Notes under the pieces: model-generated | What the model saw: the letters and a program-made list of their open reading frames with translations, nothing else | Databases searched by the model: none | What the model was told of the DNA's origin: nothing | From: Novosphingobium sp. | GTDB lineage: Bacteria > Pseudomonadota > Alphaproteobacteria > Sphingomonadales > Sphingomonadaceae | Assembly: GCA_031410255.1 (NCBI GenBank) | Contig: JANNYT010000162.1 | Location: 8,167-72,166, forward strand | Reading direction: 5' to 3' | DNA: 64,000 nucleotides | Shown: one piece after another, positions 1 to 64,000 of the stretch | Numbering within the stretch: the first letter of the stretch is position 1 | Layout of the letters: every line of letters starts with the position of its first letter | Program-made: the position numbers and the translations under genes

Positions 1-1171
1 TGACCAGATGGCGGCGCAGATCACTCTCCCGCACCGACAGCTGGCTGCGCCGCGCCGCATCGGGATCGGTCAGCTGCGGCACGCGGATATCGGGGTTGAT
101 CCCGCCTTCCTGCACCGAACGGCCCAGCGGGGTGTAATACCGCGCGGTGGTGATCTTGACCGCGCTGGTGCGCGAACGATCGAGGAAGAACAACGACTGG
201 ACCGAGCCCTTGCCAAAGCTACGCTCACCCATGATCACCGCGCGGTGCTGATCCTGCAGCGCCCCCGCGACAATTTCAGAGGCTGAGGCCGAGCCCGCAT
301 CGATCAGCACGATCAGTGGCAAGCCCTTGGCGGCATCGCCGGGGAACATGCTCTCAGCCTTGAAATACTCGTCCTCGCTGGCATTGCGTCCGCGCTGCGA
401 GACAATATCGCCCTTGGTCAGGAACAGATCGGACAGCCCGACTGCCTCTTCCAGCTCGCCGCCCGGGTTTGAACGCAGATCGAGGATGAAGCCCTGCAGC
501 TTGCCCCCGGCCTGGCGGCGCAGATCTTCGATCCCCTTGTTCACATCGTTGCCGACATCGTGGCTGAATTCATTGACGGTGATCACACCGACCCCGTCCT
601 TCAGCTCCCAGGTCACAGCTTCCAGCTTGATCACGCCGCGCGTCACGGTGACATCGAACGGCGCATCGCGGCCCGGGCGGAAGATCGTCAGGCGGATCTT
701 GCTGCCCGATTCGCCGCGCATTTGCGAGACCGCATCGTCCAGATCGCCGCCGTAGATCAGCTTCCCATCAAGGTGCGTGATATAGTCCCCGGCCTTGAGC
801 CCCGCCGCTTCAGCCGGGCTGCCGCGCATCGGCGAGACGACCTTGACCGCGCCATCGTCCATCACCACCGACAGCCCCAGCCCCGAATAGTTGCCGTCGA
901 TCATGGTGTTGAGCCGCTGCATCGTCGCGCCGGTCAGGTACGAAGAATGCGGATCGAGCGACGACAGCATCCCGTCAATCGCGCCTTCCTCCAGCTTGGC
1001 GTCGTCAGTCTTTTCGACATAGCGCTGCTTGACCAGTTCATAGACCGTGGCGAGCCGTTCAAACTGCGCCGACGCGCGGGCATCGACCGCGGCGAGCCCG
1101 GCAGTGGTCGCCGGGATCAGCGCGACAGCGCCCAGCAGCAGGGTAGAACGGATCAGGGAAACAGAGTTCAT
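1..1171 (-). CDS. ctpA: S41 family C-terminal processing peptidase (3' end runs off the window)
   Basis: Not in the ORF track because there is no stop in the window. Manual translation from ATG at 1171 gives a signal peptide (MNSVSLIRSTLLLGAVALIPATT), a PDZ region, and the S41 motifs DAGSASASEIVAGALQD and GKGSVQ. It lies downstream of envC in the usual order. Confidence 0.93.
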   Translation of the reverse strand, partial: MNSVSLIRSTLLLGAVALIPATTAGLAAVDARASAQFERLATVYELVKQRYVEKTDDAKLEEGAIDGMLSSLDPHSSYLTGATMQRLNTMIDGNYSGLGLSVVMDDGAVKVVSPMRGSPAEAAGLKAGDYITHLDGKLIYGGDLDDAVSQMRGESGSKIRLTIFRPGRDAPFDVTVTRGVIKLEAVTWELKDGVGVITVNEFSHDVGNDVNKGIEDLRRQAGGKLQGFILDLRSNPGGELEEAVGLSDLFLTKGDIVSQRGRNASEDEYFKAESMFPGDAAKGLPLIVLIDAGSASASEIVAGALQDQHRAVIMGERSFGKGSVQSLFFLDRSRTSAVKITTARYYTPLGRSVQEGGINPDIRVPQLTDPDAARRSQLSVRESDLRRHLV

Positions 1172-1246
1172 CGGGCAGGAGCCTCTCAAGGTTTGCGCAG
1201 CCTTTTATCGCGCGCCGCAGATTAACGCCAGATGGTGGTTGCAGCG

Positions 1247-2464
1247 CTAATTGGCAACGTATTCGAGCGGATTGACCGGTTCGCTGCCGTGCCGCAGCTC
1301 GAGCAGCAGCACTGGCAGCCCGGGGCCAAGGCTGCCCAGCGGCGCGCCGATCACCAACTGCTGGCCGATCTGGCAATCAAGCTCGGTCAGCCCGGCGACC
1401 AGCGAAGTCCAACCGCCGCCGTGTTCGACGATCACGATCAGGCCGTAACCCTTGTAAGGCCCGGCAAAGGCCACGCGCCCAGCCGCCGGGGCAATAACCT
1501 GCGCGCCCGGTCCGCCGGCAATCGACAGCCCGCGCGATTGCGGCCGCCCAGCGCTGCCACCCCCGAACCCGGCGACCAGTCGCCCGGCAATTGGCAGGAA
1601 ATAATGCGCCGGAGCGCCGGTTGGTGCGGTTTGCGCAGCGGCATCGGGCGCGGTCTGCGCGGCTTGCGGCTGGGCTGGGCGCAACACCGGGCCGGGCAAG
1701 GCCGCGAGTTGCTCGCGCGCTGCTCCGGCTTTGCCCAGTTCGGTCACCAGCCCGGTCAAGTCGCGGGCTTGTTCGCTCAGCGCCAGCGCGCGCTCGCTTT
1801 CACGGTCAGCAGCGCCACTGGCATCGCGCGAAGCGAGCCGCTGGCGGGCTTCGAGCGCGGCGAGTTCACCCCGGCGGCGTTGCAGTTCGGCTTCGTTGGC
1901 GCGCAGGGCGGTATTGGCTTGCTCGGCGCGGACCTGCAGCGCCTTGCTGCGGCCAATCGCATCGCGCAGGCCCGCAGTGCGGCGCGCCACCTCGGGTAGC
2001 AAGGTTTCCAGCACCGCACGCAGATAGACCCCTTCGCGCAATGATCCGGGGCGCAGCAACGACAGCAGCGGCGGGCGGCGTGACAGGCGCTGCAGCGCGG
2101 CGGTTAGTTCGATCAAGGGCTGCTGTTTCTGCGCTAGTTCAGCGCGCAGCTGCGCCTGCTGCTGGCCAATCAGGCGGATTTGCGCCTGATTGGCGGCAAT
2201 CTGGGCCTCAGCCTCTTGCACCCGCGCGGCCAGCGCGGCGACTTCCTGCGCGGTGCGATCAGCTGCGGCGGTAGCGGTGGCGGCGCTGGCCTCCAACCCC
2301 TCGGCCCGTTGGCGCGCCTCGGCCCCCTGGCTCCGCGCCCGGTCGAGCGCGGCTTGCGCATCTTCGGTGGTGTCGATCGTGCCAGGCGCAACTTGCGCAG
2401 TGCTCGCGCCCACGGCAACCAGCACGGCGCCAGCAGCAATCAGTGAGAGAACCCGGCGGATCAT
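1247..2464 (-). CDS. envC: Murein hydrolase activator EnvC family (signal peptide, coiled coil, degenerate M23 domain)
   Basis: Long coiled coil followed by an M23 fold (GPYKGYGLIVIVEHGGG, VNPLEY). The HxxxD and HxH zinc ligands are missing, as in EnvC. Start set at MIRRVLSL. Confidence 0.85.
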   Translation of the reverse strand: MIRRVLSLIAAGAVLVAVGASTAQVAPGTIDTTEDAQAALDRARSQGAEARQRAEGLEASAATATAAADRTAQEVAALAARVQEAEAQIAANQAQIRLIGQQQAQLRAELAQKQQPLIELTAALQRLSRRPPLLSLLRPGSLREGVYLRAVLETLLPEVARRTAGLRDAIGRSKALQVRAEQANTALRANEAELQRRRGELAALEARQRLASRDASGAADRESERALALSEQARDLTGLVTELGKAGAAREQLAALPGPVLRPAQPQAAQTAPDAAAQTAPTGAPAHYFLPIAGRLVAGFGGGSAGRPQSRGLSIAGGPGAQVIAPAAGRVAFAGPYKGYGLIVIVEHGGGWTSLVAGLTELDCQIGQQLVIGAPLGSLGPGLPVLLLELRHGSEPVNPLEYVAN

Positions 2465-2471
2465 ACCGCCC

Positions 2472-2894
2472 TTATCCCGAACGGTGGTAGGGATGGCCAG
2501 CAAGAATGCTGGTCGCGCGGTATAATTGTTCGGCCAGCAGCGCCCGGGCCAGCAGGTGCGGCCAGGTCATCGCGCCAAACCCAAGCAGCAAATCGGCCGA
2601 GGCACGCGCCGCCGCGCTGTGGCCATCAGCCGCGCCGATCACAAACCGCGCCTCGCGCACGCCCTCATCACGCCACTTGCCGAGCAGCGCGGCGAATTGC
2701 ACAGAAGTCAGCTGCTGGCCATGCTCATCGAGCAGCACTTCGCGCGCCGGGGTCAGGGCTTCGGGAATGGTGCCGCCGGTTTCGGGCAGTTCAGTCAGCT
2801 TGATCGGCCAGCTGATCCGCTTGGCATAACGCGCGACCAGCTCAGCTTCGGGCGAGCGCCCAATCTTGCCGCGCGCGATTATGTGGAGCCACAT
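2472..2894 (-). CDS. rlmH: 23S rRNA pseudouridine-1915 N3-methyltransferase
   Basis: SPOUT motifs FVIGAADG and TWPHLLARALLAEQLYRATSILAGHPYHR; downstream of rsfS. Confidence 0.95.
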   Translation of the reverse strand: MWLHIIARGKIGRSPEAELVARYAKRISWPIKLTELPETGGTIPEALTPAREVLLDEHGQQLTSVQFAALLGKWRDEGVREARFVIGAADGHSAAARASADLLLGFGAMTWPHLLARALLAEQLYRATSILAGHPYHRSG

Positions 2895-2902
2895 GGCGCA
2901 GT

Positions 2903-3316
2903 TCAGGCGGTGCCGGAATCGCCAAAGGCCCACATCCGTTCAAGGTTGTAGAAGCTGCGCACTTCGGGGCGGAACAGGTGGACCACTACGTCGCCGGCGT
3001 CGATCAGCACCCAGTCGGCGGCCGGCAAGCCTTCGATCCGCGCGTGGCCAAAGCCGCCGTGCTTGACCCGTTCGGCCAGCTTTTGCGCCATCGCCGCCAC
3101 CTGGCGAGTCGAGCGGCCCGAAGCGATCACCATGTGATCGGCAATCGAGCTTTTGCCTTCGAGCGGGATCGTGACCAGTTCCTGCGCCTGATCATCGTCA
3201 AGCGACTGGAGCACGAGCGCGTGGAGCGAGCCCGGCTCGGCCTGAGCGATCAGGGCGGGAATATCGGTAGCGGGCACCGGGCTCGATTGAACCTGATCGT
3301 TGGAATTGGGCGACAT
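2903..3316 (-). CDS. rsfS: Ribosome silencing factor (Iojap)
   Basis: MVIASGRSTRQV and DWVLIDAGDVVVHLFRPEVRSFYNLERMW signature. Confidence 0.96.
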   Translation of the reverse strand: MSPNSNDQVQSSPVPATDIPALIAQAEPGSLHALVLQSLDDDQAQELVTIPLEGKSSIADHMVIASGRSTRQVAAMAQKLAERVKHGGFGHARIEGLPAADWVLIDAGDVVVHLFRPEVRSFYNLERMWAFGDSGTA

Positions 3317-3357
3317 TTAAGCGGAAACGGCTCCTCTAAGCGGGCTTCGCAAGGTGT

Positions 3358-3999
3358 TCATGCGATGTCAGGATCGACGGGATGGTGCGTCAAACGATCA
3401 CGCTGAGTGGGGCCCGCAAAGCGGCGTGCCCAGTTCGGGTCAGACTGCCGCATGGCGGTGGCCGACCGTGGATCAGGATCGAATCGCAGATAAATCAGCG
3501 CGGGTGCGCTCCATCTTGCCCGGGGGTTCAAACTGGCGGGCGACCGCCGGAAACGGCCAAGCCAGGCTCCTGCGGGGCTCGCACGGGCAGCACCTTCATA
3601 GCCCGGACGCGCGATAACCGCAATCGGCATGGTGCGGGCGATCTCGCGCCAGCGCCGCCAGTGGTGAAACTGCGCCAGATTGTCGCTGCCCATCAGCCAC
3701 ACGAACTGCACTTTGGGATAGCGCCGGCGCAGTGCCAGCAAGGTGTCAGCGGTATAACGCGTGCCCAGTTCGCGCTCGATCGCGGTGGGCACAATCGCGC
3801 TGCGCCGCGCCTGCTGCGCCGCCGAAGCCAGCCGCGCGGCCAGCGGCGCCATCCCGGCCTTGGGCTTGAGCGGATTGCCCGGCGAAACCAGCCACCACAC
3901 CGCATCGAGCCCCAGCGCCTCACGCGCAAACAGGCTGATCCGGCGGTGGCCGCCGTGCGCGGGGTTGAAGCTGCCGCCGAGCAGGCCGACTCGGGTCAA
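3358..3999 (-). CDS. nadD: Nicotinate-nucleotide adenylyltransferase
   Basis: GLLGGSFNPAHGGH (HxGH), SPGNPLK, WLMGSDNL. Start reset to TTG at 3999 because the longer ORF overlaps proA. Confidence 0.94.
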   Translation of the reverse strand: MTRVGLLGGSFNPAHGGHRRISLFAREALGLDAVWWLVSPGNPLKPKAGMAPLAARLASAAQQARRSAIVPTAIERELGTRYTADTLLALRRRYPKVQFVWLMGSDNLAQFHHWRRWREIARTMPIAVIARPGYEGAARASPAGAWLGRFRRSPASLNPRARWSAPALIYLRFDPDPRSATAMRQSDPNWARRFAGPTQRDRLTHHPVDPDIA

Positions 4000-4010
4000 G
4001 CCAAGATGGG

Positions 4011-5285
4011 TCAGGGCCGGACCTGTCCGGTGCCGCGCACCAGCCATTTGTAGGTCGTCAGTCCTTCCAGCGCGACCGGTCCGCGTGCGTGCAAGCGGCC
4101 AGTGGCGATGCCGATCTCGGCACCGAGCCCAAATTCGCCGCCATCGGCAAATTGCGAGCTGGCATTGGCCATCACGATCGCGCTGTCGACTTGCATCAGG
4201 AACTGCTCGCAAACCGCGCTGTCCTCGCTGACGATCACATCGGTATGGTGCGAGGAGTGGCGGGCGATGTGGTCCAGCGCCGAATCAAGCCCATCGACCA
4301 CCGCGACTGATAGAATCGCGTCGAGATATTCGGTATCCCAGTCATTCGCGCTGGCCGCAATGACGCGCGGATCGAGCGCCTGCGCGCGGGCATCACCACG
4401 CAATTCGCAGCCCTGGTCGAGCAAGGCCGCGACCACCGCAGGCGAGCCGGGAAACTGCGCATCGAGCAGCAATGTCTCCATCGAACCGCAGACGCCCGTT
4501 CGGCGCAACTTGGCATTGAGCGCAATCGCCAGTGCCTTGGCCGGATCGGCGGCGGCATGGATGTAAGTGTGGCAAATCCCGTCAAGATGCGCGAGCACCG
4601 GCACCCGCGCATCGGCCTGCACCCGCGCCACTAGGCTTTTACCGCCGCGCGGAATGATCAGATCGATCAGCCCGGCCGCCTGCAGCATCGCGCCGACGGC
4701 AGCACGGTCCTGCGTCGGCAGCAATTGCACGGCATCGGCGGGAACGCCGTGCGCGGTCAGCCCGGCGACCAGCGCTGCATGGATCGCGCGGTTCGATTGC
4801 ACCGCCTCGCTGCCGCCGCGCAGCAGCACCGCATTGCCCGAAGCGATACACAGCGCGGCCGCATCGGCGGTAACATTCGGGCGGCTTTCGTAAATGATCC
4901 CGATCAGCCCGATCGGGATCCGCACCCGGCTGAGCGCGAGGCCATTGGGCCGCTGGGCCGAATCGATTACCTGGCCGAGTGGACTGGGCAGATCGGCGAC
5001 CTGATCGATCGCATCGGCGATGTCCGCGAGCCGCTCTGGATCAAGCTTCAACCGGTCAAGCATTGCGGCACTGAGGCCCCGCGCCGCCCCTGCTGCCATA
5101 TCGGCCGCATTGGCCGCCAGCACGGCTGCTTCGGCCTGCCGCAATGACGCCGCGGCGGCATGCAAGGCGGCGCTGCGTGCGGCGCTGTCCAACTGCGCCA
5201 GCACCCGCTGCGCGGCGCGCCCGGCGCGCGCCAGCCGCGCCACCAGCGCTTCGATCGGTTCGGCTTGGGCCAGCTGAGCAGTCAT
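4011..5285 (-). CDS. proA: Gamma-glutamyl phosphate reductase
   Basis: IGIIYESRPNVT, LLRGGSEA, NAKLRRTGVCGSMETLL, FADGGEFGLGAEIGIATGRLHARGPVALEGLTTYK. Confidence 0.97.
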   Translation of the reverse strand: MTAQLAQAEPIEALVARLARAGRAAQRVLAQLDSAARSAALHAAAASLRQAEAAVLAANAADMAAGAARGLSAAMLDRLKLDPERLADIADAIDQVADLPSPLGQVIDSAQRPNGLALSRVRIPIGLIGIIYESRPNVTADAAALCIASGNAVLLRGGSEAVQSNRAIHAALVAGLTAHGVPADAVQLLPTQDRAAVGAMLQAAGLIDLIIPRGGKSLVARVQADARVPVLAHLDGICHTYIHAAADPAKALAIALNAKLRRTGVCGSMETLLLDAQFPGSPAVVAALLDQGCELRGDARAQALDPRVIAASANDWDTEYLDAILSVAVVDGLDSALDHIARHSSHHTDVIVSEDSAVCEQFLMQVDSAIVMANASSQFADGGEFGLGAEIGIATGRLHARGPVALEGLTTYKWLVRGTGQVRP

Positions 5286-5362
5286 CACCCGGCGCCTAAC
5301 ATTGTTGCCCCGGCTTGTCACCGCCGCTACCGCCCGGCGTTAATGTGTGAAGGTTCCCAACG

Positions 5363-5421
5363 GATTCTTCGCTTCGTCCCGTGCTTGTTTCGATTCAGCG
5401 AGTCCGGGGCTCCGCAGATTC
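5363..5421. promoter_or_regulatory. Cluster of four GANTC (CcrM methylation) sites in the divergent proA / M23-bactofilin intergenic region
   Basis: GATTC 5363, GATTC 5392, GAGTC 5400 and GATTC 5417 within 59 bp. Confidence 0.5.
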
Positions 5422-5484
5422 GCCTAGCCGCGGGCAAGCTGCTAGCGGGCCGCCATATAGGGTTAGCAAGGGACTGGGGTCGTC

Positions 5485-6654
5485 TTGAAAAACATCGCTG
5501 TAGGCAGGCTGTCCGCCCGCCTGCGGAGCTGGTTCCCGGATCGCGAATTTTTCATGCGGTCCGAAGGTCAGGTCCGTTTTATCAAAGTCTCGTCGCGCAT
5601 GCAGGTCATTGCGGCCAGCGTAACCGTGTCGCTGTTGCTGGTCTGGGCGCTGACCATGGCCGGTATGGCGCTGTCCAGCTTCGTTGCAAACCGCGACCGG
5701 GTATCGCTGCTGCAGCGCGAGGCCAAAGTCGCCAGCTCGGAAAGCCGACTCAACGCCTATGGCAATGATATCGGCAAGGTCGCTGACGATTTGAAACGCC
5801 GCCAGGACTTTATCGAAAAGGCTTCTGCCGCGCATTTGGGCGAACTGCCGCAGGATGCCAAGCCGGGTGAGACCGTCTCGGACAGCACCTCGGAAGCCGC
5901 CCAAACCGTCAAGAAAGTCAGCCTGGCCTTGCCGCAGGCGGCGGCGCTGGCTCAAATCGAAGCGCGCCAATTGAACTTCATCGAAGCGCTGACCCGGCTG
6001 GCCGATCGCCGCGCTGCGATAGCTGAAGCCAAGCTGGCCAGCCTCGGCGTCAACCCCAACATGGCGCTGTCGGCGATGGAAGACAAAGGCGCGCAGGGCG
6101 GCCCGCTGCTGGTGCTGGCGACGTCCGCCGATGGCTCGGTCGACCCGCGCTTTCAACGCTTTGCGGTCAGCCTCGCACGGATGGATGCGCTGGAACGCGG
6201 CGTAGCCGGTTTGCCGCAAGTGCTGCCCGCCAGCCTTGAATATATCTCGTCCGGCTTTGGCTTCCGCGCCGATCCGTTCACCGGCGCGGGCGCATTCCAC
6301 CCCGGGCTCGATTTTCGCGGGCCACTGGGCGCGCCGATTTATGCCGCCGCGCGCGGGATCGTCAGCTTCGTCGGCCAGCGTTCGGGTTATGGCAATTGTG
6401 TCGAGATCGATCATGGCAACGGCCTGATCACCCGCTATGCCCATATGTCGGGCTTTCGCACCGTGATCGGCAAGCCCGTGCAACCGGGTGAAGTGATCGG
6501 CTTGATTGGTTCGACCGGTCGTTCAACCGGGCCGCATCTGCACTTTGAAGTGCGGATCAACGATCGCCCCGTCAATCCCCGCCCCTTTCTGGAGGCCGTC
6601 CCCCATGTTTTCGAAAAAGTCGGGCAGTCCGCTGCCGCGCAGCCCACAAGGTAA
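5485..6654 (+). CDS. Membrane-anchored M23 endopeptidase (TM helix, coiled coil, active M23 domain; LmdC-like)
   Basis: N-terminal FFMRSEGQVRFI segment then a TM helix. Catalytic motifs FHPGLDF and STGPHLHFEV are intact. Directly upstream of a bactofilin. TTG start is uncertain. Confidence 0.9.
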   Translation: MKNIAVGRLSARLRSWFPDREFFMRSEGQVRFIKVSSRMQVIAASVTVSLLLVWALTMAGMALSSFVANRDRVSLLQREAKVASSESRLNAYGNDIGKVADDLKRRQDFIEKASAAHLGELPQDAKPGETVSDSTSEAAQTVKKVSLALPQAAALAQIEARQLNFIEALTRLADRRAAIAEAKLASLGVNPNMALSAMEDKGAQGGPLLVLATSADGSVDPRFQRFAVSLARMDALERGVAGLPQVLPASLEYISSGFGFRADPFTGAGAFHPGLDFRGPLGAPIYAAARGIVSFVGQRSGYGNCVEIDHGNGLITRYAHMSGFRTVIGKPVQPGEVIGLIGSTGRSTGPHLHFEVRINDRPVNPRPFLEAVPHVFEKVGQSAAAQPTR

Positions 6655-6658
6655 ATCG

Positions 6659-7018
6659 ATGGCAAATTCAACTTTCTCCGTGTTCGGCCCCGATATCCGG
6701 ATCAAGGGCAATGTCGCCGCGTCAGCTGACTTGCACATCGACGGCCATGTTGAAGGCGACGTCAGCTGCACCTCGCTGGTCCAGGGCGAAAGCGGCGAGA
6801 TTGTCGGCGGGGTCACCGCTGAAACCGCGAGGCTATCAGGCACCGTGCGCGGCACGATTACCGTGCGCGAACTGGTCGTGCTGAAGAGCGCGCGGATCCA
6901 TGGCGACGTGCACTATGACGCGCTGACGATCGAGCAAGGCGCGCAAGTTGACGGACGCTTCGCCCCGCGCGCTGCGGTTGAAGATCACACTTCGGTCGTA
7001 ACGCTCGCCGCGAGCTAA
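6659..7018 (+). CDS. Bactofilin (polymer-forming cytoskeletal protein)
   Basis: Beta-helix repeats FGPDIRIKGNV..LHIDGHVEGDV..GEIVGGV..LSGTVRGTI..ARIHGDVHY..LTIEQGAQVDG. ATG at 6659, 4 nt after the M23 stop. Confidence 0.93.
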   Translation: MANSTFSVFGPDIRIKGNVAASADLHIDGHVEGDVSCTSLVQGESGEIVGGVTAETARLSGTVRGTITVRELVVLKSARIHGDVHYDALTIEQGAQVDGRFAPRAAVEDHTSVVTLAAS

Positions 7019-8715
7019 AGCCCCAGCTCTTCGCGCCCAAGCTCTTCGCGCAGCGCCTTGCGGTCGAGCTTGCCGATCATCGTCTTGGGCAGCGCATCGC
7101 GCACCACCACCTGATCGACCCGTTCGTGCTTGCCGACCTTGGTGTTCAGCCAATCGCGCAGCGCTTCACCAGTGGCCTGCGCATCATCCATCAAGGTGAC
7201 AAAGGCGCGCGGGCTTTCGCCGCGGTAAGGGTCAGGCACGCCGATCACCAGCACCTCCTTGACCGCCGGATGTTCCAGCAACACCGCTTCGACCTGGCTG
7301 GGGAACACCTTGAAGCCGCCCACCGCGATCATGTCCTTGATCCGGTCAACGATCCGCGCGTAGCCAGCTTCATCAATTGTCGCGACATCGCCGGTGCGCA
7401 GCCATAGTCCGTCGGGCCGAGTCGTGAAGGCGGTCGCCGCCGCCTCGGGCCGCTGCCAGTAGCCTTGCATCACTTGCGGGCCTTGCACCGCCAATTCGCC
7501 CGGTTCGCCCGGCTTAGCATCCAGTTCCGAGTTTTCGCGGTCAAGCAGGCGCAGCCGCGTCGCAGGCAGCGGCTGGCCGATCGTGCCAACTCGCTCTTCG
7601 CCAACATAGGGATTGGTCGAGGCCACCCCCGAAGTCTCGGTCAGCCCGTAACCTTCGACCAACCGCGCGCCAGTCTGCTTCTCCCACCGCGCTTTCAAGG
7701 GCAGCGGCAACGGCGCACCCCCCGATATACAGATCCGCAGCGAGCTGAAATCGGTCTTACTCACCGCTGGATGATCGAGCAGCGCTTGAAACATCGTCGG
7801 CACCCCCGGCATCGCGGTAGCCTTGACCCGCGCCAGCGTTTTGAGCGCCTGTCCGGCTTCAAAGCGCGGGAGCATCGCGATGCAGCCGCCATTGGCTACG
7901 GTGCGGTTAAGCACGCAGGTGTTGGCGAAGACATGGAACAGCGGCAGCACCCCCAGGATCATGTCGCGGTCGCCGCGCTGGGGATCGATCGCCGCGACCT
8001 GCCGGGCATTGGCGGTCAGGTTCTGGTGAGTCAGCATCGCGCCCTTGGGGGTGCCGGTGGTCCCGCCGGTATATTGCAGCAGCGCGAGATCCTTGATCGG
8101 ATCGATTTCCACCGGAGCCGGTTCATCACCGGACAGACATTGCTGCCACGAGAACACGGCGCGGTGGGCGGGCATAGGCACCACCGCCTTGCGGCCCAGC
8201 ACGGCCAACGCCAGCCGCTTGGGCCACGGCAGCATCCGGCCCAGTTCGCACACGATCAGGCGCTCCAGCGCAGTTGCGTCGAGCACCTTGAGCGCGTTGG
8301 GCACCAGCGCAGCGGAATTGAGCGTGACCAGCACCCGCGCGCCCGAATCGCGGACCTGCGCGGCCAGTTCGTCGACAGTGTAAAGCGGGCTGAAATTGAC
8401 CAGGGTCATCCCGGCCAGTGCCGCCCCGTAATAGGCCGAAACATAGATCGGCACATTGGGCAGAAACAGCCCCACGCGGTCGCCGCGCGCTAGGCCGGAC
8501 ACTTGCAGATAAGATGCAAAGGCGCGCGCTTCGCGGTGCAGCTGGGCATAGCTGAAGTGCCGCCCCAGAAAGTCTACCAAGGGCCGGTCAGGATACCTGG
8601 CAGCGGCGGCGGCGAACATATCGGGCAGGCTGAGCGGCGGCAGGTCGAGCGCCCAATTGCAGGCGTGCGCATAGTCCGCGCGCCACGGCTCGGCACTGGA
8701 AGTCTTGTCTTTCAT
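7015..8715 (-). CDS. Long-chain fatty acid--CoA ligase (FadD-like)
   Basis: AMP-binding motif LLQYTGGTTGTPKGAMLTH, plus EGYGLTET, LRTGD and LPKTMIGK. Confidence 0.93.
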   Translation of the reverse strand: MKDKTSSAEPWRADYAHACNWALDLPPLSLPDMFAAAAARYPDRPLVDFLGRHFSYAQLHREARAFASYLQVSGLARGDRVGLFLPNVPIYVSAYYGAALAGMTLVNFSPLYTVDELAAQVRDSGARVLVTLNSAALVPNALKVLDATALERLIVCELGRMLPWPKRLALAVLGRKAVVPMPAHRAVFSWQQCLSGDEPAPVEIDPIKDLALLQYTGGTTGTPKGAMLTHQNLTANARQVAAIDPQRGDRDMILGVLPLFHVFANTCVLNRTVANGGCIAMLPRFEAGQALKTLARVKATAMPGVPTMFQALLDHPAVSKTDFSSLRICISGGAPLPLPLKARWEKQTGARLVEGYGLTETSGVASTNPYVGEERVGTIGQPLPATRLRLLDRENSELDAKPGEPGELAVQGPQVMQGYWQRPEAAATAFTTRPDGLWLRTGDVATIDEAGYARIVDRIKDMIAVGGFKVFPSQVEAVLLEHPAVKEVLVIGVPDPYRGESPRAFVTLMDDAQATGEALRDWLNTKVGKHERVDQVVVRDALPKTMIGKLDRKALREELGREELGL

Positions 8716-8766
8716 GCCAAAGCGTTACCCCGCCGCTGGCGGCGAGGGCAACACAAATGCGGCGGC

Positions 8767-9468
8767 TTATTCCTCGCCAGCGAGTTCGGCGGCGCGCTTG
8801 GCTTCGAGCCAAGCGGCGGCTTCGGCTTCCTGCGCAGCTTCGCCAGCGGCTTTGACCGAGGCATCGCGCTCGGCCCGCAGTTCTTCGATCAGCGCCACGC
8901 GGTCATCGCCCAGCCGGGCATCGTCGCCGGCCTGATCGATCAACCCGGCCTTCTTGGCCGCCTTGGCGACAATCGCGTCAAGCTCGCGCTGCGAGCACAG
9001 CCCCAGCGTCACCGGGTCCTTGGCCTGGATGTTGGCGATGTTCCAGTGCGAGCGGCTGCGGATCGCCTCGATCGTGTTGCGAGTGGTGCCGATCAGCTTG
9101 CCGATCTGGGCATCCGAGATTTCAGGGTGGTTCTTGATGATCCAGGCAATCCCATCGGGCTTGTCCTGGCGCTTGGACACCGGGGTGTAGCGCGGGCCCT
9201 TGGTGCGGTTGACGTTAACCGGGGCCTTTTGCATAACCAGCGAATAAGCGGGGTCGGCCTGCCCCTTTTCAATCTCGGCCATGTTCAACTCGCCCGCGCG
9301 CACCGGATCGCGTCCGGTGTACTTCGAGCTGGCCAGATCATCCGCCATCGCCTGCACTTCAAGGATGTGCAGTCCGCAGAATTCGGCGATTTGTTCAAAG
9401 CCCAGCGCGGTATTATCAACCAGCCAGGAAGCGGTCGCATGCGGCATGAGTGGGGTAGGCTGGGTCAC
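8767..9468 (-). CDS. trcR: DUF1013 cell-cycle transcriptional regulator (TrcR)
   Basis: Recognisable DUF1013 sequence PLMPHATASWLVDNTALGFEQIAEFCGLH..GPRYTPVSKRQDKPDGIAW..RSHWN..KDPVTLGLCSQRELD. GTG start at 9468 is inferred. Confidence 0.88.
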   Translation of the reverse strand: MTQPTPLMPHATASWLVDNTALGFEQIAEFCGLHILEVQAMADDLASSKYTGRDPVRAGELNMAEIEKGQADPAYSLVMQKAPVNVNRTKGPRYTPVSKRQDKPDGIAWIIKNHPEISDAQIGKLIGTTRNTIEAIRSRSHWNIANIQAKDPVTLGLCSQRELDAIVAKAAKKAGLIDQAGDDARLGDDRVALIEELRAERDASVKAAGEAAQEAEAAAWLEAKRAAELAGEE

Positions 9469-9650
9469 GGCCAAAAACTCCGACTGGGAGAACAGCGTCT
9501 CCGGCAAAAATAGATAGGGCCGCCCCTTGCGGAGCGGCCGTGCGCTGGCGCGTCTACGCCCATTCGCCGCGCTGGGCAAGGCCGCAAACCCAATCTTAGG
9601 ACAAGGCTGGTAGAGGCCAGGTTCGGTTTCGCTTGTCAGTCGAGGGATCT

Positions 9651-10397
9651 ATGTTGCGCCGGATGTTGTTTGCCCTGCTGGGGACCCTGCTGCTCACCGC
9701 TTGCGGACGCGGCGGCGAAGACTTTACTGTCAAGATTGCCCGCCCGCCCAGCCGGGTCGCCGTGGCCTTGGGCCAGATCGGTCTCGATCAGCAGATGACC
9801 ACATTGTTCCCCGGCCTCAAGGTCGATCGGACTGCGCCCGCAGATGGCGAAATCCTCTATACCGTGCCGGGCAATGCCGATTTCCCGGCTGCGGTCCACT
9901 TTACGCTCGAAAGCGCCGAAGGCGGCAAGGCGACGATAGTTCACGCGGCGATTGACGTGCCCGATGTTCAAGTCACGATCGACAAGAAGAGCATGGTCAT
10001 CAGCGAAACCAAGGTCGAGATTGCGGTGCACGACATCGTCAAGGACATCGGCAGCAAGCTTGAGGAAGGCGGCGACACTGTGCACGAGCGGGAAAAGCTG
10101 TCGCAGCTGCTGACCGTGCTGGCGGTGGTCACCGATACGCGCAATCTGGCGCGCGCACTCGATATGCAAACCCACCCCGAATGGTATCTGGCTGGGCTGG
10201 GCTGGCTGGGCGGCGATGAAGGCGCGGGCGACTATCCGGTCAGCCCCTATGGCGATCCAGCCGTGCCGCAAGATCCCGGGGCACCTGCCCGCCAGCAGGA
10301 AGCCCGCCAGCAAAGCCAGGCCCGCGACGCCTCGGCGCCGATGAACGATCCGGTTGGCGATTCGGCTGCAGGCGACAATTCGGGCCCTGAGGAATAA
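9651..10397 (+). CDS. Hypothetical lipoprotein
   Basis: GAGGG SD upstream, lipobox LLLTA-C, alpha/beta core, low-complexity acidic/Pro-Gln tail. Confidence 0.75.
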   Translation: MLRRMLFALLGTLLLTACGRGGEDFTVKIARPPSRVAVALGQIGLDQQMTTLFPGLKVDRTAPADGEILYTVPGNADFPAAVHFTLESAEGGKATIVHAAIDVPDVQVTIDKKSMVISETKVEIAVHDIVKDIGSKLEEGGDTVHEREKLSQLLTVLAVVTDTRNLARALDMQTHPEWYLAGLGWLGGDEGAGDYPVSPYGDPAVPQDPGAPARQQEARQQSQARDASAPMNDPVGDSAAGDNSGPEE

Positions 10398-10400
10398 GCG

Positions 10401-11069
10401 TTGCGCAGGTGGGCGCGAAGCTTGATCGCAGTGTGCTGCGGTGCGGCGGCGATGGCCGGCTGCAGGTCTGGCAGCAGCGGCGGCGATGACAGTTACGGCT
10501 TTGAATTGCCGCAGTCCGCCGTCCGCGCGCAAGTGCTGGCGCTGGCCAAATGTCCGTCCCCGCTGCAACGGCTCAAGATCGCCGCCGCGCCGCGCGCGGT
10601 CAGTCAGCCCGACGGCGATACGATCGTGCTGGCCATCACGGCCAGCGACGCCCCGGAGCCGATCGAGCTGCGCTTCAAGTTCGAGAACGACAATGACGGC
10701 GGCGCCACGGCGACCCGGCTGCGCTTCCACCTGACGATCCCGGCAGCGGCGCAAGAGCTTGAACTGGGGCCAGGGCAACTGATCGCGCCGGGCCTGCTCA
10801 GCGAGCGGCTAAGCACCGCGCTCGGCGACTATTTTGATCTGCAGACTGGCTATCAAACCGCGCAGCCGATCGACAACACTAGCAAGATTGCCGCCAAGTG
10901 CCGCGAAATCGGGCGCTTGCTCGATGGTGGCGCGGTGCTGATTTCGCCGGCCTTGGTGCGGGAACTGAAACGCCAGCGTAGCCGTGAGGCGCTCAACTGG
11001 CTGTTCAAGGATAATTACAAACTGCGAACCGATGCAGCGCCCGGCAATCAGGGGGGCTTCGACTATTAG
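10401..11069 (+). CDS. Hypothetical lipoprotein, probable distant paralogue of 9651-10397
   Basis: Lipobox MAG-C; starts 3 nt after the previous stop; colinear motifs shared with the upstream gene. Confidence 0.65.
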   Translation: MRRWARSLIAVCCGAAAMAGCRSGSSGGDDSYGFELPQSAVRAQVLALAKCPSPLQRLKIAAAPRAVSQPDGDTIVLAITASDAPEPIELRFKFENDNDGGATATRLRFHLTIPAAAQELELGPGQLIAPGLLSERLSTALGDYFDLQTGYQTAQPIDNTSKIAAKCREIGRLLDGGAVLISPALVRELKRQRSREALNWLFKDNYKLRTDAAPGNQGGFDY

Positions 11070-12070
11070 CCGACCGCCAGCACGATCTTGCCGATGTGGC
11101 TGCCCGCTTCCATCCGCGCGTGGGCCCCGGCGGCATCGGCCAGCGGGAAGGTCTGATCCATCACCGGGCGCAGCTTGCCAGCCACGACCAAGGGCCAGGC
11201 CAGCTGCACGATTTCCTGCGTCAGCAGCGCCTTGAACTGGTTGGAGCGCGGGCGCAGCGTCGATCCGGTCAGGGTCAGGCGGCGGCGCATCACTTCGGCC
11301 ATATTGATCGTAGCTTGTAGTCCGCCCTGCACCGCGATCGTCACGTGGCGGCCATCATCGCCAAGGCATTTGAGGTTGCGCATCACATAGTCGCCCGCGA
11401 CCATATCGAGCACTAGCTCCACGCCCTTGCCGCCGGTGATCCGCGCCACTTCTTCGACAAAATCGCTGGCTTTGTAATCGATCGCATGGTCAGCGCCGAT
11501 CTGCAGCGCGGCCTGGCACTTGTCGGCCCCGCCGCAAGTCACGATCACGGTCAGCCCGAATGCCTTGCCCAGCATGATCGCCATCGAGCCGATTCCGCTG
11601 GTCCCGCCATGGACCAGCAGCGCCTCACCCTCTTTGGCCCAGCCGCGCTCAAACACATTGTGCCAGACGGTGTAGAGCGTTTCAGGTATGGCGGCGGCTT
11701 CTGCCATCGACAAACCAGTGGGCACCGGTAGGCACATGTCGGCGCGGGCCAGGCAGTATTGCGCGTAGCCCCCGCCCGCCACCAGGGCGCAGATGCTCTG
11801 ACCCAGCAGCGCCGCCGGGGTGCCTTCGCCCAGCGCCACCACCTCTCCAGAAATCTCCAGCCCTGGGATCGGCGAGGCGCCCGGCGGGGCCGGATAAAAG
11901 CCCATGCGCTGGATTACATCGGGGCGATTGACCCCGGCGAAGGCCACCTTGACCAGCACCTCGCCCGGTCCGGGTTGGGGCATCGGCAGTTCGACCAGGC
12001 GCAGCACTTCGGGCCCGCCGGGCGCATCGAAGTGCGCTGCCTGCATGGTTTGTCCAAGCGTCTCAGCCAT
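11066..12070 (-). CDS. NAD(P)H-quinone oxidoreductase, PIG3/zeta-crystallin family
   Basis: GVNRPDVIQRMGFYPAPPGASPIPGLE, LLVHGGTSGIG, GSTLRPRS, HIGKIVL. Confidence 0.94.
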   Translation of the reverse strand: MAETLGQTMQAAHFDAPGGPEVLRLVELPMPQPGPGEVLVKVAFAGVNRPDVIQRMGFYPAPPGASPIPGLEISGEVVALGEGTPAALLGQSICALVAGGGYAQYCLARADMCLPVPTGLSMAEAAAIPETLYTVWHNVFERGWAKEGEALLVHGGTSGIGSMAIMLGKAFGLTVIVTCGGADKCQAALQIGADHAIDYKASDFVEEVARITGGKGVELVLDMVAGDYVMRNLKCLGDDGRHVTIAVQGGLQATINMAEVMRRRLTLTGSTLRPRSNQFKALLTQEIVQLAWPLVVAGKLRPVMDQTFPLADAAGAHARMEAGSHIGKIVLAVG

Positions 12071-12164
12071 TTAGACTATCCCTGTTGCCGATAGATCACG
12101 CATTCACCGCCCTAGCCGCGCACAGTGTTGACAGCAAGGCTTCGCCGTCCGATTCTCTGCCGCA

Positions 12165-12365
12165 ATGGATGAAGATCTGCCCCGGGCCAAAGGTGATGCG
12201 GCTGGCCGACTGGCCAGCGAAAGCCTTGATCCTTATTCGCAGGACGAGCTGACCGAGCGGATCGCCCAGCTTGAGGCCGAGATTGCCCGGATCAAGGCTC
12301 ACCGCGACAAGGCGGCGGCGCACCGGGCGGCGGCCGATGCCCTGTTCGGGGGCAAATCGGCCTGA
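12165..12365 (+). CDS. DUF1192 family small coiled-coil protein
   Basis: LDPYSQDELTERIAQLEAEIARIK..AADALF pattern. Confidence 0.85.
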   Translation: MDEDLPRAKGDAAGRLASESLDPYSQDELTERIAQLEAEIARIKAHRDKAAAHRAAADALFGGKSA

Positions 12366-12380
12366 TGGCAGCGCTCCGGT

Positions 12381-12408
12381 CTTTTAGTCGCGCCGCAGCC
12401 CCCCATAT
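12381..12408 (+). promoter_or_regulatory. Putative RpoH (sigma-32) promoter of clpA
   Basis: CTTTTAG-N13-CCCCATAT. The -10 element matches the sigma-32 consensus; the -35 is imperfect. Confidence 0.45.
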
Positions 12409-12495
12409 AGGTTTGGTTAACCACGCCGGTTCATACTCTCCGCTAGTGCCAAATTCACCCAAGACAGTGTCAAACCTCCTTTTGAGAGACCGCTA

Positions 12496-14883
12496 ATGCC
12501 CAGTTTTGCCCAAAGCCTTGAAAAGACGCTGCACGCCGCGCTGACCAATGCGTCAGATCGCAGCCATGAGTATGCGACGCTTGAGCATTTGCTGCTGGCC
12601 TTGATCGATGATGCCGATGCGGCGCAGGTCATGCAGGCCTGCGGGGTAGAGTTGGGCGAGCTGGGCGAGGTGGTGAAGCAGTACCTCGATCAGGAATACC
12701 AGTCGCTCAAGACCCAGGAAAAGGGTGATCCCGCCCCGACCGCCGGGTTCCAGCGGGTGATTCAGCGTGCGATCCTGCACGTCCAGTCATCGGGCAAAGA
12801 CACCGTCACCGGCGCCAACGTGCTGGTCGCGCTGTTCTCCGAACGCGATAGCTACGCGGTCTATTTCCTCCAGCAGCAGGACATGACCCGGCTCGATGCG
12901 GTCAGCTTCATCAGCCACGGGATCGGCAAGGGCGGCAAGCGGATCGAAGACCGCAGCCCCAAGGGGATCGAAACCCCCGATGTTCCGCCCAGCGAAGAAA
13001 AGACCGCGAGCAAGGACGGCAAGAAGGATTCGGCGCTCGACCAGTTCTGCGTCAACCTCAACGAAAAGGCGCTGGCCGGCAAGATAGATCCGCTGATCGG
13101 GCGCGGCCCCGAAGTTGACCGGACGATCCAGATCCTGTGCCGCCGCTCGAAGAACAATCCGCTTTATGTCGGTGATCCAGGGGTTGGCAAAACAGCGATT
13201 GCCGAAGGCCTGGCGCGCAAGATCATCGAAGGCGATGTGCCTGAAGTGCTTACCAACGCGGTGATCTATTCGCTCGATATGGGCGCGCTGCTGGCTGGAA
13301 CGCGCTATCGCGGCGACTTTGAGGAGCGGCTCAAGCAAGTGGTCAACGAGCTGGAGAAGATGCCCGACGCGGTGCTGTTCATCGACGAGATTCACACCGT
13401 GATCGGGGCCGGGGCGACCAGCGGCGGGGCGATGGACGCCTCCAACCTGCTCAAGCCAGCGCTGAGCGGCGGGACCATCCGCTGCATCGGTTCGACCACC
13501 TACAAGGAATTCCGCAACCACTTCGAAAAGGACCGCGCGCTGCTGCGCCGGTTCCAGAAGATCGACGTCAACGAACCGACGATCGAGGATACGATCAAGA
13601 TCCTCAAAGGGCTGCGCAGCGCCTTTGAAGAGCATCACAAGGTCAAGTACACCCCCGACGCGATCAAGACCGCGGTCGAGCTGTCGGCGCGCTACATCAA
13701 TGACCGCAAGCTGCCCGACAAGGCCATCGACGTGATCGACGAGGTCGGCGCGATGCAGATGCTGGTGCCGCCATCCAAGCGCAAGAAAGTGATCACCGCG
13801 CGCGAGATCGAACAAGTGATCGCGACAATGGCGCGGATCCCGGCCAAATCGGTCTCGTCCGATGACCGGCAGGCGCTCGAGCATCTCGCCAAGGATCTGA
13901 AGCGGGTGGTGTTCGGCCAGGATCAGGCGATCGAAGTGCTGTCGAGCGCGATGAAGCTGTCGCGCGCGGGACTGCGCGATCCCGAAAAGCCGATTGGCTC
14001 GTTCCTGTTTTCGGGCCCGACCGGGGTCGGCAAAACCGAAGTTGCTAAGCAGCTAGCCAGCATCATGGGCATCCCGATCCAGCGCTTTGACATGTCCGAA
14101 TATATGGAGCGCCACTCGGTCAGCCGGCTGATCGGCGCGCCTCCGGGCTATGTTGGCTACGATCAGGGCGGACTGCTGACCGATGCGATCGACCAGCAAC
14201 CGCACTGCGTCCTGCTGCTTGACGAGATCGAGAAGGCGCACCCTGACCTGTTCAACATCCTGCTGCAGGTGATGGATAATGGCCGGCTGACCGATCATCA
14301 CGGCAAGACCGTCGATTTCCGCAACGTGGTGCTGATCATGACCACCAATGCCGGAGCCAGCGATATGGCCCGCAACGGCATCGGCTTTGGCGATGTGTCC
14401 AAGGAAGACGCCGGCGACGAAGCAGTCAAACGCATGTTCAGCCCCGAATTCCGCAACCGGCTCGATGCGATTGTGCCGTTTGCTTACCTGGGTACCGAAG
14501 TGATCGCCCGGGTGGTGGAGAAATTCGTGCTCCAGCTCGAACTGCAACTGGCCGACCAGAACGTCCACATCCAGTTCGATAGCGACGCCCGTGATTGGCT
14601 GGGCGCGCGCGGGTATGACAAGCTCTTTGGTGCGCGGCCGATGGCCCGGCTGATCCAGGACAAGGTCAAGCAGCCGCTCGCCGAAGAGCTGCTGTTCGGC
14701 CAGTTGCGCCACGGCGGCGAAGTCCATGTCTCGGTCAAGGACAACGCGCTGAATTTTGCGCTGACCCCGGCCCCGCCCAAGCTCGACCGCAAGGCAAAGC
14801 GGGCCGCCGCTGAAGCGGCCAAGCCGAAGGCCAGGCGCAAGCCCAAGGCGGCGAGCGAGCCGAGCGGTGAAACCAGCGAATAA
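12496..14883 (+). CDS. clpA: ATP-dependent Clp protease ATP-binding subunit ClpA
   Basis: N-domain, two AAA+ modules (GDPGVGKT, GPTGVGKT), IGF ClpP-docking loop, no ClpB/C middle domain. Confidence 0.96.
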   Translation: MPSFAQSLEKTLHAALTNASDRSHEYATLEHLLLALIDDADAAQVMQACGVELGELGEVVKQYLDQEYQSLKTQEKGDPAPTAGFQRVIQRAILHVQSSGKDTVTGANVLVALFSERDSYAVYFLQQQDMTRLDAVSFISHGIGKGGKRIEDRSPKGIETPDVPPSEEKTASKDGKKDSALDQFCVNLNEKALAGKIDPLIGRGPEVDRTIQILCRRSKNNPLYVGDPGVGKTAIAEGLARKIIEGDVPEVLTNAVIYSLDMGALLAGTRYRGDFEERLKQVVNELEKMPDAVLFIDEIHTVIGAGATSGGAMDASNLLKPALSGGTIRCIGSTTYKEFRNHFEKDRALLRRFQKIDVNEPTIEDTIKILKGLRSAFEEHHKVKYTPDAIKTAVELSARYINDRKLPDKAIDVIDEVGAMQMLVPPSKRKKVITAREIEQVIATMARIPAKSVSSDDRQALEHLAKDLKRVVFGQDQAIEVLSSAMKLSRAGLRDPEKPIGSFLFSGPTGVGKTEVAKQLASIMGIPIQRFDMSEYMERHSVSRLIGAPPGYVGYDQGGLLTDAIDQQPHCVLLLDEIEKAHPDLFNILLQVMDNGRLTDHHGKTVDFRNVVLIMTTNAGASDMARNGIGFGDVSKEDAGDEAVKRMFSPEFRNRLDAIVPFAYLGTEVIARVVEKFVLQLELQLADQNVHIQFDSDARDWLGARGYDKLFGARPMARLIQDKVKQPLAEELLFGQLRHGGEVHVSVKDNALNFALTPAPPKLDRKAKRAAAEAAKPKARRKPKAASEPSGETSE

Positions 14884-14925
14884 CCGCCTGCATAGCGGCA
14901 CAAGTCAGCGGGTGAGACCGGGACG

Positions 14926-16179
14926 GTGAAGCCCAAACTGTTGACCACCCTGCCGGGCACCACCTTGCCGGTGCTGGGGGCAGACTTGCTGGCCGGGCTG
15001 ACCGTAGCGATGGTCGCTATTCCGCTGAGCATCGCGATCGCGATTGCATCGGGCGCGCCGCCGGCCACCGGGCTGATAACGGCGATCATCGGCGGCCTGC
15101 TGGTCTCGTTGCTGGGCGGGAGCCGGGTCCAGATCGGAGGTCCGACCGGCGCGTTCATCGTCGTGGTCTATGGGGTCATCGCAGCCCACGGCTATGACGG
15201 TCTGGTGCTGGCAACGCTGATGGCGGGGGTTATCCTGCTGGTGGGAGGGGTGCTGCGGGCCGGAAACCTGATCGCTTATGTCCCAGAGGCAGTGATCAAC
15301 GGCTTCACCATCGGCATCGCTGTGATCATCGCCGCCAGCCAGATCAACGACTTGTTCGGTCTGGGAATTGCCAAGGTCCCGGCGGATTTCGTTGAGAAGC
15401 TGCCGGCCTTGTGGGCGGTCCGTTCAAATATTAACTGGTCGGCGCTGAGCCTTGGTCTGGCCACCCTGCTGGGCATCGTGGCACTGCGCCGCGTGGCTCC
15501 GCGCTGGCCCGGATTGATCGTGGCCATGGCGCTGGCCTCTCTGGCGGTGGTAATCTGGCATTTTCCGGTCGATACGATCCAGTCGCGCTATGGCGAACTG
15601 CCGCGCCATTTGCCGCTGCCGGCGCTGCCCGCCGTGTCGGCGGCACGGTTGCTCGAACTACTGCCCTCGGCGCTGACCATCGCTTTCCTTGCGGCGATCG
15701 AATCGCTGCTGTCGGCCTTGGTTGCCGACCGGCTGATCGAAAGCCACCACCGCCCCAATGCCGAATTGCTCGCGCAAGGCGCGGCCAATATTGGTTCGGC
15801 GTTGTTTGGCGGGCTGCCTGCAACCGGCGCCATTGCCCGGACGGCAACCAATGTCCGCGCGGGCGGCAAGACCCCGCTGGCCGGGGTATTCCACGCGGTG
15901 ATCATCTTGCTGGTCATGCTGCTGGCAGCTCCCTTGGCGGGCTATCTCGCCATGCCAGCCTTGGCCGCGCTGTTGCTGATTACTGCCTGGAACATGAGCG
16001 AGCCGCGCAAATGGGCGGAATACTGGCGCGCGCCGTGGGCCGAACGGGGGTTGCTGCTGGTGACTCTGCTGCTGACCGTGCTGAGCAGCCTGACGATCGC
16101 GATTGGCGTTGGCGTGGGGCTGGGACTGGTCTTGCGGATGCGGACTGCGGTGCCTGACCTGTCCGGACCAGAGCGCTAA
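14926..16179 (+). CDS. SulP/SLC26 family anion transporter, no STAS domain
   Basis: GGSRVQIGGPTGAFIV signature, AIESLLSA..D, GGLPATGAIARTATN. The protein ends right after the last TM helix. Confidence 0.88.
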   Translation: MKPKLLTTLPGTTLPVLGADLLAGLTVAMVAIPLSIAIAIASGAPPATGLITAIIGGLLVSLLGGSRVQIGGPTGAFIVVVYGVIAAHGYDGLVLATLMAGVILLVGGVLRAGNLIAYVPEAVINGFTIGIAVIIAASQINDLFGLGIAKVPADFVEKLPALWAVRSNINWSALSLGLATLLGIVALRRVAPRWPGLIVAMALASLAVVIWHFPVDTIQSRYGELPRHLPLPALPAVSAARLLELLPSALTIAFLAAIESLLSALVADRLIESHHRPNAELLAQGAANIGSALFGGLPATGAIARTATNVRAGGKTPLAGVFHAVIILLVMLLAAPLAGYLAMPALAALLLITAWNMSEPRKWAEYWRAPWAERGLLLVTLLLTVLSSLTIAIGVGVGLGLVLRMRTAVPDLSGPER

Positions 16180-16457
16180 TCCAGCTGCACCAGTTTGTCG
16201 CGGCCAGTTGCGCCGCGCAACAAGCGAAGTCGTGACGTCGCCGTGCCCAGGGCCTGCGCCAGTAATTCCAGCACTGCAGTGTTGGCATCGCCGTCGGTGG
16301 GTTTGGCCCGCACCTTGATCAGCAGCACGCCCTGGCCCAGTTCAAGCGACTGACTGCGCGCGCCCGGCGTTACGCGCAGCGCCAGTCGCCCGGCCGGATC
16401 GGCGAGCGCCCGGATCGCCGCCGCCGCTGGAAAGTCAGTCCGGGGTTTCGCCATCAT
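16176..16457 (-). CDS. DUF167 (YggU/UPF0235) family protein
   Basis: LRVTPGAR, IKVRAKPTDGDAN, LLRGATGRDK. The start is uncertain and overlaps the end of the gamma-CA gene. Confidence 0.85.
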   Translation of the reverse strand: MMAKPRTDFPAAAAIRALADPAGRLALRVTPGARSQSLELGQGVLLIKVRAKPTDGDANTAVLELLAQALGTATSRLRLLRGATGRDKLVQLD

Positions 16458-17001
16458 ACAGCGCCGCGTGGTGCTTGGCGTTCTGGACATAATGGCCAAC
16501 ACCCAGCTGCAAGCCGGCGATCATCCGGTCGTCCAGCTCGCGCATGAAGGTCGCCGGACGGCCGCTCCACAGCTGGCGCGCAGGGATGCGCTTGCCCGGC
16601 GCGAGCAGCGCTCCAGCCGCGAGCATCGCCTCAGCCTCGATTACGCAGCCGTTCATGGTCTGCGCGGCGAAGCCGACGAAGCCCTTGTCCTCGATCACCG
16701 TGCCGTGGATCATCGCCATGTGACCGATCAGCACATCATCGCCGATCAGCGTGGGGAAGCCATCTGGCTTGCCTGGCATTGGCCCGTCGCAGTGGATCAC
16801 GCTGCCATCCTGCACATTGGTGCGCGCGCCGATCACGATCCGGGTGACATCGCCGCGCAGTACGCAATTGTACCAGATCGACGCGTCTGGCCCGATCTCG
16901 ACATCGCCGATAATCCGGCAGCCCGGAGCGATAAAGGCGCTGTCATGGATCCGCGGCACTTTGCCGTGGATGCCGATGATGGTGGTGTCAGGCCGGTTCA
17001 C
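16435..17001 (-). CDS. Gamma carbonic anhydrase family (YrdA-like) hexapeptide protein
   Basis: IIGDVEIG..SIWYNCVLRGD..TNVQDGSVIH..IGHMAMIHG; His ligands present. Confidence 0.92.
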   Translation of the reverse strand: MNRPDTTIIGIHGKVPRIHDSAFIAPGCRIIGDVEIGPDASIWYNCVLRGDVTRIVIGARTNVQDGSVIHCDGPMPGKPDGFPTLIGDDVLIGHMAMIHGTVIEDKGFVGFAAQTMNGCVIEAEAMLAAGALLAPGKRIPARQLWSGRPATFMRELDDRMIAGLQLGVGHYVQNAKHHAALYDGETPD

Positions 17002-17003
17002 GT

Positions 17004-19256
17004 TCAGCGCATCCCCAAGAAGTTGTTCCAGGTAATATAGGGCAGGATCGAGGCAGAGTCATCGCGCCATACTTGCGGCGCCGGTCGGCCCAAAGCGCGC
17101 CATTCCGCCCCTGGCACCAGCGCCTTGATCCGGGCGATCTGCGCCGGATCGCGGCTGACCGCCACCCAGCTGGTCGCCCAGTAATCGGTATCAGGCTGCG
17201 GGTTGTCCTCGCGCAGCGCCGCAGCCAGCCCGCGCGCCTTAAGTTCGGCGGCGAGCGCCGGTTCAAGGTCGATGAAATTGTTCGAGATGTGGACCATCAT
17301 CACACCGTGCTCGCTCAGCGCATCGAGGTAGACCCCGAACGCCTCGTGCGTGAACAGATGCAGCGGAACCGAATCGGACGAAAAGGCATCGATCGCGAGC
17401 AGATCGAAACTGCCGCGCGGCTGGTGGGCCAGTTCGAGCCGGGCATCTCCCAGCACGATCCGTGCGGCTGGCGCGCACAGCTGCAGGTAGGTGAAGGTGC
17501 CGTTGCGCGACAGGCTGACCACCGCCGGATCGATCTCAAACACCGTCCAGCTTTGGCCCGGCTGGGCAAAGCAGGTCAGCGTGCCCGCGCCCAGCCCCAG
17601 CACCCCGGCGCGGACTTGGTCACCCAGCAGTTCACGCGAATGACCAAACACGATCCCGGCCCCTGAGTCAGGACCGTAATAGGCCAGGGGCATCCGCGCG
17701 CGGGCCGGATCGGTCGATTGCTCGCCGTGGACCGTGGTGCCGTGGAGCAGCGTGCGCATCCGCTCCTCCTTGTGATCGCGCACCGTATAGATCCCAAAAT
17801 AGCTGCGGGTGCGCTGCCCGGCGCGGGTATCATTCAGCGTATCGAGCCCGCCTTGCGCCAGCATCACCGCGCCGAGCAGGGCGACTGCGAGCCAGCGCCA
17901 TGGGACCAGTCCCAGCCCGACCAGCGCGATCACGCCCGCTAACGGCCAACGCTGCGGGCGCGAATCGACGTAGAGGTTGGCGCCGTAGAGCATCCAGCAC
18001 AGCACGCCGCCCGCGATCACCAGCGCGCCCAGCGCCAGCCAGCGCAGTTGCGGATCGAGCCCGGCGGTGCGGCGCCAATCGGGCAACACACCGTGCGGCA
18101 GCAGCGCGGCGGCGGCCAGCACCAGCAACGGATATTCCCACACCCAGTCGAACGCCAAAGGCGCAATCAGCGCGGTGAACAGCCCGCCCAGCGCCCCGCC
18201 GGCCGACATCGCTAGGTAAAACGTGGTGAGGTGCTCGGCTGCGGGGCGCAGATCGTAGAGCCGTGAATGGAGCGCAGTGCAGACGAAGAACAGCAGCACC
18301 ACGCTGCAGATCAGCGGCACCAGCCCCATCCAGCCATAGGACACCGCCGCCATCCCGCCGACCGTCAGCACCGCGGCCCAGGCCAGCGCGGCACAGACCC
18401 GCGCCGGACCGCGCCAGTCGGCAAAGGCAATCACAAAGCTGAGCAGATAGAGCCCGAGCGGGACCACCCACAGCAGCGGCATGGCGAAAATGTCGGTGGT
18501 GAGGTGCGTTGTGGTCGAGAGCATCAGCCCTGAGGGCACCGCGGCCAGCAAGACCCATTGCCCGATCCGCGCGCGCGGAATTGTGTCGGTACCGCCTCCT
18601 TGTGGTACCATGCTACCTTGCGCAACAGCTCCCACCGGCATGTTCCAGCGTGCCCGGGCTGACAGCGCGACCAGCACCACCAGCAGCGCATAGCCGCCGG
18701 TCCACAGCCAGGCCTGCGCGCGCAGCGGCAACAGCGGCTCGGCCAGCAGCGGATAAGCGATCAACCCGCCAAAGCTGCCCAGGTTCGACGCGGCATAGAG
18801 CGCCCACGGCTGCCCGGCAGCGGAATGCGCGGCATACCAGCGCTGCATCAACGGAGCCTGAGCGGATACCGCAAAAAACACCGGTCCCACGCTGAGCGCC
18901 AGCAAAAGCGGGACCCACCACACCTCGTTGCCCGGTGGCGGCGGCGGCAATTGCACCAATCCAACCGGCAAAGTCAGCGCGGCCAGGGCAAACAGCGCCA
19001 AATGGATCTGCACCTGCCGCCGCAGAGTCAGCCGCGAAAGCCGATGGGCATAGTAATATCCCGCCAGCAGCAGCGCCTGATAAACCAGCATCGCGCTGTT
19101 CCAGACGTTGGGCGCGCCGCCCAGCCGAGGCAGCGCCATCCGCGCAACCATCGGCTGGATTAGGAACAGCAGAAAGCTGCCGGTCAGGATCGTGACCGTG
19201 AATAGCGCCCCTGCTACTTTGCCCCCGCCAGTAGCGCTGCCCCCCGGCTCACTCAT
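17004..19256 (-). CDS. Fused multi-TM / spermidine-synthase-like SAM-dependent transferase
   Basis: About 13 hydrophobic helices followed by a Rossmann domain: RSYFG, LLHGTTVHG, VLGLGAGTL, FEIDPAV, GDAR, IDAFSSDSVPLHL. Confidence 0.85.
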   Translation of the reverse strand: MSEPGGSATGGGKVAGALFTVTILTGSFLLFLIQPMVARMALPRLGGAPNVWNSAMLVYQALLLAGYYYAHRLSRLTLRRQVQIHLALFALAALTLPVGLVQLPPPPPGNEVWWVPLLLALSVGPVFFAVSAQAPLMQRWYAAHSAAGQPWALYAASNLGSFGGLIAYPLLAEPLLPLRAQAWLWTGGYALLVVLVALSARARWNMPVGAVAQGSMVPQGGGTDTIPRARIGQWVLLAAVPSGLMLSTTTHLTTDIFAMPLLWVVPLGLYLLSFVIAFADWRGPARVCAALAWAAVLTVGGMAAVSYGWMGLVPLICSVVLLFFVCTALHSRLYDLRPAAEHLTTFYLAMSAGGALGGLFTALIAPLAFDWVWEYPLLVLAAAALLPHGVLPDWRRTAGLDPQLRWLALGALVIAGGVLCWMLYGANLYVDSRPQRWPLAGVIALVGLGLVPWRWLAVALLGAVMLAQGGLDTLNDTRAGQRTRSYFGIYTVRDHKEERMRTLLHGTTVHGEQSTDPARARMPLAYYGPDSGAGIVFGHSRELLGDQVRAGVLGLGAGTLTCFAQPGQSWTVFEIDPAVVSLSRNGTFTYLQLCAPAARIVLGDARLELAHQPRGSFDLLAIDAFSSDSVPLHLFTHEAFGVYLDALSEHGVMMVHISNNFIDLEPALAAELKARGLAAALREDNPQPDTDYWATSWVAVSRDPAQIARIKALVPGAEWRALGRPAPQVWRDDSASILPYITWNNFLGMR

Positions 19257-19803
19257 CCGCCGGGCCACGCATCGCGGCTGAGCGCATAAGTCACATGCGG
19301 GCGCAGCGGACTATCCGCCGCCAGTTTGGGGTGATCAAAGTCCACCTCTGGCTGATAACGCATCCCGAGCCGAGCCATCACCGCGCGGCTGCGGGTGTTG
19401 CCGGTGTGGGTGATTGCCCAGGCCGCATCGTCGGCAAGATTGGCGAACAACCAGCCCAGCGCGCCGCGCGCGGCTTCGGTGGCATAGCCGTGGCCCCAGG
19501 TTTCGCGGGCGAGCCGCCAGCCGATCTCGGCCTTGCCGCTGACCGGCCCGTCAGTGCCGCGAATCACCCCACACCAACCGATCAGCACCGCGTCCTCGCG
19601 CCGTTCGAGCGCCCAGAAGGTATGTCCGTGGGCGGTTTCCAGCGCGGTAACCCGGTCAATCAGGGCAGCGGTCTGCACGCGATCGAGCACCGGGCCAAGC
19701 GTGGCCATGACCTGCGGATCAGCGCAAATTGCGGCAAACGGCACCAGGTCCTCAGGCTGCCATGATCGCAGCACCAGCCGCTCGGTCTCGATCCGCGTGC
19801 CGC

Positions 19804-19807
<4 letters not shown>
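19253..19807 (-). CDS. GNAT N-acetyltransferase, RimJ/RimL family
   Basis: ETERLVLR, EIGWRLARETWGHGYATEAA, SRAVMARLGM. Confidence 0.9.
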
Positions 19808-21419
<1,612 letters not shown>

Positions 21420-23000
21420 TCAGGACCGCAGCTTGTCGATCTCACGCCGCGGTGCCGCAACGCCGACGCTGGCCTGACGCGGAGCGAGGCTGGCCATCGC
21501 CGCGCCCGGTTTGACCGTCTTGAGCTGGACAACGCGCGCCTTATAGGCCGCCAGCTCGCCCGGATCGACCTGATTGGTGACCGTGAAGGCGACCGTCAGC
21601 GGGTTGACCGGCACGCCGCTGCGATAAAGTTCATAGTGCAGATGTGGCCCGGTTGAGAGGCCGGTCGAGCCGACATAGCCGATCACTTGCCCGGCGCGGA
21701 CATGGCTGCCCGGGCTGACCGCAATCCGGCTCATATGGCCGTAGCCGGTGCCAAACCCGCCGCCGTGCTCCAGTTTGACGAAGTTGCCATGCCCGCCGTG
21801 CCAACCGGCAAAAGCCACAGTGCCGTCGCTGACTGCATAGATCGGCGAGCCATAGGCCGCGCCAAAGTCTACCCCGGCGTGGAGCCGCGAATAGCCCAGG
21901 ATCGGATGGCGGCGGAGCCCGAAGCCTGAAGTGATATGTCCGCCAACCACCGGCATGATCAGCCCGCTGCGCTGCTGGCCCATGCCCGATGCTTCGGCAA
22001 ATTGGCCGTCCTTGCCCCAGCGCAGCAACTGCGCCTTCAACTGTCCATCGTGCTCCAGCCCGGCGAACAGCAGCTCGCCAACTTGCGCCTCGCCACTGGC
22101 GGTGCGGCGGTAGGAAACGATAATGTCAAAGGTATCGCCCGGTTCGATCGCGCTATCGATCGTCATATGTTGGTCGAGCGTTTCGAGATAGAGCTGGATC
22201 GCCTCGATCGGCGCGCCGGCCGCGCGGGCCGAAAGGTACAGGCTGGTGCCTACCGTGCCGCGGATCCGTAGTGGGGTGGTGTCGACCGCGATGGCGTGCG
22301 GCTGCAGCGACAATACTCCGCCAATCCGGCTGATCGACAAATCAAGATCAAACCGCGCGCGCAGTGCGAGACGCTCAAGCGGGCGGCCCGACCCGGTCAG
22401 ATTGCCGAGCGAGATATCGACCTGGGTTCCCGGCGTGATCTGATTGATTGGCACGACGCCAGCGATCATCTGCGCGGCGGCGGCAGCATCGCCCGCGCTT
22501 AACCCAGCGCGCGCCAGCATGCCTTCAAAGGTATCGCCCTGGCCCAGCGTCGCGGTTAGCTGCACTGAACTGCGTTGCGGTGCGTTACCAGCGGATGCGA
22601 CCACCGCCGCGGTGGCGCCCATGCGCCGCCCGCTGTCCCCGCCATAGGCCAGCGGCTGGATCATTTGCGCGCGGAATTCCTCACGCTCGGCGGTGCTGAC
22701 TGGCATGCTTGGCATCGCCGCCATGGCCTTGCTGTCAGGCCAGCAGGAGAAAGCGGCGAGCGCCAGTCCGAGCATCGTCGCCAAACCGCGAAACCAGCGT
22801 TTGCTACCGATGTCTTCGGCCAGATCAGGGGCCCAGTCGGTCTGGGCCAGCTGGGTGAGCGCAGCCGCGCGGCGGCTGGAAGCGCGTTTACGCCAGCCCA
22901 GAGGTGCGGCCGGCGGTGCGACTTGCGAATGAGTCAGCCCGGCGGCACCCGTAATGGGTCCGCCTTGCCCGAACTCCAGCACTTCGCGCGGCTTGTACAA
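21420..23000 (-). CDS. M23 family endopeptidase (MepM/Csd3-like, TM-anchored)
   Basis: TM helix, Csd3-like middle domains, catalytic LHAGVDF and STGPHLHYE. TTG start at 23000 is inferred. Confidence 0.9.
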   Translation of the reverse strand: MYKPREVLEFGQGGPITGAAGLTHSQVAPPAAPLGWRKRASSRRAAALTQLAQTDWAPDLAEDIGSKRWFRGLATMLGLALAAFSCWPDSKAMAAMPSMPVSTAEREEFRAQMIQPLAYGGDSGRRMGATAAVVASAGNAPQRSSVQLTATLGQGDTFEGMLARAGLSAGDAAAAAQMIAGVVPINQITPGTQVDISLGNLTGSGRPLERLALRARFDLDLSISRIGGVLSLQPHAIAVDTTPLRIRGTVGTSLYLSARAAGAPIEAIQLYLETLDQHMTIDSAIEPGDTFDIIVSYRRTASGEAQVGELLFAGLEHDGQLKAQLLRWGKDGQFAEASGMGQQRSGLIMPVVGGHITSGFGLRRHPILGYSRLHAGVDFGAAYGSPIYAVSDGTVAFAGWHGGHGNFVKLEHGGGFGTGYGHMSRIAVSPGSHVRAGQVIGYVGSTGLSTGPHLHYELYRSGVPVNPLTVAFTVTNQVDPGELAAYKARVVQLKTVKPGAAMASLAPRQASVGVAAPRREIDKLRS

Positions 23001-23071
23001 GTGTGCATCCCCGTTTGGCGCAGCGCCGGCGAGAGCCAGCGAAAACGCCCGGCCTGACTGCACCAGATGTG

Positions 23072-23087
23072 GTTAAACTTCGCCTAA
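23072..23087 (-). promoter_or_regulatory. CtrA-like box upstream of the M23 peptidase / helicase divergent pair
   Basis: Minus strand TTAG-GCGAAGT-TTAAC, one mismatch to TTAA-N7-TTAAC. Confidence 0.55.
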
Positions 23088-23184
23088 GACCGCCAGTTTT
23101 TTGCGAACATTTGTCGCAGCGGCGGGGATGACCGGCGCGTCTTGCTTGCGGCGTGGGCAAGGCACTGGCAGACAGCCCTGCCCT

Positions 23185-25746
23185 ATGGTCAAGCACAGCG
23201 CCGTTGTTCGTCCGTCCCGTCCTGCAGCTCGCGACTCCGCGCAGCTCAAGGCCGTGCTGGGCCCAACCAACACCGGCAAGACTCATCTCGCGATCGAACG
23301 GATGTGCGCGCATTCATCGGGCGCAATCGGCTTTCCACTGCGGCTGTTGGCGCGCGAAGTGTATGACAAGGTCTGCGCGATCAAGGGCGCCCAGCAAGTG
23401 GCGCTGATCACCGGCGAAGAGCGGATCGAGCCCAAGCAGGCACGTTATCTGCTGTGCACCGCCGAAGCCATGCCGGTCAGCGCCGATCTGGCCTTTGTGG
23501 CGCTGGATGAGGCGCAGATTTCTGCTGACCGTGAACGCGGGCATATCTTTACCGACCGGTTGCTCCATGCGCGCGGGCGGGAGGAGACGATGTTGCTCGG
23601 CTCGGCCACGCTTGAGCCATTGGTCAAGGCGCTGTTGCCGGAGGCTGAGATCGTGTCGCGCCCGCGCTTTTCCACGCTGAGCCATGGCGGCGCGCGCAAG
23701 CTATCCCGGATCCCGCCGCGCAGCGCGATCGTCGCGTTTTCGGCCGAGCAAGTCTATGCAGTGGCCGAGATGCTGCGGCGCTTTCGCGGCGGTGCGGCGG
23801 TGGTGATGGGCGCATTGTCGCCCGAAACGCGCAATCGGCAGGTAGCATTATACCAGTCGGGCGAGGTCGATTATCTCGTCGCGACCGATGCGATCGGGAT
23901 GGGGCTGAACCTCGATATCGAACATGTCGCATTTGCCGGGCTTTCTAAATTCGATGGACAGCGCCAGCGCCGCTTGATCCCCGACGAAATGGCGCAGATC
24001 GCCGGACGCGCCGGGCGGTACCAGCGCGACGGAACCTTTGGGACTTTGGCGGGGACCGGCGGCCACGATGCCGAATTCACTTCCGAAGAAGTCTACGCGA
24101 TCGAGGAGCACCGCTTCGCCCCGCTGACCCGGCTGTACTGGCGCGAGCCTGAGCCCGATTGCAGTTCGCTCAGCAGCCTGATCGCCGACTTGACCCGTCC
24201 TCCGTCTCGCCCCGAACTGGTGATCGCTCCCGAAGCGATCGACCTGGCCGTATTGCGGCGGCTGGCCGAGGAGCCTGATCTGGCCGCGAGCCTGCGCGGC
24301 ACTGCGCAGGTTGCGCGGCTGTGGGACGTGTGCCGCCTGCCCGATTTTCGCCAGCATGGTGCGGAGACGCATTCACGCTTCGTCGCGCGGCTGTGGCAGG
24401 ATCTGCGCGGCGGGATGCTGGGCGGGGACTATGTCGCCAAGTCGATTGCCGATCTCGATAATCCGGCGGGCGATATCGACACCTTGCAGATGCGGATCGC
24501 GGCAATCCGCAGCTGGGCCTATATTGCCCAGCGGCCCGATTGGGTCTTGGCCAAGGAGGAGATGGCCGCGCGCGCCCGCGCCGCCGAAGCCCGGCTGTCG
24601 GATGCGCTCCACGCCCGGTTGACCGAGCGCTTCGTCAACCGCCGCACTTCGGTGCTGATGAAGAAACACGGCGGTGACGCCGGGTTGCTGCCGGTCCGGC
24701 TGGAGGGCGACGAAGTGCAGGTCGATGGCGAGGCGATCGGGCACCTCGCGGGCTTTCGTTTCCGGATTGACCCGCAAGCGCGACTGGCTGACCGCAAGTT
24801 GCTGCTAGCCGCGGCCGAGCGGCACTTGCCCAGTTTGCGGGCCTTGCGCGCGCAAGCATTGATGGCAGCGCTGAGCGAGGGCCAACCGGTGCTGGCATTG
24901 AATGGCGCGGCGCTGACCTGGGATGGTGAGGCACTGGCCCAATTGACGGCAGGACGTGCGTTGCTCAGCCCGGGGATCGCGCTCGACCCGGCGCTGGCCG
25001 GGCTTGAACCAGCACTCAAACAGCAATTGCTCGAGCAGCTCCAGCTTTGGCTGGCGCAAGCACTCGCGCCGCTGGCCCCGCTGCGGCGGATCGAAGCGGC
25101 CAGCGCAGACCGGGTCGCCGGGCCGGAACTGCGCGCGCTGCTGATCCAGCTGGTCGAAGCCGGTGGGATGCTGCCGCGCGAGGGATCGGGGCTTGACCGG
25201 CTGGGCAAGGAGCAGCGCGACTATCTGCGCAAGCTGGGGGTGCAGGTCGGCGCGCTCGATCTGTTCGTGCGTGACATGCTCAAGGTCGCGGCGCTGGCGG
25301 CGCGGCGAACTTTGTTGGCGGCACGCGGCGTGGCCAGCGCCGCGCCGGTGCCAGGGATGGCGCCGGTGCTGACGCTGCCCACCGCAGCGCAAACCCCGCC
25401 CGGCTATCGCCGCCTCGGTCCGCAGGCATTGCGGCTCGATATTGCGGAAAAGCTGGTCCGCGCCGCGCATGGCGTGCGGGTGACGGCAGCGGGCAAGACC
25501 TTTGTGCTCGATCCGGCACTGGCCGTGTCAACCGGCCTTGCAACTCCGGGCTATGCGCAGCTGCTGCGGCTGGCCGGGTTCAAGCCGATCATGCCGCGGC
25601 CACTGCGGCCCGGGATGTTTGGCCCGGCGCAGCCGCCGCGCTGGCGCTGGGTTCCAGCCCGGCGCCCTGATCCGGTTGCCGATTCGGTTCCGCCCCCGCC
25701 GCGCGGCGGAAATGCCTTTGCCGAACTTGCGCTGCTGCTGCGGTGA
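23185..25746 (+). CDS. Suv3-like superfamily-2 helicase (MgpS-type)
   Basis: LGPTNTGKT, LDEAQ, LVATDAIGMGLNL, QIAGRAGR; long helical C-terminal extension. Confidence 0.9.
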   Translation: MVKHSAVVRPSRPAARDSAQLKAVLGPTNTGKTHLAIERMCAHSSGAIGFPLRLLAREVYDKVCAIKGAQQVALITGEERIEPKQARYLLCTAEAMPVSADLAFVALDEAQISADRERGHIFTDRLLHARGREETMLLGSATLEPLVKALLPEAEIVSRPRFSTLSHGGARKLSRIPPRSAIVAFSAEQVYAVAEMLRRFRGGAAVVMGALSPETRNRQVALYQSGEVDYLVATDAIGMGLNLDIEHVAFAGLSKFDGQRQRRLIPDEMAQIAGRAGRYQRDGTFGTLAGTGGHDAEFTSEEVYAIEEHRFAPLTRLYWREPEPDCSSLSSLIADLTRPPSRPELVIAPEAIDLAVLRRLAEEPDLAASLRGTAQVARLWDVCRLPDFRQHGAETHSRFVARLWQDLRGGMLGGDYVAKSIADLDNPAGDIDTLQMRIAAIRSWAYIAQRPDWVLAKEEMAARARAAEARLSDALHARLTERFVNRRTSVLMKKHGGDAGLLPVRLEGDEVQVDGEAIGHLAGFRFRIDPQARLADRKLLLAAAERHLPSLRALRAQALMAALSEGQPVLALNGAALTWDGEALAQLTAGRALLSPGIALDPALAGLEPALKQQLLEQLQLWLAQALAPLAPLRRIEAASADRVAGPELRALLIQLVEAGGMLPREGSGLDRLGKEQRDYLRKLGVQVGALDLFVRDMLKVAALAARRTLLAARGVASAAPVPGMAPVLTLPTAAQTPPGYRRLGPQALRLDIAEKLVRAAHGVRVTAAGKTFVLDPALAVSTGLATPGYAQLLRLAGFKPIMPRPLRPGMFGPAQPPRWRWVPARRPDPVADSVPPPPRGGNAFAELALLLR

Positions 25747-26060
25747 TGCGGATCGACAAAGCGCTGTGGTTTTTGCGGCTGGCCCCGAGCCGGACGTTGG
25801 CCCAGCAACTGATCGAGCGCGGACACGTCCGGCTCAACGGACGGCGGATCGCCAAGCCCAGTGTCGCGGTCAAACCCGGCGATGTGCTGACCTTGCCGCT
25901 GGTCCCACAAGTCAAAGTCATCGCGCTGGAGCAGCTGCCCAGCCGGCGCGGACCAGCCGATGAAGCACAAAGCTGCTACCGCGTGCTTGACGAGCGCGCG
26001 GCAAATCCCATAGCAGGTACCGTTGAAGAAGATCATTCCTTTGGGGACCCGTTACCATGA
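25743..26060 (+). CDS. S4 RNA-binding domain protein (Hsp15/HslR-like)
   Basis: [47 protein letters not shown]. Confidence 0.9.
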
Positions 26061-26395
26061 CCTATGTCGTCACCGACGCCTGCATCAAATGCAAATATAT
26101 GGACTGCGTCGAGGTCTGCCCCGTCGATTGCTTTTATGAGGGCGAGAATATGCTCGTCATCAACCCCAGCGAATGTATCGATTGCGGCGTTTGCGAACCG
26201 GAATGCCCGGCCGAGGCGATCCTGCCCGATACCGAAAGCGGCCTCGAACAGTGGCTTGAGCTCAACACCAAGTTTTCGGCCGAATGGCCCAACATCACCA
26301 CCAAGAAAGACTCGCCCGCAGATGCCGACGAGTTCAAGGGCGAGGACGGCAAGTTCGACAAGTTCTTCTCGGCTGAACCGGGTGAGGGCGACTAG
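26057..26395 (+). CDS. fdxA: 7Fe ferredoxin FdxA
   Basis: [41 protein letters not shown]. Confidence 0.96.
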
Positions 26396-26674
26396 GCGCA
26401 CCTTTGCGCCCAGCCCTGCGCTACGTAGCGTAACCCGCACAAATCGGCGGCGACTATCTCGCCTCTGGTAATTTTGTTGCGGGCATGCTATATAATCATC
26501 CTCGGGCCGCAGGATTCCTCCTTCCTGCAGTGACTACGCATTTTTGAAAGGCAGGATTCGAACAGGTTTGATGGCACCACCGGGACCCGGCCTGTCCGCG
26601 CCCCGCATGGCAAAGCGATTGACCCTGATCCGCGCCTACTGGCCGGCTCGAACCTGCAAGCGAAAGGACGTTCC

Positions 26675-27217
26675 ATGGTGACCAAGGCGCAGGCCTTTGA
26701 TGTCGGTGACTACGTTGTTTATCCCAAGCACGGTGTCGGACGGGTGGTTGAACTGCTCGAGCAGGAAATCGCCGGGATGCAGCTTGAACTCTATGTGTTG
26801 CGCTTTGAAAAAGAGCGCATGACCCTGCGGGTGCCCGTCAGCAAGATCGAATCGATCGGCATGCGCAAGCTGTCGTCGGACAAAACCTTGCGTGAAGCGC
26901 TCGAAACGCTGACCGGCAAGCCCAAGGTGAAGCGCACCATGTGGTCGCGCCGCGCACAGGAATACGAAGCCAAGATCAATTCGGGCGATCTCGTCTCGAT
27001 TGCCGAGGTGACCCGCGATCTGTTCCGCGCTGACGATCAGCCCGAGCAGAGCTATTCCGAACGGCAGATTTTCGAAGCCGCCTCGTCGCGCCTCGCGCGC
27101 GAGCTGGCCGCGATGGAAAAGACTGACGAGCCTTCGGCGCTCAAGAAGATCCTCGAGATCCTCAACGAGCATGCCCCCAAGTATTACGCCGAAGCCGCAG
27201 CCGCCGCTGCTGTCTAA
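26675..27217 (+). CDS. carD: CarD/CdnL family RNA-polymerase-binding transcription factor
   Basis: FDVGDYVVYPKHGVG, MWSRRAQEYEAKINSGD, QSYSERQIFEAA. Confidence 0.95.
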   Translation: MVTKAQAFDVGDYVVYPKHGVGRVVELLEQEIAGMQLELYVLRFEKERMTLRVPVSKIESIGMRKLSSDKTLREALETLTGKPKVKRTMWSRRAQEYEAKINSGDLVSIAEVTRDLFRADDQPEQSYSERQIFEAASSRLARELAAMEKTDEPSALKKILEILNEHAPKYYAEAAAAAAV

Positions 27218-27242
27218 GCGTTTTCCGCATTGAGTTCGGGAT

Positions 27243-27269
27243 GGGCCGTCCGCCGGGGCGGCCCTTTTT
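27243..27269 (+). terminator. Rho-independent terminator after carD
   Basis: GGGCCGTCC-GCCG-GGGCGGCCC followed by TTTTT. Confidence 0.8.
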
Positions 27270-27310
27270 GAATGGGCGCAAGCTATTCGCTCTTGCGCAA
27301 CCCGCCTTGC

Positions 27311-27330
27311 TGTATTAGATCATTAATACA
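27311..27330. promoter_or_regulatory. Palindromic operator upstream of the GIN-domain gene
   Basis: Perfect inverted repeat TGTATTA-N6-TAATACA, AT-rich in a GC-rich context, overlapping a possible TTGCGC-N17-TAGATC promoter. Confidence 0.6.
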
Positions 27331-27347
27331 CAACGCGGAGTCCAGCC

Positions 27348-28208
27348 ATGAAGTTCGACAAATTCATCAAAGCCCTTGCCCCTGTGCTCGCCATTGCCAT
27401 CGCTGCCAGCGTTTCGGGCTGCGACCGCAAGGTCAAAATCGATACCGACACCGGCAAGGTTACGGTCACTGGCAGCAGCGATGGCAAGAAGCTGTCTGAA
27501 CTCGATCTCAGCGGCCCGGCCCCGACCGAACTCGTGCTGGCCGGACCCGATGAGGTCCAACTGACTCAAGGTGACAAGCTGGCGATCACGGTTGACGGCG
27601 ATGCTGACGCCGCGGCCAAGCTGCGCTTCAACCTGAAGGACGGCACGCTCAGCATCATGCGCGATGGCAAGTGGTTTGGCGGCGATGGCGGCAAGCTGGC
27701 AGTGGTCCATGTCACCATGCCTGCACCCACGGACATCACCATGGCCGGGTCGGGCAAGATTACCGCCCCGGTACTGGCCCGCGAAGCCAAGGTCACCGTC
27801 GCCGGCTCCGGCAATATCGAATCGCCTGGCATTGCCGGTGATTCGCTGGAACTGACGATTGCTGGTTCAGGTAATTTCAGAGGCGCGGGCTCGGTCAAGA
27901 AGCTCGACGTAACTGTGGCCGGGAGCGGTTCAGCTGCGCTGGCCGGGATGAAGGCCGACAGCGCCAATTTGACCATCGCCGGATCGGGCAATGCTGACTT
28001 CGCCTCCGATGGCGACGTTGAGGCGACCATCATGGGTTCGGGCACGGTCAAAGTCACCGGCCGCGCCCGCTGCAAGGTCAGTTCGATGGGTTCGGGCACG
28101 CTGATCTGCGAGAACGGCGTAACTGACAGCGATGCCGATGAAGACGAAAACGGCGCACCTGCTGCCCCAGCGGCGCCTGCTACGCCAGCGGCACCGAAAA
28201 AGCCCTGA
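27348..28208 (+). CDS. Head GIN domain (DUF2807) lipoprotein
   Basis: Lipobox VSG-C; repeated xAGSGx beta-helix motifs. Confidence 0.85.
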   Translation: MKFDKFIKALAPVLAIAIAASVSGCDRKVKIDTDTGKVTVTGSSDGKKLSELDLSGPAPTELVLAGPDEVQLTQGDKLAITVDGDADAAAKLRFNLKDGTLSIMRDGKWFGGDGGKLAVVHVTMPAPTDITMAGSGKITAPVLAREAKVTVAGSGNIESPGIAGDSLELTIAGSGNFRGAGSVKKLDVTVAGSGSAALAGMKADSANLTIAGSGNADFASDGDVEATIMGSGTVKVTGRARCKVSSMGSGTLICENGVTDSDADEDENGAPAAPAAPATPAAPKKP

Positions 28209-28212
28209 TCAA

Positions 28213-29163
28213 CTAGCTCGCGGCCCGGCGCAGGCGGTCATTGATCGCTGCGCCGAGGCCGCTGCCGGGAATCTGAGCTACTGCCACACGCGGCTGCGGC
28301 GCAGCGGCGGCACGGTGCAACGCGGCGTAAAGCTGCGCCGCTGCTTCCGCCAGATCGCCCGCCGGGCTGAGGTTGATGTGGCCCTCCACCGCGTCAAACC
28401 CGATCAAGAATTCATCCGGCTCGGCCGTTTCGGCATCCAGCCGCAGCGGCTTGCCAGGCGAATAGTGGCTCGCCAGCTGCCCAGGTGCTTCGATTTTTGC
28501 TGACGTCATGGGAGCAGGCGGGCCGCCCAGAACTTCAGAAATCTCCGCTTCACTGATCGGACCGGGGCGCAGAAGTTGCCAGATGCCACCTCCGCGCAGG
28601 GCGACAATCGTGCTTTCCAGCCCCGCCGCGCAGCGCCCGCCATCGAGCACCAGGGCGATCCGTCCGCTCAACGAGTCCGCCACATGCACCGCCTCGGTCG
28701 GGCTGACTGAGCCGCTGCGATTGGCCGAAGGTGCAGCCAGCGGGAGACCGCACTGCGCCAGCACCGCACGCATCACCGGGTGCGCCGGACAGCGCAAGGC
28801 GATGGTCGAAAGGCCAGCGGTCACTGCAGGGGCGATGGCCGCACCATCCTTCAACGGCAGGACCATGGTCAGCGCGCCGGGCCAAAAGGCAGCGGCCAGC
28901 GCCCGCGCGCGATCATCGAACTGCGCCAGCTCTGCGGCTTGGCTAACATCCGCCACGTGCACGATCAGCGGATTAAAGCTGGGCCGTCCTTTGGCCGCAT
29001 AGATTGCCGCTACGGCATCGCCGCGGTCGGCCCGCGCCGCAAGGCCGTAAACCGTTTCTGTCGGCAGCGCGACCGGCGCTCCAGCCTGCAGCAGCGCGCA
29101 AGCTGATGCTATTCCCGCCGGATCGGCCGGCCGGATCGCAGGACCTGGATGCTTGCGGGACAT
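28213..29163 (-). CDS. tsaC: L-threonylcarbamoyladenylate synthase (Sua5 type)
   Basis: VALPTETVYGL, KGRPSFNPLIVH, PLAAPSANRSG, GLESTIV, APGQLASHY (SUA5 C-domain). Confidence 0.95.
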   Translation of the reverse strand: MSRKHPGPAIRPADPAGIASACALLQAGAPVALPTETVYGLAARADRGDAVAAIYAAKGRPSFNPLIVHVADVSQAAELAQFDDRARALAAAFWPGALTMVLPLKDGAAIAPAVTAGLSTIALRCPAHPVMRAVLAQCGLPLAAPSANRSGSVSPTEAVHVADSLSGRIALVLDGGRCAAGLESTIVALRGGGIWQLLRPGPISEAEISEVLGGPPAPMTSAKIEAPGQLASHYSPGKPLRLDAETAEPDEFLIGFDAVEGHINLSPAGDLAEAAAQLYAALHRAAAAPQPRVAVAQIPGSGLGAAINDRLRRAAS

Positions 29164-29219
29164 GCCGCCGCGCTATAGGCGATACAGGGTAAAGCCAAGA
29201 AAAAGCGCGAGACCAGCCC

Positions 29220-30956
29220 ATGGAATATACCGCCCCCACTGCCGATCAGGTTCTGGCCATCCGCGTCAACGCCGGGATCGCAGAGCTTGCCGCGCATGAC
29301 CGCTTCGCCGCCGCCAGCCCCGATATGGTCGAAGCGATTGTCGAAGGCATCGGGCAATTCGCCGCAGGCGAATGGGCGCCGCTCAACCGCAAGGGCGATC
29401 AGGAGGGCGCCAAGCTGGCGAATGGCGTAGTCAGCCTGCCCGATGGATTTGCCGCCGCCTATCACCACTACGTCGAGCAAGGCTGGAACGCGATTGCAGG
29501 CGATACCGAGTTCGGCGGGCAAGGCTTGCCATTCACGCTATCTGCCAACGTCATCGAAAACCTGGGCACGGCCAACATGGCATTCGGGCTGCTGCCGATG
29601 CTCACTGTCGGCGCGATTGAGGCAATCAGCCACCACGGCAGCCCTGACCAGAAAGCCGCGTACCTTGCCAAGCTGATCAGCGGCGAATGGTCCGGGACCA
29701 TGAACCTGACCGAACCGCAGGCCGGATCGGATGTCGGCGCGCTGCGCAGCACCGCCACGCCTATCTCAGTAGGTGAGCACGCGGGCAAATATCTGATCAA
29801 GGGCACCAAGATCTATATCACTTGGGGTGAACATAATCTCGCCAGTAACGTCGTCCACCTCGTGCTGGCACGAACACCTGATGCCCCTGCCGGAACGCGC
29901 GGGATCAGCTTGTTTGTGGTGCCAAAGTTCCTCGTTGCCACGGATGGCAGTCCGGGCGCGCGCAACGATCTGCGCTGCGTCAGCCTCGAGCACAAATTGG
30001 GCATCAATGCCTCGCCAACCTGCGTGATGAGCTTTGGCGACAACGACGACTGCATGGGCGAATTGATCGGGCGTGAGAACGAGGGCCTCAAAGCCATGTT
30101 CACGATGATGAATTCGGCGCGGATCAACGTTGGCAACCAAGGCGTGCAGATCGCCGAGCGCGCACTGCAGGCGGCGCAGTACTATGCGCGCGAGCGGGTC
30201 CAGTCGGCCCGCGCCGGATCAGCCGACAAGGCCCCGGTCGCGATTATCGAGCATCCCGATGTGCGGCGGATGCTGCTGCGGATGCGCGCGCTGACCGAAG
30301 GCGCGAGGGCGCTGCTTTATTACACCGCTGGCCTCGTTGATCGCGGCACGCTGGGACTGCCCGGCGCGGCTGAGCGCGCCGATTGCCTGGTGCCGATGCT
30401 CAAAGCCTGGGGCACCGACATCGGCTGCGAGGTCGCCAGCATCGGTGTGCAGATCCACGGCGGGATGGGCTTTATCGAGGAAACCGGCGCAGCGCAGCAT
30501 TACCGCGATGCGCGGATCGCGCCGATCTATGAAGGCACCAACGGCATTCAGGCCGCCGATCTGGTCACCCGCAAGCTGGGCTATGCAGGCGGCGCGGTCT
30601 TGGTGTCACTGTTTGCCGACATTGCCCGCGAATGCAGCGACGTGCCCGAGCTGGCCGGACTGGCGCAAGACTGCGCCGGGATCGCCCGGTGGATGAGCGA
30701 TAGCGCCAGCCTCGATGACAAGCTGGCGGGCAGCACCGCGTTCTGCACCATGGCCGCGGTCGCAGTGGCGGGCTGGCAGCTGCAGCGTCAGGCCAGCGCA
30801 GTTGGTGCCGAGGACGGATCACTCACCGCCAGCAAGCCGGTGATCGCACGCTATTTCGCCGAGCACTTGGTGCCCGAAGCGCGCGGCCTGAAAGCTGCGG
30901 CAACCGCCGGTGCCGGGCTGCTCTATGCGCTCGACAGCGCCGCCTTGGCCGGATGA
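29220..30956 (+). CDS. Acyl-CoA dehydrogenase (long, about 580 aa type)
   Basis: GTMNLTEPQAGSD, GTKIYITWGEH, EHKLGINASPT, GVQIHGGMGFIEETG, IYEGTNGIQA. Confidence 0.93.
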   Translation: MEYTAPTADQVLAIRVNAGIAELAAHDRFAAASPDMVEAIVEGIGQFAAGEWAPLNRKGDQEGAKLANGVVSLPDGFAAAYHHYVEQGWNAIAGDTEFGGQGLPFTLSANVIENLGTANMAFGLLPMLTVGAIEAISHHGSPDQKAAYLAKLISGEWSGTMNLTEPQAGSDVGALRSTATPISVGEHAGKYLIKGTKIYITWGEHNLASNVVHLVLARTPDAPAGTRGISLFVVPKFLVATDGSPGARNDLRCVSLEHKLGINASPTCVMSFGDNDDCMGELIGRENEGLKAMFTMMNSARINVGNQGVQIAERALQAAQYYARERVQSARAGSADKAPVAIIEHPDVRRMLLRMRALTEGARALLYYTAGLVDRGTLGLPGAAERADCLVPMLKAWGTDIGCEVASIGVQIHGGMGFIEETGAAQHYRDARIAPIYEGTNGIQAADLVTRKLGYAGGAVLVSLFADIARECSDVPELAGLAQDCAGIARWMSDSASLDDKLAGSTAFCTMAAVAVAGWQLQRQASAVGAEDGSLTASKPVIARYFAEHLVPEARGLKAAATAGAGLLYALDSAALAG

Positions 30957-31777
30957 ACCGCAACGACGACATGCTGGCGCGGATCGCGGCGGCGCTCGAG
31001 CGGCTGGCCCCTGCGGCCCCGGCTGAGACCGACTGGCTGAGCTCCCCGGCTTATGTCTGGCACGGCGAAGCGCTCGCCGTCGCGGCGATTGGCGCGCCGC
31101 CGCTCGAGCTGCTCAAAGGTATCGACGCCCAGAAAGAACTGGTCAGCACCAACGTGGCGCGGCTGGCGCGCGGTCATGCCGCGCATGACATGCTGCTGTG
31201 GGGCGCGCGCGGGATGGGCAAGTCAGCCTTGCTCCGCGCCGCCGTAATCGCCGCTCAGCTCAGCGCGCCGGGACAGATTGCCTTGGTGCAGGTCGCCCCC
31301 GAAGCACTGACCAGCTTGCCCGCGCTGTTCCCGGCGCTAAGCACTGTCCCTCGGCAGTTCCTGGTGTTTATCGACGATCTCGGGTTCGAAGAGGGCGACA
31401 GCACGGGCCCGCGCGCGCTCCGTTCCGCGCTTGAAGGCGGGGTCGAAGCGCGGCCCGGCAGCGTCCGGCTGGCGGTCACTGCCAACCGCCGCGCGATTGT
31501 GCCGCGCCACTTGTCCGAACAGGATGATCCGATCAATCCGCGCGACGCGATCGACGACCGGCTCGCACTGGCCGACCGGTTCGGGCTGTCAATCGGGTTC
31601 CATAATTGCAGCCAGGATGATTACCTGGAGATCGTCGCCGGATATTGCGCCGCACACGAACTGGGCTGGGAGCAAGCCGAGGCGCTGGGATGGGCCAAGC
31701 AGCGCGGAGCCCGCTCGGGCCGAGTGGCCTGGCAATTCGTCACCGAGCTGGCCGGACGCGCCGGGCAGCAGTTGTAA
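30953..31777 (+). CDS. DUF815 family AAA+ ATPase
   Basis: LLWGARGMGKS (Walker A), FIDDLGFE (Walker B), TANRR..PR, LADRFG, RGARSGRVAWQF. Confidence 0.88.
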   Translation: MNRNDDMLARIAAALERLAPAAPAETDWLSSPAYVWHGEALAVAAIGAPPLELLKGIDAQKELVSTNVARLARGHAAHDMLLWGARGMGKSALLRAAVIAAQLSAPGQIALVQVAPEALTSLPALFPALSTVPRQFLVFIDDLGFEEGDSTGPRALRSALEGGVEARPGSVRLAVTANRRAIVPRHLSEQDDPINPRDAIDDRLALADRFGLSIGFHNCSQDDYLEIVAGYCAAHELGWEQAEALGWAKQRGARSGRVAWQFVTELAGRAGQQL

Positions 31778-31780
31778 CAG

Positions 31781-33253
31781 CTATTGCTGCTTGACCACCG
31801 TGTCGTCTTTCAGCTTGGCCGAATAACGCGCGTAGGGATCATCGCTGATCGTGCGCTGCGGCGGCAGGCGCTGCGCCTTGAGCGCGGTGAGCGGCGCGGT
31901 CGGCGCGGTACCCGGGGCAATCACCCGCCAGATAACGCCGCCGGTGTCATCGCTGACCAGCAGCGCGCCATCTTTGGCAAAGCCGACCCACACCGGGCGG
32001 CCGTGGGTGCCGCCCTGGCCATTCAAAAAGCCCGTCAGCAGCGGCAGTGGCTTGCCTTGCGGGTTGCCGTTGGCATCGAACCGCACGAACACTACGTCAT
32101 AACCCGATAGCGGAGTGCGGTTCCATGATCCGTGCCGCGCGATCACCGCGCCATTGGCAAAGTCTGGCCCCAATCGCTCGCCACCGGTAATGAAGGCCAG
32201 CCCCAGCGGAGCGACATGCGCGCCCAACGCGTATTCAGGCTTGCGGACGTAATCGTCGAAGTAGTCAGGCGGGGCCGACACAACGCGGTCATCGTCGTGC
32301 GTCTTCCACCACACCCACGGCCAGCCGTAATGCGCGCCAACCGGAACGTTGGTCAGATAGTCAGGGACCAGATCCGGCCCGAGCTGATCGCGCTCGTTGA
32401 CCACCACCCACAGCTCACCGGTCGAAGGGTTCCAGGCGAGCCCGTTGGGATTACGCAGGCCGTTGGCGTACTGGCGCGGCGCGCTTTGCGAACCCAGTTC
32501 CTTTTCCCAGATCGCAGCGCGGCCCTTTTCAGCATCCATGCCCTTTTCGGCGATATTGGTGGACGATCCGACCGCGACGTAGAGGTGCTTGCCATCTGGG
32601 CTGATCAGCAGATTGCGCATCCAGTGATTGCCGCTGCCCGGCAAGTCCATCACCTTGTGCGGTTCACCGGTCAGCGCGGTTTCGCCAAGCTTATACGGGA
32701 AGGCGAGGACAGCGTTGTGGTTGGCGACGTAAAGCACGTCATCCCGCCAGGCGAGGCCCGAAGGCGAGGCTAGGCCATTGCCGGTCCGCAAGGCAAAGCG
32801 CTGTTCGGCCTTGCCGTCGCCATCACCATCACGCAGCAGCACCAGCGCATCAGGCGAGCCCTGATTGGCCCCGGCGCGCTTCATCAGCATCTTGCCGATC
32901 ATCGCGGTCACGCCCGAACCAAGGTTACCCGCAGGCGCATCAGCTTCGGCCACGATCACATCGCCATTGGGCAAGGTGTAGATCACGCGCGGATGATCGA
33001 GTCCTTCGGCAAAGCGCGTTACCGCCAGGCCTTTGGCAGGGGTAGGAGCTTCATTCGCGCCCCAGCCGATTGACTTGGCGATCGAAACCGACGGAATCTG
33101 CTCAGCCTTGGGCTCAACCAGCACCGGATCGCGGCCCGACAATTCATCGAGCGTGTGCTGCGCCGGGGTGCCGCGCCAGATCCAGAACAGGAACCCCCCG
33201 ACTACCAGCAGGAACACGGCGAGAGCGACAAGGAGCTTGCGTTTGGTCGACAT
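31781..33253 (-). CDS. PQQ-dependent sugar / L-sorbosone dehydrogenase family beta-propeller
   Basis: N-terminal TM anchor; FAEGLDHPR, NHWMRNL, GLRNPNG, VNERDQLGPDLVPDY, HGSWNR, GRPV..DGALLVSDD. Start reset to MSTKRK. Confidence 0.9.
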   Translation of the reverse strand: MSTKRKLLVALAVFLLVVGGFLFWIWRGTPAQHTLDELSGRDPVLVEPKAEQIPSVSIAKSIGWGANEAPTPAKGLAVTRFAEGLDHPRVIYTLPNGDVIVAEADAPAGNLGSGVTAMIGKMLMKRAGANQGSPDALVLLRDGDGDGKAEQRFALRTGNGLASPSGLAWRDDVLYVANHNAVLAFPYKLGETALTGEPHKVMDLPGSGNHWMRNLLISPDGKHLYVAVGSSTNIAEKGMDAEKGRAAIWEKELGSQSAPRQYANGLRNPNGLAWNPSTGELWVVVNERDQLGPDLVPDYLTNVPVGAHYGWPWVWWKTHDDDRVVSAPPDYFDDYVRKPEYALGAHVAPLGLAFITGGERLGPDFANGAVIARHGSWNRTPLSGYDVVFVRFDANGNPQGKPLPLLTGFLNGQGGTHGRPVWVGFAKDGALLVSDDTGGVIWRVIAPGTAPTAPLTALKAQRLPPQRTISDDPYARYSAKLKDDTVVKQQ

Positions 33254-33315
33254 GATGCAAGAGATAGGCGAAGGCTGCGGCGGCGGCAACCATTCGCGAG
33301 GCTTTGGGTAAGACA

Positions 33316-33798
33316 ATGTATCAATTCGCCCCCGATCCGCAGGAATCCAAGTCCGAACTGTACCGCGAACTGGGGCTGGCGGCGGCCGCACTGGTCGATG
33401 GTGAGCCCGATCCGGTTGCCAACATGGCCAATCTGGCCGCGCTGATCTGGCAATATGTGCCGCAATTGAATTGGGCCGGGTTCTACCGCGTGGTCGATGG
33501 CGCGCTGGTGCTGGGTCCATTCCAGGGCAAGCCGGCCTGCCTGCGGATTGCCTTTGGCCAGGGCGTCTGCGGCACCGCTGCGGCCAGCGGCGAGACGCAA
33601 TTGGTGCCAGATGTCCATGCCTTTCCAGGGCACATCGCCTGCGACGGCGATAGCCGCTCCGAACTGGTGGTACCGATCAAGCGCGGCGGCGCAGTAGTCG
33701 CGGTGATCGATCTGGACAGCCCAGACCTCGCCCGCTTTGACGCAGACGATGCGCGCGGGATCGAGGCGCTGGCCTCGGCGATCGCGGCGGCGGTCTAG
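33316..33798 (+). CDS. msrC: GAF-domain free methionine-(R)-sulfoxide reductase
   Basis: NWAGFY, LGPFQGKPAC, GQGVCG, HIACDGDSRSELVVP, VIDLDSP; three catalytic Cys present. Confidence 0.88.
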   Translation: MYQFAPDPQESKSELYRELGLAAAALVDGEPDPVANMANLAALIWQYVPQLNWAGFYRVVDGALVLGPFQGKPACLRIAFGQGVCGTAAASGETQLVPDVHAFPGHIACDGDSRSELVVPIKRGGAVVAVIDLDSPDLARFDADDARGIEALASAIAAAV

Positions 33799-33897
33799 GC
33801 GCGGGACTGCGCTTCAAAACGGTACGCGTGGATGCTTGGCGGTTGACGCGGCGCGTCAGGAGGTAGCCAATGCAGCGCTGATCTGAAGGAGCCCGCC

Positions 33898-34329
33898 ATG
33901 TTGATACGCCGCCTCTCCCCATTGGTGCTGCTGGGCGCCGCGCTGCTTGGCGCTGCGCCGCTGGCCGCGCAGAGCCTGCCGCCGCAGCCCCCTGAAGAGA
34001 CCGAGCAGGTCTCCGCCTTCGATCAGGCCCGCGCCAACTGGCTGACCGAATGCACCTGGAACCAGTCAAGCGGCCGCCGCAGCCGGGCCGAGGCGCGCGA
34101 ATATTGCGAGGCCTATCTCGCCAATCGCACCGGCTACAGCGCGCCATTTTCGCAGGACGCCGGGCCGGACAGGTCGGATGTCCAGGCCGGGGGCGGAGGC
34201 ACGTATTATTCCCCCTCAGCCCCGCCTCACCAGGTCCATAGGACCAGGGCCCGCCGCTTGAGCAGCCCGGGGCTGGAGCGCCAGCAAGCCGCCTGGCGCG
34301 AACGCTGCGAGGCGATCCTGCGCCAGTAG
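33898..34329 (+). CDS. Hypothetical exported protein with WLxEC / CEAYL motifs
   Basis: GAAGGAG SD, signal peptide ending LAA-Q, motif similarity to the next gene. Confidence 0.6.
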   Translation: MLIRRLSPLVLLGAALLGAAPLAAQSLPPQPPEETEQVSAFDQARANWLTECTWNQSSGRRSRAEAREYCEAYLANRTGYSAPFSQDAGPDRSDVQAGGGGTYYSPSAPPHQVHRTRARRLSSPGLERQQAAWRERCEAILRQ

Positions 34330-34423
34330 CGACCGGGTGAAAGCCGCAGCGCGGCATGCACCAGATCGGGACAGCTACAACTCAGCATGCTTACCAAGCT
34401 TGGAATTACGCGGCTGACGATGC

Positions 34424-34439
34424 TAAATTCCAGGTTAAC
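34424..34439 (+). promoter_or_regulatory. CtrA-like box upstream of the glycine-zipper gene
   Basis: TAAA-TTCCAGG-TTAAC, one mismatch to consensus. Confidence 0.4.
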
Positions 34440-34472
34440 ACCGGATTCGCCCGGTCATTTCAGGGGATTGCC

Positions 34473-35204
34473 ATGAAGTCTCGCCGTGTTTGCCTGCCGC
34501 TGCTGAGCGTGCTCTCATTGGCTTTCGCCGCGCCCGCTCTGGCGCAGTCGATGCCACCGCCCCCACCTATGCCCATGCCGATGCCCGCCGCCGTCGATGC
34601 CGAAGGCCGCACTTACGGCGATGCCGCGCCTGACATGCGCCCTCAATGGCACGGCGAGCCGCAGCGTCAGCCCGGCTACGATCAGGCTGGCTATCAGCAA
34701 GACCGCGCTGGCTGGCTGGCTGAATGCCGCCGCCATCACGGCAATCGCAACACCGTGGGCGGCGCCGTGGTTGGCGCGGTTGTCGGCGGCGTGATCGGCA
34801 ACCGGGTGGCTGGCAGCGGCAACCGCACGGTCGGCACGGTGGTTGGCGCCGCAGCGGGCGGAATCGCGGGCGGAGCAATCGGCAGTGCCGCCGATCGCCG
34901 CAACGCGCGTGACTATTGCGAGGCCTACCTCGACCAATACACCTCCCAGCCGGGTTACGGGCAGCAAGGTTTTGGCCAGCAAGGAGTCAGCTATGGCTAT
35001 GCGCCGATGATGGTGATGGTGCCGGTGATGATGGTGCCGGTCGCCACTGCTCAGCAGCGCGAGTGCAAGGAAACGATCGTCACCGAGGAATGGGTCACCG
35101 TCACCGAAAAGCGCCGCGTGCGGTATATCCCGCCGCGTCATTATCGCGCGGTGCCTGACAAGCGGGTGCGGATCGTGCCGGACAAGCGCGTCCGGGTGAA
35201 CTGA
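34473..35204 (+). CDS. Exported glycine-zipper 2TM protein
   Basis: Signal peptide, Pro/Met-rich linker, GGAVVGAVVGGVIGNRV..GTVVGAAAGGIAGGAIG, basic C-terminal repeat PDKRVR. Confidence 0.85.
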   Translation: MKSRRVCLPLLSVLSLAFAAPALAQSMPPPPPMPMPMPAAVDAEGRTYGDAAPDMRPQWHGEPQRQPGYDQAGYQQDRAGWLAECRRHHGNRNTVGGAVVGAVVGGVIGNRVAGSGNRTVGTVVGAAAGGIAGGAIGSAADRRNARDYCEAYLDQYTSQPGYGQQGFGQQGVSYGYAPMMVMVPVMMVPVATAQQRECKETIVTEEWVTVTEKRRVRYIPPRHYRAVPDKRVRIVPDKRVRVN

Positions 35205-35227
35205 GCCAACCGGCTTGAGTGCATATC

Positions 35228-35254
35228 AAAAGGGGGCCAACCGGCCCCCTTTTT
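35228..35254. terminator. Bidirectional Rho-independent terminator
   Basis: AAAAGGGGGCC-AACC-GGCCCCCTTTTT between convergent genes. Confidence 0.88.
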
Positions 35255-35272
35255 CATGGATCCCGCGCCGCC

Positions 35273-36427
35273 TTACAGCTTGCGCCCGATCAGCTCTTTC
35301 ATGATTTCATTGGTCCCGCCAAAGATCCGCGTCACGCGGGCGCTGCGCCAGGCGCGGGCAATCGGGTATTCGTTCATATAACCCGCGCCGCCATGCAGTT
35401 GCAGGCACTTGTCCATCACTTCCCACTGCAAGTCAGTGTGCCACAGTTTGGCCGCTGCGCCTTCCTCAGGGGTCAGCTCGCGCTTCAAGTGCCGGGCCAG
35501 CGCCCAATCAAGGTGCGCCCAGCCGACCTGCAGCTTGGCCTTCAGGTCAGCCAGCACGAACCGCGAGTTCTGGAAATCGAGAATCGGTTTGCCGAAGGCC
35601 TTGCGCTCGCGGGTATACTCCACAGTATCGTCGAAAGCGCGCTGCGACGAGGCCTGCGCCGACACCGCGATAGAGAGGCGCTCCTGCGGCAGCTCGCTCA
35701 TCAAATAAATGAACCCTTTGCCTTCTTCGCCCAGGCAATTGGTGATCGGCACGCGGACGTCTTCAAAGAACAGTTCGGACGTGTCGGCCTCATCCTGCCC
35801 GATTTTGTCAAGGTTGCGGCCGCGCTTGAAGCCATCGCGGTCTCCCTCGACCAGCACGATCGAGAGGCCCTTCCAGGCCGGCTGCACTTCGGTATCGGTC
35901 TTGACGCAAACCAGGATCAGATCGGCGTTCTGGCCGTTGGTGATGTAGGTTTTGCTGCCGTTGATGACATAGTGATTGCCATCCTTTTTGGCGGTGGTGC
36001 GCATCGCTTGCAAATCGCTGCCGGTGCCCGGCTCGGTCATCGCGATCGCAGTGATCACCTCACCCGCAATCATCTTGGGCAGCCACTTGGCCTTTTGCTC
36101 GGCCGAGCCATATTTGACGATGTAACTGGTGACGATGTCCGATTGCAGCGAAAAGCCGGTGGTGACGCGGCCGTAATAGGCGCTCTCTTCATCGACGATC
36201 GCGTTATAACCAAAGTCGAGCCCCAGCCCGCCGAATTCCTCCGGCACGGTCGGGCACAGCATGCCTAGCGCCCCGGCCTTGGGCCACAGCGCCTTGGGGA
36301 CGATGCCATCGTCGGCCCATTTGGCCTGATTCGGCGCAACTTCGGCTTCGAGGAACTTGCGCACGGTCTGGCGAAACGCCTCGTGATCTTCGGTGTAGGC
36401 AGTGCGGGCGAGCAAATCGAGCGACAT
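35273..36427 (-). CDS. Acyl-CoA dehydrogenase (LCAD-like)
   Basis: AIAMTEPGTGSD, NGSKTYITNG, DTSELFFEDV, LPQERL, CLQLHGGAGYM, RIFGGTNEIMK. Confidence 0.94.
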   Translation of the reverse strand: MSLDLLARTAYTEDHEAFRQTVRKFLEAEVAPNQAKWADDGIVPKALWPKAGALGMLCPTVPEEFGGLGLDFGYNAIVDEESAYYGRVTTGFSLQSDIVTSYIVKYGSAEQKAKWLPKMIAGEVITAIAMTEPGTGSDLQAMRTTAKKDGNHYVINGSKTYITNGQNADLILVCVKTDTEVQPAWKGLSIVLVEGDRDGFKRGRNLDKIGQDEADTSELFFEDVRVPITNCLGEEGKGFIYLMSELPQERLSIAVSAQASSQRAFDDTVEYTRERKAFGKPILDFQNSRFVLADLKAKLQVGWAHLDWALARHLKRELTPEEGAAAKLWHTDLQWEVMDKCLQLHGGAGYMNEYPIARAWRSARVTRIFGGTNEIMKELIGRKL

Positions 36428-36536
36428 GGTGCATCCTCTCAGCAAATCAGCTGCTGAACGGCCTAATCCCCGTGCGGCGCAGCGGTCAACCGGAATTTAA
36501 CCGCGCGATTAAGAGGCCGCTGCAATAACGGTGCAG

Positions 36537-39233
36537 TCACGGCCCTTGCGCCATTGGCGGTGCGGTGGGCAGCGCCTCCAGCCGGATCCGGCCGAGCCGC
36601 TGCGAGGAATGGGCGCCATCGATCCGCAGCGGCTGACCCAGCGCGCGCTGGACCCCGATCGCCGTCGCGCTTGGTGCCCCGACCTGCAGCCGGTAATCGC
36701 CATAAGGCACTGTATCAAATAGCAAATAGCCATCGAAATCGCTGACGGTCTGATACAATACGTGCCCCGCTGGATCGAGCAGCTCGATCGTCACTCCGCT
36801 CTGCGGCTGTCCATCCGGACCCAGCAAGGTCGCCTCAACCTCGCCGGTCGGGGATAGCGGCAACAGCACTTTTGCAGCAATCCCCGGCCGCGGCACCACG
36901 ACGATACCCTGGCCCTTTGGCCGCAGCAGCGGATCGGCAAGACTGCCGGCGTCAATCGAGACCAGCACCGGGACATAAGGCGCCAGCCCGTCGATCATAG
37001 TCAGCCCGGCGGCGTTGGTCGGCTTGTCGCTGTGGTGGAACCCAGCTTCGACGGTCACGCCGTCGACGCCCGGCTCGTCCGCCTGGTGCAGCCCGTCGCC
37101 ATTGTCATCGCGGAACACTTCGACCGTGGCCTGCCCTTGCGCCGCCAGCCGGTCACGCGAGAGACGCCAGCCGCCGTCGACGGGATCGGGCCCAAGGCTG
37201 AACGCCAAGGTCAGTCCAAAGGCCAGATTGCCGTGATTATCGACCGAACCTTCGCCGCGCAGCGCAAACCGGGGGAATTGCCGGACATAGCCGAGCGAGA
37301 GCGACTGCCGGTCGGACGGCGCGTCGATATCGTAAGATGCGCGCAGGTTTGAAGTGCGGCCCAGCGGGGCCTCGAGCACCAGTTGCGCCTGCTGGAAGCC
37401 GGGCCGATTGCCATCCAGCCCAAAATGCACCTGCCCGCGCAATTTGACCCGGCCCAGATTGGTGTTGCCGAGCAAGCCGAGCGCATTGCCCTGCACTTCG
37501 ATCGCGGTCAGCGCCGGATCGCCCGACGCGGTGCGGTGGAGCAGCTCGACCGTCAGTGCAGCGCGGCTGACCCGCAGCGAACCGTGGAGCAAGGCTTCGG
37601 TCACGCGCACGCCGCGCCGGCTGAGCGTCTGGCGGTAGCCCGCTTCGACCGGCAGATGCCACCCGCCAAGGTGCACAGTACCGCCCAACCGGAGATTGAC
37701 CTCGCTGCGCTGCTGCGCGCCGACCAGCTCGCTGTCGAAATCGCCCAGCACCCAGGTCACTTCGCCCGAAAAGCGGACCCCGCCCAATTTCCCGATCGTT
37801 TCGCCGCGCAGCGCCGCTCCCGCGCCAAACTGCTGCGCGGCCGAAACTTGCACCAAAGCTGGTCCGACCGAACGCCGCACCACGCCTTCAAGATAGTGAC
37901 GCCGCCGCCCGGTGAACACGCTGCTGTTATACGACAGTCCGATCGTGGTCCGGCGATCGATCCCGCGCTCAACCCCGCCGCCCCAGCGCCAGCCGCTGCC
38001 CGGATCTGGCAGCGAACCCGTCTGGCGCGATTGACCAATCAAATCATGATCTTGCTCGACCGCTCCGACCCAGTACCAGGTCTTCCCGGCCGGCAGATTT
38101 TCGATCCCGACCGGCATGGTCGAGCGTTCGTGGCGGACCTGGCCTTGCGGGCCGTGAAGCACGACATCGAATTCATTATCGCCGAAATCGAGCTCGACAT
38201 CGGCAAATTCGTAACGGCCATCGCCGCGGTCCGATTGATAAGCGCGCAATTCGCCATTGCGGTACAGCTCGACATCCCAGCCTGCGGGCAAAATCCCGCG
38301 AATCGTGGTCAATCCGAACCGCGACGGCAGGTTCAGCGGGCGATTGGTTACAAAGGCCCCGCGCCCATAGGAGCTTTGCGCTGACAGCGCGCTGGAGGGC
38401 GTATCGACATCACCGAACGCGAAACTGGTCGCCTTGAGCGGGCCGAGCAAGCCAGCATCCGGATCGTTGCGATAAAGCCGCAGCCGCAGCGCATCGGGCA
38501 GCGGGCTGTTGCTGCCGGATATCCGGGCGTCATAGCTCAACCCGGCGACTTCACCGCTCGCCAGCGCCTCATACTGGATTTGCCCGCCGCTGCGCTGGTT
38601 CCACTGCGCCTGGACCTGCACATCGACCGATGGAGTGCGCCAGGTCCGATACGGTGCATCGGCATGCGGCATTGCGGCAAGGTCAAATTGGGTATTTTGC
38701 GGCTTGCGAAGTCGCGCGGCGCGACTTTTACGCTCGATCGCTTCAAGAAACGGCAGTTTCTGGTCCGAATCGAGCCGCACCACCAGATTACTGAGATCGG
38801 GCTTGAGCCGCACCCCCAGCCAGCCCGACAAGGCATCGAGGTTCATGCACCAGCCTTCGGACGTGTCGCGGATCGCCCCGTCGGCGATTTCACGCTTTCC
38901 GTTCACGTTTTGTACTGTATTAGAATCGCGGTCGATAGTAAGTTTCTGATCTTCCGCGAACAACCAGCCAGTTGCGCGGCGCGACTTCTTGTCGAGCCGC
39001 ACCGGCAGGTCGAGCGCCTGGATCAAATCGCCGAAATCGACGCAGACCCCCTCGGGCGTCTGATAGCCGCGCAGTGGTTCGCCAATCTTGTATTGGCCCG
39101 ATTGCAATTCGAGCAGCAGCGCATCGTCCTCGCTGGGCGACCAGCTGTCCGCCTGGCTCGGTGCGGCCCACACAGCAAAGGCCGCCGCGATTAACGCAGC
39201 GGCTGTTCTGATCCGGGTCGCTTTGCGCGCCAT
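36537..39233 (-). CDS. Outer-membrane usher-like protein (non-classical chaperone-usher type)
   Basis: Signal peptide; N-terminal periplasmic domain; amphipathic beta-strands; plug-like segment IRGILPAGWDVELYRNGEL..GRYEFADVELDFGDNEFDVVLHGPQGQ; two C-terminal beta-sandwich domains (VFRDDNGDG..., GEVEATL..GDYRLQV). Confidence 0.78.
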   Translation of the reverse strand: MARKATRIRTAAALIAAAFAVWAAPSQADSWSPSEDDALLLELQSGQYKIGEPLRGYQTPEGVCVDFGDLIQALDLPVRLDKKSRRATGWLFAEDQKLTIDRDSNTVQNVNGKREIADGAIRDTSEGWCMNLDALSGWLGVRLKPDLSNLVVRLDSDQKLPFLEAIERKSRAARLRKPQNTQFDLAAMPHADAPYRTWRTPSVDVQVQAQWNQRSGGQIQYEALASGEVAGLSYDARISGSNSPLPDALRLRLYRNDPDAGLLGPLKATSFAFGDVDTPSSALSAQSSYGRGAFVTNRPLNLPSRFGLTTIRGILPAGWDVELYRNGELRAYQSDRGDGRYEFADVELDFGDNEFDVVLHGPQGQVRHERSTMPVGIENLPAGKTWYWVGAVEQDHDLIGQSRQTGSLPDPGSGWRWGGGVERGIDRRTTIGLSYNSSVFTGRRRHYLEGVVRRSVGPALVQVSAAQQFGAGAALRGETIGKLGGVRFSGEVTWVLGDFDSELVGAQQRSEVNLRLGGTVHLGGWHLPVEAGYRQTLSRRGVRVTEALLHGSLRVSRAALTVELLHRTASGDPALTAIEVQGNALGLLGNTNLGRVKLRGQVHFGLDGNRPGFQQAQLVLEAPLGRTSNLRASYDIDAPSDRQSLSLGYVRQFPRFALRGEGSVDNHGNLAFGLTLAFSLGPDPVDGGWRLSRDRLAAQGQATVEVFRDDNGDGLHQADEPGVDGVTVEAGFHHSDKPTNAAGLTMIDGLAPYVPVLVSIDAGSLADPLLRPKGQGIVVVPRPGIAAKVLLPLSPTGEVEATLLGPDGQPQSGVTIELLDPAGHVLYQTVSDFDGYLLFDTVPYGDYRLQVGAPSATAIGVQRALGQPLRIDGAHSSQRLGRIRLEALPTAPPMAQGP

Positions 39234-39273
39234 GACGTCAGTTTGTTTCCTAAGTCTCTGAATTAAAGCATTA

Positions 39274-40104
39274 TCATGGAAAGACCGCGGAGACTTCGGC
39301 GATCAGTGCGCCGCCGTTTTCGGGCAACTCGCGATACTCGATCTTGACCGGTCCTTTGACCTTCGCGAGCTGCTCAGGGCTCAGCGGGATCTGCGCCTTG
39401 CGGTGCGTAATTTCGGGATAGACCGCGATCCCGCGCAACTCGAACAGCACCTCGCCGCGCGCGCTCTTGCCGATCAGCGTGCCATAGACCGAGCGCTGAC
39501 CGGCGCGGGTCAGGTCGAGTTCGATAAAGGCCCCATTCGCGGCCTTGATCAGGTGCGGGCCAGACAGCGTCGCGCTGCCATCGAGTTTGCCGCGGCGGAC
39601 AAAGACCGGAATGGTAATGCCATAGACCGGGATCAGTTTGATCGAGACGCCGGCGGCCGGCTCGGCATTTGCTGCCTCAGGCTTCAGCGCGGCCGGAACG
39701 GCGCGAAAGTTCAGATGCACCCGGTATTCACCGTCCGGCAGTCCAGCGGGTGGACGGATCGAGATCCGCACTGCCTGGGGTTGCCCCGGCAGCAGCGTGA
39801 CCCGGCGCGGGGCGAAGGTGATCATCGCCAGCGCCGCCTGTTCGGCTGGGTTAGCGTTTTCCTCGGTAACTTCGGTGAAATCGCCGTCCTCACCCATCCG
39901 GCGCAATTCGGCCGAGATGCGATAGGTTGCGGGTTCGGTGCCGATATTGCTCAGCACCACTTCGGCGCCGCCGCCATTGTTGATGATGATCCGCGTCGGT
40001 GCGACCAGCAGATCCCCTTGCGCCACTGCTGGGGTACCCAGCGCCGCGAGCGTCAAGACCGCCGCGCCCATGGACCCACGTAATAGCTTGGAAACCAGCA
40101 ACAT
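39274..40104 (-). CDS. Periplasmic pilus-assembly chaperone (PapD-like, Cys-less)
   Basis: Signal peptide, LLVAPTRIII, FAPRRVTLLPGQPQAVRI, LPDGEYRVHLNFRAVP, YGITIPVFVRRG, second Ig-like domain. Confidence 0.85.
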   Translation of the reverse strand: MLLVSKLLRGSMGAAVLTLAALGTPAVAQGDLLVAPTRIIINNGGGAEVVLSNIGTEPATYRISAELRRMGEDGDFTEVTEENANPAEQAALAMITFAPRRVTLLPGQPQAVRISIRPPAGLPDGEYRVHLNFRAVPAALKPEAANAEPAAGVSIKLIPVYGITIPVFVRRGKLDGSATLSGPHLIKAANGAFIELDLTRAGQRSVYGTLIGKSARGEVLFELRGIAVYPEITHRKAQIPLSPEQLAKVKGPVKIEYRELPENGGALIAEVSAVFP

Positions 40105-40178
40105 TTGCTTCCCCTGAACGGTTACCGCAACGCCACCAATGCGCTACGGGAATTCACCTGCTGGGATAAGGAAACAAG

Positions 40179-40195
40179 GTTAATTTCTGGCTAAC
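40179..40195. promoter_or_regulatory. CtrA-like box upstream of the chaperone gene
   Basis: GTTAA-TTTCTGG-CTAAC (minus strand TTAG-N7-TTAAC). Confidence 0.55.
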
Positions 40196-40233
40196 CAAGC
40201 CCGCCTTTGGCGGTGTTTGGGGGATGAGAACGC

Positions 40234-40268
40234 AAAAAGACCGCACCCGCAGTGACGCGGATGCGGCC
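40234..40268 (-). terminator. Rho-independent terminator after the DUF4402 gene
   Basis: Minus strand GGCCGCATCCGC-GTCACT-GCGGGTGCGGTC-TTTTT. Confidence 0.8.
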
Positions 40269-40301
40269 CTCAATTTCAGCCCGGTTCGGGGCTAAAACTG
40301 C

Positions 40302-40820
40302 TTATTGATATTCGACCGAGACGACGAAGCTGCCGCTGTAAACGCCGGCAGCCTGGGCCGAACCAACCGTCAGGCGTCCGCCGACGTTGAAGTTCGCTTT
40401 GCCGGTGGTTGCATTGAGCTGGAAACCGCCAACCGGATCAACGTCAAACGAATCGAGCGTCATGGTGTTGGTCGAGGTGGTCACGCCGCCCAGATACAGG
40501 GTCGATGCAGCGGTAGGCAGGGTCACGATGACCGAAGCACCCTTGCTGCCGGTGACGGTGAAGCCAGCCGGAGCGCGCGTACCGGCCCAGATGACCGAAC
40601 CGGTCTGTGAAACAGTGCTATCCCCGTGAACCGTCACGGTGCCGCCGATGTTCGCAGCAATCTGACCGAAATCGAGCGCCGAGTCGGCGGTCACGGTCAG
40701 CGACTGCAGGATCTCGGCAGTGGCAGTGGCGGTCGCCGTAGCAGCGGCCGAAGCCGCAGTTGCGAACGAGGTGGCGGCGAGAGCAGCAGCAACGGCTGCA
40801 AAGCGGAGCGACTTACGCAT
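40302..40820 (-). CDS. DUF4402 family protein, probable major pilin subunit
   Basis: Sec signal, alternating N-terminal extension ATATATATAEI, LDFG motif, C-terminal AGVYSGSFVVSVEY-Q with penultimate Tyr, no Cys. Confidence 0.78.
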   Translation of the reverse strand: MRKSLRFAAVAAALAATSFATAASAAATATATATAEILQSLTVTADSALDFGQIAANIGGTVTVHGDSTVSQTGSVIWAGTRAPAGFTVTGSKGASVIVTLPTAASTLYLGGVTTSTNTMTLDSFDVDPVGGFQLNATTGKANFNVGGRLTVGSAQAAGVYSGSFVVSVEYQ

Positions 40821-40934
40821 AATTTTCTGGTCCCTACTTTATAAATTAGCCAGCAGCGCAGGCGCTGCACCGAATGGCTGGCATACCCCCCATCCGCAGC
40901 ACCCTAAGTAGGATTACAGTGTTCAGTCTTTGCT

Positions 40935-40981
40935 TTTAGGCTTGGTTAACGCGCCAAGGCCCAATCTTAACTTTTGGCTAG
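40935..40981. promoter_or_regulatory. CtrA-like site(s) upstream of the DUF4402 gene
   Basis: TTTA-GGCTTGG-TTAAC (40935-40950), plus a second TTAAC at 40967 with a weak partner half-site. Confidence 0.45.
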
Positions 40982-40990
40982 TGAAAACCC

Positions 40991-41938
40991 CTAGATGTCA
41001 CCGCCGGTGAGGCGCTGACAGATCAGATCGAGTTGATCGAGTGTACGGTAACGGATCGTAACTGCGCCCGATCGTGGGTCCGCGTCCGTATTGATCCGCA
41101 CTGAAAGGCCTAGGAACTCCTCAAGATGGCTCTGCACCGCGGCTATATCTGCCGAGGCGGCCGGGTCGCGGTCACTGCGCGCGCGGCGCGGCGCGCTAGC
41201 AGGCGCCTGGCCGCGCCGCACCAGCCGCTCAACCTCGCGCACCGATAGTTGGCGGGCGACTGCATCAGCCGCCAGCATTAACGCGTTCTCCGCGCCGATC
41301 AGCGCGCGGGCATGCCCCATCGACAATTTGCCTTCCTCGACCAGCTCGATCACCGGCTCGGGCAAAGCCAGCAAGCGCTGGAGATTGGCAACGTGGCTGC
41401 GGCTCTTGTCGACCAGCCGGGCAATCTCGGCCTGCGTCAGCCCCTCAAGCTCGGACAAACGGTGATAGGCCCGCGCTTCTTCGATCGGGTTGAGATCTTC
41501 GCGCTGCAAATTCTCGATCAGCGCCAGAGCAGTGACTTCGCGCTCGCTCAAATTGCGGATTATCGCAGGGATTTCATGGAGTTGAGCGCGCTGCGCGGCC
41601 CGCCAGCGGCGCTCGCCAGCGACCAATTGCCACTGCCCGGATCCGTGCGGGATGACGATTACAGGCTGAATGACGCCGCGCGCGGCAATCGAAGCAGCCA
41701 GTTCATCGAGCGCGGCTTCATCAAACCGGCGGCGCGGTTGATCGGGGTGCGGGACAATCTGCGCGACGGGTAACATTGCAAGACCCGAGGTGAGCGCGGC
41801 TGTCGTGCCAGAATTCGCCGCCGACGCTGGTGTCACCAATGGTTCTTCGCGCCGCGCATCGCCCAGCAAAGCTCCCAGCCCGCGCCCCAGCGCCGGGCGT
41901 TTGGCGCTGGCAATGCGCACTACCGAATCGTCGCTCAT
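40991..41938 (-). CDS. parB: Chromosome partitioning protein ParB
   Basis: RPALGRGLGALL (ParA-binding peptide), DQPRRRF, GVIQPV, LVAGERRWRAAQ, ALIENLQREDLNPIEEA, HTH RSHVANL. Confidence 0.97.
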   Translation of the reverse strand: MSDDSVVRIASAKRPALGRGLGALLGDARREEPLVTPASAANSGTTAALTSGLAMLPVAQIVPHPDQPRRRFDEAALDELAASIAARGVIQPVIVIPHGSGQWQLVAGERRWRAAQRAQLHEIPAIIRNLSEREVTALALIENLQREDLNPIEEARAYHRLSELEGLTQAEIARLVDKSRSHVANLQRLLALPEPVIELVEEGKLSMGHARALIGAENALMLAADAVARQLSVREVERLVRRGQAPASAPRRARSDRDPAASADIAAVQSHLEEFLGLSVRINTDADPRSGAVTIRYRTLDQLDLICQRLTGGDI

Positions 41939-42711
41939 GCCGCTTTCCTTTGTTCGGGGAGCCTGGTGATTAGTTCGCGCGCCAAGGCCATGTAGGCTCG
42001 ACTGCCCGAGCAAGTGTGATCGTAAACCAATGCTGGCAACCCGTGGCTGGGTGCTTCAGACAGCTTCACATTGCGCGGGATCACTGCATCAAACACCAGC
42101 TTGCCGAGGCACGAGCGGACATCATCGGCCACCTGATCGGTCAGGCGATTGCGGCGATCAAACATGGTTAGGGCAATTCCGACAATACCCAGATCGGGAT
42201 TGAACCGCTGCTGGACCCGCTCAACTGTCTGCAACAATTGCGACAATCCTTCGAGCGCGAAGAATTCACACTGCAGCGGCACCAGCAAGGTATCGGCGGC
42301 GCACAAGGCGTTGAGCGTCAGCAGGCCCAGCGAGGGCGGGCAATCGATAAAGGCGATGTCGTAGCCGTGCTCCCCGGCGAGCGCAGTGCGCATCCGGTCG
42401 GTGCGGTTTTCAACCCCGACGAGCTCAATCTCAGCGCCTGAAAGATCAACCGTGGCCGGAATAATGTCGAGGCCGGGAATGCGGGTTGGCATGGTGCACT
42501 GGGCAAGTGGCAACTGATCGACCAGCAAATCATAAGTCGATGCCGCGCGGTCAGCCGCAGCTATGCCAATCCCTGTGGAGGCGTTGCCCTGCGGATCAAG
42601 ATCGATCAGCAGCACTTTCCAGCCGGTCGCGGCCATCGCGGTGGCGATGTTGATCGCAGTGGTGGTTTTACCCACTCCGCCCTTCTGGTTGGCGATCGCC
42701 ACGCGAATCAC
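41935..42711 (-). CDS. parA: Chromosome partitioning ATPase ParA
   Basis: NQKGGVGKTTT, DLDPQGNAS, IDCPPSLGLLTLNAL, PLQCEFFALEGL, IPRNVKLSEAPS. Confidence 0.97.
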   Translation of the reverse strand: MIRVAIANQKGGVGKTTTAINIATAMAATGWKVLLIDLDPQGNASTGIGIAAADRAASTYDLLVDQLPLAQCTMPTRIPGLDIIPATVDLSGAEIELVGVENRTDRMRTALAGEHGYDIAFIDCPPSLGLLTLNALCAADTLLVPLQCEFFALEGLSQLLQTVERVQQRFNPDLGIVGIALTMFDRRNRLTDQVADDVRSCLGKLVFDAVIPRNVKLSEAPSHGLPALVYDHTCSGSRAYMALARELITRLPEQRKAA

Positions 42712-43352
42712 GGCTTTTTCCCCTTATTTTCCGCCAGTTGGCCGACTATCATCCCGGCATCGGCATCGCTGAGCGATTGTTCCACGTGGAACATATGCTT
42801 GCGGCCGGTCAGGTCCAACAGTTCCTGCCGGGCTGAACGCCCTTTCGGCAACAGCCAAGTGGTATCGACTGTGGAAAATCGTGCGGACAAATCGAGCAAT
42901 TTGGGCAGCGGAGCGAAGGCCCGTGCCGAAATGACCCGGAATGGTCGCGATGGAATCAATTCAAGCCGCGCGATCAACACTTCGGCTTTCTCGAGTCCCA
43001 ACGCCAGCCGGGCTCGTTCAAGCCATTCTCCGCGGCGCGCCCGCGACTCGACCATCGTCACCGCCGCTTCGGGCCGCAGCGCCGCAATAACCAGCCCAGG
43101 AAAGCCTGCGCCGGTGCCCAAATCGAGCCACGGCGAGGTTGTTTCACGTGGAACATGCAACAACAGCTGCGCCGAATCGGCAACGTGGCGTAGCCAGACC
43201 GCCGCCATGCTCGCTGCCGATACGAGGTTCTGACGCAGGCTCTCCTTTGCCAACAGCGCAACCAGAGTTTCAAGCCGCTCGCGCGCCGTTGCATCCCACT
43301 CGGGTAAGGTCTCTAGCCAGGCGCGTGCCTCGGCCTCGGAGGTCAGCTTCAT
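42708..43352 (-). CDS. rsmG: 16S rRNA m7G527 methyltransferase (GidB)
   Basis: [38 protein letters not shown]. Confidence 0.95.
42778..42793. promoter_or_regulatory. parS centromere site (inside rsmG)
   Basis: TGTTCCACGTGGAACA, perfect 16-bp palindrome. Confidence 0.9.
43140..43155. promoter_or_regulatory. parS centromere site (inside rsmG)
   Basis: TGTTTCACGTGGAACA; its reverse complement matches TGTTNCACGTGAAACA. Confidence 0.9.
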
Positions 43353-45196
43353 GCGGCCCGCCTGCGGGCGTACACCAGTAGCGCCGCCAGCGCTGCCGGG
43401 GTGATCCCGGACACACGGCCCGCCGCGGCAAGCGAGGAAGGTCGGGCGCGGTTGAGACGTTCGACCATCTCACGCGACAAGCCGGGGATCGCTGCATAGG
43501 GAAAGTCGTCTCCCAACGGCAAAGCTTCACCCGCGCGGAGATCGTTGAGTTCGCTCTCTTGCCGCGCCAGATAGGGTGCATATGCGGCGTCTTCGGCCAG
43601 CTCAGCCAACAGTTCCGGATCGCCCAGCGCTGCCTCACCCAGCCACGGCGCAAGTTGAGCCAGCCCAACCCCGCCAAACCGAAGCCACTCGCGCAGCGGT
43701 AACCGGCCAGTCTCTGGGCGAACCGGCAATCCTGCGCTGGCCAACTCGCCGCTCGCCACACTGGCATCGAGCGCAAGGTCGAGCGCAGCGCGCTGCGCTT
43801 CACGCCGCGCAAACCATTCGGCTCGCTCCGGCCCAATGCAGCCAGCGGCCAAGGCCAGTGGGGTCAGGCGGGTCGAAGCATTGTTGGCGCGCAACCGCAA
43901 CCGGTACTCCGCCCGCGCGGTCAGCATACGGTAGGGTTCGGACACGCCGTGCAAAGTCAGATCGTCGACCATTACCGCCATATAGCTATTGGCCCGGTCC
44001 AGCGTCGCCGCCTCGCAGCCCAGCACCGCGGCGGCGGCATGCATGCCGGCGACCAGGCCTTGCGCGGCGGCTTCCTCGTAACCAGTGGTGCCGTTGATCT
44101 GCCCGGCACACCACAGCCCCGGCAAGGCGCGCAGTTCCAGCGTGGGGCGCAGCGCGCGCGGATCGATGTGATCATACTCGACCGCATAGCCCGGCATCGC
44201 CATTTCGACCGCATGAAGGCCGTCCATCGTGCGCAGCATCTGCAGCTGCACATCGGCCGGCAACGAGGTGCTGATACCGTTGGGGTAGACCAGCGGCGTA
44301 TCCAGCCCCTCCGGTTCAAGGAAGACCTGATGGCCATCGCGGTCGGCAAAGCGATGAATCTTGTCTTCGATCGACGGGCAGTAGCGCGGCCCCGCTGCCC
44401 CGATAGCGCCCGAAAACAGCGGTGAGCGATGGAGGTTGGCGCGGATCACATCGTGACTTGCGGGATTGGTGCGGGTGATCGCGCAGAACACCTGCGGCAG
44501 CACTCGGCCCGGCCCGAGTGCCGACATGGCCCATGGTTGAGTGTCCGAAGGCTGCTCATCCAGTTGCGCCCAGTCGATCGTGCGGCCATCAAGCCGAGGC
44601 GGCGTCCCGGTCTTGAGTCGCGCCATCGGAAGGTCGGCGCCGCGCAGCTGCTCGGCCAGCCGCTGCGCCGAGGCTTCACCAATCCGCCCGCCGGTCAGTC
44701 GCTCCTCACCGCGATACAGCACCCCGCCCAGGAATGTGCCGGTGCACAGCACAACAGCGGGGGCTTCCAGCTCGGTCTGATCGCCCAACACTACGCCCTG
44801 CACGCGCCCACCGCACAGCCGTAAAGCAGCGGCTTCGCCCTGCACCAGCGTAAGATCGCCTTGTCGCGCCAGCAAGGTCTGAACCGCCGCCTTGAAGCGC
44901 TTTCGATCAGCCTGGACACGCGGCCCCTGAACGGCGCTGCCCTTCGAGCGGTTGAGCATGCGATAGTGGATTGCCCCGGCGTCAGCGGCGCGGGCGATGA
45001 TTCCGTCGAAGGCATCGACTTCGCGCACGAGATGCCCTTTGCCCAGTCCGCCGATCGCCGGATTGCAGCTCATCGCGCCAATCGCATCGAGATCGAAGCT
45101 GACCAGCGCGACATGCGCGCCCATCCGCGCGGCTACCGCCGCAGCTTCCACCCCGGCATGGCCTCCGCCGACAACGATGACATCAAAGCGCTGCAT
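43349..45196 (-). CDS. mnmG: tRNA uridine-5-carboxymethylaminomethyl modification enzyme MnmG (GidA)
   Basis: [65 protein letters not shown]. Confidence 0.98.
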
Positions 45197-45219
45197 ACTC
45201 GCGCGCCTTAGCCGATCAA

Positions 45220-45235
45220 TGTTCCACGTGAAACA
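45220..45235. promoter_or_regulatory. parS centromere site (mnmE-mnmG intergenic)
   Basis: TGTTCCACGTGAAACA, abutting the mnmE stop codon. Confidence 0.92.
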
Positions 45236-46513
45236 TCATTTGCCGATGCAGAACCGTCCGAACAACGCATCGAGCATATCTTCGGTCGTCGTCCGGCCCA
45301 GCAAACCATCAAACGACACCCGCGCCAGCCGCAGCGCTTCAGCCATCAGCAGCGGATCGTGCTCATGCCGGGCGAGGCCGAGCGAACGCGCCGCATCGCG
45401 CAACAGCGCATGCTGCCGCTCATTCAGTGCGGCATCGCCCGGTTTGGGCAGCGCAGCCCGTGCTGTTGCGATCAGATCTGCGCGCAGTGCCGCAATCCCT
45501 TCGCCGCTGACCGCCGAGATCCGGTGCCGCAACGCTTCCTTGGCCGCTGTATCGGGCCGGTCGCATTGCGAGACAATTTCCCATGCGCCATCCGGCCCCT
45601 GCCCTTCCGGACCCAGCCACAATACCAGATCAGCCCGATCGAGCGCTTCCATCGCGCGCTCGATCCCGATCGCTTCAACTTCATCGCCCGCTGCATCGTG
45701 CAGCCCGGCGGTATCAGCAAACAGGAATGGCACCCCGGCATAGGCCACCGGCCGGGTCAGCACATCGCGGGTAGTACCTGGAATGGGCGTGGCAATCGCC
45801 GCCTCCGCTTCAACCAAGACATTGAAAAGCGTGCTTTTACCAGCGTTTGGTGGCCCGGCAATCACAACGCGATAGCCTTCGCGCAGCGCCTCGGCCCTTG
45901 GCCGCGCAAGCCAGATCGCCAGCTCCTGCTCGAGCACCTGAATACGCACCGCAAAGTCCGCTGGAAGCGTGGCGACATCATCCTCATCGCCAAAATCGAG
46001 CACCGCTTCGAGCGCGGCGGATTGCAGCAGCAAGCGGTCGCGCCAGTCCTGCACTTTTCGGGACAATGCCCCTCCCGCCATCGCTATGGCAGATTGGCGC
46101 TGCAATTCGGTTTCGGCACTGAGCAGATCGGCCAGTCCTTCGGCTTCGGCCAGATCAATCCGGCCATTGGCAAAGGCGCGGCGGGTAAATTCTCCCGGCT
46201 CGGCAGCGCGCAGCCCCGGCACCGCCGCCAAAGCCGCCTGCACCGCGCCGATCACCGCGCGTCCGCCGTGACAGTGCAGCTCGAGCACGTCCTCTCCGGT
46301 CGCGGTGCCCGGCCCCGGTAGCCACAAGGCCAGCGCCTGATCGAGCACATTACCGGACCCGTCGCGCAAAGCCGCACTGGTTGCATGGCGCGGAGCCAGC
46401 TGCTTGCCGATCAGGGCCAGCATAGCTACGCCCGCCGCAGGTCCGCTGACGCGAATCACTGCAATCGCGGCCGGGGGGGCACCGCTCGACAAGGCAAAAA
46501 TGGTATCAATCAT
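45236..46513 (-). CDS. mnmE: tRNA modification GTPase MnmE (TrmE)
   Basis: DTIFALSSG, TGEDVLELHCHGG, GPPNAGKSTL, PGTTRD, DTAGL, FGRFCIGK. Confidence 0.97.
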   Translation of the reverse strand: MIDTIFALSSGAPPAAIAVIRVSGPAAGVAMLALIGKQLAPRHATSAALRDGSGNVLDQALALWLPGPGTATGEDVLELHCHGGRAVIGAVQAALAAVPGLRAAEPGEFTRRAFANGRIDLAEAEGLADLLSAETELQRQSAIAMAGGALSRKVQDWRDRLLLQSAALEAVLDFGDEDDVATLPADFAVRIQVLEQELAIWLARPRAEALREGYRVVIAGPPNAGKSTLFNVLVEAEAAIATPIPGTTRDVLTRPVAYAGVPFLFADTAGLHDAAGDEVEAIGIERAMEALDRADLVLWLGPEGQGPDGAWEIVSQCDRPDTAAKEALRHRISAVSGEGIAALRADLIATARAALPKPGDAALNERQHALLRDAARSLGLARHEHDPLLMAEALRLARVSFDGLLGRTTTEDMLDALFGRFCIGK

Positions 46514-46526
46514 GGCCGTTCGGCGG

Positions 46527-46787
46527 TTATTCCGGGCTCTTCTTCTTGCCGGCTCCGGCGGAAAACGCGGCACCACTTTCCATAAATTGCTGGAACAGCT
46601 TGAGCCCCATCTGGCCCATCGGCGCGATCCCCTTGGCAAAATCCTGCACCTGATCGAGGTTGCCGGCGCCTTTCATGGCCTTGGAAATCGCCTCGACATA
46701 GATGCCATTGGCCTTGGCGACATCGGGCAGGCCCAGAAAGGTCCGTGCTTCCTCAGGCGTGCACTCAATCTCGACATTTACTTTCAT
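46527..46787 (-). CDS. DUF6489 family small protein
   Basis: MKVNVEIECTPEEARTFLGLPDV signature; AGGAG SD; directly upstream of mnmE. Confidence 0.8.
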   Translation of the reverse strand: MKVNVEIECTPEEARTFLGLPDVAKANGIYVEAISKAMKGAGNLDQVQDFAKGIAPMGQMGLKLFQQFMESGAAFSAGAGKKKSPE

Positions 46788-46895
46788 GGCTGTGCTCCTC
46801 GGCGCGACCAGTCCTCGCGAAGGCCAAGCTGGCATAGCCCCTTCACAAAGTCCACGCCGCGCTTAGGGTGGCGGCACAACTTGGAGCCGACTTGC

Positions 46896-47591
46896 ATGAC
46901 CGAAACCGTTCAGATCCCCGCTTACGATGGCAGCGGCACCGTGCCGATTTATCTCGCCCGGCCCACGGGCACGCCCACCGCCGCGATCATCGTGATCCCT
47001 GAGATTTTCGGGGTCAACGCCGGGATCCGCCAGAAATGCGACAAGTGGGCGCAGGCGGGCTACCTTGCGGTTGCGCCCGATATCTTCTGGCGCTTCGCCC
47101 CCGGGGTCGAACTCGATCCCGATGTGCCCGCGCAGCTGCAAGAGGCGTTCGGCTATTTCCAGCGCTATGACGCAGCTGACGGGGTTTACGACATCGAAGC
47201 GGTGATCAAGTGGCTGCACGGCCAAGGCGTGGGCAAAGTTGGCTGCGCGGGTTACTGCCTGGGCGGAAGGCTGGCCTACATGGCGGCGGCGCGCACCGAT
47301 ATTGATGCGTCAGTCGGCTATTACGGGGTGATGATCGACCAGATGCTGGACGAAGCGCACCATATCGCACGGCCGCTGATGCTGCATATCCCGACCGCCG
47401 ACCACCTCGTCGGGGCCGAAGCGCAGGCGGCGATCCACGCCGGGCTGGACGATCACCCGCGCGTGACGCTGCACGATTACCCCGGGCTCGACCACGGCTT
47501 CGCCGCCGAGCAGGGCGATCGCCGCGATGAAGCCGGCGCGCAGTTGGCGGATAGCCGCACCGTAGAATTCATGAAGGAGCAGCTGGCATGA
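46896..47591 (+). CDS. Dienelactone hydrolase family protein
   Basis: IPEIFGVN, nucleophile elbow GYCLGG, DASVGYYG, YPGLDHGF. The track ORF's upstream extension (46404) is spurious. Confidence 0.93.
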   Translation: MTETVQIPAYDGSGTVPIYLARPTGTPTAAIIVIPEIFGVNAGIRQKCDKWAQAGYLAVAPDIFWRFAPGVELDPDVPAQLQEAFGYFQRYDAADGVYDIEAVIKWLHGQGVGKVGCAGYCLGGRLAYMAAARTDIDASVGYYGVMIDQMLDEAHHIARPLMLHIPTADHLVGAEAQAAIHAGLDDHPRVTLHDYPGLDHGFAAEQGDRRDEAGAQLADSRTVEFMKEQLA

Positions 47592-48004
47592 GCGGCGGAC
47601 AAATCGGCCTGACCAAGTGGCACGAATACATGCACAGCAACGGCGATCTGGCACTGCTGGGCGCGATGGTGGCCGATGATGCGGTGTTCCACTCGCCCGT
47701 GGTCCACACCCCGCAGCTGGGCAAGGCCAAGGTCATGACCTACCTCGGCGCGGCCGCGCAGGTGCTTGGCGGCGAAGGTTTCGCCTACGTCCGCGAGCTG
47801 GTCGACGGCAATCAGGTGCTGCTCGAGTTCACCAACCAGCTCGATGGCATTCACGTCAACGGGATCGACCTGATCGAGTTTGACGAAGCAGGAATGATAA
47901 ATGACTTCAAAGTGATGGTCCGCCCGATGAAGGCCATGAACAAGCTGTGGGAATTGATGGCGGCGCAGCTGGAAGCGGCTAAGTCTGCTGCTGTGGTCAA
48001 ATAA
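47588..48004 (+). CDS. NTF2-like / SnoaL-like protein
   Basis: DDAVFHSPVVHTPQ.G, VNGIDLIEFDEAGMINDFKVMVRP; ATGA overlap with the hydrolase gene. Confidence 0.85.
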   Translation: MSGGQIGLTKWHEYMHSNGDLALLGAMVADDAVFHSPVVHTPQLGKAKVMTYLGAAAQVLGGEGFAYVRELVDGNQVLLEFTNQLDGIHVNGIDLIEFDEAGMINDFKVMVRPMKAMNKLWELMAAQLEAAKSAAVVK

Positions 48005-48423
48005 TAGTCGCCGCGTCCTTGCGGGTTTACGGGCAAACCAAGCACACCCAGCGGCGATAGAAAAATTGCCGCGAATGGCAAGGAACCAAATGCCCATGCG
48101 AGCGCCGCGCTTGCCGCATAGACCGATGTCCAGAGCGCCGCCGCGACGAGCACCGCCCGCCTTGCGCCGTAGCTGAAGGTCCAATCCTGCCCACCCAAAA
48201 CTTCGCGAATCAGTTCGCTGGCCGCGTGATGCTGGCTGGCTGGTACCCAGAAGCGATGACCGCCAAGCGCGAGTGAATTTACCGCGACCGAAGCGTGAGC
48301 CGCGCCCCCGACCGCCACGATAATTCCGCCAGCTTCGAGCATCGAGGCGAGCACCAGTGCTTCAACCCGCGAAACCAGCGCGGCGATGATGACCATTGCG
48401 TCGTCGTCTTGACCGCGTTCCAT
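47851..48423 (-). CDS. Hypothetical membrane protein (DUF2007-like N-terminus, two TM helices)
   Basis: EALVLASMLEAGGI..VPASQHHAASELI pattern then hydrophobic helices. The last about 50 codons overlap the NTF2 gene on the opposite strand. Confidence 0.55.
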   Translation of the reverse strand: MERGQDDDAMVIIAALVSRVEALVLASMLEAGGIIVAVGGAAHASVAVNSLALGGHRFWVPASQHHAASELIREVLGGQDWTFSYGARRAVLVAAALWTSVYAASAALAWAFGSLPFAAIFLSPLGVLGLPVNPQGRGDYYLTTAADLAASSCAAINSHSLFMAFIGRTITLKSFIIPASSNSIRSIPLT

Positions 48424-48432
48424 TCATCTCCC

Positions 48433-48981
48433 TCAAGCGGACGGATTATCCAACTGTTTGCGCAAGAACGCCAGCCGCTCATCAACCCCAACCAACGGCA
48501 GATCGATCGGGTCGTAGCCATAGCGGCGCCAGGCGGCGGTAACTGCCTCGTCGCTGGCGACTGCTTGGTCCCAAGTCTGAATCCGCTGCTCATCCTGCTG
48601 ATAAATTGCCGCCCAGGCCGGCGCGCGCAGGACCGGGCCGTGGTAGCGCAGGGTGCGGCAGGCCTGATCGACCGCTTTAGGCACGGTGAGCCCAGAAACG
48701 TCGAGGAACCCCACTACATCGGGGAACCCGCGATCGAACAGCACTGGGTTTGGTTGTTCGGAGAATCGCTCCAGTTCGCGCCGGTGCGCCTCGAGCATGG
48801 CTTCGGCGAAGCCTTGCGGGTCGGTCTGACGCAATTCCATCCCGCCGGGCTGCTGAAGCAGGTGGCGGGCAACTTCGGGGGAGGTGATCAGACCGGCGGC
48901 CGCAGCTGCATCGAGCAAAGTGGTCTTGCCCGCCCCCGGCGCGCCGGTCAGAACCGCGCGGCGGGGGAGGAGCAGAGCCAA
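48433..48981 (-). CDS. AAA_28 / NadR-like P-loop ATPase or kinase
   Basis: VLTGAPGAGKTTLL, FDRGFPD, IYQQDEQR, YGY..LPLVGVDER. Confidence 0.8.
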   Translation of the reverse strand: MALLLPRRAVLTGAPGAGKTTLLDAAAAAGLITSPEVARHLLQQPGGMELRQTDPQGFAEAMLEAHRRELERFSEQPNPVLFDRGFPDVVGFLDVSGLTVPKAVDQACRTLRYHGPVLRAPAWAAIYQQDEQRIQTWDQAVASDEAVTAAWRRYGYDPIDLPLVGVDERLAFLRKQLDNPSA

Positions 48982-48993
48982 AACCGCTAAGCC

Positions 48994-50250
48994 CTACTGA
49001 TTCATCGTGGCGAAGAAATCTTCGTTGGTCTTGGAATCCTTCATCTTGTCGAGCAGGAATTCCATCGCATCGACCGTCCCCATCTGCATGAGGATCCGGC
49101 GCAGCACCCACATCTTGGAGAGCTTGTCCTTTTCGACCAGCAGCTCTTCCTTGCGGGTGCCCGATTTGCCGACATCGAGCGCGGGGAAGATGCGCTTGTC
49201 CGAAACCTTGCGGTCGAGCACGATTTCAGAGTTGCCGGTGCCCTTGAACTCTTCAAAGATCACTTCGTCCATGCGGCTGCCGGTATCGATCAGCGCGGTG
49301 GCGATGATCGACAGGCTGCCGCCTTCCTCGATATTGCGGGCCGCGCCGAAGAAGCGCTTGGGGCGCTGCAGGGCATTGGCGTCGACACCGCCGGTCAGCA
49401 CTTTGCCCGAACTTGGCACCACGGTGTTGTAGGCCCGGCCCAGCCGCGTGATCGAATCCAAGAGGATCACCACGTCGCGTTTGTGTTCGACCAGCCGCTT
49501 GGCCTTTTCGATCACCATCTCGGCGACCTGGACGTGCCGCTGAGCGGGTTCATCGAAAGTTGAGGAGATTACCTCACCCTTCACGCTGCGCTGCATGTCA
49601 GTGACTTCCTCTGGCCGTTCATCAACCAGCAGCACGATCAGGAACACATCGGGATGATTGTCGGTGATCGCCTTGGCAATATTCTGCAGCAGCACGGTCT
49701 TGCCGGTGCGCGGCGGGGCGACGATCAGCGCGCGCTGGCCCTTGCCCTGCGGCGAAATGATGTCGATCACCCGCGCCGACTTGTCCTTGACGGTCGGATC
49801 AATCGTATCGAGGTTGAGCTTTTCGTCCGGATAGAGCGGGGTCAGGTTGTCAAAGTTGACCCGGTGGCGGACCACGTCGGGATCATCGTAGTTGACGCTG
49901 ATCAGTTTGATGATCGCGAAATAGCGTTCGCCGTCCTTGGGCGCGCGGATCTCACCTTCCACGGTGTCGCCGGTCCGCAGACCCCATTTGCGCACCTGGT
50001 TGGGGGAGACATAGATATCGTCGGGCCCGGCCAGATAGTTCGCCTCGGGGCTGCGCAGGAAGCCGAACCCATCGGTCAGCACTTCGATCGTGCCTTGCCC
50101 GATGATATCCTCGCCGTCTTCGGCAACTTCCTTGAGGATCGCGAACATCAGGTCCTGGCGGCGCAGGGTCGAGGCGCCTTCAACGCCCAGCTCTTCGGCC
50201 ATTTCGACCAGCTCGGCGGAGGTTTTCTTTTTGAGTTCTTTAAGATGCAT
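48994..50250 (-). CDS. rho: Transcription termination factor Rho
   Basis: [51 protein letters not shown]. Confidence 0.98.
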
Positions 50251-50357
50251 GACTGTCGTTTCCGTATAATTCAAACTGGGAATGGCCGGACGATCATGGG
50301 GCTTGGAGAAAGCGGATCGCGCCGCGCAAAGGTGCGCAGGCCTTGCCGGACCGCCGC

Positions 50358-50386
50358 CACATAGGCCGATCCGGCGGTCTGGTCAA
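50358..50386 (-). promoter_or_regulatory. Putative sigma-70 promoter of rho
   Basis: Minus strand TTGACC-N17-TATGTG. Confidence 0.5.
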
Positions 50387-50430
50387 TTATCTGGATTCAG
50401 CAGGCTGGCGCGCGGCCTGCGCAGAGCTGC

Positions 50431-50784
50431 CTAATTTTTGCTGCCGCGAACAGTCAGGGCCTTGCCGACTTTTTGCAGTTCGGCGCCTTTGCTTTGCATT
50501 TCGGTGCCGCAGCGTTCCATATCCGCTTTGAGCGAATTGTTTTGATAATCAGGCGCGCTAATCACATTTGCCAGCGCGCCTTCAAGGTCCAGCCCCGGTG
50601 CTTCGGCATCAATCCGGCCGACATAGAACATCGCGACCGCCATCACCTTCAACTTGTCTTCTCCCTTGGCGGAATCGCCCACCAGCGAAAATGCCGCGAG
50701 GCAGTGCAGATCCTGATCGACCTTTGAGCCCGGTTGGACAGAGCTGGCGGCCGCAGCCGCCGCTATCATCGGCCAGAATACCAT
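50431..50784 (-). CDS. Small hypothetical exported protein with two Cys
   Basis: Ala-rich signal-like N-terminus, DQDLHCL..FYVGRI..RCGTEM; fills the hemJ-rho gap. Start is uncertain. Confidence 0.65.
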   Translation of the reverse strand: MVFWPMIAAAAAASSVQPGSKVDQDLHCLAAFSLVGDSAKGEDKLKVMAVAMFYVGRIDAEAPGLDLEGALANVISAPDYQNNSLKADMERCGTEMQSKGAELQKVGKALTVRGSKN

Positions 50785-50812
50785 TGCTTCCACTCCCAAA
50801 ATTGGTCCGTCT

Positions 50813-51256
50813 CTAGAACGGTTTCAGCACCACCATAATCACGATCAACGCGGCGGCAATCCCCGGCACTTCATTCAGCAGCCGCAGCCCCTTGCCCGAC
50901 AGCCGCCGCTCACCCCGGGCCAGCGCCTTGTGATAGCCCGCCAGCCAGAATTGATAGCCGGTCAAGGCCAGCACCATCGCCAGCTTGAGATGGAACCAGC
51001 CTTGCGCAAAGGCCCCGATGCTGACCGCCAGGGTCAAGCCCAGCAGCCAGGTCAGGATCAGTGATGGCCACAGGATGATCCGCAGCAGCCGCGCCTCACG
51101 CTCCACCCACTGGGCGTTTTCAGGCGCGCCTGGCGCGGCTTCCTGGTGGTAGACAAAGAACCGTGGCAGCATGAACAGCCCGGCCATCCAGAAAATCACG
51201 AAGATGATATGGCCCGCCTTGAGCCAGTAATAGGTCATTGCCAGGATCCAAGCCAT
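50813..51256 (-). CDS. hemJ: Protoporphyrinogen oxidase HemJ
   Basis: WLKAGHIIFVIFWMAGLFMLPR, KL, RLLNEVP; directly downstream of hemE. Confidence 0.9.
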   Translation of the reverse strand: MAWILAMTYYWLKAGHIIFVIFWMAGLFMLPRFFVYHQEAAPGAPENAQWVEREARLLRIILWPSLILTWLLGLTLAVSIGAFAQGWFHLKLAMVLALTGYQFWLAGYHKALARGERRLSGKGLRLLNEVPGIAAALIVIMVVLKPF

Positions 51257-51283
51257 TGCGCCGCCATACCTTATCTCAATCCC

Positions 51284-52309
51284 TCACCCGCGCCAGTTGC
51301 GGACCACACCCAGCAATTGGCCGACATGTTCGACCGGCGTGGTTTGACCGATCCCGTGGCCCAAATTGAACACATGGGGGCGGCCAGCAAAAGCTTCAAG
51401 AATGCGCAGCGCTTCGCTTTCAAGCGCTGCGCCGCCGGCCAGCAACAGCAGCGGATCGAGGTTACCTTGCACGGGTAGCCCCTCGGGCAGTGCCGCAGCG
51501 GCCCAGACCGGATCGACTGTCTCATCCAGCCCGAGCGCCTGCACTCCGGTCTCACGGGCATAGGCCGGCAGCTTCTCACCGGCACCTTTGGGAAAGCCGA
51601 TGACGGGAACCTGCGGAAACCGCTGATTGAGTGCAGCAACGATCGCGGCATTGGGCGCGATCACCCAGCGCTCGAATTCGGCGGGGGCGAGGCTGCCAGC
51701 CCAGCTGTCAAACAGCTGCAGCGCTTCGGCCCCAGCCACAATCTGCCCGATCAGATAGTCGATCGTCACGCTGGTGATCGCACTGATGATTGCCTGGAAC
51801 GCCACCGGGTCACGGTAAGCCAGTGCGCGGGTATCATGCTGGTCGCGGCTGCCTTCGCCCGCCACCATATAGGTCGCCACGGTCCAAGGACTGCCAGCAA
51901 AGCCGAGCAGGGTCTTGTCCGCCGGGAGCACTGCCTTGACCTGTTTGACCGTGTCATAGATCGGCTTGAGCCGGTCGGGGACGGCGTGCAGATTTTCAAG
52001 CGCAGTATCGACCAGCCGGGGTGACAATCGTGGGCCCTCACCAACCAGAAACTCAAGATCCTGGCCCATTGCGTAAGGCACGATCAGAATGTCGGAAAAC
52101 AAGATCGCGCCATCGAACCCGAAACGCCGGATCGGTTGCAAGGTAATCTCTGCGGCGGCGGCACTATCGTAAACCAGCGGCAGGAAACCGCCCTTTTCGG
52201 CCCGCAAGGCGCGGTATTCAGGGAGGTAACGGCCGGCCTGACGCATCAGCCAGGCTGGTCGCGGGCGGACGTTTTGGCCGCGCAGAGTGTCGAGTAACAA
52301 ACCGGGCAT
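51284..52309 (-). CDS. hemE: Uroporphyrinogen decarboxylase
   Basis: WLMRQAGRYLPEYR, AILFSDIL, GFAGSPWTVATY, QGNLDP, FNLGHGI. Confidence 0.97.
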   Translation of the reverse strand: MPGLLLDTLRGQNVRPRPAWLMRQAGRYLPEYRALRAEKGGFLPLVYDSAAAAEITLQPIRRFGFDGAILFSDILIVPYAMGQDLEFLVGEGPRLSPRLVDTALENLHAVPDRLKPIYDTVKQVKAVLPADKTLLGFAGSPWTVATYMVAGEGSRDQHDTRALAYRDPVAFQAIISAITSVTIDYLIGQIVAGAEALQLFDSWAGSLAPAEFERWVIAPNAAIVAALNQRFPQVPVIGFPKGAGEKLPAYARETGVQALGLDETVDPVWAAAALPEGLPVQGNLDPLLLLAGGAALESEALRILEAFAGRPHVFNLGHGIGQTTPVEHVGQLLGVVRNWRG

Positions 52310-52628
52310 TGAAGAGATTCCAATCTAAAACAAATTAGATTTTATAAAGGTTCTTGTAGTTGTTGGGCTGTGGAAACTGGGGATGGCGCGCCCATGCCGC
52401 AATTCTCCCGCACTGAACAGAGCAAAGCGTGGTCCGAATCCCTGCGCCTGCGCGTCAAGCCAGTCTTATGCCCGCTATCCCCAGCCTGTGGGAAGGCTTG
52501 TCCACCTGTCCACAAGAGTTCGATCCGGACGCCGGTAGTGGGCGCACAAAGTTGTCCCGAACTTGTCAGGCGATTCCTCCCGTGGTTTATGCCGGGAACT
52601 ATCAACAGGGCCGCCAACCAATCCCGCC
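52310..52628. other. Probable chromosomal replication origin (oriC)
   Basis: hemE / DUF299 divergent intergenic position, as for the Caulobacter origin. AT-rich tract 52310-52364. DnaA-like 9-mers with 2-3 mismatches to TTATCCACA at 52369, 52378, 52475, 52487, 52498, 52506 and 52599. GANTC at 52316, 52436 and 52572. Flanking operons point away from it. Confidence 0.8.
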
Positions 52629-53459
52629 ATGCCGCAATTGCACCTTCATCTGCTGTCCGATTCGACCGGCGAAACGCTCGAGATGCTGGCCAAGGCCGCG
52701 CTCGCGCAGTTCGAAGGAGCAGAGGTTATCCGGCATTTCTGGCCGATGGTTCGCTCGCAGCAACACCTCGACCGGATCATGGCCGAGATTGCCGCCAACC
52801 CCGGACTGGTGTTCTACACCCTGGTCAATGCCGATACCCGGGTCCGGCTGGAGGAGCATTGCCGCACGCTAAGCTTGCCGGTGGTGCCGGTGCTTGATGC
52901 CGCGGTCGATGCGCTCGAAGCCGCGCTGGGCCAGCAGGCCAAGGCCCGGCCCGGGCGCCAGCATGTGATGGACGAAGCCTATTTCGCGCGGGTCGATGCG
53001 ATCCATTATACGATCGCGCATGATGACGGGGTGGGCTGGGAGAACTGGGAAGCCGCCGACATTGTGTTGGCGGGTGTTTCGCGCAGTTCGAAGACCCCGA
53101 CCAGCATTTACCTCGCCAACCGCGGTTACAAGGTCGCCAATATCCCGATTGTGGTGGAAAGCCCGCCGCCAGCGGTACTGTTCGGGCTCAAGCATCCGCT
53201 GGTGGTGGGGCTGACCACCGCGCCCGAACGGCTGGTGCAAGTGCGCCGCAACCGGCTGATCTCGCTGGGGCAAATGCCTGAGACGTCCTATGTGGATGAA
53301 GACCGGGTTGGGCGCGAAGTCCAATATGCCCGGCGGATGTTTGCCGATAACGGCTGGCCAGTGATCGACGTTACCCGCCGCTCGATCGAAGAAGCGGCGG
53401 CCGCGATCATCAACCTCTACAACGAATTTCGCAGCGCTCCGGAAAGCGATCCGGTGTGA
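52629..53459 (+). CDS. ppsR: PEP synthetase / PPDK regulatory kinase-pyrophosphorylase (DUF299)
   Basis: [42 protein letters not shown]. Confidence 0.93.
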
Positions 53460-54043
53460 CGCTGATCCTCGCCTCACAAAGCCAGTCGCGCCGCGCGATG
53501 CTGGACGCTGCCGGGGTGTTATATCAGGCGGTGCCCGCCGCACTGGATGAACGCGCGCTGGAGGCTGAGCTGGCCGGAGCAGGCGCGGCGCAAGTGGCGC
53601 TGGCACTTGCCGAAGCGAAAGCGCTGGCGGTCAGCGCGGCGCATCCGGGCGCGCTGGTGCTGGGCAGCGATTCGCTGGTCGAGGTGGCGGGCCGTCGGTT
53701 TGATAAACCCGCCAGCCGCGACGAGGCGGCCGAGCATCTGCGGTTCTTTTCCGGCCAGGTGATGGAGCTGCACAGCGCCGCCGCGCTCGTCTGCGACGGG
53801 CAAGTGGTGTGGCGTCATGGTGACCACGCGCTGCTGAGCGTGCGGGCCTTGTCAGAGGCATTCATCGCGGACTACCTCGCGGCTGAATGGCCTGCGGTGG
53901 CGCACTGCGTCGGGGTGTTCCGGATCGAAGCCATGGGCGTGCAACTGTTCGAGCGGATCGAAGGCAGTCAGTTCACGGTGCTGGGTATGCCGCTGCTGCC
54001 GGTGCTTGGCGCGCTGCGCCAGCATGAGGCGCTGGCCATATGA
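53456..54043 (+). CDS. maf: Maf family nucleoside triphosphate pyrophosphatase
   Basis: [35 protein letters not shown]. Confidence 0.93.
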
Positions 54044-54897
54044 GCCGGGCCTATGCCGAAGTGATCGGCGATCCGATCATGCAGTCCAAGTCCCCGGCGA
54101 TTCACACATTCTGGTTGGGTCAGCTCGGTATCGCAGCGGAATACCGCGCTTGCCATGTTCGCCCGGCCGAGTTGGCCGACTACTTCACGCACCGCCGCGC
54201 TGATCCCGATTGGCGCGGGTGCAATATCACCATGCCACACAAGCAGGCGGCAATTGCCCTGCTCGACGTAGTCGATCCGCTGGCCGCGCGGATCGGCGCG
54301 GTCAACACGGTGGTGCGCAGCGCTGATGGACGGCTGACCGGCTACAATACCGACGTTGCCGGGTTTCTTGAGCCCCTGCTGCCCTACTTGCGCGATACCC
54401 ACCTGATCCGGATGGCGCGGGTGATCGGCACCGGCGGCGCGGCCCGGGCCATCGTCGCCGCGCTGGCCGATCAGCATTTCACGATTGTGCTGGCGGCGCG
54501 CGATCCCGCCAAGGCGCAGGCGCTGCTGGCCGAACTTGCGCCCAAGGGTGAGCATCACACACCGCCGGTGGCGCATTTTGCCGCGCCGACCGATTTTGCG
54601 TTCGATGATCGGACCCAGTTGCTCGATCTGGTGATCAATGCCAGTCCGCTGGGGATGGCCGGGCAGCCCCCGCTCCAATTCGACCTCAGCCACGTGCCGC
54701 CCGGCAGTGTGGTCTATGACATTGTCACGGCTCCGCTCGAAACGCCGCTGCTGCGCGCAGCCCGCGCCGCCGGATTTGTCACGATTGATGGACTGGCGAT
54801 GCTAATCGGACAGGCGGCTGCGGCCTTCGCGCTGTTCTTCGGCCAGCCCCCACCGCGCCAATCCGATGCCGAGCTGCGCGCGTTGCTGACCCGATGA
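54040..54897 (+). CDS. aroE: Shikimate dehydrogenase
   Basis: [52 protein letters not shown]. Confidence 0.95.
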
Positions 54898-55490
54898 GTA
54901 AACCTTTCATCCTGGGCCTGACCGGCTCGATCGGCATGGGCAAAAGCGCGGTAGCGGCGATGTTTCGCGGGCTGGGGGTGCCGGTGTTCGATGCCGACGC
55001 CGCAGTGCACGAACTACAGGGGCCGGGCGGGGCTTGCCTGCAGCCGATCGAGCGGGTCTTCCCTGGCACCACCGGGCCGGGCGGAGTTGACCGGCAAAAG
55101 CTGGGTGCGGCCGTGTTCGGCGATTCTGAGGCGCTGCGGCGGCTGGAGGCGATCGTCCATCCGGAAGTAGCAGAGATGCGCCGAACCTTTCTTGCTGACA
55201 ATATGGCCGCCCGGCTGATCGTGTTCGATATCCCGTTGCTCTATGAAAAGACCGGTCAGCACGGGCTTGATGCCGTGGTGGTGGTCTCTGCCCCGGCGGC
55301 GCTGCAACGCGAGCGGGTGCTGGCGCGCCCCGGCATGACCCTCGAGAAATTCGAGCGCATTCTGGCGCTGCAAGTGCCCGATGCGGATAAGCGCGCGCGA
55401 GCCGATCACGTGCTTGATACTGGCACATCGCTGGCTGAGACCCGCCATGCGGTACAGCGCCTTGTCAGCCAGTTGACCCGAACCGAATAA
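54894..55490 (+). CDS. coaE: Dephospho-CoA kinase
   Basis: GLTGSIGMGKS, FDAD, VDRQKLG, IVHP, DIPLLYE. Confidence 0.96.
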   Translation: MSKPFILGLTGSIGMGKSAVAAMFRGLGVPVFDADAAVHELQGPGGACLQPIERVFPGTTGPGGVDRQKLGAAVFGDSEALRRLEAIVHPEVAEMRRTFLADNMAARLIVFDIPLLYEKTGQHGLDAVVVVSAPAALQRERVLARPGMTLEKFERILALQVPDADKRARADHVLDTGTSLAETRHAVQRLVSQLTRTE

Positions 55491-55543
55491 ACGCCGCCTG
55501 ACCCCTTGTAAGCAGGGCGTAATAGGCAGATATCAGTTCGGTA

Positions 55544-56227
55544 ATGCGTGAAATTATCTTCGACACCGAAACGACCGGTCTTGATCCCAGGACGGGCGAT
55601 CGGATGGTCGAGATTGGCTGCATCGAAATGGTCAACCGGGTGCCGACCGGGCAGACCTTCCACTGCTATTTCAACCCTGATCGCGATATGCCAGCGGCGG
55701 CCGAAGCCGTCCACGGCTTGTCGATCGGGTTCCTGTCAGACAAGCCGCGCTTTCACGAACGCGCGGGTGAACTGCTCGAATTCCTGGGCGATGCGATGCT
55801 GGTCGCGCACAATGCCGGGTTCGATTTCGGTTTCGTCAATTCCGAGCTCGATATGTGCGGATTGCCGCCACTCGGGCGGGATCGGATGATCGATACGGTC
55901 CAGCTCGCGCGGGTTCGCCATCCCGGTGCCAAGCTCTCGCTCGATGCGCTATGTTCGCGCTATGGGATCGACCGCAGCCACCGCACCCGCCACGGCGCAC
56001 TGCTCGATGCCGAACTGCTCGCACAGGTCTACGTCGAACTTACCGGCGGCCGCCAGATCGGCTTGTCGCTGGTGGCCGATCGCGCTGATGTGACGGTAAC
56101 CTCGCTCGCGGCGCCTGCCGCCGCCCGCCCGCTTCGCCCCGCCCGCCCCCACTCTGCGAGCCCGGAGGAACTCGCCACGCATGCACAATTCCTCGAAACA
56201 GTGAAGTCTGCGCTCTGGCTCGACTGA
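55544..56227 (+). CDS. dnaQ: DNA polymerase III epsilon subunit
   Basis: Exo I FDTETTG, Exo II AHNAGFD, Exo III HGALLDA. Confidence 0.96.
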   Translation: MREIIFDTETTGLDPRTGDRMVEIGCIEMVNRVPTGQTFHCYFNPDRDMPAAAEAVHGLSIGFLSDKPRFHERAGELLEFLGDAMLVAHNAGFDFGFVNSELDMCGLPPLGRDRMIDTVQLARVRHPGAKLSLDALCSRYGIDRSHRTRHGALLDAELLAQVYVELTGGRQIGLSLVADRADVTVTSLAAPAAARPLRPARPHSASPEELATHAQFLETVKSALWLD

Positions 56228-56263
56228 TCTGTTTCATGCCTTTCACACAGGAGTAACGGTTCA

Positions 56264-56830
56264 ATGGACATTCGCGTATCGGGCCATCAGGTCGCCACTG
56301 GCGAAGCACTGCAGATTCATGCGCAAGACCGCTTGGCCGCAGTCGTCGGCAAGTATTTCCCCACCGCATTGTCCAGCACCGTCACCTTTAATCGCGCGCC
56401 CGCCGGGTCGTTTCGCGCCGATGTCGTGACGCATGTCATGCAAGGGCTGGTGCTCAAGGGCGCCGGGATCGCGCAGGACGCGCATCTGGCGCTCGATCAG
56501 GCGGCGGAAAAGATCGACAAGCAGCTCCGCCGTTATAAGCGCCGGCTGACCGATCACTCAGCGCAAAGCGCGCATTCGATCCGCGAGGAAGAAGCGGCCT
56601 ACACCGTTTTTGCCGAACCCGATGACAGCGAAGATGAAGTCACTGGCGATGCTCCGCTGGTGATCGCCGAAACCCGGGTCGATGTGCCTGAAACCACTGT
56701 TTCCAATGCAGTTATGATGCTCGATCTGCGCAACACCAATGCGCTGCTGTTCAAAAATGCTGGCACGGGCAGGCATAATATGGTTTACCGCCGCGGTGAC
56801 GGATCAATCGGCTGGGTTGAACCTTCGTGA
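56264..56830 (+). CDS. hpf: Long ribosome hibernation promoting factor (HPF)
   Basis: MDIRVSGHQVATGEAL, KIDKQLRRYKRRL, C-terminal S30AE domain (AVMMLDL..NMVYRRGDGSIGWVEP). Confidence 0.94.
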   Translation: MDIRVSGHQVATGEALQIHAQDRLAAVVGKYFPTALSSTVTFNRAPAGSFRADVVTHVMQGLVLKGAGIAQDAHLALDQAAEKIDKQLRRYKRRLTDHSAQSAHSIREEEAAYTVFAEPDDSEDEVTGDAPLVIAETRVDVPETTVSNAVMMLDLRNTNALLFKNAGTGRHNMVYRRGDGSIGWVEPS

Positions 56831-56950
56831 TGCGCCAGCTAAAGGCGCGCGACATTCCATCAGGTGAGGACGGGGACAGTTAAGCGGATAGTCCCGCCGC
56901 GCCGGTCCCTGCCCGATCCGATCGCGCAACTATTGGATACCCTGCCCGCC

Positions 56951-57412
56951 ATGACCGCACTTTTCTCTCTGCTGCCTGAAGCTGTCGGCACGATTGATGC
57001 AGACAGCAAGCAAACCATCCTTGACCAACTGGCGCAGCGATTCGCCGGGGTTTACGGCCTCGACTCGGTGCTGGTGCTTGAGCGGTTGGAAGAGCGTGAA
57101 AAGCTGGGGAGCACCGGGTTTGGCCGCGGCGTCGCGATCCCGCATGCCCGCATTCCTGATCTGGGCCGCCCAGTCGCCGCTTTTCTGCGGTTGGCAACCC
57201 CGGTTGCGTTCGATGCCGCTGACGGCATGCCGGTCGATCTGGTGTTTGGCTTGCTCTCGCCCGAAGCGGCGGGGGCCGCGCACCTCCACGCGCTCGCCGC
57301 GATCAGCCGGATGATGCGCGATGAAAAGCTCCACACCGCGCTGGGCGAAGCATCGGGTGCCGAAGCGCTTTACGCGCTGCTGGCGAGCGGCATTGACCGC
57401 GACGCGGCCTGA
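56951..57412 (+). CDS. ptsN: PTS EIIA(Ntr)
   Basis: EREKLGSTGFGRGVAIPHAR, PVDLVFGLL, HLHALA. Start reset to MTALF. Confidence 0.93.
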   Translation: MTALFSLLPEAVGTIDADSKQTILDQLAQRFAGVYGLDSVLVLERLEEREKLGSTGFGRGVAIPHARIPDLGRPVAAFLRLATPVAFDAADGMPVDLVFGLLSPEAAGAAHLHALAAISRMMRDEKLHTALGEASGAEALYALLASGIDRDAA

Positions 57413-57417
57413 TCCAG

Positions 57418-57753
57418 TTGGACGTTCGCTTACCCGCGCACCTTGAAGTTTCCGCACTGCTGCGTCAGGTTCAGGCGGATGGCGGGTTCGGGGCGGTGCT
57501 TCACAAAGGTGAACGCGAGGCCGGCACAATCTTGCTGATTTGCGCCGAAAAGGGCACAAACCGGCGGATTTTTGAACGGATGCCGAGCATTGATGGCCCG
57601 CGCCTCTGGCGCCTCTCGTTGACCGAACACATTGATAATTCAGATGAATTTGACCGCTATCTGGACAAACGAATGAACCAGGATCGTGACCTGTGGATCA
57701 TTGAACTGGATGTCGCGAATGCTGAACGGTTCATCGGATTGACACCGATGTAA
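57418..57753 (+). CDS. DUF1491 family protein
   Basis: RLPAHLEVSALLR, VLHKGEREAGTI, DRDLWIIELD. Confidence 0.85.
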   Translation: MDVRLPAHLEVSALLRQVQADGGFGAVLHKGEREAGTILLICAEKGTNRRIFERMPSIDGPRLWRLSLTEHIDNSDEFDRYLDKRMNQDRDLWIIELDVANAERFIGLTPM

Positions 57754-57765
57754 GCTTGACTTTGT

Positions 57766-57777
57766 TGCACTGCACAA
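57766..57777. promoter_or_regulatory. PhaR/AniA-like operator
   Basis: TGCACTGCACAA fits the TGCRNYGCASMA motif known from rhizobial PhaR and contains the TTGTGCA heptamer on the minus strand. Confidence 0.4.
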
Positions 57778-57781
57778 TCAA

Positions 57782-57903
57782 AGGCGGCGACACCTTTTAA
57801 TGCGTGGGCGGGGCCCGGGGCAAAACAGCCTTGGAAACAAGCACGCAGACGGGGGGCAGCCGGCAGGATTTCCGGTTCGGGGCTAAGGTAAAAACAACCG
57901 CCT
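57782..57903 (+). ncRNA. Candidate structured leader RNA upstream of the cell wall hydrolase
   Basis: Nested complementary segments found by eye (see findings); no family assignment. Confidence 0.3.
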
Positions 57904-57949
57904 CAATCCATCCTGCGCGGGCGCGCCAACCGCCCAAGAATGAAGAATA

Positions 57950-58609
57950 ATGAGTAAGCAAGTCCGCCGTGCCAGTGCAATAGCAGTGGCCGCCATGATT
58001 ATTTCGATTGTTGCCGGCGCCAACGGTTCAGGCGCCTCCGCACAGAATACTGTCGCGGTAATCCAGCGTGAACCCGGTGCCTCGACATTTTCAGGCCCAA
58101 CGATTTCGGTTCCAGTCGTTCAAGCGCTTCCCGCCCCGGCCACCACGCCTGCGGTAGAAGCCGATGTTACGCTGGATAGCACCGCCCCAATCCGCGCCTC
58201 ATCGCTCTCCGCGCTGGTCTCGGCTCAGCCGCAGCCAGGTGAACTTTCGCGTGAGCTGCATTGCCTGGCCGGAGCGATCTATTTTGAAGCCAAGAGCGAA
58301 TCGCTGACTGGTCAACTTGCTGTCGGGCGGGTGATCGTCGCGCGTTCGAAATCGGGCCGCTTCCCCAACAGCTATTGTGGTGTGGTGTTCCAACCCTCGC
58401 AGTTCTCGTTCGTTCGCGGGCACGCGATGCCGGGAATCGCCCGCAGCTCGAAGCAGTGGAAGAACGCCGTGGCCGTCGCCCAGATCGCCCATTCAGGTAC
58501 CTGGCGCAGTCCGGTTGAAGGTGCGCTGTATTTCCATGCTGCTTACGTTAACCCGGCGTGGCACCTGAAGCGCGTTGGCCGGATCGAGAATCACGTTTTC
58601 TATCGCTGA
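57950..58609 (+). CDS. Cell wall hydrolase, SleB/Hydrolase_2 family
   Basis: Signal/TM segment, CLAGAIYFEAKSE, AVGRVI..R, CGVVFQPSQFSF, GALYFHA, IENHVFYR. Confidence 0.92.
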   Translation: MSKQVRRASAIAVAAMIISIVAGANGSGASAQNTVAVIQREPGASTFSGPTISVPVVQALPAPATTPAVEADVTLDSTAPIRASSLSALVSAQPQPGELSRELHCLAGAIYFEAKSESLTGQLAVGRVIVARSKSGRFPNSYCGVVFQPSQFSFVRGHAMPGIARSSKQWKNAVAVAQIAHSGTWRSPVEGALYFHAAYVNPAWHLKRVGRIENHVFYR

Positions 58610-58647
58610 GTAAATTGTGGGGCAGGCTGTTGGCCGCCCCACTCACC

Positions 58648-59424
58648 TCAACTATCCAAAAACTCAAACCATACTGGCGCGTGGTCGCTCGCTTTTTCGC
58701 GGCCGCGGTGTTCTTTGTCGACCCCGGCTGCGATTAGCCGGTCAGCCAGCTCGGGTGAGAGCAGCGCGTGATCGATGCGAAAGCCGTGATCACGCTGCCA
58801 CGCGCCGGCCTGATAATCCCAATAGGTCCAGACTCCTCCTGCGGGATTTAGCGTGCTCAGCGCGTCGGTCCAGCCGTCCGCCAGTAACCGCGCATAGGCA
58901 TCGCGCGAACCGGGTTGCATCAGCGCATCATCAGCCATCGCGGCTGGAGCCCAGACGTCGTTGTCACGCGGGATGACATTGTAATCGCCCAGCACGATCG
59001 CGGGCACTTCCTCGGCCGAAATTTTCCGCATCCGCAGCTGCAACCGCTTCATCCAGCGTAATTTGTAGTCGAATTTCGGGCCCGGCACCGGGTTGCCATT
59101 GGGCAGATAGATACAGGCGATCCGCACCCCGCCGACGTCAGCCTCGAGGTAGCGCGAATGCTCGTCCTCGGGCTCACCGGCCAGTCCGCGCTGCACTTCG
59201 ACAGGCGCCACGCCATCAGCCAGGATCGCCACACCGTTGAAGCCCTTCTGGCCGTGCCAGATGGCTTGATAGCCCAGCTTCTCGAACTCGGCGGCGGGAA
59301 AGCCTTCGTCCTGCGTCTTGATTTCCTGCAGGCAAGCCACGGTGGGCCGCGTCTCATCAAGCCATTCCAGCAGGCGCGGCAGGCGCGCCTTGATCCCGTT
59401 GATATTGAACGTGGCGATCTTCAT
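58648..59424 (-). CDS. xth: Exodeoxyribonuclease III
   Basis: ATFNINGIKAR, CLQEIK, GFNGVAIL, YLPNGNP, GDYN, GFRIDH, SDHAPV. Confidence 0.96.
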   Translation of the reverse strand: MKIATFNINGIKARLPRLLEWLDETRPTVACLQEIKTQDEGFPAAEFEKLGYQAIWHGQKGFNGVAILADGVAPVEVQRGLAGEPEDEHSRYLEADVGGVRIACIYLPNGNPVPGPKFDYKLRWMKRLQLRMRKISAEEVPAIVLGDYNVIPRDNDVWAPAAMADDALMQPGSRDAYARLLADGWTDALSTLNPAGGVWTYWDYQAGAWQRDHGFRIDHALLSPELADRLIAAGVDKEHRGREKASDHAPVWFEFLDS

Positions 59425-59756
59425 CAGATCGCGAACGAAGAACCACAGCCGCAGCCTGACGCCGCATTGGGATTGGTGACTTTAAACGCCGCGCCGCCCA
59501 GCGATTCGACGTAATCAACTTCAGAACCACTCAGCAGGTCAAGACTGACCGCATCGACCAGTAACTGCACGCCGTCGCGCTCGACCACCAGATCATCGGC
59601 TTCGGGCACTTCGGCCAGTTCAAACTTGTACTGGAAGCCCGAGCAGCCACCGCCCTCGACCGATAACCGGAGCATCGCGGGCTTGCCTTGCTTGGCTGCG
59701 ATCATCGCCACCCGCGCGGCGGCGGAAGGGCTGAGGGTCATTGTCGGGGCGTCCAT
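59424..59756 (-). CDS. erpA: Fe-S cluster insertion protein (A-type carrier)
   Basis: LRLSVEGGGCSGFQY, NPNAASGCGCGSSF; TGATG overlap with xth. Confidence 0.92.
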   Translation of the reverse strand: MDAPTMTLSPSAAARVAMIAAKQGKPAMLRLSVEGGGCSGFQYKFELAEVPEADDLVVERDGVQLLVDAVSLDLLSGSEVDYVESLGGAAFKVTNPNAASGCGCGSSFAI

Positions 59757-59798
59757 TCCCCAGATGTAAGCCTTGGCGGCCTCAGCGACAAGGCCGCG

Positions 59799-60227
59799 TT
59801 ATGCGCTTTGAATGTAACTGCGCATCGCCTCGGCTTCGCTCTCGATTGCGTCGATCCGGTATTTGACCAGATCGCCGATCGAAACGAACCCACAAACTTG
59901 GCCGCCCTGCACCACCGGCAAGTGCCGGATCCGCCGCCGCGTCATCAGCCCGAGCGCGTCGAGCGCGCCGTTGTCTGGGGCCACGGTGATCGCCGGAGAG
60001 GTCATTACTTCGCCCACCGTTTTATCCAGCATCGCCGGGCCGTGGGCCGCCAATTGGTAGACTACGTCGCGTTCGGAGAAGATGCCAGCAATCTGGCCAT
60101 CGGCGAAGACCGGCAAAGCGCCGATCCGCTGCTCCGCCAAAATCTTCACCGCTTCGCCTACACTGGTCGCCGCGTCGCAGCTGACAATCTGGTCACTGCG
60201 GCCCTCGATCAGTCGCGCAATCGTCAT
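59799..60227 (-). CDS. CBS-pair domain protein
   Basis: RIGALPV, GIFSERD, VMTSPAITV, RRIRHLPVV, VSIGDLVK. Confidence 0.92.
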   Translation of the reverse strand: MTIARLIEGRSDQIVSCDAATSVGEAVKILAEQRIGALPVFADGQIAGIFSERDVVYQLAAHGPAMLDKTVGEVMTSPAITVAPDNGALDALGLMTRRRIRHLPVVQGGQVCGFVSIGDLVKYRIDAIESEAEAMRSYIQSA

Positions 60228-60295
60228 GGCAACTCTCCCAGGTCATTGTTGTGGACCAAAGAATGACACGAACCGGAGCGCTTGGCGAGTCGCTG

Positions 60296-60676
60296 CTAGG
60301 ACTCTGGCTCTTCGGCTGGATAAAGCCGGAATTCCTCGACCGGTATGCCGCCGACCAAATGCTCGGCAACGATCCGTTCGAGCACCGGCGGGGAGCATGA
60401 ATGGTACCAGACCCCCTCGGGCCAGACGACCGCGATCGGCCCGGCGGCGCAGACCTTGAAGCAATCGGCCTTGGTCCGGGCGACCCCGCCGCTCCGGTCC
60501 AGCCCGCCTTCGCGCAGCCGCTTCTTGAGGAATTTCCATGCTGCAGCGCCGTCCTCGCGCGAGCAGCATTCGCCCTTCTGCGATTCGGCGCACAGAAAAA
60601 TGTGGCGGCGGATCGGGGTGGCTTCCTTGGCCAGCGTTGCGCGGGCGCGGGCCAGTTCCTTGGCGTCAGTGCTCAT
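60296..60676 (-). CDS. Thioredoxin-like [2Fe-2S] ferredoxin
   Basis: [37 protein letters not shown]. Confidence 0.88.
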
Positions 60677-61104
60677 GGCCGCAAGGTCCACTTGGTTAGC
60701 AGTTCCCGGTCTTCGTCGCGGACGGGAGCGGGGCGATCTTGATCAATCGCGACAATCACCGAACGGGCGAACGCGACCACGGTTCCATCCTGCTCAAGCA
60801 GCTGTGCGATGCTCCAACTGGTCCGCCCGATCGTTTCGATCGCGCAGTGGGCGGTTACGGGCGCGGGGAAGTGGCCTTGCGCCAGGTATTCCATCCCGAC
60901 ACTGGCGACCATCGCGCGGCGCGCGCCGATCTTGACGCTGAGCCCGGCGGCCAGATTGAACCGCACCCGTGCGTCCTCCATCATCGCTGCCAGCGCCACA
61001 TTGTTGAGGTGTTGGTTGGGATCGACATCGGCGAACCGGGTCGAGATGGCATGCGCAAAGGGATAACGCTTGGGATTGAGCAGCGCGGGATCGGGACGCG
61101 GCAT
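60673..61104 (-). CDS. Acyl-CoA thioesterase (4HBT hotdog family)
   Basis: [24 protein letters not shown]. Confidence 0.88.
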
Positions 61105-61110
61105 GGTTGC

Positions 61111-63216
61111 TCAGCCCTCCGGCTTGAGGTGGCGCGCCAGCCAGTCAAACACTGTCGCATGCCACTGCAGCGAATCCTTGGGCTTGAGCACCCAGTGATT
61201 CTCATTCGGGAAGACCAGCAGCTGGCTGGGCACGTGCTTGCGCTGCAGCGCCGTATAGGCGGCCAGACCTTGGGTGTATGGGATGCGAAAATCCTTCTCA
61301 CTGGTGATGACCAGCATCGGGGTTTGCCAGTTGGCCACGTGGTTCACCGGGTTCCACTTTTCGTATTCTGCTGGAGCTTCGAAATAGGCGTGGCCGCCGT
61401 GCTCCCACTCGTCAAACCACAGCTCTTCGGTCTCGTAAGCCATCGCACGAGCATCGAATACGCCATCGTGCTGGACCAGACACTTGAACTGGCCCGGCCA
61501 ATTGCCCTCGATCCAGTTCATCATGTAGCCGCCGTAAGATGCCCCCAGCGCGCAAGTATTGGCGCCATCAAGCTCGGGATGTGCAGCCAGCGCAGCGGCG
61601 AGGCCGAGCTTCAGATCATCGAGTGGCTTGCCGCCCCAATCGCGGTTGATGCTGTCGGTAAAGGCCTGGCCGTATCCGGTCGAGCCGTGAAAATCGATCG
61701 TCACCACCGCGTAGCCCTGGCTGGCGAACAGCCGCGGGCTCCACCGAAACGACCAGCTGTCATTCGAACTGCCCTGCGGTCCGCCATGGACGATCAGCAA
61801 GACTGGAAGCTTGCCGGTTGAGCCAGCGGGCTCGTGCAGCATACCCCAGACAGTGTCGCCCGCCGCGCCCCGGAAGTTGAAGCGGGTGGAAGTGACGCCG
61901 TTCAGCCCGGCCAGTTGCGCATCATTGGCGTGGGTCAGTGCGCGCGTAGGCTTGCCCTTGTCAGCCACATAGACTTCGGCCGGCTGGGCCACCGCATCGC
62001 GGGTAAACAACAGGCCACCCGACTTGAGCGGAACCACCGATCCGACATGGCCGTCGGTCAGACCCTTGGGGGCAAGCTTTAGCCGCGTGATCTTGCCACT
62101 GGCCAGATCGATCCGGAAGGCCGGATTATCGAGCACATCCTCCGCAGTCACGATCAAGGCCTTCGAATCGGGTGTCCAGGCAATCGATCCGACCGACCGG
62201 TCCCAACCGCTGGTCAGTGCGCGCAGCTCACCGGTCTGCAGGTTGAGCAACTGCACCACCAGCCGGTCGCTTTCATAGCCTGGCCGGGCCATCGCGGCAT
62301 AGGCCAGCCATTTGCCGTCGGGCGAGGGGCTTGGCAGCGTATCGGTGGCCTTGTTATCGCCGGTCAGCAGATGCGGCGCGCCGCCGTTCAGCGGGCTGTG
62401 CCAGATATCGACATTGGTTGAGAGCGGTTCATTGCGGTCAGCTTGCCGCGCGGCGAAGTAGGCTCCGTTCGAATCGGCGGTCCAGGCAATGTCTTCGCCG
62501 CCGCCCATCGGCTTGGTTGGAGTATCGCCGGTCAGCGTGCCAGCGGGGCCATCGAGTGCAATCCCGGCGCCGGTAATCTTGCCAGCGGTGTCCAAGCCGA
62601 ACGCAAAAGCGCGGCTGTAATTGCCCGGGGTTTCCCACGCATCCCAGTGGCGCACAAATCCGGCGCCGTCTTGATAGAGCCGCCCTTCGCCAGGTCCGGT
62701 CAGGGTAGTGTCACCGCTCGCATCGCAGCCCAGCGTCGGGCAATCGCGTGCGACATCGCCCCAGACCAGCACGCGGGTGCCGTTGGGGGCGATCGCAAAG
62801 CCCGCGACATCGGTCTTGAACACGCTGGCCTGCACCGGCGCCGCGCCGGGCGCAGTCAGATCGAGCGACCACAGCTGATCGCTGCCCGATTTGCCCGAGA
62901 GGAAATAGAGCCGCTGGCCATCGGGGCTGAACGCAGGCGAGTTCTCGCTGGCATCGGGTAGATCGGCAATCCGCGCCGCCGTCCCGCCTTTGAGCGGCAC
63001 CCGCCATAGCCCGGTGGCGCGTTTGTAGCTGGAGGAATCGGTGTCAGTCTGCTGGAACACCACCCAGCTGCCATCGGGGGAGACCGCCGGCGCGCCGACG
63101 CGTTTGAGCGTCACCAGGTCTTGCGGGTTCATGGCATGCGGGCCGCTTTGGGCGGGCAGCGAAATGGCGGTCAGGGTAACGGCAAACGCGCCGAGCGCGG
63201 TTCTGAAAGTATACAT
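61111..63216 (-). CDS. S9 family peptidase (dipeptidyl/acylaminoacyl peptidase-like, exported)
   Basis: Signal peptide, beta-propeller, HGGPQ, nucleophile GASYGG, KDFRIP, ENHWV. Confidence 0.93.
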   Translation of the reverse strand: MYTFRTALGAFAVTLTAISLPAQSGPHAMNPQDLVTLKRVGAPAVSPDGSWVVFQQTDTDSSSYKRATGLWRVPLKGGTAARIADLPDASENSPAFSPDGQRLYFLSGKSGSDQLWSLDLTAPGAAPVQASVFKTDVAGFAIAPNGTRVLVWGDVARDCPTLGCDASGDTTLTGPGEGRLYQDGAGFVRHWDAWETPGNYSRAFAFGLDTAGKITGAGIALDGPAGTLTGDTPTKPMGGGEDIAWTADSNGAYFAARQADRNEPLSTNVDIWHSPLNGGAPHLLTGDNKATDTLPSPSPDGKWLAYAAMARPGYESDRLVVQLLNLQTGELRALTSGWDRSVGSIAWTPDSKALIVTAEDVLDNPAFRIDLASGKITRLKLAPKGLTDGHVGSVVPLKSGGLLFTRDAVAQPAEVYVADKGKPTRALTHANDAQLAGLNGVTSTRFNFRGAAGDTVWGMLHEPAGSTGKLPVLLIVHGGPQGSSNDSWSFRWSPRLFASQGYAVVTIDFHGSTGYGQAFTDSINRDWGGKPLDDLKLGLAAALAAHPELDGANTCALGASYGGYMMNWIEGNWPGQFKCLVQHDGVFDARAMAYETEELWFDEWEHGGHAYFEAPAEYEKWNPVNHVANWQTPMLVITSEKDFRIPYTQGLAAYTALQRKHVPSQLLVFPNENHWVLKPKDSLQWHATVFDWLARHLKPEG

Positions 63217-63249
63217 GCCGCCACGGTTAGCGGCACTTGCCGAGGGGGT

Positions 63250-63720
63250 CTAACCCTTCTTGCCGACGATCCGCGCGATTTCGGTTGCGACCAGCTTTTC
63301 GACCAGTGGCGGCAGGTTCTTGTCGAGCCATTCGGCCAGCGCCGGACGCAGCAGATCGCGCGCCATGCCTTCGAGCGAGGTTTCGCCCGAACGGACGATT
63401 TGCGGTGCCGCCGGGGGCTGCGCCAGCATCGCCAGCGCCGCCAGCGAATCGCTGATCGAGTTTACGGTCTGGCTGGCTACCAGTGGAGTTTCGGCCACGT
63501 CGCCTGCTTCCACCTGGTCGAGCTCGTCGTCGTCGTCGATATATTCACCGACGGTGCCCAGATCGAGCACTTCGTCCGCAGCAGCGCTGCGGCTATCCGC
63601 CGAAACCGGCAGTTCGCGCACGCGGCGCTGCTCAGCCGCGCCATCACGGTTATCGCGCGCAATTACTTTTTTGATCGAATCGAGGATTTCCTCGACCGAA
63701 GGTTCACCTGCCTGGCGCAT
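63250..63720 (-). CDS. popZ: Polar organizing protein PopZ (DUF2497)
   Basis: N-terminal helix EPSVEEILDSIKKVI, acidic linker, C-terminal SLEGMARDLLRPALAEWLDKNLPPLVEKLV..EIAR; directly downstream of tolC. Confidence 0.9.
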   Translation of the reverse strand: MRQAGEPSVEEILDSIKKVIARDNRDGAAEQRRVRELPVSADSRSAAADEVLDLGTVGEYIDDDDELDQVEAGDVAETPLVASQTVNSISDSLAALAMLAQPPAAPQIVRSGETSLEGMARDLLRPALAEWLDKNLPPLVEKLVATEIARIVGKKG

Positions 63721-63757
63721 CGCCCAAACTCCAAGCTGTCCCGTTACAGGACAGGAA

Positions 63758-64000
63758 TCACTGATCGGTTACTGAACCGTCCTGCGGTAAAGTGTCAACG
63801 GTTCGTGTGGATTCGGTGGTTGGGTCGGGATCATTGCTCCAATCCCATTTCTTGTTGTGGACCCGGTCATAATTGGTCTGCGGGTCATACAGCACCCCGC
63901 CATCAAGCCCCAGATCCCGCGCTTCGGCCTTGCCCATCGCGCTGAGCAGGTTGAACCCGGCGACGTAGGCATTGCGCTGCGCGGTGGCGAGCTGGACCTC
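63758..64000 (-). CDS. tolC: TolC family outer membrane protein, C-terminal 80 aa (5' part outside window)
   Basis: Manual translation EVQLATAQRNAYVAGFNLLSAMGKAEARDLGL..LYDP..NYDRV..WDW..DP ending at TGA (63758-63760); tolC-popZ synteny. Confidence 0.8.
   Translation of the reverse strand, partial: EVQLATAQRNAYVAGFNLLSAMGKAEARDLGLDGGVLYDPQTNYDRVHNKKWDWSNDPDPTTESTRTVDTLPQDGSVTDQ

What the first reader, a model, noticed from the sequence alone, without database searches (positions are those of the whole stretch)
36537..40990. Minimal non-classical chaperone-usher-like system built on a DUF4402 subunit, with no adhesin gene
Seen in sequence: three co-oriented exported genes. The 172-aa protein has an alternating N-terminal extension (AATATATATAEI), an LDFG motif and a C-terminal AGVYSGSFVVSVEY with penultimate Tyr. 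The 276-aa protein has chaperone-type motifs (VAPTRI, LLPGQPQAVRI, DGEYRVHL, ITIPVFV) and no Cys pair. The 898-aa protein has usher-like architecture (beta-strands, plug-like segment, two C-terminal beta-sandwiches). Established: donor-strand complementation, a penultimate aromatic and PapD-fold chaperones define chaperone-usher pili, and Cys-less chaperones mark the non-classical (alternate/archaic) branches. Inference: this assembles a surface fibre from a domain still classed as unknown function. The Ala/Thr donor strand is unusual, since bulky hydrophobics are typical. No tip adhesin or minor pilin is in the locus, so it is either a homopolymer fibre or recruits subunits from elsewhere. 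I know of no functional characterisation of such a system in sphingomonads.
Basis: partly seen in the sequence, partly recalled or inferred. Interest (0 to 1): 0.82.

Follow-up and report, generated by a model that had tools for sequence, protein, structure and literature searches.

The report
Cryptic chaperone-usher pilus system (DUF4402)
Three neighbouring genes in this sphingomonad encode a very diverged chaperone-usher machine that most likely builds a thin surface fibre from DUF4402 proteins. Standard annotation misses it, so it is an unrecognised branch of a well-known pilus pathway, not a new kind of system.

Summary

**The three genes (minus strand)**
- 172 aa: Pfam DUF4402.
- 276 aa: PapD-like, below Pfam's cut-off.
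- 898 aa: no Pfam Usher hit.

**Homology to archaic (Csu/SCPU-type) chaperone-usher parts, by profile-profile comparison**
- Subunit: 94.4%.
- Chaperone: 98.75%.
- Usher: 99.3%.
- Reversed and mismatched controls were clean.

**Structure models**
- The 898-aa model (pLDDT 89) reads as N-domain, 24-strand barrel with a 6-strand plug after strand 6, then two C-domains. Its 18 best PDB matches are all FimD/PapC.
- The subunit model (pLDDT 96) matches usher-pathway pilins, though with weak E-values.
- The subunit's first 16 mature residues lie outside the fold. They are highly conserved, with alternating invariant Ala, as expected of a donor strand.

- The genome holds two more DUF4402 genes elsewhere.
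- DUF4402 and this usher occur in exactly the same 17 of 151 Sphingomonadales genomes.
- One orphan class lacks the donor strand and starts with CxxC. It is a candidate tip subunit.

**Novelty**
- No searchable paper mentions DUF4402.
- This scan has noted DUF4402 usher-like loci before on other DNA (257 notes, at least 184 genomes).

Polymerisation is inferred, not shown.

The parts
40821..40990 (-). Intergenic region between the parB stop and the subunit start; presumed promoter and ribosome-binding site (AGGGA 10-14 nt before the ATG)
   Evidence: Sequence read. No sigma-70 consensus was found, so the promoter is inferred only.
40302..40820 (-). Major fibre subunit, 172 aa, Pfam DUF4402; remote homologue of SCPU (Csu-type) pilins
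   Evidence: Pfam 89.7 bits. hhalign against 26 SCPU proteins: 94.4%, E=9e-8, residues 23-171. AF2 pLDDT 96.1. 45 of the top 50 PDB fold matches are usher-pathway pilins, probability up to 1.00 but E no better than 6e-3.
40746..40820 (-). Signal peptide of the subunit (residues 1-25, predicted cleavage ASA|AA)
   Evidence: Read from the translation and from alignment A3, where A23 and A25 are invariant in 73 sequences. Inference.
40698..40745 (-). N-terminal extension AATATATATAEILQSL (residues 26-41); candidate donor strand
   Evidence: DSSP assigns no strand to it in the monomer model. It is nevertheless more conserved than the core: mean entropy 1.18 against 1.94 bits. Conservation has period 2: A29 0.74, A31 0.82, A33 0.10, A35 0.18, I37 0.98.
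40305..40346 (-). C-terminal strand motif G-x-Y-x-G-x-F-x-V-x-V-x-Y-Q with penultimate Tyr
   Evidence: G159, Y161, G163, F165, V167, V169 and Y171 are nearly invariant. It aligns with the SCPU C-terminal strand, and its end aligns with the FimA C-terminus (...VQYQ).
40231..40268 (-). Terminator-like hairpin plus T-run between the subunit and chaperone genes; candidate attenuator setting a subunit excess
   Evidence: (stem 40260-40241, tail TCTTTTTGCG) and the sequence. Its function is inferred by analogy with fim/pap operons (my own knowledge).
39274..40104 (-). Periplasmic PapD-like two-domain chaperone, 276 aa, no Cys
   Evidence: hhalign against 25 PapD_N chaperones: 98.75%, E=1.5e-16, 212 columns across both domains. 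Pfam PapD_N scores only 17.5 bits against a cut-off of 23. PapD_N is hit by 15 of 65 family members and fn3_5 by 55 of 65. P99 is invariant and aligns with the conserved Pro of archaic chaperones.
36537..39233 (-). Outer-membrane usher, 898 aa, of a family that Pfam's Usher model does not detect
   Evidence: AF2 pLDDT 89.4, pTM 0.70. The Foldseek top 18 are FimD/PapC, E 2.7e-28 to 1.3e-12. hhalign against 22 PF00577 ushers: 99.3%, E=1.1e-20, 554 columns. Pfam Usher: no hit for the window protein or for 0 of 33 diverse members at E<=1.
38754..39131 (-). Usher N-terminal periplasmic domain (residues ~35-160) with a Cys64/Cys129 pair
   Evidence: DSSP elements and pLDDT above 90. The Cys pair is conserved in 72/89 and 71/89 sequences.
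38346..38642 (-). Barrel strands 1-6 (residues 198-296)
   Evidence: DSSP elements of the model.
38118..38312 (-). Plug domain, six strands (residues 308-372), containing the family's most conserved motif GW[DE][VA]ELYRNG...GRYEF...FG.N.F..V.YGPQGQ
   Evidence: strands. (invariant columns G318, W319, E322, G351, N353, G361, P362, G364). It aligns with the plug region of archaic ushers.
37188..38081 (-). Barrel strands 7-24 (residues 385-682)
   Evidence: 18 long strands in DSSP. The PapC/FimD translocation-domain structures 2vqi, 3fip and 3ohn match with TM (target) 0.48-0.55.
36894..37169 (-). C-terminal domain 1 (residues ~689-780) with an EF-hand-like loop D709-x-N-x-D-G-x5-E720 (37074-37109)
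   Evidence: Loop conservation: D in 89/89, G in 82/89, E or D in 89/89. Pfam SdrD_B gives two stretches.
36582..36881 (-). C-terminal domain 2 (residues ~785-884), SdrD_B/CarboxypepD_reg-like beta-sandwich; the source of the misleading database names
   Evidence: Pfam SdrD_B 41.1 bits, CarboxypepD_reg 28.3 bits. Source names are 'carboxypeptidase regulatory-like', 'MSCRAMM family' and 'collagen binding'.

Best explanation
The locus is a complete but very diverged chaperone-usher assembly system, most closely related to the archaic (sigma, Csu/SCPU-type) branch.

**Proposed mechanism**
1. All three proteins are exported by Sec.
2. The 276-aa PapD-like chaperone captures the unfolded DUF4402 subunit in the periplasm. 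It lends a strand of alternating hydrophobic residues (Y161-I163-I165-V167-V169) to the subunit's incomplete Ig-like fold.
3. The 898-aa usher takes chaperone-subunit complexes at its periplasmic domains.
4. At the usher, the Ala/Thr-rich N-terminal extension of the incoming subunit replaces the chaperone strand of the previous one (donor-strand exchange).
5. The growing fibre leaves through the 24-strand barrel once the plug has moved aside.

**Further inferences**
- A terminator-like hairpin after the subunit gene would give an excess of subunit over chaperone and usher.
- The fibre is probably not a pure homopolymer. The genome's two orphan DUF4402 genes are likely extra subunits of the same machine.
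- The orphan class that has no N-terminal extension and begins with CxxC is the best candidate for the first-in, distal subunit.

**Shown versus inferred**
- Shown here: homology and fold of the usher, homology of the chaperone and subunit, conserved gene linkage, and co-occurrence.
- Inferred: donor-strand exchange, the roles of the orphans, attenuation, and the existence of a fibre.
For: **Usher**
- AF2 model: pLDDT 89.4. DSSP shows 6 + 18 barrel strands with a 6-strand insert after strand 6, an N-domain and two C-domains.
- The 18 best PDB matches are FimD/PapC, E down to 2.7e-28.
- hhalign against PF00577-positive ushers: 99.3%, E=1.1e-20. The reversed control gives 15.7%, E=1.6e-3.

**Chaperone**
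- hhalign against PapD_N-positive chaperones: 98.75%, E=1.5e-16, over both domains. Controls give 0.4% or less.
- BLASTP against the genome's own archaic chaperone: E=0.003, in register.

**Subunit**
- hhalign against SCPU: 94.4%, E=9e-8, end to end. Controls give 2% or less.
- The AF2 model (pLDDT 96.1) leaves residues 1-16 outside the sheet.
- Fold matches are almost only usher-pathway pilins, including CsuA/B 7zl4 and Caf1.
- The N-terminal extension is conserved with period 2.

**Linkage**
- The three genes keep their order in 69 of 69 informative Sphingomonadales loci.
- They stay linked in loci only about 30% identical. Some of those carry 7-8 DUF4402 genes before the chaperone and usher (L089, L103).
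- One independent gene call shows DUF4402 - PapD_N (weak) - large protein.

**Co-occurrence**
- The usher family and DUF4402 are found in exactly the same 17 of 151 genomes.
- This genome has one chaperone and one usher of the type, but three DUF4402 genes.

**Other**
- An orphan class without an extension is present in 7 of 7 genomes examined.
- A terminator-like hairpin follows the subunit gene.
Against: - No experiment or expression data exist.
- Curated models do not place the parts in the known families. Pfam Usher gives no hit. PapD_N is below its cut-off. There is no SCPU hit.
- HMM searches of all three families against PDB sequences found no usher-pathway protein.
- The subunit's fold matches have weak E-values (best 6e-3, none at or below 1e-3).
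- The acceptor groove and the fit of the N-terminal extension could not be examined. No coordinates were available and no multimer prediction was possible.
- Four terminator-like sites is what shuffled sequence gives (mean 4.0), so the hairpin's role rests on its position only.
- The link between the orphans and this usher rests on co-occurrence among related genomes, which are not independent.
Confidence: 0.8

Rival explanations
1. Same machine, but a pure homopolymer. Only the operon-encoded DUF4402 is assembled, and the orphan DUF4402 genes do something unrelated.
For: The operon holds one subunit gene in all 69 Sphingomonadales loci. The orphans sit among housekeeping genes with no chaperone or usher beside them.
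Against: DUF4402 genes above cut-off never occur without this usher in 151 genomes, and carriers have 1-5 copies, mostly 3-5. More distant loci place up to 8 DUF4402 genes in the operon itself. The orphans keep the C-terminal strand motif, and one class specifically lacks the N-terminal extension. That pattern is expected of a distal subunit.
Confidence: 0.2
2. Chaperone-usher export of a surface coat, not a pilus. DUF4402 would be secreted through the usher and deposited as a sheet or coat, as reported for Myxococcus spore coat protein U, the founding SCPU member.
For: DUF4402 is a remote homologue of SCPU. There is no two-domain adhesin in the locus.
Against: The conserved amphipathic N-terminal extension and the C-terminal strand motif are the elements that make linear donor-strand polymers. 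The best fold matches are fibre subunits. A coat made of such polymers would still be fibre-based.
Confidence: 0.12
3. The large protein is what databases call it: a carboxypeptidase-regulatory-like or MSCRAMM-type adhesin, or some other outer-membrane transporter. On this view the three genes are not a chaperone-usher system.
For: Names given by sources. The only Pfam hits are SdrD_B and CarboxypepD_reg, in the last ~100 residues.
Against: Those hits cover only the C-terminal domains. The other ~700 residues model as an usher and align with ushers at 99.3%. Other barrel proteins such as LptD and Occ porins score about 20 orders of magnitude worse than FimD/PapC.
Confidence: 0.03

Closest known systems
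Archaic (sigma) chaperone-usher pili: Csu of Acinetobacter baumannii (CsuA/B, CsuC, CsuD, CsuE), and the SCPU/PapD_N/Usher clusters of other Sphingomonadales, including one on contig C144 of this genome
   Same: All three parts are detectably homologous by profile-profile comparison. Gene order is subunit(s)-chaperone-usher. The chaperone has no Cys pair and carries the invariant D1 proline. The subunit has the G-x-Y...V-x-V-x-aromatic C-terminal strand. CsuA/B (7zl4) is among the subunit's fold matches.
   Different: None of the three reaches the curated thresholds of SCPU, PapD_N or Usher. The subunit ends Y-Q, one residue beyond the aromatic, whereas CsuA/B ends at Phe152 (PMC4654587). There is no CsuE-like two-domain tip adhesin and no minor subunits in the operon. 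The chaperone has an invariant Arg in strand A1 that archaic chaperones lack. The usher's C-domains carry an EF-hand-like loop.
Classical type 1 and P pili of E. coli (FimD/PapC ushers, FimC/PapD chaperones, FimA/PapA subunits)
   Same: The usher fold and domain order match: N-domain, barrel with a plug after strand 6, two C-domains. The subunit C-terminus ...Y-Q matches FimA. The chaperone's T37-R38 is in register with FimC T7-R8 (weak alignment).
   Different: No significant sequence similarity to FimC, FimD or FimA taken singly (9%, 0.6% and 1.1%). By transitive alignment the position of FimC Lys112 is Pro166 here, as in archaic chaperones.
Caf1 (F1 capsule) polyadhesin fibres of Yersinia, assembled by Caf1M/Caf1A
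   Same: A one-subunit operon giving a thin linear donor-strand polymer without a separate adhesin. Caf1 fibre structures are among the best fold matches (3dos, 1z9s; TM 0.46-0.47). By my own recollection, not tested here, the Caf1 donor strand is also Thr/Ala-rich.
   Different: Caf1M is a classical FGL chaperone with the Arg20/Lys139 anchor (PMC4654587). No sequence-level relation was detected here.
DUF4402 usher-like loci noted earlier by this scan in Bacteroidota, Balneolales and 'some Proteobacteria' (e1-2299101, e1-2332161, e1-4865991)
   Same: The same Pfam subunit family with a cryptic usher and chaperone. The same conclusion: a diverged Csu-like machine missed by annotation.
   Different: Those loci carry several subunit paralogues and often a T9SS adhesin or motor-like genes. 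The sphingomonad form is pared down to three genes, has its extra subunits dispersed in the genome, and sits in a fixed place beside parAB.

Membership tests
Chaperone-usher pathway (superfamily) | Outer-membrane usher: 24-strand barrel with a plug domain inserted after strand 6, a periplasmic N-domain and two C-terminal domains | tested here: met
   AF2 pLDDT 89.4; DSSP gives 6 + 6 (plug) + 18 strands. The top 18 PDB matches are FimD/PapC, E down to 2.7e-28. hhalign 99.3% against PF00577 ushers.
Chaperone-usher pathway (superfamily) | Periplasmic two-domain PapD-like chaperone with the superfamily's invariant proline in strand D1 (PMC4654587) | tested here: met
   hhalign 98.75%, E=1.5e-16, across both domains. 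P99 is invariant in 65 sequences and aligns with the conserved Pro of the archaic profile.
Chaperone-usher pathway (superfamily) | Subunit with an Ig-like fold lacking its last strand, plus an N-terminal donor strand | tested here: inconclusive
   The fold matches usher-pathway pilins (45 of the top 50, but E no better than 6e-3). The N-terminal 16 residues lie outside the sheet and are conserved with period 2. The groove itself could not be inspected.
Chaperone-usher pathway (superfamily) | Polymerisation by donor-strand exchange at the usher | not testable with these tools
   Needs multimer prediction or experiment.
Archaic (sigma) class, Csu type | Subunits belong to Pfam SCPU (PF05229) | tested here: not met
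   The window subunit hits only DUF4402. The relation to SCPU is visible only by profile-profile comparison (94.4%). One SCPU gene gives a sub-threshold DUF4402 hit (G115).
Archaic (sigma) class, Csu type | Usher recognised by Pfam Usher (PF00577) | tested here: not met
   No hit at E<=1 for the window protein or for 33 diverse members. None appears in the precomputed lists of 240 homologues.
Archaic (sigma) class, Csu type | Two-domain carboxylate anchor: Arg in strand F1 (CsuC Arg89) plus Tyr and Arg in domain 2 (Tyr196, Arg174) (PMC4654587) | tested here: inconclusive
   Invariant R128 and H130 in F1, and R200, Y229 and R235 in domain 2. Y229 aligns with a conserved Tyr of archaic chaperones. 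The exact equivalence to CsuC residues was not established.
Archaic (sigma) class, Csu type | Subunit strand F one residue shorter than in classical subunits, ending at the aromatic residue (PMC4654587) | tested here: not met
   The subunit ends Y171-Q172. The SCPU terminal Phe aligns with Y171.
Classical class (Fim/Pap/Caf) | Chaperone anchors the subunit carboxylate with Arg8 and Lys112 (PapD/FimC numbering) | tested here: inconclusive
   Invariant R38 is in register with FimC R8, but the alignment is weak (9%). The Lys112 position maps to Pro166 by transitive alignment.
Pfam DUF4402 (PF14352) | Score above the gathering threshold over the whole model | tested here: met
   89.7 bits against 25.2; model positions 1-129 of 129.

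The most novel reading that the evidence does not exclude
DUF4402 pili would be a widespread, undescribed clade of the chaperone-usher pathway whose usher lies outside every curated usher model. The family has about 3800 clusters at 50% identity.

In sphingomonads the system would have three distinctive features:
- It is pared down to a three-gene core fixed beside parAB near the replication origin.
- Its minor subunits are dispersed around the chromosome.
- One of them is an extension-less, CxxC-headed subunit that primes or caps the fibre.

The chaperone and subunit mix archaic traits with classical ones: an Arg in strand A1 and a Y-Q C-terminus. They could therefore represent an intermediate in the evolution of the subunit-anchoring mechanism.
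Probability: 0.4. Interest if true: 0.65.

Novelty: new variant of a known kind. Interest (0 to 1): 0.55.

Why it matters
- **Classification.** Chaperone-usher pili are the best-understood bacterial adhesive fibres, and their classification rests on recognisable ushers. Here is a large usher family that the standard usher model never detects and that databases label as carboxypeptidase-like or MSCRAMM proteins. Surveys of pili therefore undercount this pathway in environmental Alphaproteobacteria and beyond.
- **A function for DUF4402.** The finding assigns a testable function to a 'domain of unknown function'. It also offers a minimal three-gene system from non-pathogenic bacteria for studying donor-strand assembly.
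- **Evolution of the pathway.** The chaperone mixes archaic and classical features. That bears on how the two subunit-anchoring mechanisms described in PMC4654587 diverged.
- **Limits.** It is not a new kind of machine, and this scan has met DUF4402 usher-like loci many times already.

Tried and rejected
**Searches that found nothing**
- Single-sequence and profile HMM searches of all three proteins against PDB sequences found no usher-pathway protein.
- NCBIfam gave nothing.
- BLASTP of the 898-aa protein against the genome's own Pfam-positive usher was not significant.
- hhalign of the three families against single E. coli FimC, FimD and FimA sequences was not significant. Those alignments were used only as weak guides to residue register.
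- Paper searches for DUF4402, PF14352 and IPR025514 returned no paper.
- Searches on chaperone-usher plus sphingomonad genus names, and on SCPU or sigma-fimbriae, gave nothing on this family.

**Rejected ideas**
- Lipoprotein signal for the CxxC orphans: the residues before the first Cys do not fit a lipobox (sequences).
- LptD-like or porin-like reading of the barrel.

**Not possible or wasted**
- Structure jobs were capped at two, so the chaperone was not modelled.
- One search scanned only a 60-residue fragment by mistake, and one search was a malformed request.

Full report
**1. The observation**

The window holds three co-oriented minus-strand ORFs at the stated coordinates:
- 40302-40820, 172 aa
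- 39274-40104, 276 aa
- 36537-39233, 898 aa

They lie directly downstream of mnmG-rsmG-parA-parB and upstream of an acyl-CoA dehydrogenase gene. The two smaller proteins have no cysteine. All three begin with signal-peptide-like sequences.

Pfam results:
- The 172-aa protein is DUF4402: 89.7 bits against a cut-off of 25.2.
- The 276-aa protein gets only borderline Ig-like hits: fn3_5 27.8 bits, and PapD_N 17.5 bits, below its cut-off of 23.
- The 898-aa protein gets no Usher hit at all. Its only hits are SdrD_B and CarboxypepD_reg, in the last ~100 residues.

NCBIfam gives nothing. Single-sequence searches against PDB sequences give nothing.

**2. Real, conserved and linked genes**

The large protein belongs to a very large family. 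It has 3794 clusters at 50% identity with E<=1e-3, of which 1530 have E<=1e-30. Most match end to end at 27-33% identity.

Sources name its members 'carboxypeptidase regulatory-like domain-containing', 'MSCRAMM family', 'collagen binding' or 'SPOR domain-containing'. They never call it an usher. None of 33 diverse members hits Pfam Usher even at E<=1.

In 80 genome loci, all Sphingomonadales and 43-75% identical, the order DUF4402 - 276-aa homologue - large protein is kept on one strand. This holds in all 69 loci with enough upstream flank, each with exactly one DUF4402 gene. parB lies immediately upstream in 67 of them.

In 80 metagenome loci chosen around a distant member (28-37% identical to it), 71 still carry a DUF4402 and/or chaperone homologue beside the large gene. 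Several have many DUF4402 genes ahead of the chaperone and usher: seven in L089 and eight in L103.

An independent gene call on another contig reads DUF4402 - PapD_N (weak) - large protein.

**3. What the three proteins are**

This genome carries a separate cluster that Pfam does recognise. It lies on contig C144 and holds six small subunits, a PapD_N chaperone, an Usher and a 362-aa tip protein. Using it as a starting point, I collected Pfam-positive chaperones, ushers and SCPU subunits from 151 Sphingomonadales genomes. I then compared profiles with hhalign.

| Window family | Compared with | Probability | E-value | Extent |
|---|---|---|---|---|
| Chaperone | 25 PapD_N chaperones | 98.75% | 1.5e-16 | 212 columns, both domains |
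| Large protein | 22 ushers | 99.3% | 1.1e-20 | 554 columns, residues 247-855 |
| DUF4402 | 26 SCPU proteins | 94.4% | 9e-8 | residues 23-171, the whole mature protein |

Controls with reversed templates and mismatched pairs gave at most 15.7% and E>=1.6e-3.

**4. Structure models**

*Usher.* With an 89-sequence alignment the 898-aa protein models at mean pLDDT 89.4 and pTM 0.70. The DSSP string gives this layout:

| Element | Residues |
|---|---|
| N-domain | ~35-160 |
| Barrel strands 1-6 (six long strands) | 198-296 |
| Insert of six short strands (plug) | 308-372 |
| Barrel strands 7-24 (eighteen long strands) | 385-682 |
| First beta-sandwich | ~689-780 |
| Second beta-sandwich | ~785-884 |

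That is a 24-strand barrel with a plug between strands 6 and 7, which is the usher layout. Foldseek against the PDB returns FimD and PapC as the 18 best matches. E runs from 2.7e-28 to 1.3e-12, with probability 1.00. Full-length complexes align over 750-960 columns, and the isolated translocation domains give TM 0.48-0.55. LptD and porins follow about twenty orders of magnitude behind.

*Subunit.* The mature subunit (115-sequence alignment) models at pLDDT 96.1 and pTM 0.87. Residues 1-16 (AATATATATAEILQSL) lie outside any sheet. Its PDB matches have weak E-values (best 6e-3). However, 45 of the top 50 are usher-pathway pilins or pilin domains: CfaB, PapG pilin domain, Caf1, FimA/F/G and CsuA/B 7zl4. 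Their probabilities reach 1.00 and TM is 0.4-0.52.

**5. The donor strand**

In 73 orthologues the N-terminal extension is more conserved than the core of the protein.

| Region | Mean column entropy (bits) |
|---|---|
| N-terminal extension | 1.18 |
| Core | 1.94 |
| C-terminal strand | 1.12 |

Conservation in the extension alternates. The well-conserved positions are A29 0.74, A31 0.82, A33 0.10, A35 0.18 and I37 0.98. The positions between them score 0.9-1.8.

A conserved one-sided strand that is not part of the protein's own fold is what a donor strand looks like. This is indirect evidence. I could not inspect a groove, because no coordinates are exposed and no multimer could be predicted.

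EcpB uses Ala111/113/115/Ile117 (PMC4654587). By my own recollection Caf1 has a Thr/Ala-rich donor strand.

**6. Which branch of the pathway**

The system is closest to the archaic class, but it is not a member by the curated criteria.
- SCPU and Usher models are not met.
- PapD_N is met by only 15 of 65 family members, and weakly.

Some details differ from Csu as described in PMC4654587.
- The subunit ends Y-Q, one residue past the aromatic that aligns with the SCPU C-terminal Phe. FimA ends the same way.
- The chaperone has an invariant T37-R38 in strand A1, in register with FimC T7-R8. That alignment is weak. Archaic chaperones have no Arg at that position.
- By transitive alignment the position of FimC Lys112 is Pro166, as in archaic chaperones.
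- Invariant R128/H130 (strand F1) and R200/Y229/R235 (domain 2) could form the non-classical two-domain carboxylate anchor.

Which residues are actually used is open.

**7. Is it really subunit-poor?**

The genome has three DUF4402 genes:
- the one in the window;
- C214:13141-13764 (207 aa);
- C223:2211-2714 (167 aa).

It has only one chaperone and one usher of this type.

In a fixed sample of 151 Sphingomonadales genomes, the usher family is found in 17, including 14 of 37 in the window's own family. DUF4402 above cut-off is found in exactly those same 17. Each carrier has 1-5 copies, mostly 3-5.

Across the phylum the usher family was found in 11 of 401 genomes, including other classes.

A tree of the paralogues separates three groups:
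- the operon subunits;
- orphans that have an N-terminal extension, often as a tandem pair (C214 belongs here);
- a clade present once in each of the 7 genomes examined (C223 belongs here).

Members of the third clade have no Ala/Thr extension. They start with C-x-x-C within four residues of the predicted cleavage site and end in YRGRIPxxVxY.

In usher-pathway fibres the first-assembled, distal subunit is the one that needs no donor strand. I therefore read this class as a candidate tip or initiator subunit encoded away from the operon. This is inference from co-occurrence among related genomes.

**8. Other features**

- A terminator-like hairpin with a T-run lies between the subunit and chaperone genes, at 40231-40268. 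Its position fits the attenuators that give major-subunit excess in fim and pap operons (my own knowledge). As a pattern match it is no more frequent than in shuffled sequence.
- The usher's first C-domain has a conserved EF-hand-like loop, D709-x-N-x-D-G-x5-E720.
- The usher's N-domain has a conserved Cys64/Cys129 pair.

**9. Novelty**

No paper in the searchable library contains DUF4402, PF14352 or IPR025514. Searches on the pathway in sphingomonads and on SCPU or sigma-fimbriae found nothing about this family.

Within this scan the theme is not new. 257 notes in at least 184 genomes mention DUF4402 together with usher and chaperone. Follow-ups in Bacteroidota reached the same reading. I treat those as leads, not as support.

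**10. Verdict**

This is a diverged variant of a known kind of system. It is of moderate interest for three reasons:
- it is systematically mis-annotated;
- it gives DUF4402 a function;
- it shows a dispersed-subunit layout with mixed chaperone features.

Fibre formation itself remains to be shown.

Noticed in passing
Genome contig C223:2211-2714 (+), outside the window; orthologues in L260, L263, L265, L268, L270, L273: A conserved orphan class of DUF4402. After the signal peptide comes C-x-x-C within 1-4 residues of the predicted cleavage site. There is no Ala/Thr N-terminal extension, and the C-terminus reads YRGRIPxxVxY. One copy is present in each of the 7 genomes examined. The role of the CxxC is unexplained.
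   Followed up: partly
Genome contig C214:13141-13764 (-), outside the window: A second orphan DUF4402 (207 aa) with a Val-rich N-terminal extension (GTPVVVTVTARATVVAPLTVV). It sits between a TldD-like gene and an ABC-transporter ATPase gene. In relatives this class is often a tandem pair.
   Followed up: partly
Genome contig C144:17370-25256 (+), outside the window: A separate archaic chaperone-usher cluster that Pfam recognises: six small exported subunits (one with a weak SCPU hit), a PapD_N chaperone (29.2 bits), an Usher (33.1 bits) and a 362-aa tip-like protein.
   Followed up: partly
window 37074-37109 (-), usher residues 709-720: An EF-hand-like loop DDNGDGLHQADE (D-x-N-x-D-G-x5-E) in the usher's first C-terminal domain. 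It is conserved across 89 family members and suggests calcium binding.
   Followed up: partly
window 40991-42711 (-) and loci L006-L085: The order parA-parB-DUF4402-chaperone-usher is kept in 67 Sphingomonadales loci, so the system has a fixed place beside the partition genes. The more distant loci do not share it.
   Followed up: partly
window 39274-40104 (-), chaperone residues 37-38: Invariant Thr-Arg in strand A1, in register with FimC Thr7-Arg8 of the classical carboxylate anchor. Archaic chaperones lack an Arg at this position.
   Followed up: partly
P0458 (locus L276) and long family members: Some members of the usher family are 1000-1480 aa, with N-terminal additions of 150-560 residues. 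One carries a SPOR (peptidoglycan-binding) domain.
   Followed up: no
window 34356-35204 (+): A 282-aa exported protein with a Pro/Met-rich stretch, a long glycine-zipper-like run (GGAVVGAVVGGVIGNRVAGSGNRTVGTVVGAAAGGIAGGAIG) and a repeated C-terminal VPDKRVRIVPDKRVRV. It was not examined.
   Followed up: no
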